DNA of 64,000 bases, from positions 84,205,363-84,269,362 of the forward strand of contig JASCQW010000027.1 of the NCBI GenBank assembly GCA_030264375.1, given 5' to 3'. Source of the DNA: Carcharhinus longimanus. Its lineage: Eukaryota. The notes under the pieces are model-generated. The model had not been told where the DNA came from, made no database searches, and was given only the letters and a program-made list of their open reading frames with translations. Within the stretch, counting starts at the first letter, position 1; the number at the start of each line of letters is the position of its first letter. Position numbers and translations under genes: made by a program. Below are positions 1 to 64,000 of the stretch, piece by piece.

Positions 1-124
1 ACTTTTCATCTGTATTTTCAGTAAGTGAAGAGGTTAGCATGCCAGAGATCCCGAGAAAACTGACACTGATTCAGAGAGATGAACGTATTGAAACTAACAT
101 ATTAAAAAGTAATAAAGAAATGAA

Positions 125-772
125 TCCCACCAAAGAGTAACAAATCCTCAGGATCAAATTATTTCCATCCCAGGGTTTTAAATGAAGTAGATAAAAAAAC
201 CATTGCAGGATGTCCTAAATTCCAGCATTCTCTTGATTAATTTAGACTGGAGATTTGAATGTGCCACTTTGCAATTGAAAAAAATGTGAGTGAAAGTTAG
301 GGAATTCTGGACCATTAAGTCTAATATCTGTTGTTGGGAGATTGCTGACTATATAATTAAGGATAGAGTGACTGAACACCTTGAAAGTTTACAGCAGATC
401 AGAGAGAGCTAGCATGAATTAGAAAGGGTAGATCACACCTGATTAATCTGATTAAAGAGCTGATTGAAGTTGTGGTGGAACAAATGTCTACAGATGTTAT
501 TTATATAGACTTCCAGAACATTTGAGTCCCCCATAAGAGTTGGTTAATTAAAGTTGAAGTTCATGGAATTGAAGGGAAATTATTGACCTAGTTAGGAAAT
601 TGGCAGAGTAACAGGAGACAGAGAGTAGGAATATTAGGTAGATAGGATGTAAATAGTGTTGGGGCCTTGAAAACTCATTTTGATTAACTACATGGGATAG
701 AAAGCTGCATATCCAAATTTGTTAATGACACAATAGGCAGTATTATAAACAGCATAATTGGAAGCATAATAT
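125..772 (+). mobile_element. CR1-type LINE, degenerate RT region (5' part, interrupted by LTR-like insertion)
   Basis: gatgttatttatatagacttccag (DVIYIDFQ), catggaattgaaggg (HGIEG), tccaaatttgttaatgacac (SKF.DDT-like); continues at 3204. Confidence 0.85.
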
Positions 773-1195
773 TGTTATAACCAGCTGAGAAGGAATGAGC
801 TGGCTCCCCTTTCTATTCAACACCTTCAGCTGATCACAAAAAAAAATCGTTTAAAATTCTTTCCTCATGGATACCTTTTCCCGATTCAAATTTTTTTTAT
901 TATTAAGGAGCCCATTCAACCAGGTTTCAGAGTCAAAGAAAGAATAATTTCCTTAGTTATTAAAAACATGCACATCAGAAATAAAAAAGGCAAGAGTCTA
1001 AATAAAAGTTAAAAGAATATATGAATCAGTCCTTAGCTTGTCCATGAGACATAGTCATATGGTTGTAGACATTAAATTGGGTGATTTCAGTAGAGCTGAC
1101 ACTGGCAGATTCACAATCTGTTGGAGACAGTTTCCAGCTTGTTCCCAGAAGGGAGATTGTTACGTACAGACTAAGGATACGTAATCATAAGGTAG

Positions 1196-1320
1196 CTCTT
1201 TTAAGGCACCAATCAAATAAACAAACTCAAATTAACTTAGGGACAAATAAAAAAGGGGCAGCCCCCCAAAAAGGAAGGGAGGGACAGCCCGAACAAAAAA
1301 CCAAAGTCAAAATGAAACTT
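1196..1320 (-). mobile_element. Tx1-like LINE 3' UTR only (copy A)
   Basis: Homologous to the 3' UTRs of copies B and C; ends AAAAGAG on the minus strand, immediately followed by CTACCTTATGATTA. Confidence 0.7.
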
Positions 1321-1388
1321 TTTTTCTTTTTGCTGCCTTGTCCAATTGGATTCCAATCAGCAAAGGGTGGGATTGGGGACCCAGGTGT

Positions 1389-1712
1389 CTTTTAGGTCAA
1401 AGCAAATAGACAAACGCAAACTAAATTAGGACAAAGTTAAAGGGGCAGCTCCCCAAAAGGAAGAGGAACAGCCCAAACAAAAACAAAAGTACAAAAGGAA
1501 ACTTAAAACATTAAATCAAAATGTGGTTGTCGGGGCCTATGATGCACCCCAGCCCCTGCGGTGCCCAACGGGCACTGTTGATGTCTTCTGCGCCCGTGGA
1601 CACCGTATGCTCCCTCTTCGCGAATGTAACTGTGGTAGAGGAGCAGACAGTTAGGATGGATGATCCCGTAGATCGCCCACTGCCTGGACCCATTGATGGC
1701 ACGTTTAGCCAA
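1389..1712 (-). mobile_element. Tx1-like LINE, 5'-truncated (ORF2 C-terminus + 3' UTR, copy B)
   Basis: LAKRAINGSRQ...REHTVSTG...RWAPQGLGCIIGPDNHILI*; 14-bp frameshifting deletion relative to copy C. Confidence 0.75.
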
Positions 1713-1726
1713 TAATCGTAAGGTAG

Positions 1727-2070
1727 TTCTTTTAACGGCCCAACAAGTAAAACAAACTCAAATTAACTTAGGGACAAATTAAGAGGGGCAGCCCCCAAAA
1801 AAGGAAGGGGGGACGGCCCAAACAAAAAACAAAGTTGAAAGGAAACTTAAAACATTAAATCAAAGTGTGATTGTCGGGGTCTGTAATACACCCCAGCCCC
1901 TGCGGTGTCCAGCGGGCGCGGAAGGCGTCAACTGTGCCCATGGACACTGCATGCTCCCTCTCCAGGGACACCTGGCCACGAATGTAGCCGCGGTAATGAG
2001 GCAGACAGTCGGGATGGATGATCCTGTCGATCACACGCTGCCTGGACCTATTAATGGCGCATCTCGCCAA
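1727..2070 (-). mobile_element. Tx1-like LINE, 5'-truncated (ORF2 C-terminus + 3' UTR, copy C)
   Basis: Open frame 1855-2070 LARCAINRSRQ...VSLEREHAVSMGTVDAFRARWTPQGLGCITDPDNHTLI*, resembling vertebrate Tx1-clade ORF2 C-termini. Confidence 0.78.
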
Positions 2071-2324
2071 TAATCATAAGGTAGGCTTAGTAACTTGAGC
2101 ACTGGGGGAGACCTTTATTAAATGAGTACACCATTCCACAGACAGATCTTAGACTGCCCAACAAACTCCCACACTGGTAAGAGCTAATTGTCCAGGGGCC
2201 ACCTGACCCACACTTTTAAAGGGGTAGTCCAAACACCAGCAGACAATAAATACATATATCACAGAAATGACTTGGTTGTCTCTCCAGGGGTAACTGAAGA
2301 GGCTTTCCTGTTTGCTTTCTGCCT

Positions 2325-2630
2325 AGACAGCACAGACGCTACGACAACGGATGAATGAACATCGCTCGACAATCACCAGGCAAGACTGTTCCCTTCCTGT
2401 TGGCGAANNNNNNNNNNNNNNNNNNNNNNNNNNNNNNNNNNNNNNNNNNNNNNNNNNNNNNNNNNNNNNNNNNNNNNNNNNNNNNNNNNNNNNNNNNNNN
2501 NNNNNNNGACGAAGAGGGAAACCTCGAAAGCTTGTGCGTTTACTATCAAATAAATCGGTTGGACTAAAACCTGGTGTTGTCAGAATTTTTACTGTGTTTA
2601 CCCCAGTCCAACGCCGGCACATCCACATCA
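2325..2630 (+). mobile_element. Penelope-like element, 5'-truncated (GIY-YIG end + terminal repeat)
   Basis: TAQTLRQRMNEHRSTITRQDCSLPVGE resembles a GIY-YIG endonuclease; exact 12-bp TSD TGCTTTCTGCCT at 2313-2324 and 2631-2642. Confidence 0.85.
2508..2536 (+). ncRNA. Minimal type I hammerhead ribozyme motif (5' end lost in gap)
   Basis: (CT)GACGA-A-GAGG GAAA CCTC-GAAAGCTT-GTG: core boxes, GNRA-capped stem II, palindromic AAGCTT stem III. Confidence 0.7.
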
Positions 2631-3203
2631 TGCTTTCTGCCTGCCAGACAGCTTAGCTCCAGCAAGAGTCTGTTTGTTTCTGCAGTAGTAATTAGATTGA
2701 TGATTCTTCTTGCTCCTGTCACTCCCAAACACTGGTCAGAGCGCGGGGCGGGTGGGTGGGGAGGGGTGAATAGGCATATCTTGCAACTAAAGTCTGTTCT
2801 GCTTTCATCTTGGAAGTTAACTTTACACATTGAGATACAAATCATTAGAAGATGGATTTTTAGGTATCTGTTGAAATGTCAGAAATTACCTACATTGTTT
2901 TCCCAAACACAGGAGATAGAAGTCCAGCCTTTTGCATTTTCCATACCTTTGTTCCAGTGCCATTGCTCGGTAACTCTTCAGGTGAAAAATTCCATGTTAC
3001 CACAAATCAGGTCTGTCAGTATAATTGACTTAAATATTTTTAAGAAAGTGGTCATTTTACAGTATTGGCCATCTATTGATCAGAGTTTTTATTCATTATT
3101 TTCTTAAAATAAAGAGTCTTCTTTAAACAGTTCATTATTCACGTAATTAATTAGAAAAGTTGTCGGTGTATCTCATTCTTCCATTGTGTCCATTTTTGTG
3201 ACA

Positions 3204-4208
3204 AAATTATAAAGATATTGGTATATTAATATATGACCAAATAGATTTCAATGTAGGCAAACGTTTGGACATTCACATTGTGGCTAAAAGGGATCAAACA
3301 GTATGCTCCACTAAAAACAGTGGAAATCCAGCGACGTGGAGGTTTGGGTACATAAAACAGCTAGAGAAACTAAACAAAAATGCTGAAGGAATGCTGGCCT
3401 TTATATCGAGAGGATGAGAACTCAAGGGCAGTTGAAGTCATGCTTCAGTTTTCCTAAGCCGTGGTGAGATCACACCTGTGAGCTATTCTAGGCCCTACAT
3501 CTCAGGGAGAATAGGAGAATATCTTGGGCTTGGAGGGACTGCAACATCGATTTACTCAAATGATCTCTTGACTCCAAAGGTTAAATTACAAAGAAATATT
3601 ACACAAACTGGTATTTCCTGGTATTTAGAGTGTTAAGTACTAATTTGATATAAGATTTCAAGATCTTAAGGGAAATGGTAAGTTAGATGGAGAAACTATT
3701 TCATTAATTAGAGACTGTCGGGGTGGGGAGCATTGTCTAAATATTCAAACCAGACCTTTCAGGAGTGAAATTAGGAAAGATTTCTACACACAAAGGGCCA
3801 GATTTTGCAGTCCTATTGAGCGTGACCATCCCCCCCCCACCTCCCCCCACCGCCCCCTCCTGGCTAGTTTCCCAGCAGGTTGTTTAGTGAGCAACACAGA
3901 TTGCCATTGATTTCAGTGGGGGGCTAGAAGATCCCGCTGGCAACCAATGGGGATCCATCTTTGCTGCAGGAAAATCTCCTACTGGAGGGCTGGAAAATTC
4001 CTGCCAAAGGGTGCCAGAAGTTTGGAATTATCTTTTGTTCTTCCGCAAATGGCAATTGGTGTTTTATCAATTATTAATTTTAAACCCGAGAATGATTCAA
4101 AAGGTATTAAAGGATATCAGGTAAAAATGGACTCGATTGCGTTGCCATGATCTCAATGAATGGTAAAACTGGCTGGAAGGGCTAAATGGCCTGCTCCCAT
4201 TCTATGTC
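3204..4208 (+). mobile_element. CR1-type LINE 3' part (continuation of 125-772)
   Basis: atagatttcaatgtaggcaaa, atgctggcctttatatcgagagg, CR1 3' UTR gccatgatctcaatgaatgg...ggctaaatggcctgctcc. Confidence 0.85.
3795..4005. mobile_element. PIF/Harbinger-type MITE inserted in CR1
   Basis: Imperfect TIRs GGGCCAGATTTT / AAAATTCCTGCC, flanked by 3-bp AAA duplication. Confidence 0.65.
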
Positions 4209-4582
4209 CCCACATTCTCAGGACTCAGTTCCTGATTGCAAGGAAGGTCCCATAAATGGGGAGATGGTTGCAATCGTAGAGATGAATAGGAGTGGTGTTA
4301 AAATTTTGAAACCAGGTTGGCTTTGTGAGACAAGTGAAATAGTTTTTTCTTCGCCTGGCCTGTAAGCAGTGAATGAATCACACTAACATCTTCCATGCAG
4401 CTGTCCTCATCTCCCTTTAGCTCTCAGGTTTCCTGTGGCCCAGGAAATCTGACCAGCCGAGTTTAAACCTGGACTAGAGGCAGAAAGCCTCATGAAAATA
4501 TTTAAACAAGTAACTTGCCTTTTGCTTGTAGTTGGTTGCCAGGCATCTTTTCCTATTTCTGTTAAACTGGAAATGATTTGAT

Positions 4583-4790
4583 CTGATTTATTTTTGCCAC
4601 ACATATTAACATACAGTGAAAAATATTGTTTCTTGGGCAGACAAAATATACCGTTTATAGAGAAAGAAACAAGAGAGTGCAGAATGTAGTGTTATAGTCA
4701 TAGCTAGGGTGTAGAGAAAGATCAACTTAACACGAGGTAGGTCCATTCAAAGGTCTGACAGCAGCAGGGAAGCAGCTGTCCTTGGATGGT
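4583..4790 (-). mobile_element. Rex/Babar-like LINE 3' end
   Basis: Same sequence as 45540-45702 (gaatgtagtgttatagtcatagctagggtgtagagaaagatcaactt); family assignment inferred. Confidence 0.55.
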
Positions 4791-5648
4791 TTTGCAACAG
4801 TTTGGGTTCACATTTGAAACTGTAGAAATGACAGAGAGAGAGGCAATGGCCGAGAGCAGAGATGGGGAACAGCGAGCACCAACCGACTGAGTTTTAAACC
4901 TAACCTTACTGATTCTGGGTATTAAAATCCCCTTCTTTGTATCTCCATGGATCTAAGTCTCAACTCAAACTTAATATGTTAAGTTGGTGCCAACAGTTAT
5001 TTAATGAATGTAATATTTGTATTTTAATTTCTTTACTTCTTGCTCATGGTTTCTTTTGTAATTTTGATAAACACACCAGGCTGCAACCAGGACAGTGGGA
5101 ATTGATTGTGCCAACTCCTCGGAGGTCACCCACGAGTTCTGCAGCAGAGTGTCAGGTGAAGACTTTAACAGGGTAGTTTACAGAATAATCCTGATAGTCG
5201 TATATACAGAAAAGTTTGGTGTATTGGCAGGCCCGTCACATTGCCTGCTGTGACTGTCGAGGAGAATGGAGGAGTGTGGCTCAAACTTGGCATAGAGCTA
5301 TGCACAGAGCTTTCATTCCACCCTGGAACTCCAAAACAATTTGTAGATTCAAGCAAGATTTAACTTCCGATGATCGATGTCTCCATTATTAGCAGACACT
5401 CCCCAACATCTGAGGGTTTCAGTGGAAATTGCAGTTCAAGATCGTCACATCTCACTTTGCTATCACGCATGTTCACATCCTTACCATGAAGGCACGGGCT
5501 ACCAGGGGCTTTTAGGAATATTAAATCATCTAGTAATCCGTCCTCAGTCGATTAATTCAATTGTTGAGGCACTGCCCCTTCGGAGTAGCAGTGGCTCCCT
5601 GGAGCAGGAACTTGTTGCCCTCCCTCAACATTCATATACCAATGCAGA

Positions 5649-5978
5649 AACATAGAATCCGTAAAAGGCCATCGCATCTGCACTACTCTCTGAAAGAGTA
5701 CCTTACCCAAGTCCAAATCCCTATCCCCTGCCGACCTATCCCCATAACCCACGCATTACATCCTTTACACACTGTACTAAGGGGCAATTTAGCATGGCCA
5801 ATCCACCTACCCTGCACGTTTTTGGAATATGAGAGAAAACCAGAGCGCCTGGAGGAAACCCACACAGACACGGGGAGAACGTGCAAACCCCACACAGAAA
5901 GCACCCAAGGCTGGAATCCAACCCGGATCCCTGGCGCTGTGAGGCAGCAGTGCGAACCACTGTGCCACCATGCTGCCC
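5649..5978 (-). mobile_element. HE1-like V-SINE
   Basis: tRNA-derived head, V-domain (gtgggtttcctcc...ggccatgctaaattgcccctta), CR1-like tail. Confidence 0.9.
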
Positions 5979-5989
5979 TATTGCTTTAG

Positions 5990-7170
5990 CACCCCAGTCA
6001 CCTGCTCCACTATTCTTCACATGGAAACATGTCTTTCATCATATGCATGCTGGCCATGCATGGTTGGGATGTGAAAGGGAGTCATGAGTCAGACATGGAA
6101 GGGTGAATGTTCAACATTCAACAACCTCCCTCTCATTTGACACAGTGATTGAAAGATTTCTGGACCAGAGGATTGTCTCTGAATGAACACTTCAGGGCAA
6201 CTGCCAGGAGAGTGGGCATTCACTACTATGATGTGCTAAGCTCATAGCTGCAGATTCAGTGAGCAGTAATATTGAGATGCAGCATCCACAGAGCCATGTG
6301 AGTGCCCTCAATGACACCTTGAAGCATGGGAAAGCCCACGATCCTAACAAAGCTGTAGAAAAACTCTGACAATAGAAAACACAAGCCTTTATTCCTGGCT
6401 TAAAGAGCCTCTGTCACCCCCTGCTGTGACTATAAACAGCAAACTGGGAGATGATAAATATCTCATCTTGTAGCCCGGGAGGTTCATGATGTGAAAAAAA
6501 AAATTAGAAACAGTCAACTTCACAGAAACTGGCAGCACCATCCTCACCTTGCTATAAGGCTTCAGGGCTTTCCCAACAGCTGACAGAATTCCGTGAGCAC
6601 CTCCGTTGCGGATCACGTGATGATGAACACCGTGTTCCTGGCTTAGACAGAGGTAAGGTAAGGGCTCCTGGAAGATATTAGCTGGATAAGGCATCCTGTT
6701 GAGAGCCCTTCTCCTCCTCCTCCTTCCTCCCAGCTGCTCTATTTCCCTGTTTAGCTGCACGCCATGGAGAGGACGCTACCATTNNNNNNNNNNNNNTGCC
6801 CACAGGCAACTTACATTCACAACCTAAAACTTCTCACGTGCAGCATCATTCCCTGTAGACTTCACCAACTGTAAACTCCTCAAAATGCTCAGCCCTGCCT
6901 CTGACTCAGACTGAGCCAGTAGAATCAGAAATTAACTTGCAAGTTGCTGCAGATCCTCTCAAGTGGCACTGGTCGGGGTGAGCGGGGATGGAGGAGGCTC
7001 CATTATGGTGCTAAACGTATGGATAGTTGTGGATGTTTAAGGGAGGGAGTTACCTTGATTAGCAAGGTCCAAAATCAATGCTGCATTCTGACTGACTTCA
7101 AATTACAATCTGCTAACTCTGCAGTCTCCCAGCGTACATTTATAATGCCCAATATTTATGCCCGCAGCAA
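5990..7170 (-). mobile_element. PIF/Harbinger transposase remnant
   Basis: RRALNRMPYPANIFQEPLPYLCLSQEH...VLPVSVKLTV..FF resembles the N-terminus of HARBI1-like transposases; frameshifted and deleted. Confidence 0.7.
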
Positions 7171-7254
7171 ATTGACATTTGGTGCAAGTCATACAAGAAG
7201 TAAGTTCAAACAAGACTGACATCAAAAGGACACCAATGGACCTGAAATCCCTCT

Positions 7255-8368
7255 ATTCCTTGCATATTAATGTGCTTATCTAAAAGCCCCTTAAATGCCC
7301 TTATCGCTTCTGCCTACACCACCTCCCCTGGCAGTACGTTCCAGACACCTACCACTCTGTGTAAAAAAACTTGCACCTCACATCTCCTTTTGAACTTTTC
7401 CTCTCTCGCCTTAAGTGCACACCTCCTAGTATTAGACATTTCAACTCTGAGAAAAAGATTCTGACTATCAAGCCTATCTATGCCTCTCATAGTTTTATAG
7501 ACTTCTGTCAGGTTGCCCCTCAGCCTCTGCTGGTCCAGAGAAAACAACCCTAGTTTGGCTAGCCTCTCCTTTTAACTTATATCTTCTAATCCATTCAGCA
7601 GTAGTCTGGTAAACCTTTTCTGCACCCTGTCCAAAGCCTCCACATACTCCCTGTAATGTAGCGACAAGAATTGAATGCAAAAGTGTGGTCTAACCAAAGT
7701 TCTAAAAGCTGCAACATGACATCCTGACTCTTGTACTCAATGCCCTGACCAATAAAGGCAAGCATTCTACATGCCTTCTTTATCACCCTATCTACTGGTG
7801 CGGCCACTTTCAGAGAGCTATGGATTTGAACCCCAAGATCTCTCTGTACATCAATACTGTTCAAGGTCTTGCCATTAACTTACTTACCCTTAACATTTGA
7901 TCTCCCAAGATGCAGCACCTCACACTTGCCCAGATCAAGTTCCAAGTGCCATTTCTCTGCCCATATCTGCAAATGATCTATATCCCACTGTATCCTTTGA
8001 CAACCTTCTACACTATCCATAACTCCTCCTCTTTTTGTGTTGTCTGCAAACTTACTAACCCACCCATTTACTAGTCATCCTAGTCATTTATATATATATC
8101 ACAAACAGCAGAGGTCCCAATATGGATCCCTGCAGAACACCACTAGTCACGGACCTCCAGCCAGAAAAACATTCACCACGACTCTCTGACTTCTATGAGC
8201 AAGCCAGTTCTGAGTCCAAACGGCCAAGTCACCATGGATCCCACGCATCTTAATCTTCTGGATGAGCCTACCATGAGGGACCTTGTCGAAAACCTTATTA
8301 AAATCCATGAACACAACATCCAACACCCCACCCTTATCGGTCACCTCCATCACCTTCTCGAAAAAAAT
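7255..8368 (-). mobile_element. CR1/HER1 LINE fragment (RT and 3' region)
   Basis: DVVFMDFNKVFDKVPHGRLIQKIKMRGIHG, QRDLGVQIHSSLK, RLRGNLTEVYKTMRG. Confidence 0.93.
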
Positions 8369-9204
8369 CAAACAAACTTTCTATCAAAGTTAAAAGTTGT
8401 TTGAAGCTTTTCATGGCTATGGTCATAATATTGAAAAATACACATGTATAGTTACACCATGTAATCTTTTGCCCTGAAAAGAACACTTGTTATATTTAAA
8501 GATTTTCTTGGAAGAACTGATAGACCTTAATATTTCAGACAGCATATTGTGCCCATTGTCTGGAAGAGTGACTAGAAAAGGTGAAGGAAGTAGTTATATA
8601 TTGTTGACAATGGCAATATTGCTGGGATCCTCTTACTGATTGGTCAGGTTTTTGTCTTTGTAATATGTCAGTTGGTGTTAATATTCTTGCTGTGTACAAT
8701 AGATGATCGTATGTTCTTTGAGTAAGAATAGCCAGATGTCATTGATGAGAAAACCATTGCGGGAGGGTGTGGATTTGAAGGATCTCCATAGTCGCACTGC
8801 CTACTGTGGGATAACAGGCCGTAGCCAACTGAATTCACCAAACCTTCTTCATACACACTGAATGGGACAAGTCGGCTATTGGCAATCATGCTCAACTTTA
8901 TACACAATAGTCCAACTTACTCATCCATCATACATTGGCATACAAGACACATCAGGAATGTTATGTGTGCATTAGATGTGATCATGGTTCACTGCTGATA
9001 GTGGAGAAACAGTAATATCTTGTAAGTTAGAGCTACTTAGTTCAAGTTCCAACTCTCCCATGTTCAAAATATTGCATTAACTTCCTAAACATTTATGTAT
9101 TCCACTTGAATTTTCACAAAACTGATTTAAGTGGTAAGTCTGTTGTTTGTCTTTTAATTCTAATGGTTCAGTATATTTTACAATACATTTTTAGGGAAGT
9201 CTAA

Positions 9205-9752
9205 AATGACTCTGTTTGTCAGAACTTAAACAAAACATTAGTTGGATCTCAGCTGGAATATTGTGAATAGTTCTAGGTACCACACTGTAGAAAAGATGTA
9301 AATGCATTGGAGAGAGTGCAGAAGAGGTTTACAGGAATGGTTTCAGGGTTGAAAAACTGCAGTTATGAGGATAGATTGACGAGGTTGGGATTGTTCCTCT
9401 TGAAGAGAAGACTTAAAGAAGATTTGAAAGAGATGTTCAAAATCATGAAGGGGCTGTACAAAGTAGATAGAGAGAAACTGGAAATGAACAAGAAGGCACA
9501 GGTTTAAGGTGATTTTCAGTAGAAGCAAAATGTTCACATAATAAGTCTGGGATACACTGCCTGGAAGTATGGTGGAGGCAGTTCAATCAAGACTTTCAAG
9601 AGGCCATTAGATGATTATTTGAATGGAAATAACGTGCAGGGGTACTGGGAAATGACAGCAGACATTAAATCATGATGCTTGTTTGGAGAACCAGTGCAGA
9701 CACAATGGGCTGAATGGTCTCCTTCTGCACTGTAACAATTCTGTGATTCTGT
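9205..9752 (+). mobile_element. CR1 LINE 3' fragment
   Basis: LERVQKRFTGMVSGLKNCSYEDRLTRLGLF; tail caattctgtgattctgt. Confidence 0.9.
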
Positions 9753-9811
9753 CTGTCACTCACATTTTTGTACTGAGTTCTCTTTAACTGTTCTGGTCTT
9801 TAACGTGAGAA

Positions 9812-10303
9812 TGGATCCAGTTTTCTCCAGAGATTTTATACGAATTGTCATTCATAGGACGTGAAGTAGGGAAAGACGTCTGCACACAGATCTCCAGCAG
9901 GAGGCACTGCATGTAGGACAATGCCAGGGAAAGCATGAGTATCAATAGGAGGTTGAGGAGCAGAGACCCAGACTGGAAGTCGAAACTACAACATCAGTCG
10001 GAACGCAGAGGGACTGCTCCATTGTATGCTCTGCTGTGACGTGTGACTGCTGAGACTCTGCCCGATATTCCACTGCCTCCCTCTTCACCTCCACCAGTGA
10101 GCTGGCAGCTGCTTCCAGACGCTCATCATCTACCTAGGGCAGAGCAGGTGGCTGATATCCAGCAGTCTCCTGAGTGCCGAAGACTTGGGCTATCCCTGTC
10201 TCTGACTGCTGTGGGGCATGTGAGTGAGGTGTTCTCCAGAAAGTGATCCTGAATCTAACCCGATCCTGAATTTAACACAGTCTCAAAATGGGAGAAATCT
10301 ACC
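9812..10303. mobile_element. Harbinger-derived non-autonomous remnant
   Basis: Degenerate termini ggatccagttttctcc / gggagaaatctaccc. Confidence 0.35.
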
Positions 10304-10719
10304 CATGGTCCATCCTCCCTCTAGCCCAATGCCACTAAAGTCATTTGAAACAGCTTCACTGCCATCCTATCTGAGTGGAATGAACACAGCAAAGATCAGA
10401 CGCTAGAGGTTTTCTCTATCTATTTAACTAACTTCCATTCTGAGGGCAGTATCATCGAATGTGTCCTCAGAGAAAAAGATTTCTAAAATTAATCCTGTGT
10501 CAAAAAAGCAATCAAATAATAATTAAGATGAAATCCAAAGGTTCAGTATCATGGAGGAGGCTAGGAAACTAAAGATAATTCAAGTTTTTGCAGTATTTTT
10601 TCATATTGAATTACTGCTGAATGTTTTGTTGTATTTATCTCAAGTAACAAACTCAGGCGCATTAAATTAATTCAAAGATTCAGTTCTCCTTGGCTGACAA
10701 ATTAGTTTAATTAAGCTTA

Positions 10720-10812
10720 ACTCAGTAATTCTCTGAGTCAAAATGGTTTTGGGTTCTAAATTCAGCTCCAGAGACTTGTGCCCATAATTCAAGCTGACAC
10801 TTCAGTGTACTA
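10720..10812 (+). mobile_element. SacSINE1/Deu-type SINE head fragment
   Basis: ctctgagtcaaaatggttttgggttc...ctccagagacttgtgcccataattcaagctgacacttcagtg. Confidence 0.55.
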
Positions 10813-11034
10813 GAAAGAAAGAGCTCCCATTTATCAAATACTTCAACACATCCACACAGAGAACTGGATTCACCAATCAACTAAGTTCAAGTATTAACAA
10901 ATGATTTGTGGCGTTTACAGCCTCCTGGATTACTTTTGATGTGTAAGTATTATTGTGATATAGGGAGGTGTAGCAGTGAATTCAGCACAACAAAATCCCA
11001 CCAGACAGCAAATGAATGAATGAGCTGAGAATTT

Positions 11035-12300
11035 GGACTGGACTTTCAATCTGAGTAACAGAAATGCCAGTCTCCAACTACAGAGGGCCTAAACTTGATC
11101 CAGGGGTGAGTTCAGTGCCTGTTTACTGACACCATGAGCAGCCTGCAGGCAGGATACAGTTGCCACGGCTCTTTGAAATTGTGAAAGGCAGCCATGACTG
11201 GTTCAGCCATTCACCATTGCCATGGCATGACAGGGATCTCAAAGGGCCAGCGCTGGCACAGGCAGGCAGGCATTCACAGGTGGCACCAATGTTCTGCACT
11301 GCCTCCCATGAGACATTGGCAGGGAGGAGAAATATCTTGTTACAAGTGTCTGGAAGGAGACAGGCACCCAGAGACACAAAGAGGGCATGGATAGAGGGGG
11401 CAATGGAGGTCAGCAACTGCATATTTAGACATGGTCCAGAGCAGAAAGAGATTCAATTTCTAGGGTTTGAAAGTGCCAAATAGCACCCAGGCAGAAACCC
11501 CAGGCCTCTAGCTCTACACATAGAATTCTTCTTAACTCTGACAGGTCAAGTGGCCATTTGCATCACTGAGGTCATCCGAATATATGTGATGCAATTAGGG
11601 GGGGCATTCATTCCTCATTTGAATGTCATGCTGGAATTGGTGAGAGACGGCTCCCTTTGTCTTGCAGGAGAATGATCTGACAAGGTCACGGAGGATCCAG
11701 CTGACAGCAAGCACCTCCCCCATTGAAAGTCCCCAACCCACCGACCTCCATACTGACACCTCACTGCTCTCGTCTCCTTCCTGGCGACACCCAGTTACAC
11801 CTCCTCTGAGCCTCCAGAGCTGTGCCTGATCCCGGGTCTACTGGAGCACCAGCAGTGGCCAGGACTCCCAGTGACACTGCTGGGCCTCAAGCACTGCTGA
11901 CCACCCTATTGAGGCAGGGGATTCACCTATAAAAGTAAGGAAGACACGTAAATTGGCTGATTGACATTTGATACCATCACAACTCTCAAAACGTGTCATG
12001 ATGAGGTTGCCACAAGCTTTCTGGCCGGTTGACATGGCCAATGTAGCCATTGAGTTCAGTCCTGTGTCCCTGTGCCTCCCAGTATAATATTTTAAACAGT
12101 TGCTCAAAATCCTTTCAATGAGCTTAACAATGAGATTAATGAGCACTTAATTGAAAGCACTCCACCTCCCTCATCTTCCCTTGAAAAATCACATTGTTTT
12201 CTGGTGTCACTGGGGTTCAGTAATGTCTTCCAAAAACATGATTTACACTGCACCCACCCATTACATCAGAACTCTTCCCTGTGGGTAATCGAAAATCCAA
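11035..12300 (+). mobile_element. Harbinger remnant with Myb/SANT-like ORF fragment
   Basis: APMFCTASHETLAGRRNILLQVSGRRQAPRDTKRAWIEGAMEVS resembles the Harbinger Myb/SANT protein; termini ggactggactttt / gaaaatccaa. Confidence 0.65.
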
Positions 12301-12474
12301 AACCTTGCATTTGATAGTTATTCGCAACATCAGGAATCCAGGTGCTTCCAGCTTTCCTTATTAAAGGAGAATCGTTGATCAGGAAACTCCAAAGATTTCC
12401 TTGATCTTATGTTTGGATAAGCAGGCATTAGCTTCCAACGATACAACATTCTCTTAATGATTCAACAAAAATAT

Positions 12475-12601
12475 ACGCCAGAATTTTATCGTGTCGCCTG
12501 CCCATGGCTCCTAAGATTCTACCTGAGGCCAACGAAGAATGCCGTTCTGCGAGCCTCACCCACCCCGATTCTGGGACAGGTGAGGCAGCAAAATTCTGAC
12601 C
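12475..12601. mobile_element. Small Harbinger-type MITE
   Basis: gccagaatttt...cgcctgcc / ggtgaggcagcaaaattctgacc inverted termini. Confidence 0.55.
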
Positions 12602-13804
12602 ATAGTCTAGATTAAGAAGATATTGCAGCAAAACATGCAAGCTGAACAAACTTCAAATTGCAATGCTGTTTTCAATATTTCAAATGTGGAGGCAACTTGT
12701 AGAAAATCTGTTGATGTGTACTTTGCTGTAAAAAAAGCAAAGACTCCAAAAATTAATGCTTCAGGTTCCATAGATTTCAGAAAAAAATCTTTGTATGTTA
12801 ATTATTTATATAGACCCTTATCTTTTAAGCATAAGACCATACCTGGTCTATAGCCTGCTGCATAAAGCATATTATTACATGGCATTACAAGGTAATCTTT
12901 TAATCTCATATCTAATCTTTGTTAGTGGCTTTCCATATTATCAGTAAATTGGATGCAATGATTGTATCTGATAGCAATAGAACCGATTACTTAAAAAGTT
13001 CAGACAAAAGATGAGAAAGGTCTGATTTGAGTTTGACAGCAATGACCTTGTCCTCCTTCTGGATTGGCCCAAGACTTCAACTAGTGTTAATATAATTTAT
13101 CCAAAGTACACTAAATTAATGCTGTGCATCCCTAATCTGTTTGGCTTCGCGATTTCGTTCTCAGAGCTCCTAATCATTTCATTATCTTTAATGATACATC
13201 AGCATTCAATGGGCTGCTGATGTTTTCCTAGAATATATGCCCCATCCTTCTGCTTCGATTCATAGTTTCTGTTAAAAAAAACTTTCACTATTTTATGGAA
13301 AACAGTTGATGAGGAAGATTGACTTTTCAACACAATTGACTATATTTTGACATTGATATTACAGTTGTGTTCCATAGATTAATTGGAAGTGATGCTTTAC
13401 TGATGAAATTACCACAAATGTTATGGTTATTTTCATTGTAATCACAGCTTTAGTGTGAGATAGTGACACCATGTCAAATAAATGACATGACACCATGGTA
13501 AATAAATAATGCCTGGAAGCCCCTAGATCCCTGATGCAGCGAGTAAATGTGGCAGGATGGGATTTCTGCCCAATGGAATTGGAGGAAGATGACCCTGTCT
13601 GAAACCTCATGTGAAATCATTTTAAATAAGGGAAGCAGAACAAGAGAGTTATCGTAGTCAATGAATTATTTTTAGCATGTGCTCACTATCTTGAGGACAA
13701 ATGCAGCAGCCCATTTGCTCAGATGAAGATCCACAAACAGGAAGCAATAGGAACAACTAGTTACAATCTCTATTTTTAAATGGCATAGCTTGAGGAAGGA
13801 ATAC

Positions 13805-13992
13805 TTGCTCCATCATCAGAAGTGAAATAACATCAAGTGAGCATGGATTCAATAAAGGAGAGGGTGGATTTGGATTTTCACGGAGATTTTCCGATTCTGC
13901 AGACCTTGTGGATTGTGGTTTTAGGTAAATAGATGAGTGATGTACACACAGATTCAGGCTGACGTCAACATATTTAGTGAAAGAAATGTTGC
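13805..13992 (-). pseudogene. Candidate exon of unidentified host gene
   Basis: Acceptor tttgtcatctgtgcag|, open frame NISFTKYVDV...SLLMMEQ, donor |gtattc; non-repetitive sequence. Confidence 0.3.
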
Positions 13993-14505
13993 CTGCACAG
14001 ATGACAAACTGAAAATAAAAGCTGGGCAACACTCAAATGACATCACCATCAAATCATGTGACTAGCTCTTAAAGCAATCATGCAACTACTTAAATAAATA
14101 TATAACAGTTCATAATTCATACAGGCAAGAAACCTATGCTTACTGGGATCATTTGAATTCAGCGCTAAATTCAAACAGACCTTATCTTGGCTGGTCTAAC
14201 CAACAGTTTGGGAGCCAGGAATGGAAGGAGCAGATGCAAATGCTTTTTAAAAGTGGATAAAGGTCTGTTTAAGTATAATGATCCGAAGTTCGCACATTCC
14301 CAGCTCTTGAAGCTTTAAGTAATGTCGCTGCAGGGGGATTCGAGTTCATCATTTGACCATTTTAAAGAGGCTATTCAAAGATTAGCTATCACTGATCTGC
14401 AGTCTAAATAGAAGTTTGTCTGATTTTAGAACAGATTAGCCATTTGGATTTCTAAAAAATGATTGGGTGTCAATAATGGGAGGTTTTTGTTGATCAACTA
14501 TAAGT

Positions 14506-14982
14506 AGAGCTAGAATTTCAGAAGTTTTTTTTCATTTCAACAAGACTCCTGAGGCTTGCCCATGGTGGACACTGGGTGAGTAGCTTATGGACATGACATC
14601 AAGGAAATGAGAGGGAATGGGGTGTCAATGAGGAACATGAGTTGGCGTGGGAGTGGCAAGGAGGCATGAGGGAGTATGGAGTGGTGGAGCAAGAGTTGGC
14701 ATAGTGGTGACATGGGAAATAGCTGGGAGGTAAGGAGGTGTTATGGATAAGAGCTAGAGGGCCTAACAACTTAAAACAACTGAGACAAAATCCCAGAGAA
14801 CTGAATGAACTTTTTAACTAGTCTACTTGGGCACATGTGCAACCCTGTGTACAGTGGGTTGGTGGGCCCAACAGCCTGGAACAAATATTGGATCTAACGG
14901 GACACTTTACACCAAGACAGGTCTATCGAGTTGGAAAATTCTCCACCTTGAGCTACCCACCTCAATAGTGAAAATCTGACCT
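14506..14982. mobile_element. Harbinger-derived non-autonomous remnant
   Basis: gagctagaattt ... gtgaaaatctgacc termini. Confidence 0.35.
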
Positions 14983-15044
14983 TTGGTTTTTGTGCTTGAA
15001 TCTTACATTATATTCAATTCCCTGCACTTCTTTAAATTGCAGCA

Positions 15045-15180
15045 TAGGATCTTTTCACAAAATCTTTTACATTTATCTGAACAAGAAAACAGAGCCTCAG
15101 TTTAACATCTCAATTTCAAGGCAGCACAACTGGCAGTAAAGAAATAAAGGAGTAAAACATTCCCTCAATACTCCACCGAT
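15045..15180 (-). mobile_element. SacSINE1/Deu-domain SINE fragment
   Basis: gagcctcagtttaacatctcaatttcaaggcagcac...cattccctcaatactccac resembles the Deu domain. Confidence 0.55.
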
Positions 15181-15194
15181 GCCATGCAGTCTTG

Positions 15195-15370
15195 GGCGGG
15201 GGAGGGGGGGTGGCGGCGAAGGGTGGGAAGGCAAGGGGAGGGGGGAAGGCACGGGTGGAGTGGCAAAACTGGGGGGGGATGGTATGGGTGGGGGGCAAGG
15301 CAAGGGTAGGGGTGGAAGACAAAGGGAGGGGGAAGGTGGGGAGAGGCAAGGGGAGGGAGGAGGGGGGAGT
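15195..15370 (+). repeat. G-rich low-complexity tract
   Basis: Many GGG to G7 runs with short spacers. Confidence 0.85.
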
Positions 15371-16413
15371 GATTAGCCAGTCAATGAAGGGGGTCGCACA
15401 GTTGTGGGAGGGCACTGGCTTGTTTGTGGGAAGGGTCCGATAGTGGGGTGGAGTTTGACCAGTTTGCGGGAGGACATCCAGGGATCGACAGTTGTAGAAG
15501 AGATAGTTGAGCAGATGGCTGGGGGAGGGTCAGGGCACGTTGGTTCGGGCCTGGGGATTTGTTGCAGATTGGGGATGTCTTGGGTGGTGGAGAGTGAGGG
15601 AAGTGGAGTGTTAATTTTTTATGGTTACTATTTGCTTTCTCCCAGCTCACCTCCAGCCTCATATTACTTCCACTGCCCCTGCTTTCCTTTACTTTCCATG
15701 TCCTTTCCTTCACAGCATTCAGCAGTATGTGACTTTTATAATAAATCCTTTATGCAACAAGGCAACAAATAATGTATAATGGAATTTAATTTCTGACATT
15801 AAACAAGAATTATTTCNNNNNNNNNNTAACTCGAGCATCGATCACTTTACATTTAGCATTTATTACACATGAATTCAGTGCTCTTTCTGATGGTATCATT
15901 TATACAAATTGTCATCAGTCATTCTCATCGCATTCTTCTATGCAATGGTGCATAACAAGTAGTCACAGCACACTTCCTCCATATGTCTGCCTCATTGTTA
16001 TCTCCACTATCTTTTTTTAACTGCACTGCAGGAAAAAAAGGGTACTTAAAACCAGGGCATTGCTACACACCACACTTACAAAAGGAGAATAAGTGTAGGA
16101 GTGCCCTTGATGAAAACATAAACAGCGTAAAGAATAAATTGTAATCAATTTATATATTATTTTCAGACAAGGCAATAATATCAAAAAACAGTTGCTGCAA
16201 CAGACTATCTCATGTATGTATATAAAATATACATAATCCTGTCGAATATAATTCTGCACATCGACACTGCTAATTGCATAAAAGAATGCAAATCATGTGT
16301 AGCCTACCACAACTCGCAATTCCTGATCGAATGTTAATTGTTCCCTGAAGTGCTTAGATCTGCTTAATCATTATCTGGTTCCAAACTGTTAAGGGAGTTC
16401 TGAGAAGTCTTAC

Positions 16414-16614
16414 AATTTGCTTCTGGAATCTTGGAGAAACGTAGTGCTCCCTGGTGCTCACACCAGTACGAAAGATTAGAGTTTGTGTCAGAGCAAAGTT
16501 AATTTTCCACCCATTTACATTTCAAAGAATACTCCAGGGCACTGATATAAAAATCAAACTGTGTCTCTGTTCTAAAACCACAAGAACAGGTTTTCCAAAC
16601 TATTTCACGTCTTG
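16414..16614 (-). pseudogene. Candidate phase-1 symmetric exon (201 bp) with one premature TAA
   Basis: Acceptor ctcttttttttgtcag|, RREIVWKTCSCGFRTETQFDFYISALEYSLKCKWVEN*LCSDTNSNLSYWCEHQGALRFSKIPEAN, donor |gtaaga. Confidence 0.3.
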
Positions 16615-16727
16615 CTGACAAAAAAAAGAGGTTTTTCTTCACAATTTTGTGTGTGTTCATTCTTACTGTATTTTTAAAATTCATTCTCAGGGTGTAGACA
16701 TTGTTGGCAGGACAACAATTTATTGCC

Positions 16728-16912
16728 TGTGGAGAGACAATAGAGCCAACATTTCAAATCTGGATGACCCTTCATCAGAGCTTTGATGAAGGGTCATTCG
16801 TACTCAGAACGTTAGCTCTATTCTGTCTCCACAAATGCTACCAGACCTGCTGAGATTTTCCAGCATTTTTCTGCTTTTATTTCAGATTCCAGCATCTGCA
16901 GTATTTTGCCTT
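16728..16912 (+). mobile_element. Palindromic Penelope-derived element with hammerhead cores
   Basis: Inverted repeat centred on cccttcatcagagctttgatgaaggg; minus strand reads GCT-CTGATGA...GAAATGTTGGC; approximate TSD aatttattgcc/aatttatgcc. Confidence 0.75.
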
Positions 16913-17504
16913 AATTTATGCCCGTCTCTACTTGCTCTTGAGAAGCTGATATGAACATCAGAATGACCTGCTGCATTCCTGTGGTAAAAGTATTCCCGCA
17001 CTTCTGATTGCTTCAGGAGTCTCAGGATTTTGATCCAGCAACAATGAAGACAAGGTGATTTATTTTCAAGTCAGAATGGGAGTATGTGACTTGGAGGGGA
17101 ATTTGGGAGGTAATGGTGTTCCCCTGAAACTGCTGCTTCTGCTCATCCAAGTGGTGGAGATCACAGGCCTAGGTGTTTTTGAGAAATCCCTGATTCAGGG
17201 CATCCTTTCGATGGTACACTTTCTAGCCAAAGTGTATGGATGAAGGATCAAAAGTATGTTTAAGCAGTGGATTGGTTATCCATCAACCAGTTTACATCCT
17301 CCTTAATGCTGTCAGGCTCAGTGTGTGTTGTTGCACTCATCCAGGCAAGTAGAGTATACTCCACCACTAACTTGTGCCTTGCCGGTGGTGCAGAGGTTTT
17401 GGAGAGTCAGAAAATGAGACACTCGCTATAGAATTCCCAACCCCTGACCAGCTTTATCAACCATTGCATTTATTTGGCTGTTCTGGCTCTGGTTAGAATG
17501 GAAA

Positions 17505-17838
17505 TGTGAATGGAAAGTTGTTTCAAGTGGTATTCCACACAGTGCTTGGTGTTGGATGTTAATGTTTATGTTAGTTATTAACAATTTGGATGTGGACGTG
17601 AATATGGGGAGCACAATTAGGAAATTTGCAGATGACACAAACATTGGCTGAGTCGTGGATAATGTAGAGGATAGCTATCATCTCCAAAATGATATAGTTG
17701 GGTTGATGGACTGGATGGTAAAGTGGCAGAGGGGTTCCAACACAGAAGTGTCAGGTCATGGGATTAGAAAAGGCACCTGAGTGTCCTACTGCTGGCATGG
17801 ACACAATGGGCCGAATGTACCTTTTCTATGGTTCTATA
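17505..17838 (+). mobile_element. CR1 LINE fragment
   Basis: agtggtattccacac, aggaaatttgcagatgacac (RKFADDT), tail atgggccgaatg...ttctatggttctat. Confidence 0.75.
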
Positions 17839-18109
17839 GTAGTGAGCCCTCCAGGAGGATGACGAATGTGAGAGGTTTGGTGGCTAAAATCACTGATTAG
17901 AGGTGATCTGACTCTCTCTTGTTTAAGGTCATCATTGGCAGCTTAGTGGTGCAAACGTTACTTGCTATTTATCAATTACTGTTACAACCCCTCTGTACCG
18001 GCTGTGTGAACTTGCTTCTGTTGCCTTCACTGCATATGATCGCCAGAGGCAACTTACCAGCTTGGTTCAAAAATGCTCTTGCAGTCAGTAACACTGCTTC
18101 AGGATGAAA

Positions 18110-18380
18110 GGTCCCCCTCACATGGATATAAAAGCTCCAGTGTCACTATTTGAAGAGTGCAACACAATGTCCTGGATGACATTTATTCCTCAACAAATGC
18201 TACTGATGAAAAGCAGATAATCTGGCCATCCATGAGTTTGCTGTTTTTGGAACCTTGCAGTGCACAAATTAGTTTCTGCCTTTCCTGCCTTACAACAACG
18301 AAGACTTCATTGGTTGTGAAGCGCTGTGGGAGGATCTGAGGTCGTGACCGGCACTATGGTTGCAATTCTTTTCTTCTTTC
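18110..18380 (+). mobile_element. SacSINE1/Deu-type SINE 3' part
   Basis: acttcattggttgtgaagcgctgtgggaggatctgaggtcgtga...ttgcaattctttt. Confidence 0.6.
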
Positions 18381-18589
18381 CTAAAATCATTGGAAGTGTC
18401 TCAATGCACTTTTCATAATTTAATTGTGAGAAAGAAGTATTCTTTTCTTTATGTAATTGCATAAAACTAAGCAGCTTACTGATAAAGACATTATGAATTG
18501 ACAAACTAACTCGAGACTATTATTTGATATTTTTAAATATCTAATTTGAGTATTTCCCTTTTATTCTTACGTCATATTTCTCTCTTTTT

Positions 18590-18870
18590 AAAATTTATTT
18601 ATTAGTCACAAGTAGGCTTAGATTAACACTGCAATGAAGTTACTGTGAAAATCCCTTTAGTCGCCACAATCTAACACCTGTTTGGATAGATTGAGGGAGA
18701 ATTTAGCATGGCCAATGCACCTAACCAGCATGTCTTTCGGACTGTTGGAGGAAACCCAAATAGACAAGGGGAGAACATGCAGACTCCAAACGGACAGTGA
18801 CCCAAGCTGGAAATCAAACCCGGGTCCCTGATGCTGTGAGGCAACAGTGGTAACCACTGCCATTGTGCCG
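18590..18870 (-). mobile_element. HE1-like V-SINE with alternative (non-CR1) 3' tail
   Basis: V-domain present; tail reads gattttcacagtaacttcattgcagtgttaat...gtgactaataaa. Confidence 0.85.
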
Positions 18871-19764
18871 CTTTGTTTCTTTGTATTCAATTTTTCCCTA
18901 TTCTTTGAGTCTTGAAATAAGTAATTACTTTGTTTAGTAGAAGACTGGAGACTGTGGATGCTGTCAGTGGGAGCTTGTTACCCATTAACATTCACCCTAA
19001 TCCATGTCGTGACACTGGTACATCACTTGCATACAGCCAAGTTGCCTTCTTCAGTGTTATCCCTTCATCTTCCAATAGCATGAATCATACTGTTCTTTAG
19101 CTAGGCACATCCCCTTGAGCTCTTAGCATGTCACTAATAACAATCACAGCTCGGGTGGATGTGTTACATGGAATATAAAGATAAAGGGCGTGATGTTAAG
19201 GTACTGAATTACAACAAACTTCAAGCTCAAACTTAGTGTTGAAGGACTGGATTTTGACCATTGTGAAGCCAAACAAAATATGATTTATGATACCATGAGA
19301 TAGGTGCAATTGGTAAATCATTAACCATTATGAGGTTACCAGGTATCTGACACTATTACCATTCAGGTGCCAAAAATATAGATATATCACTAAAGAACTG
19401 GGTCATCCAGTGAATGGAGGTGCTCACCATTACATGGGAATCAGTGCCAAAGAGCACAGACAAAAATATCCAATGCTAAAATTTGCTTCCAATTGGAATA
19501 TTCATCAGCATTTCCCCAAGGAGGAAGAGAAACAGGATCCATGGGAACACACACCATAAGAAATCCATATCAGTCTATTAGAAAGGTGAAAGCACACATT
19601 GAAAGAACTTGAATTTATATAGTGCCTATTGTGACCTCTGAATATCCCTATGCACTTTTACTTCTTTTAAATATCATCACTGTAAACTTGAGGCACTGCG
19701 AACATTTCTGGTCTTTCATATTATAAAAAGTATATATAGACACACAGTGGAAAGTGTAAAAGAA

Positions 19765-20250
19765 CAAAATTACTAATGTTGTACCAGAACTGTGAGGTTA
19801 AACTTATGAGGGAAAATTGAACAAACTTAGACTAATTTCTCTCGAAAAGCGAAGACTGAGAGCTGACTTGATAAAAGTCTTTGAAATTATTGAAAGGTTT
19901 TTATAGATGTAGCGAAAACATTTCCACTTACAGGGAGAGCAGAACTTGGAGTCATAAGTATGAGATAGTGACCAATAAATCCAACAGGGAATTCAGAAGA
20001 ATCTTCTTTCCCAGAGTTTGGACAGAGTGTAGAGATTGTTAGCATATAGAATTGTTGAATCAATTAATAGAAAAATATTTAAGGGTAAGTTAGATAAACA
20101 CGAGGGAAAAAAACAGGGATATGTTAATGGAGATGAAGAAGGATGAGGTTAGATGAAGAAGGATGGGACGAAACTCACGTAGAGCATAAACAACAGTATG
20201 GACTTGCTGTATCAAATGATTCAATTCTGTGCTATAAGTACTGTGTAACC
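19765..20250 (+). mobile_element. CR1 LINE 3' fragment
   Basis: gaagactgagagctgacttgataaaagtc; gagcataaacaacagtatggac. Confidence 0.8.
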
Positions 20251-20934
20251 ATGTGATCATTTTAGCTTAGGATATTCAGCAGCCAATCTGCGCACAACAA
20301 GATCACACATTGCCCTTATCCAAGGAGGATAAGGTCTGGGAAGTTCTGCGTTGTTGCTCTCACTGGGAATGCAGATTGGAGAACCAGGCACAGACATCAA
20401 AGTACCCAATCCACACCCTCCAGTTTTACGGGAAATTACTGTAGCAAAGCTACAGTACTAGATACATGAGTGATCATGTAGAGAAATGAAAGTGACATGA
20501 GCTGGGTGCATTGACAGCCCACACCTTCCCCACCGCCCCCCCCATAGGAAATTCTCCCACTACATTTCCATTGTGTAAGACTTGTTATTTTAAATTTTCC
20601 ATTTAAAAAATAGAAATTTCAGCAGGATAAAGAAAGAACTAAGAGAAGTTAGCTGTGAAATATACACTAAAACATATCACATCTGGTGGGAAATGCATTG
20701 GAACATAATAACATTAAACAGCTTGATGTCTATAAATCCAAATAAAAACCCAACAGAGGTGAAGATAAGGTGTTGGNNNNNNNNNNNNNNNNNNNNNNNN
20801 NNNNNNNNNNNNNNNNNNNNNNNNNNNNNNNNNNNNNNNNNNNNNNNNNNNNNNNNNNNNNNNNNNNNNNNNNNNNGGGTTGGGGGGGGGGGGAGGCGAT
20901 CTTACAAAAAAGATCAAAGTCCAGGACAAGCGTG

Positions 20935-21911
20935 AAAATAAGAGAAAGTTTCTGATCTGCTTTTTGGGCAAGAGCAAATAAAACCTCAAAATGTGTTTCT
21001 CACTTACAAGGGGAGGCTCAGGTCTTAAATTGCCCAAATACTGGCTGAGAGCATCAGAAGGCACCATTGTGCATGCACAGGTCCCTCTGCTCTGAGAACT
21101 GAGATTCTTGTCACCCAGTCTCTGCCTCTCTCAGCCAGCAGCCATGGAATAAATCAGGTACCCCACCTCCCAATCCCCGGCACTGCAGGAGCCCACGGCT
21201 TATCGCGAACGTCCACCCCCAGCCAGACCAATCGACATCTGCGATTCCCCCCCCCAACCCAGTCCGATTCACCACTCTTCCTCCCACTGATCGCAGTGCA
21301 GAATGGCAGTGTCCCTCTCACACACACAATCTCAAATGCAGAATGGCAGCGGACCCCCTCTCCCTCCGCCCCATCGATCACATTGCAGAGTGCACAGCAG
21401 TTGTTCTCCATCCACCACCAATTGGCCTGCCCTGCTCTGGCCTCATCCCTCAGTAGGTTCCACCTCAGACCTCATCCCTTAACACTGCTCTGTGCCTGGG
21501 TGGGCAGCGCCAGGGTGTCTGGTGGACAGTGCCAGGCTGGCACTTCCCAAGGAACATTTGCCCCTTGGTCCCTACAATAGCCTCAGGTTCTACTAGTGAG
21601 ACCATCACATCTGGTTAATTGGGACCATACATGATTCTCGCCAAAGAGATCTTTCTCTGGCAAGGCCACAGAGATAAAATCAGCTCAGGCGATTGAATCC
21701 TGGGCTTGCTAACCACATGTACAATATATTAAAAAGAGATTTAAATAATTTATTCAGCCTTGTACTGGAAATGGGCCTCACCAGATATCCAGTGCCTGTA
21801 AGAACATGAGGGGCAAGAAATCAGGCATCAACCTGATTACTCAGCTCTCGTGCGATCTTACTGGCTCAACCAATCCGTTGGCTGGTGGGCTGCAATGGTA
21901 AGATGATCCCC
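20935..21911. mobile_element. Harbinger-type non-autonomous element
   Basis: Interior resembles 38413-39568 (gcatgcacag, C-rich tract, ggcagtgcc repeats); ends ggtaagatgatcccc. Confidence 0.5.
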
Positions 21912-22049
21912 ATGATGCCAAAACTGTTTTATTGTGGACTCAAAGACAGATGCAAGAATGCTAAAATTCAAATGAAGCAACATTTTACATTCCATGTCCT
22001 TATAGATAAAGCCTATTATTAACTGCTCACTCAGATTGTCCTGCCACCT

Positions 22050-22640
22050 TCAACGGCATATGTACATGTAGACCTGGGTCCTTATGGTCCTGCACCCCTT
22101 TACAGTTATAGACCTGTGTTCTTTTCATTAAAATGATTCACTTCACACTTCTCTCTATTGAACGCCATCTGCCATTCGACCAATTTGTCCATGTCCTTTA
22201 CAAGTTCTACACTATCCTCCTCACAGTTCACAGTGCTTCTGAGTTTTGCATCATCTGCAAACACTCACCAAGATGTAGATCATTAATATACATTAGGGAA
22301 AGCAGGTCCTAATATTTACTGTTGTGGAACTGCACCGCAAATATTCTTCCTATCCAAAAAACATTCTTGAGCCACTCTGTTTCCTGACACTCAGTCTATT
22401 CTGTATCCATGTTACTATTGTCCCTTTTCTTCTTTGAGCTATAACTTTGATTGCCAGTCTGTTGTGCAGCACTAAATCAAATGCCTTCTGAAGTCCATGT
22501 ACACCACATCCACAGCATTACCATCATCAACCCTCTCTGTTACATCTTGCAAAAACTTCTGCAAGTTAATTGGACATAATTTTCCCTGAGGAATTTCATG
22601 CTGGCTTTCCTTAATTAACACACATTCATCCACGTGAATG
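22050..22640 (-). mobile_element. CR1 LINE RT fragment
   Basis: tttgcatcatctgcaaa (FADDAK on minus), aatgccttctgaagtccatgtacaccacatc (DVVYMDF..AF). Confidence 0.8.
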
Positions 22641-25347
22641 TTAACTTTGTACTAAATTATTGGCCTGTAACTTTTTTGGAGTAACAATCATCATTGGATT
22701 GCCACTACATACCCACTNNNNNNNNNNNNNNNNNNNNNNNNNNNNNNTCGCCCACTTTCCTGACTCAAGCCAGGCAAGATCAGATAACACAGCTGTCCGC
22801 AAAGTCCAGCATCGAAGTCTAATAGAGTCGGAGTAAAAAAGAGAACACGTTCCGTTTTGTAATGGCACTTCCTGCCATAAAGCAGATCAGTTTAAAAGTT
22901 CAATTGAAACTGACAGGTCAGGGAGAAGGTAAGTCTCTAAGGTAAGTGGATAAGATTTGGGGTTGTGGGGGGAACCACAGGTTAGTGTTTCTGGGGTGGG
23001 GGAGACACCGGAGTGGATGTGGAGGGTGATGGTGGGATTTGGACTTGGGGTGAGGTGAGGAATTGGACATTGGGATGAGCTGGGGGAAAACGGGTTCAGA
23101 CACTGGGGAGTGATAGCCAATAATGAAGGTTGGTCTTCGGAAGGGCAAAGGGAGTTGGGGGTGGAGGGGGGGACACAATTCCATACCCACCAGTTCCTTT
23201 TGAGTGGGTTCAATCTGGGAATATGTATAGTTGCTGCATTTCTCCTTATAGGTTAAATTGGGTAAAACATTGGTATGCTCAATCTATCCCAGTTCACTCA
23301 CAGATAACATCAATATATTAGGGTTGAGAACACATCAGAGTGCACTGCTATTGAGAGACTAATTTCCTGCGGATCTAATAGCAGCAAATTTATAAGGCAG
23401 AGAAAGAAATTGTTTTTGTTCTAGTTAACAATCGCAAATCTCAAACAGGCAGATCTCTATGGACTAATCAACATTTACATGACTAGAATATGTGCTCATT
23501 GATAGAGAGAGAAGGACAGAGGAGAAATGAGATATTGTAGCTGCACACCGAAGTGTGAAGCAAGATTCTACAAAGTGAGGAAACGGGATTTATGCGATGT
23601 GTATGATATTAGAATATCACGACCGGATCATTTTAACCCCAAGCTTTGTTGGAGATTGAGTGGTATCATTTAAATGTTTTGCATCTTGCGCGTCCATGAA
23701 AGGGTCACATTTTAAAAGAACAGGTTGAACATTAAGTCCATCAAGCATCTTTAAAATAGTTTTTAGTTTGGGAATTTCCATTTTACCACGAAAAGAATAA
23801 GCATTAAAAATTGGACCGTGATCACACATATCATTTCCAAGCACAAAATTCAGCTGCTGCTCCTTTTGATGCACCCAGCACACTTGCTAATATCATTGGT
23901 ATCTATTTAATCTCGACATATCAAATCCTATGTTTGAGCAAGAGCTCAAATACCCTTTCCAACTAATCTGGCATTCTATTTGGCAATTCAAAATCAATCT
24001 GCAAAAGTCCTGATGGGACCAGCATGGAAGGTGCCATATTTAAAGAGATTACCAGCTGCTGTCAGGTAGATCACTGGCTGTTTTATTTACGTTGACAGGA
24101 GATGAATTTGGATTCACTGGGGGGCTTGTGGAAAGCAAGTCAGTCATGAAAGTCTTTTAAGAGGCTCCATGCCTCCATCTTTTTTAGCCCATATTGGCTA
24201 GGGTCCCTTGGTATATTTCTTGGCGAGTGCAGTTGCTAAAAGGAAGCAAGAATGGCTTAATCCATAGATAAAAAGCCCTTATAGCTCTGTTTATGAGCCA
24301 AGGGGAGTAGGATTGTTTCATTAACTCAAGAATCTCCCTATTAACCCTCCCTGCCCTATATCCAATGTCTCCTGTAAGTTCTTTCCCATTGTGCATGGCT
24401 TGTTTACTGTGTGGTATCTTTGAGCAAACTGTGGTAACATTCCTTGGCTGCAATGTTGCAGCTTACTGATAACATTGTCCACTTTTGGGCAAAGGAACTC
24501 ACATAGGAACTGTGTGAGTTCCTGATCTTCTATAATCATCACTACCCCACCATTCCCCCAACTCCCTTTATCGTCACCTTCCTCACATTCACTAATAACC
24601 TGCCATTTCTGATATTTTTCCTTATCCCTGAGATCTGCATATTTATCTGATCCCCACAATCTTCCTGCCAACTGTCCAGCTCCCTTGCCTGATATCACAT
24701 GTTCTATTAGATTCCCTGACAAGCTTCCCCACCCCACTCCATTGTGATCTATTATATTTCCAAACTGCTCATGATTTCCCTATACTGCCTTTCCTGACCC
24801 CCCCCCATGATATTTTATCTTCCCTGACCACCAGGAATATCCCCCTGTGATACGCCACTTTCCTTGAAACTCCCGCTGTGATCTACCCTACAATCTTACT
24901 ATTTCAGCTCCAACTCCTGCTGACGAACCCTCCCATCACCATTACTATATTCTAACCATCCTCTCACCCCCCTCCCCTCCCCAATCACCAATCCCCAACT
25001 TACCCTCTACCCACCTCACTCTCTCCAGTCCATCATCAGCCCCTTCACGATCACCAAATGATTTTCCAAGACTGGATATTAGGTGAGGCATCTTGCTCTC
25101 TGGCAGGTTTCTGAATCATAACTCCTAGCTCCCCTCCCTCTCTGAAATCACATCTCATGCAAATATTGTAGTTAAGATGTACAGTAAAGAAATCTCTCTC
25201 CCACATGGGGTGTCTTCTCTGATATTGTGTGAAAGTCTGTCCTGCAAGAGGAATAGAATGTGTTAGTCAGTCAGGTATGGAGAAGTTTTCATCATCTATT
25301 ACGTGGGTTGGAATGGTTTGTTGCTGCAAAGAAGTATCTGTAAAGAA

Positions 25348-25635
25348 GGGATAGCATGGTGGCACAGTGGTTAACACTGCTGCCTCACAGCGCCAGGGAC
25401 ACAGTTTCAATTCTGGCATCAGGTGACTGCCTGTGCAGAGTTGGCATATTCTCCCCGTGTCTGCATAGGTTTCCTCTGCGCTCCAGTTTCTTCCCACAGT
25501 CCAAAGATGTGCAGGTTAGGGGGATTGGCTATGAGATAAGGCAGGATGGTGGGCCTGGGTAAGATGCTCTGTCAGAGAGATAGTGAAAACTTGATGGGCT
25601 GAATGGCCTCCTTCTGCAGTGTAGGAAATCTGAGT
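25348..25635 (+). mobile_element. HE1-like V-SINE
   Basis: ggtggcacagtggttaacactgctgcctcacagcgccaggg; CR1-like tail gatgggctgaatggcctccttctgca. Confidence 0.9.
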
Positions 25636-25914
25636 ATCCTACACTGGGACATTGAACGTGAGAACAGATGCAATGGCAGAGTTTGGAAGTGACAGCTGAA
25701 GGAGAGCTACTCTATGGGAATTGAAGAAGAGAACTGTAATGGGACAGTGAAGTGGTACATGGCTATGAGAATAGGACCATAAATTGGATTCTGCATCAGA
25801 TCATTAATTTTTTTCTTGCGTTGCTTCCAGATCTGAGAAGAAATACATTTGGTGTTTTTATACTTAACTACCTTGGAGCATTATCACCAGACCATATGAT
25901 ATGTAATAATACTA

Positions 25915-25995
25915 ATAGAAGATCATCGACCTGAGATGTTAACTTTGTTTCTCTCCACAGATGCTGCATGACCAACTGAGTTTTTCTATTTCTTA
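25915..25995 (+). mobile_element. Penelope-derived terminal fragment
   Basis: gatcatcgacctgagatgttaactttgtttctctccacagatgctgc is related to 16728-16912. Confidence 0.55.
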
Positions 25996-26004
25996 CATTC
26001 TTAG

Positions 26005-26303
26005 GATCATAGAATCCCTGCAGCAGAGAAGATGACTATTCAGCCTATTGAGTCTACATCGACTCTCTGATTGAGTGTCTTACTCATGCCCTTTTCCCCA
26101 CCCTGTCCCCATAACCCAACACGGTTAATCAATCTAACCTAAACATCTTTCAGCTTTGGGAGGAAACTGGAGCACCCAGAGAAAACCTGCACAGACAAGG
26201 GGAGAAGGTGCAAACTCCACAAAGACAGTCACCCAAGGCCAGAATTGAACCTGGATCCCTAGCACTGAGGCAACAGTGTTAACCACTGTACCACCGTGCC
26301 ACC
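26005..26303 (-). mobile_element. HE1-like V-SINE
   Basis: gggaggaaactggagcaccc...aaccactgtaccaccgtgccacc. Confidence 0.9.
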
Positions 26304-26444
26304 CTTTCTTATTTTAGAATTATGCTATAAAACATTGCCCCTTCTAATGAGGATTATATTTACTCTTGTTAATTTCCTCCAGGGAATTATCAGAAATCAG
26401 GGGCATGCTACACCTCAACGGTTTTTTTGCCATCAGATAATAGA

Positions 26445-27038
26445 AATCAGAGGCTAGGAATACTGCGACGAGTAACACACCTCCTGACTCCCCAGAGCCT
26501 GTCCACCATCTACAGGACACAAGTCATGTGTGTGATAGAATATTCCCCAGTTGCCTGGATGGGTGCAGCTCCAACACCACTCAAGAAACTTGACATCATC
26601 CAGAACAAAGCAGCCCACTTGATTGGCATAACATCTACAAACTTCCACTCCCTCCACCACCAATGCTCAGTAGCAGCAGTGTATGTTATCAACAAGGTGC
26701 AGTACAAAAATTCAAAGATCCTTACACAGCATATTCCAAACCCACAATTGCTTCCATCTAGAAGGACAAGGGCAGCAGATACATGGGAACACCAGCACGT
26801 GCAAGTTCCCCTCTAAGCCACTCACCATCCTGACTTGGAAATACATCACCATTCCTTCACATTCGCCGGATCAAATCCTGGAATTTCCTCCCCAATGGCA
26901 TTGTGGATCAACCCACAACACATGGACTGCAGCGAATCAAGAAGACAGCTCATGACCACCTTCTCAAGGGCAATTAAAGATGGGCAATAAATGCTGGCCA
27001 GCTAGCAATGCCCATATCCCACAAATGAATTTTAAAAA
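26445..27038 (+). mobile_element. LINE family 2 (CR1/L2 group) 3' end
   Basis: QRLGILRRVTHLLTPQSLSTIYRTQV..EYSPVAWMGAAPTPLKKLDIIQNKAAHLIG plus 3' UTR. Confidence 0.88.
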
Positions 27039-27335
27039 ATACAGAAATAGCTTGGAGCCAGGCTTCACATGAGCACTGTACCTCCCGTTTAACAGATGCA
27101 GAGTACCTCTCCTAGACACAGCTTCCAGGAACAGTGACCAATGCCACTGATCATGTTTTTAGTATTTTTAAACACTTAGTCATCAACTTTCCAGAAATCC
27201 TATGGTGTTTAATTTAAAATTCAATCATGCAGTCAGATCCTTAGAGGCCCCCTGCAGCAGAATATGCTTGATAAGCCATTCTGCAGATCATTATTGAATA
27301 AAGCAAATTACATCCTATGCTTGTTGGTAACTTAC

Positions 27336-27548
27336 AGCTAGCATGCAGGGTGAATGCAGACTCTGCCAGATTTCTGTCCTCTGCAGTCCTGGATTGTGAT
27401 TCACAGAGTGTCTCTTTTTCGAACTTTACAACTGTATTCAGTGTCAGTCTCTGTGACAGTGCTGGGGCAGAGGGAATAATTGATGCAAGCGGCAGTGAGG
27501 TTACAGAAGCAGTGGAGCCAAATCATATCATTTCATCTTGGTCTGAAT
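27336..27548 (-). pseudogene. Candidate phase-1 symmetric exon (213 bp) with one in-frame TGA
   Basis: Acceptor ttcttgccttttctcttgtag|, SDQDEMI*FGSTASVTSLPLASIIPSAPALSQRLTLNTVVKFEKETLCESQSRTAEDRNLAESAFTLHAS, donor |gtaagt. Confidence 0.4.
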
Positions 27549-27954
27549 CTACAAGAGAAAAGGCAAGAAATTTACAAAACACCCCCAGGACAGTGCCTTC
27601 AAAGAGATAAGACCCCAAGAGACTTAATGTACCCTGAGCCACTTACTAGTGAATGTCCCTGCAGTGAGGATTTGAAAATACAATTACAAATGGAGGATGC
27701 TTGCTGTATGGTGGCTCAACTACATCAAAACGTCAAAATGTCTCTCCTTAGAAGTACTTTTTTCAGATTATATCATCTATTCCATAATGACTGGTCATCT
27801 GTCTATATTGAGCCTTTAGCTTTGGTAATGCGCAGCCTTATCCTTTGCCAGAGCACAGTAAATAACATGACTGAAGTCACTGAGCACCTCCAACATTACC
27901 ACTGTGTCCACAAAACCTGATTCCCAGAATCAGTTTTAAAGTTAAGTTTTTTTA

Positions 27955-28240
27955 GAAAGTTTATGTATTAGTGTCATATGTAGGCTTACATTAACACTGC
28001 AGTGAAGTTAGTGTGAAAATTCCTGAGTCGTCACCCTGTGGCTCCTGTTCAGGTACGATGAGGGAGAATTTAGCATGGTCAATGCACCTAAACCTTTCAG
28101 ACTGTGGGAGCAAACCACAGCACCGAGGAAACCCACACAGACACTGGGAGAACGTGCAAACTCCGCACAGGGGGTGACCCAGAAATCGAACCCAGGTGCA
28201 TGGTACTGTGAGGCAATGATAACCACTGTGCCACCATGTT
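27955..28240 (-). mobile_element. HE1-like V-SINE with alternative 3' tail
   Basis: Same tail type as 18590-18870. Confidence 0.85.
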
Positions 28241-28904
28241 GCTCAATCGAGCCACTGTGAATAAACTGCCGTGCTGTTTCTTCAGGCAGGGTCCTGCAAG
28301 AGTGAAACTTTGTGTGTTGTGATTCCTGTGGAGACAGGCAGCTTTTGTAAGTGTATTTTAATTCCCGTGCCTGACTGAAAAGATCACAAAATATTTCAAG
28401 TCATACAACTTTTACTGTAATAAACAAACAAAAGTAGCACTGTCTAAATATTCGGTAGGCAAGTTCTACGCAAACTACAGATGGAATTCACCACCCTCCA
28501 CCCTTTTAAACTTTAAAGCAAAATAAAATACCCCTCTACATAAATAGGGGACATTTCAATCTCTACGAACATGCGCTAACTCAAAAAGCTATTCTCAGCT
28601 CTCACTATCTTGTTTCCTGTTTTCCTTCTCCAGCTAGATTACTTCTAATCGCCAAAAAGACATTTTTGGTGAGGGTGATCATGGTGATTCCTGTCTCGAG
28701 CCAAAATGGGGCAAATCTTCCAGCTTAGTTAAATCCTCACAAAGTCAAACTTTTCAACCTAACTTTGAGCTTCAACTTGCCACTAAATCAATGGTGAAGG
28801 AAACTAAGGGAGCAGCACAGCAGGCTGAGAGAATCCCGTCCAGGTGCTTTATAGATGGTAGGCTGACTTTGGAGCTAAGAGGTGAATTATGCACTGGAGA
28901 GCAC

Positions 28905-29400
28905 CCTGTTTCTGACCTCTACCCATAGTTATTACATAGATGATCCAGCTAAGTTCCTGGTCAATGATGACACCTCCCAGCATATTGATCGTAGGGGATT
29001 CAATGATGGTAATGGGGATTTAGTTAGATTCTCTCTTATTGAAGTTTGTCATTGCCTGGCACTTAAGTGGCAGGTAACACTTGTGCCAATCAGCCCAGAC
29101 TTGAATGTTGCCCAGATCTTGCTCCATGCGAGTACAAACTACTTCAGTATGTGAAGAGCTGCCAAGGGCACCAAACACTGTACCATCATCAACTAACATC
29201 ACCATTTCTGACTTAATGTTGGATGAAGGACCATTGATGAAATCATGGATTAATGGGCCTGGGACATTATGCTGACGAACTCCTACAGCAATATTCTGCG
29301 GTTAAGATGAATGGCATCCGGCAACTACAATCATCTTTGTTTGCACTAAGTGTAACTCCAACCAGTGAAAACTCTTTCTTCCTGATTCTTACTGAGTTCT
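28905..29400 (-). mobile_element. LINE family 2 RT fragment
   Basis: MLVDDGTVF...MEQDLGNIQVWADW...KCQAMT. Confidence 0.75.
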
Positions 29401-30913
29401 ATTAATCTATTCTGTACTTTTTCTATTGCTTTAATATCCTACTTATGATAGAGAATTTATTTGTAAACCCAGTCGAACTAAGCTATAATTTAGAAAGTGG
29501 CATGGAATTTTGTTACCGTGCATTGCCACCCCATTTAAGCATTATAAAGGAGGAACCTATGGNNNNNNNNNNNNNNNNNNNNNNNNNNNNNNNNNNNNNN
29601 NNNNNNNNNNNNNNNNNNNNNNNNNNNNNNNNNNNNNNNNNNNNNNNNNNNNNNNNNNNNNNNNNNNNNNNNNNNNNNNNNNNNNNNNNNNNNNNNNNNN
29701 NNNNNNNNNNNNNNNNNNNNNNNNNNNNNNNNNNNNNNNNNNNNNNNNNNNNNNNNNNNNNNNNNNNNNNNNNNNNNNNNNNNNNNNNNNNNNNNNNNNN
29801 NNNNNNNNNNNNNNNNNNNNNNNNNNNNNNNNNNNNNNNNNNNNNNNNNNNNNNNNNNNNNNNNNNNNNNNNNNNNNNNNNNNNNNNNNNNNNNNNNNNN
29901 NNNNNNNNNNNNNNNNNNNNNNNNNNNNNNNNNNNNNNNNNNNNNNNNNNNNNNNNNNNNNNNNNNNNNNNNNNNCTTCTCTCATCCTACCGTACTCCCC
30001 TCTGTTCAAACAAAGGACGCGTGTCCGGGAACCCACTTTCTCCTCCTCCATCCAATGCCGGCATATCCACATCATTTCTCCTCCCCTCCCCATGTTCCCT
30101 CATTCACTTCTGCAAGCAAGAAATCTATCTCTCCCAACCTATATCATACTCAATAATGGAACAGTTATAGACCTAGATAGTTCTGAACTTCAGAGGATAG
30201 GGAACAGTCAGTTCAATGAGGATGTGGGGACAGTACAAATGATTCTCTTGATTGTCTTCCTTTGGATGGATAGCATTCTGCATGAATGTAAACAATTATT
30301 AAAAGTGCTCCCGACATTGGGCTGCTTATTTTCAGTGACAAAGATGAAAATTACCTGACTAGTCCTTTGTGATGTTTAGTTTGTTTTATCCTGTGCACTT
30401 CACAGATTATCACAATATTTAATAACATTTCCATTAGTAGTGTTGCCCTGAAAGCTGTGCAATGATATCTGTTGCTTATGAATCTAGCGTTATGTCAGGA
30501 AAATTGTAAAATAAATGAACAGAGTAAAACAAAAAGCCTAACTTCATATGCATTATCTGACAAACATTTTCTAAATCATATTGAATTACTGAGATAAAGA
30601 AAACAAGTGTAACTATTACAATGCTAATGCACTTTGACAAGAAAATTACAGAGAATGACCTTTAACATTAAAAATACTTCATTGCAGCAGTGACATTAAC
30701 TGTATGCTTTCATATATGCCTGCAGCATGACATATTTTAAAATCGCAATGTCACGATGACTACATCAAAACTGTTTTAAACCTAAAGTTAGCTGAAGATG
30801 GAACCATGCATTATTCATAGACGAGTTGCAATCTAATTATTGTGCTTTCACAGATTATTACATTCAATGTTGCAAGACTTGGTTTGGGAAAAAAAACACA
30901 CAGCAAGACACAG

Positions 30914-31104
30914 AGGCCAGAACTTTCCAACTGTTCACACCGGTGGGATCCTCTGGCCCTGCCAACCGCACATCCCTGCTGCGGGCTTCCCAGCAGCATG
31001 GGGAGGAGTCAAATGGAAACCCCTTTGATCGTGGCGAAACCAGAGGATCTCGCTGCCGGCCAATGGTGTGTCTTTGGCCACTGGGAAGCCAGAGAATCCT
31101 GCCC
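30914..31104. mobile_element. Harbinger-type MITE (family of 3795-4005)
   Basis: ggccagaactttcc ... gagaatcctgccc; shared interior with 3795-4005. Confidence 0.6.
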
Positions 31105-31329
31105 AGAATTTTAAAGGCATGTAGCTTGCCAGACATGGAAATAGGATCCAGCTTTTGGATGTTATGTATTTGTACTGATTTTGGAGAAGCAACGTTGAAG
31201 CTGCCCTGAGCACCGTATAATAACATATGCATGACTTCAGTGAGATGAAATCAACCATGACTGTATTAAATGACCGAGCAGGCTCAGGGGGCTGAATTGC
31301 CCAGTTCTTATGATTCTTATGAGTTGACA

Positions 31330-32330
31330 TCACAGACCACCAGTACGACTAACTGTGCAGAGTAAATAAGCAGCCTGTACTAAACATACTTTGTTAATAA
31401 AGCTCCTTTAGTTTGTCAGCTTTCATGCCTCTTAGCATCAATCCTGCAGACATAACACAAACTGGCGACAAGGACATCAAACAGCACTTGCTAGCCACCA
31501 GGGAGGAGGAAAAAATTCATTGGAAAAGTCAGGAGAAAGGACTTTGAAGAAAAGCTATCCACATGGTCTGGATAGAATGCACTTGGTGAGCATGAGTAAT
31601 GATCACCCTGCAAAGTGATTAAAGAACAATTGCAGAAGCAAATATAGGACATGGAGTGTTTAAAAATCAGGCTGAAGATTGGGTTGTGTCTTGTTTTAAA
31701 AGGCAAAGCAGCTGCTGAAAACACATTGCAAACTCTGCACAAGGAGCACCTTCCATTAGAAAAATAATTGTGGGAGTTTTTGGTGCCGTGGAATCCTTCT
31801 GTGAAAATGTGGAGCGATGGAGATCCTATCCTGAGCAGTTTAACCATTTTGTGCAAGCAAGCAAAATAACAGAAGATTTTTGGGTTTCCGTGTGTCTGAG
31901 TGTAATGGGGAGGGTGGGAGAGTGGGGGGGACGGACAGGATGTTTAATCTCCTCAGAAATTCAGTGCAGCCTGAGAAGCCAGGCACGAAAACATATAGAC
32001 AAATTGTAGAATTTCAAGCACATTGTTGGCCAAAGTCTTTAGTGATTGGAGAGTGGTTCAGATTTCACAAACGTATTGAAGAAGAGGGGGAATTAATTGC
32101 ACATTTCATAGATGTATTAAAAAGACTTTCAGAGTACTGTGAGTTCAGTCATGTGTCAAATGACACAATTGAGGACGGATTAATCTGTGATCTGAGAAGT
32201 GAGGCAATACAGAAATGGTCGCTAAACAGAGTAACCTTACTCTGCAAAAGTGCTGTGTAAATTGCTGTTTCAATGGAGCTGGCTGTGAAAGAAGCTCAGC
32301 AACTGATACAAATACTCACAAAATGATAGC
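31330..32330 (+). mobile_element. Gypsy (Mag-like) LTR retrotransposon 5' remnant: LTR end, PBS, gag
   Basis: AATAAA, LTR end TAACA (31457), PBS TGGCGACAAGGA (near match to tRNA-Ser GCT 3' end); gag FNLLRNSVQPEKPGTKTY...FRFHKRIEEEGE...LKRLSEYCEF. Confidence 0.85.
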
Positions 32331-32384
32331 TGAGTTGCTGCCTAAGGCTGTGATCTTACCTTCTCACTCCACTGGCTGATAGAC

Positions 32385-32895
32385 CCTAGAGTACTGAAGC
32401 AGGTATGGGCACCACACTTTAGGATGTTTTGGCCCTGGAAGGAGTTCAACACAGGTCTACAAAAATGATACTTGGACTTCAAGGGTTAAGTTATAAGGAA
32501 AGATTAGACAAATTAGATCTTTATTCTTTTGAATTCAGAAGGTTGAGGGATGATCTGATCGAAGCCTACAAAATATTTACAGGGCAGGACATTATAGATA
32601 AGGAGAAGCTGTTGAAGGCTCTTCAGGAGTCATAATCTAAAACTTAGGGCAGAGCCATTCAGGAGAGATGTTAAAAGACACTTCTACATGCTGTGAGTGA
32701 TGGAGGTTTGAAACTCTCTTCCTCAAATGGCGGTGGATATTGGTTGTTAGGTTTAAGTCTGAGATTTTTTTTGAGCAGAAGTATGAAGGGTTATGGACAT
32801 AGGCAGGCACATGAAGTTAGGCCACAGATCAGCCATGATCTTATTGAATGACAGAGTGGGCTCAAGGGCCTATCCCTGTTCCTATTTTCTTGTGT
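32385..32895 (+). mobile_element. CR1 LINE 3' fragment
   Basis: ALEGVQHRSTKMILGLQGLSYKERLDKLDLYSFEFRRLRDDLIEAYK. Confidence 0.9.
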
Positions 32896-33098
32896 CATCC
32901 ATATCGTTAATTTGACATGGTGCGGAGAAGGGGTGCAGGCTTCACTGGCAGTGGCACAAGCTGCTTGAGTATCTGTTGGGAGTTGATTCCCTGAAGGGTG
33001 TTAACCCCTCACTTAAAAAGCCCAGGCTGAGCCCTTCGCACAGGTCCCAAGCATTACCACCATGCCACTACCTCCCTCAAAACTGTTGTGCCTCATAC

Positions 33099-33495
33099 CT
33101 GTACTCTGGAAATTGTTCTCAGATTTTCTACACTGACTCTCTAAATTTTGTAAAAAGTCTGACAACACCAGGTTTTAGTCCAACCAATTTATTTGATAGT
33201 AAACGCACAAGCTTTCCCTCAAAGAGAGAAAACNNNNNNNNNNNNNNNNNNNNNNNNNNNNNNNNNNNNNNNNNNNNNNNNNNNNNNNNNNNNNNNNNNN
33301 NNNNNNNNNNNNNNNNNNNNNNNNNNNNNNNNNTTGGACTAAAACCTGGTGTTGTCAGACTTTTTACTGTGTTTACCCCAGTCCAACGCCGGCACATCCA
33401 CATCATCTCTAAATTTTGACAGTGCGTTTGAGAGAAGCATTTTCAGTACGTTCTGCATTAAGAGGAATGGCCCTGTTCCTCGTTATCATTGAGAA
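33099..33495 (-). pseudogene. Disrupted duplicate of the 35271-35427 exon
   Basis: Clear homology to 35271-35427; donor CAG|GTATGA kept; acceptor position reads CAT; internal deletion; Penelope insertion. Confidence 0.5.
33151..33405 (+). mobile_element. Palindromic Penelope-derived element
   Basis: Inverted arms taaaaagtctgacaacaccaggttttagtccaa / ttggactaaaacctggtgttgtcagactttttac; exact 13-bp TSD TCTCTAAATTTTG (33138-33150, 33406-33418). Confidence 0.88.
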
Positions 33496-34864
33496 TATGC
33501 AGTGAAACAGCGTACCACCGCAATCTTTGGAGCTTCATTGGGGTTGTATTGGAACACATTCATTCCCTTACCCACACCTCCGAACCTGCTCAGTCACCCA
33601 AAGTGAAATGCTTTGTTCCACCCCCACTGAGAGTCTCATTGCGGCAGCCTGACATTCCCTCTCTCCAGCAGTGGCAGACACCTTGTGTGCAGCAGAGATA
33701 CTGCTGCTCTGTGCGTATGCCACTGAAACAGATGAATAGCGTTAGACTGCAGGGTATACCTGCCTAGGTGACAGACTTCGTGCAGCGATAATGAAGAAAA
33801 ATTTGGGTCTCGATCTTCCCAGTACAATTTATCTGATCAATTGCTGTATTAGATTTCTCTTGAAGATTTGGAGCAGTTACATGTTGCCGAGGGACATTTT
33901 TGTCATGGAAGCCACCTGATTGTAAGCCCAGTGTATGCACACACCCTGTACCGCTGTACATATACCCAGTTGTATATGTAGATATTGTGCGCAGCAGATA
34001 TTACTGCGGCATTCTGCAGTGCTACAGGAATCAGGCTAGCAGCCAGGACACATGGGAAGTGTAAATTTCATGCTGGCTTTTGTCCTTGAATGCTGGCAAC
34101 CTGAGAAATGCTGTCAGTGTGAATACAGATTATGGACATTCAGTTCTCGTGACAATCACATAAACTGGTTCACAGAGACAGAATGACTCATGATGATTAT
34201 TGTAATTGATACGAACGGCAGCCCGCAAATAGAGAAAACTTGTGCAATTTCATTGGGGTAATATCTCATGCAGAGTTTCAGGTGAAGGTGAAGCCCAGGT
34301 TTGGATGTGGATGTGAGCACACTGAGACATTTCTATGTATTAAAATGAATGAGAAGGTCTGCACTGAAACATGGGCTTAAAAACTGGCATGAGTGACTGC
34401 CACTCGGACTACTGTGTAGGAGGACAACACGAAAACAGCTCTGAAACGACTTGAAGTCGGCCAGTGGAGTTGCCAGGTTCCAACGCCTGCTCCATGGTAA
34501 CTTCATGGGTTGGGGTGAGGTTGGGAGGATGTCAGGAGGCAGGGTGGGGGCTGTGGGTAGTGTGTGAGGCAGAGGAGTGGGAGGGTGGTGTGGGGGTGAT
34601 GAGGACCGGCTGGCAATGGCCTGCGGTTTCAATGTTAAAGAGGAAGAAGCTATGTGATTGCACATACACAGATATGACAGCCACACAGGGTTCCAGAATG
34701 TTCTGGAATGCAGACAGTTGTATATGACTTAGAATTGCTCAATAGGAGTTACACTTGCTCTTTTTCCTGCTGCAATTTAGACTGAAAACTAATGATAAGT
34801 GGACTGATACCACCCTGATTTACAGCCCATATTCGACTATGAGCCTGGGAGAACAACAAAGGGA

Positions 34865-35250
34865 TATATTTTTAACAATTATTTATTCTTTCATGGGATG
34901 TGGATGTTATGCTAAAACCTACATTTGTTGCCTAGTCCTAATTGTCCTTGTACTGAGTTACATTTCAGTGGGCAGTTAAGAGTCAGCCACATTGCTGGGA
35001 GTCTGGAGTCACATGTAGACTAGGTAAGGGTAATAGATTTCCTTCCTTAAAGGACATTAATGATAGATTTTTATGGCAATCAATGAATGTCCCATGGTCG
35101 CTGTCATTAAGGTTAGCTTTCGATTCCAGAATTTATCAATTTAATTTCCACCAGCTGCTGTGCTGGGATTTGAACCCGTGTACCCAGAGGATTAGCCTGG
35201 GCATCTGGATTACGTATCCCGAGCATTACCAGTATGCCAATATCTCCCCC
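34865..35250 (-). mobile_element. tRNA-derived SINE with LINE family 2-like tail
   Basis: ggatttgaacccgtg B-box-like head on the minus strand; 3' end resembles 27000-27038. Confidence 0.65.
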
Positions 35251-35270
35251 GAAGCTGTGGTGCCTCATAC

Positions 35271-35427
35271 CTGTAGTCTGGAAATTGTTCACAGATTTTC
35301 TTCTTTAACTCCAAGTTTTGACAGTGTATCTGAAAGCAGCATTTTCAGTATGTTCTGCATTAAGAAATTGAAAGGTGCAATGGTCCACCCACTGAACATT
35401 CCCCTGTTCCTGGTTATCATTGACAGC
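35271..35427 (-). pseudogene. Candidate exon (157 bp) of unidentified host gene with premature TGA
   Basis: Strong acceptor ccttcttcctgtgctcctcttccag|, donor CAG|gtatga; LSMITRNRGMFSGWTIAPFNFLMQNILKMLLSDTLSKLGVKEENL*TISRLQ; the duplicate has AGA at the stop. Confidence 0.5.
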
Positions 35428-35479
35428 CTGGAAGAGGAGCACAGGAAGAAGGCACAGCACATGTCATACCATGGTCAGT

Positions 35480-36220
35480 GACAGCATCAAAATGACATGA
35501 TTCCGGCAATAGTATTGATGTGTGCTCCATAACTTGCTGCAGCCCTAGTCAACTGTTCCAGCACAACTGCAACACTGGCATCTACCCAGCATTGTGGAAA
35601 ATTGCCCCTGTATGCCTTATACACAAGAAAGAGGACAATTCCAACCCAACCAATTACCACCCCATCTCGACAATTAGTAAACTGATGGAAGGGGATTTGC
35701 AAAAGTGCTATAAAGTGGCATTTACTCAGCAATAACATGCTCACTGGTGTTCAATTTGGGTTCTGCCAGGATCACTCAACTCATTACAGCTTTGGTTCGA
35801 ACAAAGGCAAAAGAGCTGAATTCCAGAGATGAAGTGAGAGCAACTGCCCTTGACATCAAGACAACATTTATTCGAGTGTGGCATCTAGAAGCCCTAGCAA
35901 ATAAAAAAAGTCAATGGGAATCAGGGGAAAATCTTTCACTGGTTGGAGTCATACCTGGCACAAAGGAAGATGGTGGTGATGGCTGGAAGTCAATCATATC
36001 AGCTCCAGAACATCACTGCAGGAGTCCCTCTGGGTAGTGTCCTAGGTCCAACCATCTTCACTTGCTTCATTAATGACCTCCCTTCCATCATAAGGCCAGA
36101 AGTGGGGGATGATCACTGGTGACTGCATAATCTCAGCGCTATTTGTGACTTCAAGATACTGAAGCAGTCTACATTCAAATGCAACAAGACCTTGACAATA
36201 TCCAGATTTGGGCTGACAAA
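35480..36220 (+). mobile_element. LINE family 2 RT fragment
   Basis: IYPALWKIAPVCLIHKKEDNSNPTNYHPIS, ALDIKTTFIRVWH, GVPLGSVLGP. Confidence 0.88.
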
Positions 36221-36811
36221 CCTCCACCATAGCCCCTCCAATTGCAACTCCCACAACCCAGAAATCGCACAGGGAGTGAATTCTCTCCGGCGGACTGTCC
36301 ATGCAAAGGCTGTGCATCCCCATGGATGCAATTGGCTGCCACCACTAATAAGTTTTCTTCACAGTTCTCAGCCCTTTTTTCACCTCTTCCTGACTCTGAT
36401 TTTCCAGGGCAGTTGTGAAGGAATGGAATATGAGGTTGGAAGCGGGGTGGTGAAAATTTTGGAGTGGGGCAGTAATCATGGGATAGCCAAAAGTAGTGGC
36501 TCTTCGATGCAGGCAGTGATATTACAGTCACTGCAACTGAAAATGCAATGGATGCACCATCTTCAGCTACAGTATCAGTAAACACAGCCAAAAAAAAGGT
36601 AGCATTCAGAATGTTCCCAAAGTAAATGACTCCAGTTGAGTCCATGCTCTGTAATACAAGACAGGGCTATTATTCAATCAGATAATCAGATGAAAGGAAT
36701 AAGGTTGTAAAATGACAAATGACCAACACCATAAACCTGAAGGAAAACAAATTGATAAATCTGTCATTTCCTAAAACAGGCCAAGTAAAGACAACTCAGC
36801 ATTGAAGAAGT

Positions 36812-37032
36812 AGTGGGTTTCCTCCAGGTCCTCTGGTTTCCTCCCACAGTCCAAAGATGTGTGAGTTAGGTTAATTGGCCAGGAAAGAAATTTCCCCTTA
36901 GTGTCCAGGGATGTGTAGGTTAGAAGGATTAGTGGGTAAATATGCAGGGATATCGGGGTAGGGTTGTGTTCGGTGCAGACTCAATGGACCGAAGGGCCTC
37001 TTTCTGCACTGTAGGGTTCTATGATTCCTATG
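36812..37032 (+). mobile_element. HE1-like V-SINE, 5'-truncated
   Basis: V-domain and ttctatgattcctatga tail. Confidence 0.85.
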
Positions 37033-38412
37033 AAAACGTTCATGCAAATCTGTATGAGGCAGCTGAGAGGACAATGTAATAAAATTGGAGAAGGCCAGTT
37101 AACTTGAATAAAGTGACCAAATATAGACTGCTCAAAGCAGCACCTATTCACATAAAATCATTTGCTAAGTGCTTACTATGATATGAATTATAAGGTGAAT
37201 CATGTGCTCTCCCACCTGGCAGAGTTGTTGGCTGGAGGGTATTTAATCATATGGGAGGATGGGACATGGAGACCCTGCCGCCTTCCCTCCTCCACCCCAA
37301 GTCCAGGATGGGAAGGTTCCCAACCTGCTGTCAACTGAGGCCCTTAAGTGAGCGTTAGGCCTCATACCTTGTTGTGCACCAGCGTATAAAGCCCCCACTG
37401 CTGGATTAGTACACTCCAAGTCCATCTAATCTTCTGGATATGGAGCCATGTACATTTTAGAAATGAGCATACAGCCTCCTCATAGGTCTCATTTTAGAAA
37501 GGGGGTCAGAGTTTATCTCCAAGGTTTATCGCAGTAGACCTTGGAGATAAACTGTAACACCTACTGAAGTTAATAGGTTTTTTTTTAAAAGGTTTATGGC
37601 TTTTTCTCTGCCAGTGGAAGGCATTGCTCTGGCAACACTTACCCCAGCCCTGATTGAATGAATAATTTCTGCTCCCTAACTTCCTCATCCTTCACCTAAC
37701 CAGAATTTAAACAATGCAAATAGAACAAAATACTTCAGAGGACATGTGTCGTTCCTGTAAGCTGCAGGGCAACATCAACACTCAAAACACAAACAGAAGT
37801 GACAGTCATCAAATGCCCTCAAGCGACTTCAACAATGAACAATGTTGAAGCGTAGCTGAACAGTGGTGCAATTGTTTTCTACGCTTCTGGCACCCTGGCA
37901 ATATTAATTTGTCAACAGCAATTGCTGCCTTGACTACTTCTTCACCCTTCACATCTTTAGGAGACTCTTAACAGCATCCTGCACAGTCACGTTCCTTGTA
38001 ACTAACGTACTGTGGAGCAAACTGTCATTGGATATTTCTCCAGGCATTCGACAGTACAACACAAGCAAGAAAATTCTTCTTTCAGATTTCCAAAATACTG
38101 TTCGAAGGACAGGGCTGAGACAAAAACAAACTTGCATTTCCCTATAATTTTTTAATATCCTCACCAAATTTCAAGGCGCTTCATAATCAATAAATGATTT
38201 TTGGATTTACTTTGAATGGTGAGTGATGCTACTGAACCCTGTTAGCTGTGAAGCCAGTTGGTAACTCAGTTATGTTCAAAAATTAAGTTTGTTAGCTTCT
38301 ACAAATAGCAATCGAATAATGATCAGATCATTTGTTTCAGATATGTTGGTTAAGAGATAAAGATTGGCCAGGACTTGTCTTCAGACTAGCACTCTGATCT
38401 GTTATAGAATCT

Positions 38413-39568
38413 TGGGGTGGAATTTTATGAGATTTTGTCCGAGTGTTGGGCAGGCATGAAACTGGGAGAGTTCCAGATCCATTTTTGAGGTTTTGAGGCC
38501 CAATTTATGCACTCTGTCTGCAAAATTTTGGACTAGGCTGTTTCTGGTCAGAGAGGCTGTGGGCAATCCGACAATCTATAGAGGGAGGTAGTGCGCATGT
38601 GCAGACCTCTGATGCTTCACATGCGCAATGACAGTAACAGGGGTCTGACAGACAAAGAGAGAGCTGTCAGGCCCCTACTACTGCAGGCAGNNNNNNNNNN
38701 NNNNNNNNNNNNNNNNNNNNNNNNNNNNNNNNNNNNNNNNNNNNNNNNNNNNNNNNNNNNNNNNNNNNNNNNNNNNNNNNNNNNNNNNNNNNNNNNNNNN
38801 NNNNNNNNNNNNNNNNNNNNNNNNNNNNNNNNNNNNNNNNNNNNNNNNNNNNNNNNNNNNNNNNNNNNNNNNNNNNNNNNNNNNNNNNNNNNNNNNNNNN
38901 NNNNNNNNNNNNNNNNNNNNNNNNNNNNNNNNNNNNNNNNNNNNNNNNNNNNNNNNNNNNNNNNNNNNNNNNNNNNNNNNNNNNNNNNNCTGCCTCCATT
39001 GACCCCACTCACATAGGGCCAGGAGGTGGGGCCAGACCCCCTAACCCTGCCCCCTGGCACTGCCCCCACATTGGCCCCGCCACCATTGACTCTGCCCCTG
39101 GCCTTCCCACTCGTTGGTCCTACCCCATGGCACTACCCAGTGGGCATTGCCAAAGTGCCAGAGTGGCACTGCCAGTCTGACACTGCCGAAGAGACACCCT
39201 TGCTTTGCCCTCGGCCTCCCTGGGGGGCCTCAATGGCCTCCGGTTCTACCAGCGAAGCCAACACGATTGTGCCCTTTCACAGGGAGCAGGTGTTTTCCAC
39301 CCTCACCGTCCCAGTGTGACCCTAAAGACAAATGAGCCCAGACAATTGAGTGGCAGGCTCGCTCAAGACATTAAAATGAACATTCAGATAAATTTAAATA
39401 AATTATCCAGCCTCTTGCCCATTTCTAGCTGGAAGCTGACCACACTAGAAATCTGGATGCCTTAAAATCCCAGTCACAAAAATTGGTGCCATTCAGGCTA
39501 ATTTACGCTATGATTTGTTTGCATTTTCCACTGCAAAACGGATGCAAAGCAGTGGTAAAATCCCACCT
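38413..39568. mobile_element. Harbinger-type non-autonomous element
   Basis: TIRs ggggtggaattttat / gtaaaatcccacc; 5' part shared with 41950-42311 (gcgcatgtgcagacctctga). Confidence 0.65.
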
Positions 39569-39739
39569 TGGTTTTACACCTCACTTGAAAGGCATTATCC
39601 CATGTTCTACTCCTTCACACCTATATTGATGCCCTGACCTAGATTTTGCATTTTAATTTGTTGTGGGACTGGAACTTGTGGCCTTTTGTTCGTTTCTGAT
39701 AAAGACCTGTTGGTAAATGTGCTTATAGCTAGAAGATCT

Positions 39740-39978
39740 GCTTGTGTGGAGTTTACACTTTCTCCCCCTGTCTTTGTGGGGTTCCTCCCATAATCCAAAG
39801 ATGTAGAAGTTAGGTTGATTTGCCATGCTAAATTGAACCTAGTGTCAGGGGGATTAGCAGGGTAAATGTGTGGGGTTGCGAGAATAGGGCCTGGGTGGGA
39901 TTGTGGTCAGTGTAGACTCGATGGGCTGAATGGGCTCTTTCTGCACTGTAGAGATTCTATGATTTTAATGATTCTATA
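39740..39978 (+). mobile_element. HE1-like V-SINE, 5'-truncated
   Basis: gtgtggagtttacac...gccatgctaaattg...gattctatgatt. Confidence 0.85.
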
Positions 39979-40799
39979 AGATATATACCTCAAATGAAAT
40001 CTGTCTTCTACAAAGGGAATCTCTGGCCTCAGTCTCTCTATTTCTATTGCACCCATTAAAAAGATTTTATGTCAAATGGTTGCCCCTTCTGAATCGAAAA
40101 AACAATGCTGTGGATTTTTTAAACTGCCTATTTGTTGCACTTTCTTCATATTACCATCAGTTAATTGTCAGGTAATAGGCATTGAATGAAATTAATAAGG
40201 GAAGTGCAACTAGAACCAGGAACTCAACAAAAAAACTTTAAGAAGGTCGGAAACAAAAACATCAACTTTTCTCAAGGAGATTTTGAGATCAAATTTCCAG
40301 GAGGAGTTTTCCAATTTTCAGTAAGTACTTTGGAGGAAGATTTGTTTTTCTGTGGTTCTGGGATCTAATTATTAGCCTGAAAATTGAATCCATGCTTCGT
40401 GGTCCTGCATTTTCCTCTCCAGTTGCTGGTAAAAGCCTTCCATTTTCAACCTCACTTAGTAGTGAGCAATATAATTATGGAAGAGTACGTGAGGTGGTTT
40501 CTCATTGCCTTCCTCATCTGCGGGTGAAGAAAACACAAGTCCTCCTCTTGAAGGATCCTCAGTTTGTAACGAGCCTTTGTCCCTTGAGATTCTTACCCTT
40601 CTGTCATTATTACCAAAGATTCTCTGGTTCCACAGGTTGACCATAGCTCTTGATCCTGACCATTAGACCCATTTCTGGGTCCAGAATGCTCAGAAAGGGC
40701 AGGGGCAAACACCCCTGAGTCATAAATGATGTTGTTACCCTGTGAGTCAATATATGGCCTGTTAAATGCTGGTGATCATATCCTTAATACAACAATGTC

Positions 40800-41665
40800 A
40801 AAGAATAAAAGAACAAAGAACAATACAGCACAGGAAAAAGCCCTACAGCCGAACAAGCCTGCACTGATACGCGGTTTCAGTCCCTCCGTTCGTCTCCTAT
40901 CCACGTGTCTATCAAGATACACCTTGAACATTGCTAACGGGCCTGCTTCCACCACCTCCACTGCCAGTGCGTTCCAGGCACCCCCATCACCGTCTGTGGG
41001 AAAAACTTTCCATGCATGTCTCCACTAAACTTACCACCTCTCACCTTAAACCTGTGCTATCTTGTAGTCGACCCTGCCAACCTGGGAAAAAGCCTTTGGT
41101 TATACACCCTGTCAATGTCGCTCATAATTTTGTACACCTCTATCAGGCCGCCCCTCAGGCTCCGTCTTTCCAGGGAAAACAATTGACTTTATCTAGCCTC
41201 TTCTCATACCCAAAACCTTCCAGACCTGGCGAATCTTCTTTGCACTATCTCCAAAGCATCCATGTGTTTCTGGTAATGTGGTGGCTAGAACTGCCAGCAA
41301 TGCTACAAATGCGGCCTAATTGAAGTTTTATATAGTTGTAAGGTAACTTGCCAACTTTTATATTTGAAGACCCAACCAATGAAGGCAAGTTTGCCATATG
41401 CAATCTTGACCACCTTATCTACCTGTGTTGCCAGTTTCGGGGAACATTGGACCTGTATGCCCAGATCCCTCTGTATGTTAATGTTCCTAAGGGTTCTGCC
41501 ATTTACTTTATAATTTGCACCTGAATTTGATCTTCTACAATGCATCGCCACACATTTGTCTGTATTAAACGTGATCTGCCATTTCTCTGCTCAAGTCTGC
41601 AATCTATCTATATCCTGCTGTATCCTTAAACAATCCTTGTCTCTATCTGTAACTCTGCCAATTCA
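40800..41665 (-). mobile_element. CR1 LINE 3' fragment
   Basis: QRDLGIQVQCSPK...LQLYKTSIRPHL; tail (TTCTTTG)-like repeats. Confidence 0.9.
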
Positions 41666-41949
41666 TTCTTCACACTTCTGACCCTCATTAGCTAAAGATC
41701 TGGACCAGTCCCTAATACCAGATTAGGTATCACTTCTTTGTGTGTGGAGAGACTGAGGTCAGAGATTCCCTTTGTGGGGGACAGATTTCCTTTATATGCT
41801 ATACAGCTTCTAGCTATATGTGTATTTACCAAAAGGGTCTTTATCAGAATCTAACAAGAAGACACAAGCTCCAGTTCCACAACAAATTTAAACACAAAAG
41901 ATGGAGGAATGAGCAAAGACCTGGCTTTGGACGGATCACCACTACATAT

Positions 41950-42311
41950 TGGGTGGAATTCTACAAGAATGATTCTAAGGGTCCAGCTAGTGTGAAAATC
42001 GGAGAGTTGGTGATCCATTTTGTAAGTGAGTTTTCATGCCCAATTTTGTGCATATAGTGCATGGAAAAAAGTCTAGATTATTTCTACTTGCTGCAGGCAG
42101 TGGGCTGAGCTTAATTTGCCAGCTGGCATGCAGAGGGAGCTATTGCGCATGTGCAGACCTCTGACACTGCACATGCACAATAGCAGCAGTACAGGTCTGA
42201 CAAAGAGAGCACAATCAGGCTTCTGTGTGATCCTGATTTCTCAGCTTTTGCATGATTTTACCAGCTCACTCTGCCCATCAATGGGTGGGGCGAGCCAGTA
42301 AAATCCTGGCC
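41950..42311. mobile_element. Harbinger-type internally deleted element
   Basis: gggtggaattctac / gtaaaatcctggcc; related to 38413-39568. Confidence 0.6.
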
Positions 42312-43561
42312 ATTGTCTCAATGAAATCAGCAGCCTGACCCCATGTCAGAATAATTTGTCAACAAGAACTTAAGTTATGAAAGTGGATAGAGGTGATGAA
42401 TTTAATGATCCTCCCAAAGGACATGTTTAAAGAGAGAGGGGGGGGCAGGTAGAAAGGTGTGGGGTGAAGATCTGACTGCACTCCAGCCTCCCTCCAATTT
42501 ATTCCAAGGCAGGCAGTCTTAAAAGTTATCACTTCAGGGCCTTGTCCCACCAATAGCTATGGGGGGGGTCAAACTATGCAGCCTACCACAAAGAATATCC
42601 TGGCTGGTAAAGGCCTGGAGCCTGAGATAGGGTTCCCTCTTGTTGAAAGCTCCTGATGGAGGCACCTCCCAGCAGCAACAATGGGATCCAGAGTAACAAC
42701 CTACCTCCCTCTCATCTCTCTTCTCCCCCTCCACCCTTCCTGTCTGACGCAGGCCAACCCATCCCATTCACCCTATTCCTGGGATTCCATCACTGTTTAC
42801 TTGCTTAGGCCGCACTGCAGCCCTGACAATGGCCACCAACCCTTGTGATGCCTGGCACTGGGAAGCCTCCTACCCCTCACCCGATTGGCTGGGAACTCTC
42901 CGTGGTGGAGCGGGGGCTGAGGAGTCGAGATTTTTCTCACCTATGCCAGGAAGTTTAAATGGGGGAAGATAAGTTTCTGGCTTAAGTTCAACAGACCTCC
43001 TGAAAATGGTCATGGAAATGTTGCCTCCGCTTTTCCTGTTGGTAAACTGTCGCCCCACTATGACCACTAAATTCCATTAGATAAATACATCATAAAACTA
43101 TAAGATGTCGGAGCAGAGGTAGGCCATTCAGCCCATTGATACTTCTCTGCCATTCAATGAGATCATGGCTGATCTGATATGATAATCCTCAACTCACTTT
43201 CCTGCCTTATNNNNNNNNNNNNNNNNNNNNNNNNNNNNNNNNNNNNNNNNNNNNNNNNNNNNNNNNNNNNNNNNNNNNNNNNNNNNNNNNNNNNNNNNNN
43301 NNNNNNNNNNNNNNNNNNNNNNNNNNNNNNNNNNNNNNNNNNNNNNNNNNNNNNNNNNNNNNNNNNNNNNNNNNNNNNNNNNNNNNNNNNNNNNNNNNNN
43401 NNNNNNNNNNNNNNNNNNNNNNNNNNNNNNNNNNNNNNNNNNNNNNNNNNNNNNNNNNNNNNNNNNNNNNNNNNNNNNNNNNNNNNNNNNNNNNNNNNNN
43501 NNNNNNNNNNNNNNNNNNNNNNNNNNNNNNNNNNNNNNNNNNNNNNNNNNNNNNNNNNNNN

Positions 43562-43769
43562 ACTAAGGGGCAATTTCTTAGCATGGCCAATCAACCTAAC
43601 CCACACATCTTTGGACGGTGGGAGGAAACCGGAGTACCCGGAAGAAACCCACGCAGACACAAGGAGAATGTGCAAACTCCACACAGACAGTGACCCGAGC
43701 CGGGAATTGAACCCAGGTCCCTGCAGCTGTGAAGCAGCAGTGCTAACCACTGTGCTACCATGCCACCCA
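43562..43769 (-). mobile_element. HE1-like V-SINE inserted in a minus-strand CR1 (approx. 43090-43935)
   Basis: Near-consensus head and V-domain; CR1 sequence on both sides. Confidence 0.9.
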
Positions 43770-44414
43770 TGAAGAAACTGTTCCCCATGCTGCACAAGGG
43801 GAAACAACCTTCCAGCATCTACCCTGTCAAGCTCCCCATATCTCAATAAGGTTACATCTCACTCTTATAAACTCCAATGACTACAGGCCCAACCTACATA
43901 AGTTCTCCTTATTTGAAGGACCATTCATCCGATCATATTAAATCAGACCTCCAGGCCCAACTATCACAAGGTACATTTCCTAAATAATTTAATAAATTTT
44001 CCTCATGAAAGTGCACTCATTGCACCAATCATCCTTTGTGTGCAGAAGATTGAGTGCTCCATTTCTGGATTTGCCTTTTTACCCGATAAAACCTTCATGC
44101 ACTTCCCTATTAGATAATAACTCTGCTCTACTTACTAAATCCTGCCCCTCTTGAATGCTGAAAAATAAAATGTTATGCTTCTCTGGTGCAGAGTATTGTA
44201 CCATAACATAATTTCCAGTGACAGCTTCTGTCTTCTGTATTATTATTTTCATTTCAAAATAATGCTTGTCACTGCATTTATGTAAAGGGCAGTTTTAAGG
44301 AATGATCCTCAAAGCTGATTGAATATTCCATGGTTATTTGCGGTTCTTAGCTCCAAAATCCACAAGATTTATGTGGGCTGTTGCTATCCTAGGCAACTGG
44401 ACTCCCCTGCAGTC

Positions 44415-44925
44415 CCAAATGAGGCGGAATTTCTTCATTGAAAGAGTCATGAATCCTTGGATTTCTCTACCCCAGAGTGCAGTGGATGCTAGAACACTGA
44501 ACAAATTTAAGGAGGGAGTAGGTAGGTTGGTTTTTAATTAGCAGTGGGATGAAGGGTTATGGGAAGCGGGCAGGAAGTTGGAGATGAAGTTGAGATGAGA
44601 TTAGCCATGATGGTAATGAATGGATCTTGGGTTCATGTCGCACTATCTGTAACCCCCATGACTTGCCTGGGTTTGCAAAACCTCACTTACTGTNNNNNNN
44701 NNNNNNNNNNNNNNNNNNNNNNNNNNNNNNNNNNNNNNNNNNNNNNNNNNNNNNNNNNNNNNNNNNNNNNNNNNNNNNNNNNNNNNNNNNNNNCCCGAAA
44801 GCTTGTGAGTCTATTATCAAATAAATCGGTTGGACTAAAACCTGGTGTTGTCAGACTTTTTACTGTGTAATGAATGGAGCAGCATGTTCAAGGGGCTGAA
44901 TTGTCTACTACTTCTAGTTTTTACG
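44415..44925 (+). mobile_element. CR1 3' end interrupted by a Penelope element
   Basis: MRRNFFIERVMNPWISLPQSAV; 3' UTR split at gtaatgaatgga. Confidence 0.8.
44625..44866 (+). mobile_element. Penelope-like element, 5'-truncated
   Basis: LGFMSHYL* ORF end; cgaaagcttgtg hammerhead half after the gap; exact 12-bp TSD GTAATGAATGGA (44613-44624, 44867-44878). Confidence 0.85.
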
Positions 44926-45074
44926 TGCTGGTGCTCTAAACTCCATCCCCACTCCTCCCTCTGTTTCACCACTCTCCAACTTACCTTTCTCCCAGCCCTC
45001 GGGTTGCTTGGTATGACACCAGTCCGGAAGTTGATGAAATGTATAGATCATTGGTTCTGGAGGAAAAAGAGTCG

Positions 45075-45510
45075 GCTTATGAAGAGAAACTGAAGAGACA
45101 GGGTCTATACTTATCGGAATTCAGAAGAATGAGGGGGATCTTACAGAAAGATTATGAAGGGAGTAGATAAGATCGAAGCAAGGAGACTATTTCCACTGGT
45201 GGATGAAGTTAGAACTAGAGGGCATAGCCTCAAGATAAGGGGGAACAGATTTAGGACTGAGTTGAGGAAGAACTTCTTCACTCAGCGGGTTGTGATTCTG
45301 TGGAATTCCCTATCCAGTGAAGCAGTTGAGGCTACCTCTTTGAATGTTTTTAAGGCAAAGATAGATCTTTGAACAGTAAGAAATGAAGGATTATGGTGAG
45401 CAGATGGGTAAGTGGAACTGAGTCCACGAAAAGATCAGCCATGATCCTATTGACTGGTGGAGCAGGCTCGTGGGGCCAGATGGCCTACTCCTACTCCCTA
45501 GTTCTTGTGT
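45075..45510 (+). mobile_element. CR1 LINE 3' end
   Basis: RTRGHSLKIRGNRFRTELRKNFFTQRVVILWNSL. Confidence 0.92.
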
Positions 45511-45539
45511 TGAAGCTTGGCACATTTTTGTCAATGAGA

Positions 45540-45702
45540 CTGATTGATTGATTTAATTTATTATTGTCATGTGTATTGGTATACAATGAAAAATATTGTT
45601 TGTTGTGCACGATAAAGACAAACCATGCCGTACATAGAGAAGGAAAGGGCACAGAATGTAGTGTTACAGTCACAGCTAGGGTGTAGAGAAAGATCAACTT
45701 GA
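45540..45702 (-). mobile_element. Rex/Babar-like LINE 3' end
   Basis: (ATCA)n-type tail; homologous to 4583-4790. Confidence 0.55.
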
Positions 45703-47135
45703 TACCCTTCCATAACATGTCTATCAGCCGGTCGGACAGAGGAGAAATTCACCCTGTAAAATCTATTTCAGTAAGAACTGAGAGGAAGTGTTATATACTT
45801 GTTCTCCAGATGCAGGATGTCATGCAGTGGGATAGATGTATCAGAAATTGGAGGTTTGGGAATCTGGAGGGCCCACACCATTTTCCATCCATTCAATTAA
45901 TTAATCTTTCTTCATTATTGCCTTTCTCATTGTTGCCAGCACATTGCTGAGTTTATCTCTCTTTCTCTTTGCACGGATCTGAATGCCATGTTGCAATATA
46001 TTGTATGAAATATTATTGAAATTAAACACATGTCTCCATTTCAAAGACAGAAGAAAGGATCAAGAGATAGAGCGCGATTCTAATAGACCTACGTTTGTAG
46101 AAGCTTCACCTTCCTCACTCTCTTAATGCATTTGTACATTAAAATGTGCAGGTGGTATGGACAGGAGGGCAATTAATTTAATCTGCCCTGATTCCTCCTT
46201 TTACTACTCATCTGTAAACAAATTGTGATTTTTGATTCCCTCCTTTATAAGTGGTGGCATTTTCCCTAACCCTTCATTATGGAGCAATCCGACCCTCTAT
46301 TAATAACCCCACAGCACACTTGGGTTAAAGTTAAAATAAGAGGGTTGGTTTACTTTACACCCATACAAATTTCAGAATGGGGTTTTGCAAAGTCAACCCT
46401 TCCACACTCCAATAATAAATGAAGAATAAGGAAAAGAAAGAGGCAGAGAGCAAGACCCTGATAAAAGTAAGAGTTATGGTTTGATGCGAGTCCGGACTCC
46501 AGAATCAAAAGTCCGAAGATGTATCCTTCAAAGGTTAGCAGGATGAAACTGTTGCAGAGTGATCCACCTTCCCAGAAGCAATGATTTCTCAAATGGGAGA
46601 AGGCATGCAGAAATGAATTAGTCTTATAGGCACCAGTACAGAAATTCCAATGTTCCAGTGGTACACACTAAATGAAAGTCAGCAGTTTACCTGTAGGGAG
46701 CTCTTTCTGCTGCTGCCTGTGAGGTCAATGGTAGGCTGTCTGAGTTCAGTTCCACACAGCAATATCACAAATTCTAGCAGCTTAGAGTAAATCATGTGAC
46801 ATACCTCCCACTTCTTCTCCTGCATTTTGGACAAAGGATGTATTTGTTTGAATCTAGAAGCTTGGAGTATTTAATAGAACAGATAGAGTCCCTTTTGTCC
46901 ATGTGGCCAGAGTTCTGCCCTAGAAATGTAAAAGATGTTGGAGTGTTTTTTAGGAATTTGAGTTTCTGTAGTTTTGGACAGCATTGGTGCCTCTTTAAAA
47001 GGTAAGAAGGACCCTGCCAGTCAGGCATATCAGGGCAAGGCCTTTGTCCATTTTTAAAATAAAAATAATAATTTTATAAAACAGTTAGCTTAATGTGGAT
47101 GTATATTTTCCCTTCTGTCATCTGAATGGGAGTAC

Positions 47136-47399
47136 ACACAGTAAGAAGTCTCACAACACCAGGTTAAAGTCCAACAAATTTATTTGNNNNNNNNNNAAGC
47201 TTTCAGAATGCTGTTCCTTTGTCAGATAAGTGACGCTCACCAGTGACGTTCCTTCGTCAAGTGAGTCCCACTCACCTGACAAAGGAACAATGTTCTGAAA
47301 GCTTGTGGGCTTGCTATCAAATAAACTTGTTGGACTTTAACCTGGTATATGAGATTTCTTACTATGTTTACCCCAGTCCAACACCAGCATCTCCACATC
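47136..47399 (+). mobile_element. Palindromic Penelope-derived element with hammerhead cores
   Basis: Inverted arms; CAC-CTGACAA-AGGAACAATGTTCT-GAAAGCTT-GTG at 47273-47306; tail ccccagtccaacaccagcatctccacatc. Confidence 0.85.
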
Positions 47400-49594
47400 T
47401 AAATGGGACACAGGATACAGCACTGAAATGGGTCCATTGGCCTTGAGTGCGTAGTTGCCTCTGCAGCTTCTTTCTTCTATTAGAAAGTATGTTGTTCTGC
47501 AAACAAATAAGCATGTGTAATCTGGTAACAAGCATGTGTAATTGTGGTTGGTGCAGACTTGATGGGCCAAATGGCCTCCTTCTGTACTGTAGGATTCTAT
47601 GATTCCATGATTCTAAATATCAGCTCAGCCAGAAGGCAAATCCAATGCCCCGACTGTCAGGATTAACGCGGCAAGTTTTGCTGTGTGAATGTAATCGCCT
47701 TCGAACAGAGGTGTTGGTCATTCGAATATTTAATTGAGTGTATTTTGATGATATTTTAACCAGCATTTAAATTTACAATACATCCATGGACTTCCTGAAG
47801 GTCACCATCGAAACCAAGACAAGAGATGGATAATACGTAGGGTTCATTAAAGTTAAAGTCAAACAAATATAGCAATAACTACATAGTGCTCACAGCTGCT
47901 TTCTGAGTCACCACTATGAAAGGATATACTCTGAGTACTTGCAGTGAAAGGTTCAGTTTTTTACACTTGAGACATTGAGACTCAACATCAGGATAGGCAA
48001 TGCCATGGCATGCTTTGATTAGAGGCTCTGAGGAGCAAGATAACTATCATCAAGAGCAACAGCCAGCTGTGGAGAGACCTGAAGGTGGGCTATAGACCAC
48101 CTGCTTACATTCTGTCACCAGTTAGCTGGAGGCCTTAATATCACCATCCCAATGGATAGAGACACAAAAAAGCCATTGCCTCCTCCATTGGTATGAACTG
48201 AGAAATCTGTGGAGAAGTTAACCCATCTCTATGTGCACTCTCTTCAGCAGTAGAAGAATGTTTGAGTTGCAAACAATATGTTTTCACTTGTTAGACGTAA
48301 ATTGCAAATTGTCATTGAGTAGGAGAGGTGGAGGTGGGAATGTAAAGAATTGTATAGAGAGCGGACGATACGCATGTGTCCAAGATATGAGTGTGAATCA
48401 AGATGTGATGGAGGATGCTTAGCAGAGCATGGCAGTGAGGGGGAGTCAGGTTGATAATGGTGATGGGAGTGATGTGCAGTACAGGCCTCAGTTGAATGTA
48501 TAATTGTACACTCCTTTCCTGACCTGACTGAGTCATTGAAGCACTTCCTGAACTGAATTGGAGTGTGAAACAACTCCCTTGCTGCAGACCACCTCCAGCC
48601 AAACCTTTTGTCTTTGCAATTTCTTCATCCCATTACTGAGGAAAAGAATCTTTTACTTAGTCCTTACTACATCAAACTGTGATGCATCATTAAACTGAGG
48701 CACAATCTTTGACCACCCTTATCCGATGATTAAACATCTCCCTCTTTGTTCAACCTTGTAATTCCTTCAAATCCCGCCTTTGGATTGACTCTTAAATACT
48801 CCAATTAAGATGACATCATGCAGGCTTTACCATGACTGCTGCTCCGCCTTCAATACCAAATCCAGAAGCAAAACTATCAAAATTATAACTAGGCGGTTGT
48901 GTTGACTTGCCGCAGGCCAATTTGCTGAAAGTTTTTCTGGGTTTGTCAACTGATGATGCACCCTCACCCCACCCATCCCCACAACTACCTTTCACCGCCC
49001 CTCCCCCCCTCAACATCCAAACATTCCTCAATGTTATTATCAGGGCCATTGAGTTCTCTTAAGATATCTTTGTTGACCACAGTTCAATGTAAGCACTTGG
49101 TAATCATACATTTTCCATGCCACAGGGTAACAATGTCTGGTAAGCATTAATATCTAATTACCCTCATTGTAGAACTGCACAGGGTATATTCCACTGTTCA
49201 CAATTCAGAATTAACTGTCTGCATGTTATAATGGTGAGTTTTGAGCATGTCTATTTGGGGTAGGTACTGGTCAGTGCAGCATGTACTTTAGCTTTGTCTT
49301 AGCTGATTTTCTGTGGTCAGTTATGCTATTTTACAGTACAGATGTATGTTGTGCACTACATTTATCCTGTCAAGCACTCATGTATTCCCAAACCTGATGT
49401 GCTAAATGCTTATTTATTTTGCTGTAACATTCCGTAGCCTCATGTACTGCAGATGAATATTACAAGTACACAGTAATCAAAAGAGCTCTAGCAAATCTTT
49501 TCAAAGGTCTGACAGTGTACACCTATCACTAACACTTCTTTTCAGGGATTTAAAGCATCCATAATGCAATTATCAGCTGTTTCTTCAGTATTAG

Positions 49595-49860
49595 GAGATC
49601 TTGTAGCATAGTGGGTAGGGTCCCTGGCTCTGAGTCAGAAGCCCTGTGTTCAAGTCCCATCCCAAGACCTAATGGCCAAGGAAAGTACATTCATATTGTA
49701 GCCAAACCAGCTGAATGTGTCAACCTGCAAATCCTTCCAAACATACCAATGGCCAGTAGTAAGAACACGGAATATTTCTGGTCAGCCATACTTGATGCAG
49801 AATAGTGCCCCACGAGCTATAAGCCCCTGATGAAAAACTAACAACCCCTTTCCAGGAATA
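49595..49860 (+). mobile_element. tRNA-derived SINE, old
   Basis: agcatagtgggtagggtccctggctctgagtcagaagccctgtgttcaagtccc has A/B-box-like motifs. Confidence 0.5.
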
Positions 49861-50729
49861 ACCAGCTATGAAAATAGACACAAGTTTGTATTTGTATGGA
49901 AAGAGAGTTGGCATGGAACCTTGGTATTACATCTGACCTTTTTAGACAGATTTTTTTTTCATGTCTTGCTCTTGCTAAAAGAAATCAAAACAATGAGTTG
50001 ATAACTGGCAGGGCTTCACTTTCTCAAAAAGTTTTTGCAAAGTTATTGCAAAGAATTCTTGCTAGCTACATGAGCTATAAAAAAGTACCAAAAATACTCT
50101 TACCTTGGAAGAGATATTTGACATTTCATGTGATTGTCCCCTCCCTATAAGGATTGCCATTTTGGATTTCCATTCAAACCCACTGAGTTGGCATGGGTCA
50201 TTGCATAGATCAGCAAACAATTCATGGAAAATCCTGCAGATCAGCATATTGCCCCATTCTGGTTGCTAATGACCAAGCTGGGAATCTTCAGAACAAGCCA
50301 AATACATAGCAGATGCTACACAATATGTTACACAAATTCTTCATGGCAAGTTCCCCTATTCATTTTCCAGTACTATCCACAATGTAAAAAAAAAATGAAG
50401 GCCTGAACTATTGTTCTGAAAAAGGTTATGATTAAAGATGACAATTTCGATTTAACAGCTTACTTAAACCCACTATGTAAAAATTAGAGTTAGACCTCAT
50501 TGCCATACGTACAGAGTTAACTCTCACTCCTGTGGGTAATCAACAGAAATGAGATTTTTTTCCAATCACCAAATTTCCTATTAGCCTATGTCAGCTTTCC
50601 TATCCTGTATTCACAATTGTTTCAATATTCTTTATTCTTCCTGTCAGATCAGTAATTTAAATAATGGAAGTTAATGTGCCAGGCATATCACAATAGTATC
50701 AAACATGATGCACAACACAATTCTGTCTA

Positions 50730-51150
50730 GTAAAATAAAAGCAAATTACTGCAGATACTGGAATCTGAAACCAAAAGAGAAAATGCTGGGAAATCTCAGC
50801 AGGTCTGGCAGTGTCTGTAAGGACACAAAAAAGCTAACGTTGAGTCCAGATGACCCTTTGTCAAAACTAAAAGGCATAGAAAGTGGGAGATATTTATACT
50901 GTAGAGTGAGGGAATGTAAGATGGGTGATAGCCACAAAGCCAAGGGAAAGACTGCTAATTATACTGCCATTAGCAGCCTTTCCCCTTGGTTTTGTGGCTA
51001 TGACTCATCTTTCATTTCCTCACCCTTCAGTATAAATATCTCCCACTTTCTATGCCTTTAAGCTTTGACAAAGGGTCATCTGACTTGAAACATCAGCTTT
51101 TTTCTCTCTTTACAGACACTGCCAGACCTGCTGAGATTTTCCAATTTTGC
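50730..51150 (-). mobile_element. Long palindromic Penelope-derived element
   Basis: About 175-bp inverted arms around a 9-bp spacer (tatactgcc); decayed hammerhead cores tttgacaaagggtcatc...gaaac. Confidence 0.8.
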
Positions 51151-51289
51151 CTGGTATTTGTGTGCTTCAATAATCAACAGATTTGGAAAATTGAACTACA
51201 CACTCAATGTAATGCATTTTCTAAAGTTTATAAAACACAAAATAAATGTATGCAATCAGACAGCTATTATACATACGTGCATAGATAAA

Positions 51290-51308
51290 AACACACACAC
51301 ACACACAG
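51290..51308. repeat. (CA)n microsatellite
   Basis: acacacacacacacaca. Confidence 0.9.
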
Positions 51309-52374
51309 ATACATGAATCTCTTGTAAGTGGTTTTCAGGTCTTTCCTTTTCTGTCTCCCACTTTCATGCATTGCTCTTCCATCATTAACCAGTCATGAGC
51401 AAGAAGATCAATCCAGCTTAATTTCCCTTCCTTTTTAGAAAAACAAATTTCTTCTGACAACTGGGTCCAACTGGAGAACACACAACTCAAGAAATCTTGA
51501 GCATGGACTACCCTGAGTGAGATGTGCTTAACTTAGTTTTTCTCCAAGTTACTAAACTGAAACAACTTAAGGGGAGGGTAGTGGTGTAAAGGTTTCTCTT
51601 TAAGGTGATTTCTTCCCTTGGTAACTCCCAGAAGATGGCTTGCATGTTTATAGACCTCCACCACTTCTCTAGTGTCAGGGTGTTCCTATGGATAATATAC
51701 AGTCCGATCTTCCTTGTGCCAAGTTAAAAATTGCAAGATGATATTTTAGTGGAGTGCAGCTGAAGACACAGCTTGATTGTGCAAAATTCAGTGTGCAGTT
51801 TGATTTTTAAAGAAGTATGTAATTAGAAATATTAGCTCTAGGGGAATTAAGAGGAGGAACAGATGGGACTGTAGAAAATGATGGAATGCTTCCTACAATG
51901 TACTGTTCTCTACTGCAAAAAAATCCCAAAAATTGGCTTCTCTGTGCTACAGTTGGCAAGAATAAGCTTCAGTTTCTGCTACAGCAAGGCAATGCTTTTC
52001 TTAAAATAGAATTTATTGGATATTATGACATTGCATTTTTATACCTTCACCTAGACTTCCTAGCTTTAGAAACAGTAGCACAAGTAGTAGGAGCAAGAGA
52101 TCATATGGCCTGTTGAGCAAGCTTTGCCATTCAATACAGTCATGGCTGATCTTGAGTTTCTAAGCCAATTTCCCACCCATTTCCAATATCCCTTGAGTCC
52201 CTGACTTACATGTATACTAGAGCATGCATGATCGTCTGTGGTTGTAGGGGAGAAGAGTAAACCATATTTCACTGTATAATCAATAAATGTGAACATCCCA
52301 ATGGTCATTTGAATGAATTCTTGACAAGAATTTAGCATTTCTGAATTGTCAGTTTGCAGCAGTACCCAAATCTA

Positions 52375-52618
52375 AAACAAAAACAAAATAAGAGATACTG
52401 ATAGAATCAAGCAATTGTTGAGGCTCCATCCTTTGGACATATCCACATTTACAATGGCGCTGCAACCAGAATAAAGGTTTTTATTTATTCTGGTAAAGAT
52501 TCAGATAAAGATTTTTGTNNNNNNNNNNNNNCGCCATTGTAAATGTGAATATGTCCAAAGGATGGAGCCTCAACAATTGCTTGGTTCTCTCAGTATCTCT
52601 CATTTTGTTATTTGTTTA
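52375..52618. repeat. Long inverted repeat (palindromic DNA-element-like)
   Basis: About 85-bp arms: gagatactgatagaatcaagcaattgttgaggctccatcctttggacatatccacatttacaatggcg and its reverse complement. Confidence 0.85.
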
Positions 52619-52746
52619 TCACATTAGGGGGGATTTTTTTTTCGCATCTTTTGGCTGTGCAGGTACGAAAAAGATAGGTCCTTTGGGCATTTATTCTTTT
52701 GGGATTTACTAATGCAATTCTAATTTGAAATCTCACAATGCCCTGC

Positions 52747-53716
52747 TGTTATGACAAGATCTCAGCCACCACCAGTGTAATACTTGATCTGTGACAAGGA
52801 TTTAGATTAGAGTAGATTCAATAATGATGTGGAAAGGGTATAGGATTATAAAATTCTTGAACTATTTTTATTCAACTATATATCAAAATTACAAGGAAAT
52901 GAATAGCTGATGCATAATCCATCAGTGAAAAGCAAAATTTACAAATGGATCTCTTTCAGTTCAACTTTGTCCTCATTTTATAATTAAGTCACTGAACTCA
53001 AATCCTCCCAATCCAGTTCACGTATCCCCTTTCAAACTACAGAACAAGTGGCTGCTTTCACCCAGCTCACTGTCTTATTTTAAACAATGAGATCAACGGT
53101 TAACCACCCAGTTATCTGGATGATATCCACAAAGCTGAATCTTCAACACAGTGCCCTGCCTTTTACTCCCAACTCTTTAACCTGCAGAAAAATTGGTGTT
53201 TGTCTTCCGGTCTTTGCTTTAACTCAACTAGGAAACTAAAAGGTTACACATCATACTCACAAGCTTTCCTTTTACACAGCCCTGCTGCTTCCTCTAGTCC
53301 TTGTTCACACCTGGAATCCTGATCAGATGCTCCTGGGGAATAAAGAGCTAACTTCTGACGTATTGGCCTTCGTCTGGCTGTACAATGAGGAATAAAGGAA
53401 AGATATTCTTTTCTTCTACCCCTCTGTACATGTGTTCAAAAACCCGTGGTGATCAGAGATGGTTACTCCCTGCATGGTCAGCACTGTGACTATTCAAAGG
53501 GTGATGTTATTTCTCATGGACAGAGTCCCTATGAACTGTTTCCAAATCACTTTTTGACTGTTACAAGATCCCCAAACAATCCACATGTTTGATAAGCATC
53601 ATCCAGGTGTTTCCTTGCACCATTTCAAAGTTTCTCGCTCCCCTGACTATAATAATAACCATGGAATTATAAGGAGTTTCAGAATCTTCTTAATGAGGTC
53701 CACCCTGTCAGTGACA
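52747..53716. mobile_element. Possible old solo LTR
   Basis: TGTTATGACA...GTGACA termini and layout similar to 773-3203; no TSD seen. Confidence 0.35.
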
Positions 53717-55374
53717 TGATAATCATAGGCATTTGTACCATTGGCATACTTCCTGACCTCTTATAATTGCAGTCTTGTAGTCGCTTTATTGCCTATATCC
53801 TGCCTTCAGGATACAGCGCACAAAGGACACAAGATATTTCATACTAAATTCTGTTTGTGTTTGTATGCACAGATGAATTGGCCATTACTATTTTTCTCTC
53901 ACTTAACCCTTGTATTCCCACAAAGATTATACTAACAAATTCAACAGTGATCAATCTAGCTTAACGCATCAAACCTTGTGTACAATTAATTAATCAGTTA
54001 CATCTTCATTTCAGGTATTTCAATCCATATTACACCATAATCTGAAGTATAGTGAATAATATAGTGAAAAACTTTACACATAAGAGTCCTTAATGGATCA
54101 GAGGTTTCTCCATTAATATTTTTACTTTTTAGAGGTTACTCACTGTTGTTTTATTTTTTGCTGTTGTTGCAATTGAAGCTTTTCTCATATTAACATCAAT
54201 TAGTGTAATATAAGCTTTCAGTTCAGTTCAGTTCATTAGATCAGAAAGTACAGAAAGAGCACATTCAGCCCATCACGTCTGCACAGACTGTAGGAGGATG
54301 TGTGACTTATTGAACAAAAAGCCATCTAATTAGTTCCATTTCCCCGTCACTTTGCTCATAACAATGGTATGGTACTGCGTTGCTTCGCAGGCTAAGTCAA
54401 AGCGAGCAGCGGAATTGTTTTCAAAGTTTCCCAACTGCAGTATTGCAAGCTGCCCGGGCACAAGATTGAAAACAGAGACATGCTAGTGAAATTCGTAGGC
54501 ACCATAACAAAACTGCTCCCACCCACCTGCAGGCTGGAGCACATCGCCTTGGCAAAGACAGTGGAAATTAGCTTCAAAGGCTCCAGGTGTACATGGAGCC
54601 TGTTGTACATCTATGCCATCTGTTGCAAGGACACTTCCAACCAGGGACAGTACCCAAGGTCACTGCAAACCTGAATGACTGAAAATATTTTCCCAATGAA
54701 CTGGCCTTCTGAGCACCGTATCCACTGATATTCATTACTTTATCTCACCTGTCACTCATACCCATCCATTCCCCTCCTAACACAGGAATCTGCCCCAAAA
54801 GAAGTGAAAACCCCAATTAGAACATTGTCCTAACAGTGATTGGAGTTCCGTTTGTTTATGTTTTTCCCCTGAAGCTTCTCCTTTGTGATGTTAGGATGAG
54901 AATATTATCTCATCCAGTGGTCTATTATCTCATCCAGTGGTCTTTTTACATGTCACCTCAATGGAAACAAAAGTAATGAACAAATAGATATAACAAGTGA
55001 CTCCTGGAATGGAGATGCCCCTTGTTCATTCTACTTGCTCACAACATGGCCTTCATACAATTGGTACTACTTTTGGTAGTTGTCTAAGTTTCACTTGGGT
55101 CACTTCAATGGAGAAGATGAGTGTCTTCAGCAGTGTCATGACCAGTCCTCTGAACATTCACTCAGTAAGTCCTGCTGAAAGTGTGGGAGCAGATCCCAGA
55201 GCTGCAACAAGATCGTTGATGATCCATGCCAAGCTATTTTCCAATACAGTAAGTGCAAGCAAGGCAAGTGCATATACATGGAAGAGTGGGTGAAATTAAC
55301 TCAATTTCTGATTGAAGAGGTTATGAGAAAAGGCTGAGCAGGTTCCCCCATGTTATTGGTGTTTATATTGAAAA

Positions 55375-55563
55375 ATATAAGATTCTAAGGGATGTGACAG
55401 AGTAGTTGTTGAGAATATGTTTCCTCTTGTGGGGGAATCTAAAATTAAGGGGCCCCAGATTTAAAATCAGGGGTTTTCCATTTAAGATCAACATGATGTG
55501 GAGATGTCAGCAGGGGTGGGCACAGTAAGGAGTCTCACAACACCAGGTTAAAGTCCAACAAGT
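55375..55563. mobile_element. CR1 fragment (+) joined to Penelope terminal fragment (-)
   Basis: atgtttcctcttgtgggggaatct; gatgtggagatg...cacagtaaggagtctcacaacaccaggttaaagtccaac. Confidence 0.7.
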
Positions 55564-56814
55564 CCCTTTCAACTCCTGGACAGGAGTTTGCTGTAACACG
55601 AAAAAAGCTGTTTGGTATTCAATAGAAGCTGTAATCATTGCAGTGGAAACTGTAACCTCAGTTATCAGATGGCATATTATGCTGGACTGTGTTGGCGACT
55701 GGTTGTAAATAACTAGCTTTTCCATACTAGAAAGAATAGATATCAAGCTTTGCATCAATCCACAGGCCAAATAGCAGATGGCCTGCTCCAGCGCCAGGTA
55801 CAACAAGCATTTGGTTTGTCTTTTCCATCAACCTTCTTCTGAAGCTTATCCCTGCAATGTCCTTAGCTGACTGCTCTATAGCAAAGTTAATAGAGTATGC
55901 AACCTCATCACCAACAAGCTGGCAGCTGTGATAGCCCTTCCACCCAGAATGAATACTTCCATCAGTGTTTCCCATGTGTTAAGGCATTGCTGATGGTAAA
56001 TGCTGAGCTGGTTCAAATCCCAGGAGGGAAACAGGAAACAGCTGCAAATTGTTTGCAATTTGTGTGGTATTAGGAAAGGTTCTGAAATCTGAAATGGTGT
56101 CCCCAACTGCTCATAGTAATTTTATAGTACAGTAAATGTTTATTAAAAAAATAAAGAACAAAAAATTAGAATTACAATTACACACAAAAATGGCTTCACA
56201 CAGTAACAATGCTTTAAACAGTTCAAAAAGATCTTAACTATTCCCAGAGCTAACCTTCCCCTTCTCTGTTCAGTAAACTTCTTATAGGTATAGATTTTAC
56301 AATAATTCCAGTCATTTTTACCACTCAGTGTATTTGTTTTTTCTTAGAGTGTCCTCTAAGGTTGAGAGCATCTAGTTCTTCAGTCTGGCTTTGTTTATAC
56401 TGCTTCCTGGGAGTTTTGACCAATTATACCTACCACCTCCTGGGAGATCTAAAAAGCTACTCCCTCAAATGATTTTGAGGGAGTATCTCCTTAAATACAT
56501 TCTTTCCCTTTGATCTCTCCACCATCTCACCCAGTCTCTTTGGAAATGCTTTATTGAAGAACTGATTACATTTATTTCTCTACTTTAGCTCTTAAGATTT
56601 AAAAGAAAACTGAACTCCCTCAAATTTATTTTACTTCCTTACACCTTTTTTTTTTACAATGAGTACATGTTCTTCTTTGAATAATCCCTGAACCATCTTG
56701 ATATTTGCATTATCTGTCAGCCACACCTTCAGTGGAAGTGGGTACGTGGAGGATATTTATATATAGGTCTCCAGGAAAACTGTAATCAGCATATGAGTGT
56801 TATAGGTGCAGGTA

Positions 56815-57912
56815 TCTGGTTCATCAGGCATATCATCCCTCAAAAGGACCAAGACGGACAATGCTTGCCAGTTCATCCCCAGCGTGTTTGCATACACCTG
56901 TGACTTTGAGTGCATTATGAGCAGTCAAATGGCCTGGTGGAACACTCAACCAAGCACCTACTAGAGAAATGTCCCTGAGATCTCACAGATTACTCTGCTG
57001 TCTGCAAAATTTGCCAATACAGCGTCTGTCCCCATCAGCACAGCAAATGTTCTCCAGGTGATCAGGCCCGCTTACAACAGAATGTCAAGGCCAACATGAG
57101 TAGTGCCCTTATGAATCAGCACCAAAAGAGAATGAGGCATTATGATCGAAACACTCACAGACTTTGCTTGTTAGCACCTGGTCAAACAGTCATGTTCCAG
57201 GCCACACATGGCCATGACAAACTGGAGACAGTGGTACACTGCCATGCCCCACAGTTAAACAGTAGTTGCCTTGGACGGTGCTCAGTACATACAAAACTGG
57301 CATCACTTACTGCAGGTATCTGAACTAGCATCATCAGCTACCATAGTAGCCCATGCATCCAGTCTGCAATCCAGGCCCCCTACACCAATGGAAGGGAAGG
57401 CTCCTCCAGAGGAAAATGCAGCAAGCCCTGCAGCCACTGAGTTCACTGCCAGGATGCTTGATACCATCCATACTAAGTACACCAAACCAAGGGCATTTCA
57501 GGCACAGCCAACTGGCACAATCACATGCTTAGGGCACATGAGTAGACCAAACATGAGACTCAAGGACTTTGTGATGAATTAGTCTACAAATGGACTTTAT
57601 TTTTAGAAAAAAAGTGTTTTGCACAATGCAAATTTGTATGTTGTAAACAGTTTATACCTTATGACTGTTTTCTTACACTTTCACAACATGTCAGTACTAT
57701 TGGTTGTCCCAACTTAAATGGGGATGACACTGGCCAAGATTTGGTGGTCATGTGGATGCTGCGATGGTGTGGGTACAGAAAGGGTCGCATGATAGGAGTG
57801 TGGGCGTTCTCTCCTGGACATGGGTAGACACGGCATGGAAGAATTTCTCAGTGTTACCAATAAACCTGTATTGCTTTTAGTCCCAGGTCACAAGTCATTG
57901 CAACCTAATACT
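56815..57912 (+). mobile_element. Gypsy LTR retrotransposon 3' remnant (integrase end + LTR)
   Basis: gacaatgcttgccagttc (DN.QF), agtcaaatggcctggtggaa (SNGL.E), QKRMRHYDRNTHRLCLLAPGQTV; AATAAA near 57859. Confidence 0.65.
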
Positions 57913-60249
57913 TTCTGCTGGCCTGTTATTAGCCAGCTCTTCTACTCATCAGTCTCCATACCGCTTGGGAATAATTGAAGGCTCCTGAAAAGGCTTAAGC
58001 TCCAAATGTTTTTTTAAAAAAATGCTACAGGGTATTTCCTTCCCCTCTAAAGTTAGCTCTTTGTTCCGTCGCTGCCGCTGTCCTCCAATTTGTTTCCTAT
58101 GTGTGGCAGAGTTATGTCTGCAGTCCACCCTATATCATTATTACCACTCAAAGAACATGGGTCAGGGTAACCATGTGAAGTTGTGGCATTGTTATTTTTC
58201 ATTATAATTCCAGTGCATTCTGTATTTCTGTAACCAGCAGAAAAGATTCAGTTGAGACTGTATGACAAATTGCATCTGCAATTCTCCTAAAAGAAGTGTC
58301 CAACCATCTATAGCAATTATGCCAAACACATTTCCTGTGCTGTGAAGTCATTCTTTTTAGCCATATTTCCATCGACAAAGCAATTACTCTTCCTATCTTT
58401 CAGATAAAAGAACTTTTAGTTCTGCCATTCGTGCACTTAATTCAAAACAAGTTTCTCTATTGAAGGGAACAAATGCACAAAAACGTAGAGTGATGGCAAG
58501 GCAATGCTCAAATTCCAAAAATAGAAGAGCTTGGCATTCAGCAGCCTGAACAAAAGATTCAGTGAAAAGCAGAACGAAACCATAGAAACGGAGTAACTTT
58601 TCATTTTTAATGTTGTTGGAGCAGTATTGTGCACACAGGAAACATATGTCTCTTCTGATGTGCCATCCAGTAAAAATGAAATTCAATGTGCCTGAAACTG
58701 AAAAGTTTGTAACGTTCACATTGGATACAGAAGCAAATAATTAGAAACAGTTAAATCAGATGGCAGACCGACAGGCAAGATCATTACAATTGGCTAATTG
58801 TGTTTTAATGGATTCATCTTGATTGCTAAAGGCCACAGGCCCTCTGTTCAGTTGGAAAACAACAGGCAAGCACCAAAATGTGTACATGCCAATATATTTC
58901 ACACCTATACAAGAGCTAACACTACAGTAACTGGGCTATTAATTTACATGTAAGGAAAGCTGTTGTGCAGGACCAAAGACATTAAAATGAATAGATTCTT
59001 AAAGAGGAAGCGCATAAAAATCCTGTGCTGTGAAAGATTGAGAATTATTGAACATATAAAGAACATGCAGCAAGGTGTTCTCGATAATGCATTGAATAAC
59101 TTGGTCCATGACAGGGAAAGAAAGAGAAACTATCTATATCCAAATGGTGCTCATCCAGACATATGCTCAGAAGGCAGTGGGAAGATGTAATGGCAGAAGG
59201 TTGGTGGCAGGATTATAGTTCCAAGAACATGGATGTAGGACAGGAAGAAACTTAACAATCTGACACTAGTTGTCAATTTGAGCTTAATCTTCAAATGGCA
59301 TATCTGAAGCAATACCAACTGCACCTTTAGCCTTACTGCTCAATTCACCACACCCCCGCCTTTCCGCCTACCATCAATCTTTTTTTAAAATCAATGCGCA
59401 ATCCTTCACGCTTTCAGGACTGTTTCAAGCCTCAAACACACAACACTTAGCTCACACACTGGCAGATATTCAACCATGGCACCACATCACCCACACATAT
59501 TGCAGGAAACTCACTGACATATTTCCCTTTCTTACATCAGATGACATAAGACAGGAAGCAGCTGAACTGAAGGATGATGCCTATATATTTTCCCAAGAGA
59601 CTGAGCGGGTCACCATGAGAAGGGGCATCAAGTGTCACTGGCAACATGGAGAGACTAACGATAAGGATACTTGCACATTTAATCATCCTTCCCTTCTTTC
59701 CTTTTTCTCCTTATTTCATAATTGTCCAATGTTGTAAGATGCACTTCTTAATTTCACCTCTCTCTTCACCAGAGTCTATCTAACAGGCATTCAACTGCAT
59801 GATGTACTGCCTACCCATTGAGTAAGTGGAGTCCCTTTCGATTCACCAAAAGAGTGGAGTTCACATTATGTCCATTCATATTTGGCAGTCAATGGCACAA
59901 TGCACCAGAGGAACGCCTTCAATCCATACAAACTCTCATACTTGCTCCATCTACTTGTCTGACAAAAGGGAATGAGATAGGTGTTTAGTTTTATACTGAG
60001 AATTTCAGTGGCATTTCTTATACACTAGTGTACTGCAAACTACACAACGCTGCTTATAGCCGAGAAGAAGCCACATGCATAAAAAAAGGCAAGGACATCT
60101 TGATAATCACAGACAATGCAATCCTTGCCCTGCTTTGAGGTTGCAGTTGTGGCCGCAATTGTTGGCAGATTTCGCACATAAAAATCTCTTGGTGAATCAA
60201 AAATAGCTCCAGTATTAATCTTTGCTGAAGTCAAGTAAGAAAATTGTTC

Positions 60250-61150
60250 TTACAAATGCCACACAATGACCATCATCAATAAGAGACACTTTAACCTTGC
60301 CCCTTGACTTTCAATGGTGTTACCATTACTGAATCCCACACTATCAACATCCTTGGGGTTACCATTGACCAGAACCTCAACTGGACTCACCACATAAACA
60401 CAGTGACTACAAGAGCAAGTCAGAGATAGGAACACTGCAGCAAGCAATTCACCTCCTGACTCCCCAAAGCCTGTCCACCATCTATAAGGCACAAGTCAGG
60501 ATGTAATAGAACACTCCCCACTTGCCTNNNNNNNNNNNNNNNNNNNNNNNNNNNNNNNNNNNNNNNNNNNNNNNNNNNNNNNNNNNNNNNNNNNNNNNNN
60601 NNNNNNNNNNNNNNNNNNNNNNNNNNNATGTAATAGAACACTCCCCACTTGCCTGGATGGGTGCAGCTCCAACAATACCCAAAACGTTTGACACAATCCA
60701 AGACAAAGCAGCCCATTTGATTGACACCACGTCCACAAACATTGACTCCCTCCACCACCAATGCTCATTAGCAGAAGTGTGTACAACCTACAAGACCTTC
60801 CATCTACACGTACAATTCACCAAAGATCCTTAGCCAGCACCTTCCAAACCCACGACCACTTCCATCTAGAAGGACAAGGGCAGCAGATACATGGGAACCC
60901 CACAACCTGCAAGTTCCCCTCCAAGACACTCACCATCCTGACGTGTAAATATATCGCCATTCTTTCGCAGTTGCTGAGTCAAAATACTGGAATTCTCTCC
61001 CTAACAGCATTGTGGGTCAATCTACAGAAGATGGACTGCAATGACTCAAGAAGGCAGCTCACCACCACCTTCTCAGGGGCAACTAGGGATGGACAATAAA
61101 TGCTGGCCAGCCAGTGACACCCATGTCCCACAAATGAATAAAAAAAAAGA
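60250..61150 (+). mobile_element. LINE family 2 3' region
   Basis: ILGVTIDQNLNWTHHI, EHSPLAWMGAAPT...IQDKAAHLI, 3' UTR ending in an A-rich tail. Confidence 0.9.
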
Positions 61151-61164
61151 ACATGAACATGATT

Positions 61165-62268
61165 CTTGCTGAAATCTATTCTCCCCCTCCTTCTCCTCTG
61201 GAGTGTGGAGTCAAAAATGAAAGTGGTAGCTTCAAATCAGCATTGCACCATGCTGCTTTACATGTTATCAAGGCATGGGAGCAAACCTCTCCACCAAACT
61301 GGCTTTGTATTCATTACACTGTGATTCTGTGGGTGAAATCTAAGCAAAAAAATGGCAAAGCCTTGGTTTCAGTGAGGAAAATGACATGTTTCTCTCCAGA
61401 TTTTACCACATTCTCACAAAAAAAAGTTGGGTGTTTCATGTCATTATGTTGTGGGATAGGTGGGTGAGCCTCAACATGATGACAAGCCTAGCTGCGATGA
61501 GATTGGCTTGTCCTGTTTTAAGGGCACCCCAATCAAAGGCAAAAGTGGCCTCCCTTCGCACCCCACCATGGAACTCTCAGGGGCTACCCCCACCCCCAAC
61601 ACCCTGATCAAAGCCAAAATTTACCTCCGACCCTCCTCCCCAATCAAGGGTGGCAATTCTCCCCCAATTCACCACTTCCAGCACCTTCACTCCCCAAATG
61701 TTGGACCCTTTCCGCTCCTCTAGCAGTCAGGAGAGGGAGAATAGATTTCAGCAATAGATATCATTGGAATTCCCATATTCCACATCCACTCCCACTCACT
61801 CACACCATAAATTAATCCTTACTCCTTCATGAGACTCCCATTGGAGTCCACCCCAGCACTGCCCCCGGCGCAGGATGACCTGTGTCAGGTGGCACTGCCA
61901 GAGGGCAATGCAAGGCCAGTGCAAGACCATATCCATCTCCCTGGGGATGAGGCTCACCTTTAAGCCCCCGGGGGGAACCCCACCAAAGACTGGGTGAACC
62001 TATTGTAAACGGCACTGACATGACGTCACATCAACAGTTTAATAATATGATGAGAGCTCAATATCTGGAGGGGGTTGTTTAATAATATGGAAATATGTTG
62101 TAATATATTTAAATCAGCGTCACCTCCATTGTGGCCATGAACCTGATAATGTTGCCGGCAAGGGGTGGTGAAATCAGAAGTCATGATTTTGCCAGCAAGA
62201 TTCATGACATCCAGGTTTTGCTGGATACTGAGTCCCCATCTCCAATCCTGTGGCTCAAGATCCTGCCC
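61165..62268. mobile_element. Harbinger-type non-autonomous element
   Basis: C-rich interior, ggcactgcc motifs and aagatcctgccc end, as in 20935-21911 and 38413-39568. Confidence 0.45.
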
Positions 62269-63664
62269 AATATCATCGATTCCTATTGATCTACTCTGTA
62301 TTCAAATTGATTCTATTGATTAAATTTATTAGTTTTCAAAATAACAGTAGTTATTAAAATGTAGATAAGTAAGTGTGGTAGAGATGTAAATGGGAAACTA
62401 TTGCCTCAATTTTTATTGGAAGCAAAGGAAGGATAGGAGAGGAGATAACATCTTGAAGTCCAAAACCCCACCTCCAGACTGTTGCTGTTTGTCATTACCA
62501 TGATATTAATGTCAGTTCAGACCATGGATAAGGGTACTGCTAATAGGCAGACCAATCTACGTAAAGTGCAAAAGCCTGGTGATTTGGTACACTCAGCCAA
62601 CATTTTGAGTCAGGATGACTCCTTTGTCATTCCTTCANNNNNNNNNNNNNNNNNNNNNNNNNNNNNNNNNNNNNNNNNNNNNNNNNNNNNNNNNNNNNNN
62701 NNNNNNNNNNNNNNNNNNNNNNNNNNNNNNNNNNNNNGTCATTCCTTCACATATGTTGCCTGACTGAGTATTGTCAGAATTTTATTTTGTGTTTAGACAT
62801 TCCAAGGCCTATCCCACCCCAGCTGGACAGGTATCCTCAGTACCCAACTCTATCTTCGCCCATGCCCCTCCCCCACTGATGACCCTAATGTTAATTTTGA
62901 TTTGATATTTTCACCAGTATACACCATCAACTTTGCAATACTTTTTTGTTTAAGTATTGAGTTCCTTTATCTATCTCAAAATTAATATGTCATTTCTCTT
63001 GAAACCAGCTATCTAACAATTTCTCCTAAACCCTGTCTCATTCTCACTCTCTGATCGCTCTACCAGTTTGTTCACTTCCTTTATCATTCTTTCCTTGGCT
63101 GACAAGGGCAATTTTGCATTGTGTTTTCAAACTTTAGGTAAGTTTTTTTTACTACTAATACGTATTTGGATATTCTTCTCATGAGACCTGGCAAAGCAAT
63201 TACATTCTATAATCTGCTAATGATTAGCTCGGTGTGCACAGTGAAATTTCTGCTCACTCAGCCATGTTGCCAGTATTGTACAAGTGTTTTGGCTGAATTT
63301 TGTTTGCCTCTGATGCCCTGAAAATATTATCTGAGTCCTCTGGGTCTCCAATGCTCACTCAGTAGTCAGACTTTGATTTGACCATCTGCCAACCCTAGTC
63401 ACAATCCTATATTATAAAGGCTGTCTGTGGTTGATTTGTAAGTATAATACTTATCCATTTTCCTCAATACACATCACAGTTGCTCAGTTGTTTCTTCTTG
63501 AGTTTAAAATCTGTCAGATCTTCTGATGTGTGAACTTTTCCTCAGACAAGTCCATCATTATCTCCTGTTTCTAGTTATTTGTCTCTTACACTGTACACAC
63601 CAACTGTCTTACTCACCTTTATTGCTTTCTCACTTGACAATACAATTAGATATTGGCCAGCATT

Positions 63665-63981
63665 TAGAACTATAGAAATCTTAGAGCACAGAAGGAGGCC
63701 ATTCAGCCCATTAAGCCTGCATTGACAGTAATTCCATCCAGGCCCTATCCCTGTAACTCCATGTATCTAACCTGCTAGTCTCCCTGACGCTAAGGGACAA
63801 TTTATTATGGCCAATCAACCTGATCAGCACATCTTTGGAGCGTGGGAGGAAACTGGAGCAACCGGAGGAAACCCACACAGACATGGGGAGAATGTGCAGG
63901 CTCCACTCAGACAGTGACCCAAGGCTGGATTTGAACTTTGATCCTTGGCGCAGTGAGGCAATAGTGCCAACATGCTGCCCT
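63665..63981 (-). mobile_element. HE1-like V-SINE
   Basis: Head, V-domain and CR1-like tail. Confidence 0.9.
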
Positions 63982-64000
63982 TGGTTTTGCATCCAAAGCA

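Follow-up and report, generated by a model that had tools for sequence, protein, structure and literature searches.

A tandem array of L1/Tx1-group LINE 3′ ends inside an LTR-like element of Carcharhinus longimanus: repeated targeting or early duplication?

Does a row of LINE 3′ ends, set in tandem inside another mobile element, record the repeated targeting of one site, or a single insertion that was multiplied afterwards? The question is raised by a 64,000-nucleotide stretch of Carcharhinus longimanus DNA (the window), for which the original prediction proposed that a Tx1 family repeatedly enters a 14-bp site within an LTR and regenerates the site as a target-site duplication (TSD) each time. 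We analyzed the anatomy of this array, the identity of the inserted LINE, the host element and the divergence among the inserted units, and weighed the routes by which the array may have arisen.

Anatomy of the array

Three units (A, B and C) lie head to tail on the minus strand, all finishing in TAAAAGA, and B and C both hold an ORF2 C-terminus, which confirms the predicted series of three Tx1-like 3′ ends. On that strand the order is M, C, M, B, a 65-nt spacer, A and M (Table 1), where M stands for the 14-mer TAATCATAAGGTAG. M is present at all three positions originally noted, exactly in the two outer copies and with one mismatch, a transition, in the middle copy. Matches to M with up to three mismatches are ordinary in number (7 in the window against 6.46 expected); an exact M is expected 0.001 times per window, and the trio is therefore not due to chance. 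Three separate insertions would require M to be present four times, and it occurs three times for the three units: no M was found between B and A, where only the spacer lies, and the notion of three M-bracketed insertions accordingly gives way to an array of the form M-C-M-B-spacer-A-M. The inserts display 5′ truncation, an intact 3′ end and a TSD, and an assembly artefact is ruled out by copies that are 14–23% apart. No significant fold was found in the 3′ UTR.

Table 1. Features of the array and of the elements around it, in positions of the window
Feature	Position	Strand	Remarks
Outer LTR-like element X	773..3203	.	TGTTAT...GTGACA, boundaries inferred
Purine run	1147..1156	+	10/10 purines just ahead of TGTTAC; resembles a polypurine tract, or reflects the composition of X at this place
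Left arm of inner LTR-like element Y	1158..1181	+	starts TGTTAC
M, downstream TSD copy	1182..1195	-	exact; follows 3′ end of A
Unit A	1196..about 1322	-	3′ UTR only, about 125 nt, end TAAAAGA
Spacer	1323..1387	-	65 nt, CCAAT-rich, without M
Unit B	1388..1712	-	ORF2 tail (1712-1511, 14-nt deletion) and 3′ UTR
Micro-inversion in B	1568..1597	.	core 1574-1591, between hairpin arms
M, middle copy	1713..1726	-	one transition; between C 3′ end and B 5′ end
Unit C	1727..2070	-	open 71-codon ORF2 tail (2070-1858, stop 1857-1855) and 3′ UTR
M, upstream TSD copy	2071..2084	-	exact
Right arm of Y	2085..2295	+	AATAAA at 2245, end GTAACT

Judged by its context, M behaves as a TSD and is read here as target DNA, because ORF2 relatives have VNLLLG before LAK, where M sits in the array, because M in the ORF2 frame reads T-L-stop/R-L, and because the whole array is flanked by M, its outer copies adjoining unrelated host sequence. 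The same comparison of VNLLLG with T-L-stop/R-L rules out M as a part of ORF2; a profile (A2) that runs three codons into M matches it at the first codon only. The original reading of M as regenerated target DNA rather than element sequence thus holds. An RNA gene in M or in the spacer was also considered and rejected, as no credible Rfam match was obtained (one chance sRNA match at E 0.016, and none in a second search) and ARAGORN found no tRNA in either; M is neither an Rfam RNA gene nor a tandem repeat at this locus. A 6-bp inverted repeat spans the array within the host arms (1170-1175 and 2086-2091), with a second GTAAC near 2090, and a hairpin around the target, formed by this repeat, is possible.

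Identity of the inserted LINE

The ORF2 tail of C shares 76% identity with the C-terminus of protein P0002, the sole match among three candidates, and 63% with P0031, with RVT_1 and zf-RVT below the cut-off. A HMMER search for relatives gave 28 matches, 24 of which were accepted as true, the four long ones (P0007, P0009, P0010 and P0029) being unrelated repeat proteins that were set aside. P0034, reached like P0031 by way of P0002, is a full-length ORF2 of 1304 aa with an endonuclease (PF03372) and a reverse transcriptase domain (PF00078); its best PDB match is L1 ORF2p and its named relatives come from turtle, sturgeon and teleosts. Compared directly, C and P0034 are only 24% identical. P0031 and P0034 group together at support 1.0, sister to a teleost clade with Takifugu Q76IM7, in a tree that took in 58 of 153 stored proteins and was built without family-labelled Tx1, Keno, Kibi or Koshi references. 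We take Q76IM7 to be a member of the Tx1 clade. Through this chain of relatives, from the C tail to P0031 and from there to P0034 with its APE and RT domains and L1 ORF2p as nearest structure, the inserts are assigned by homology to an APE- and RT-encoding non-LTR retrotransposon of the L1/Tx1 group; that they are Tx1 proper is our assumption from the types of sequence involved. No other copy of the element was found in the 64-kb window or in plasmids, nor was there one in prokaryotic genomes, where 167 pattern matches were inspected. A weak match at 35890-35921 was rejected as a further copy, since it sits in sequence resembling the RT of another LINE.

The host element and its surroundings

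The array had been placed in a short LTR-like element running from TGTTAC to GTAAC, a description that stands in part. This element (Y, 1158-2295) has a poly(A) signal and a run of 10 purines at its edge, as an LTR would. It starts TG and has a 5-bp inverted repeat, but the terminal base is T instead of A (the element ends CT), the flanking duplication reaches 4/6 at best, and Y lies nested within X, for which the flanking match is 3/4. Inverted repeats of this kind occur at 54.5% of 3000 random sites. The full signature of Y was seen at 0 of 6000 random sites; with the purine run left out, 515 of 6000 showed it under a loose start and 22 under a strict one, counts that refer to a signature chosen after the locus had been seen and to two arms studied separately. 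Neither arm of Y has a second copy in the window. Judging from these features, the host is probably LTR-derived, whether it is Y or X.

X in turn appears, from the homology on its two sides, to split a CR1-type LINE (1-772 and 3204-3800). With X removed, the CR1 RT on its left and the CR1 3′ part on its right lie 320 nt apart, against 402 nt on another CR1 copy; alignments spanning the exact CR1 breakpoints were not significant. The nesting would then have at least three levels, namely CR1, then the LTR-like element or elements, then Tx1 and Penelope. The last of these is a fragment at 2313-2642 that contains an assembly gap and has at its two ends a direct repeat of 12 bp without mismatch (2313-2324 and 2631-2642); we presume it to be a Penelope-like 3′ piece, it has no Pfam match, and its end recurs near 33150-33406, 44796-44868 and 47124-47399. 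Elsewhere in the window, an open frame on the plus strand (31844-32260) is presumably the decayed N-terminus of a Gypsy-type gag, and a SINE-like repeat, about 200 nt long and with 70-88% pairwise identity, is abundant, lying at 5776-5979, 18585-18869, 25343-25533, 26127-26304, 27949-28242, 36813-36911, 43562-43768 and 63787-63971. We take this repeat to be of the shark HE1 type; it has no ARAGORN or Rfam match.

Units B and C share a breakpoint

B and C begin at the identical ORF2 nucleotide, immediately following M, in the Leu codon that precedes Ala-Lys, and C was therefore most likely copied from the already inserted M-B junction. The preceding codon in the relatives is Gly, so that any microhomology with M at this breakpoint is limited to 1 nt. 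Under an assumed geometric model with assumed mean lengths of 1000-150 nt, the chance of the same breakpoint arising by independent truncation is 0.0005-0.003. Distinct 5′ truncations are a published sign of double insertion (PMC5932611); B and C do not differ in this respect, and only A does. A copy of the TSD is present at the C/B junction and absent at the B/A junction.

That the copies differ clearly, as first stated, is correct, but the difference looks like neutral decay inflated by an inversion in B and does not speak for independence. A micro-inversion of 18-30 nt and a 14-nt deletion, both in B, enlarge the difference between B and C; the plus strand of the inversion matches P0002 at 9 of 10 residues, and the mismatches between B and C drop from 14 to 9 of 63 once it is accounted for. 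Outside the inversion the differences fall on the three codon positions as 10/10/13, with no third-position excess, and 29 of the 33 are transitions, 12 being CpG-type. Synonymous changes amount to 12.5 of 32, against 10.1-10.5 in a neutral simulation (P 0.15-0.20), and selection between B and C is set aside because transition bias accounts for the raw dN/dS of 0.5. Decay is also equal: measured against four relatives, B and C have 9 private amino-acid changes each, with 1 unclear. The two have no stop or frameshift in common and 1 joint residue unlike all four relatives, and this lack of a joint disabling change points to early copying and argues against late recombination. The divergence of B and C thus looks like the neutral decay of near-identical templates that were copied at about the same time. 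An inverted repeat lies within the ORF2 coding tail (1557-1607 in B, 1901-1952 in C) and is significant only in B (hairpin z -4.15, against -0.14 in C). It is this repeat that allowed the micro-inversion in B, and it may serve as a hairpin for RNA recognition at the 3′ end.

Unit A and the spacer

Private substitutions in the 3′ UTR, counted over six gap settings, number 4 in A, 13-20 in B and 9-10 in C (p for A against B, 0.002-0.049), and gap-tolerant pairwise counts (A-B 15/117, A-C 11/121, B-C 14/115) are nearly star-like. The UTR of A is closer to that of C than to that of B, as the original prediction held, but modestly so. This closeness had been taken to argue against simple tandem duplication; it does speak against C being simply copied from B, with A standing well outside the pair, but it is consistent with C as a chimera of B and A. 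On these counts, the likeness of A and C would fit either such a chimera or a younger insertion of A.

The spacer begins exactly at the natural 3′ end of B. It has no ORF2 homology, no significant match to the flanking LTR arms and no other copy in the window, and its origin as a piece of ORF2 or of a flanking arm was rejected on these grounds. Its start agrees with M at 5 of M's first 6 bases if one gap is allowed, a likeness equalled by 9.7% of 6000 random stretches. It is rich in CCAAT-like and E-box-like words, of a kind frequent in promoter or LTR U3 sequence. B, the spacer and A may have arrived together; alternatively, the regenerated site may have been hit a second time, by A.

Origin of the array

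The reading that we prefer, and to which we give about an even chance, is a single insertion with a 14-bp TSD followed by early duplication through M, exchange between UTRs and neutral decay. A 5′-truncated copy of the L1/Tx1 group would have entered the LTR-like element in antisense by target priming, generating the 14-bp TSD. The founding insert would have been B-spacer-A, formed either by 3′ transduction, a known LINE process, from a source with a second 3′ UTR downstream, or as a template-jump chimera. Soon after, the region would have been duplicated through the 14-bp repeat, with the M/B junction copied as M/C, and the 125-nt UTR repeats would have exchanged sequence, by deletion or conversion, leaving C with the 5′ end of B and an A-like 3′ end, every copy decaying neutrally thereafter. 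We infer the order of these events, the route of duplication and the origin of the spacer. Early duplication is argued for by the same 5′ nucleotide in B and C, by their neutral decay and by three Ms for three units, and the closeness of C and A counts towards it as well, since a B/A chimera predicts a C UTR that leans to A. It requires two or three rare steps, however, and has to have been early, as B and C have no joint disabling change. The low number of private changes in A (4, against 13 and 10) equally suits a later insertion of A, the spacer starts exactly at the 3′ end of B and resembles M weakly in its first bases (P about 0.10), the model of truncation is an assumption, and even a single insertion could have been target-specific.

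Of the other routes, one that we consider improbable, though a real contender, combines two hits with one duplication: an insertion gave M-B-M, B was duplicated through M to form C, and the spacer with A came later to the regenerated site with a short TSD. This would be true re-targeting, acting through M or through a short nick preference. A lies exactly between the end of B and M, its 5′ end is distinct from that of B (the sign of double insertion in PMC5932611), it has the fewest private changes, the spacer opens like M, and target preference is frequent in Tx1 families (PMC4494074). Set against this are the frequency with which random stretches reach the same spacer-M likeness, the need for a different TSD length and for about 60 nt of foreign 5′ sequence, and the nearly star-like UTR counts. 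A smaller chance attaches to homology-guided re-insertion, by which a read-through RNA with M at its 5′ side anneals at M and produces the same 5′ junction each time. The RNA would be a fixed-length, non-autonomous Tx1 derivative, so that site specificity would be kept, at that same low probability, despite the common breakpoint. Such a process accounts for the common 5′ end and the M at each 5′ junction, as well as for the fact that B and C diverged early and that C ends like A; PMC4494074 proposes that SINEU-2B is transcribed from a flanking target transposon and says that co-transcription strengthens R2 targeting. It nevertheless presupposes an antisense transcript of the LTR and, on every occasion, an exact stop in M, leaves the spacer unexplained by re-insertion alone and has no second locus within the window. 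Slightly less probable still is a fuller version, in which a shark-type Tx1 lineage has its nick site, CTACCTTATGATTA, close to the edge of an LTR family, and arrays are built by the re-insertion there of a promoterless derivative of fixed length; that this derivative is transcribed antisense through the LTR and guided by homology at its 5′ junction, acting as a SINE-like parasite on a LINE that is in turn a parasite of an LTR, we hold to be just as doubtful.

The array may instead have hitchhiked, the Tx1 piece being captured once in the LTR of an active LTR element, multiplied by template switching while that element was reverse-transcribed, and spread with the composite LTR. The early duplication, the direct repeat at every breakpoint and the LTR hallmarks around the array agree with this, and hitchhiking had to be excluded for SINEU-3 as well (PMC4494074); but neither arm has a second copy in the window, and we regard it as quite unlikely. 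Three independent insertions at M, with M regenerated each time, are very improbable: the three copies of M, the head-to-tail order and the 14–23% between copies suggested them, whereas the fourth M is missing, the 5′ ends of B and C are identical and their divergence is neutral. The common truncation of B and C and their neutral divergence leave the claim of repeated targeting, derived from three independent hits, without support. One insertion is certain at this locus, and two independent ones are the maximum (B, then A). An old, broken piece of a LINE entered a further mobile element and was most likely copied beside itself afterwards, so that the locus does not demonstrate repeated hits on a single site. 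A family-wide preference for this LTR is doubtful. Were it true, LTR targeting by Tx1 would be extended from crocodilians to a shark, and an exact target of the APE endonuclease would be given. With early duplication, which we prefer, the locus is a set of nested repeats in decay and of limited general interest, yet it illustrates how a tandem array resembling site-specific insertion may grow from a TSD.

Comparison with known systems

Our literature search, with Repbase and most subscription papers outside its reach, turned up no study describing a target preference for a Tx1 element of sharks; the nearest systems come from other animals. The family-level targets named in PMC4494074 are Tx1D for Xenopus Tx1, U2 for Keno, and microsatellites for Kibi and Koshi. 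By its ORF2 relatives the element described here belongs to the same broad group, although M is neither an Rfam RNA gene nor a tandem repeat. Utopia is described as occasionally forming tandem copies in U2 genes (PMC4640811).

The array can also be set beside published tandem and chimeric insertions. The double-insertion TE dimers and R1 tandems of PMC5932611 have a tail-to-internal junction with a TSD copy, as at C/B; C and B, however, do not have distinct truncations, and B and A, whose ends do differ, are not separated by a TSD. A tripartite LINE chimera made by template jumping lies inside one 14-bp direct repeat (PMC2104539; template jumping is also treated in PMC2912911), and like it B-spacer-A consists of three fused parts within one 14-bp repeat, with the difference that the spacer matches no known RNA and no source was found for it in Rfam or in the window.

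The closest parallels are crocodilian. Two families of a Keno-related group, Tx1-8_Crp and Tx1-4_AMi, prefer specific LTR retrotransposons (PMC4494074) and thus, as here, place an APE-type Tx1-group LINE inside an LTR element. In that text a family counts as target-specific when one sequence type occupies more than 20% of its flanks genome-wide, so that the crocodilian preference extends over many loci (>20% of flanks) and is set against one locus here. In the same text Tx1-Mar and SINEU lie in Mariner-N4_AMi, often opposite in direction to the host, and tandem SINEU-3 copies sandwich a TSD of 16 nt. Tandem copies around a TSD and an orientation often opposite to the host transposon are features that these elements and our array have in common, whereas their host is a DNA transposon and their independence follows from 88 truncated copies, while two copies here share one truncation; no snRNA head was seen at this locus. 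Both LTR-preferring Tx1 families and tandem copies that sandwich a TSD are already known from crocodilians (PMC4494074).
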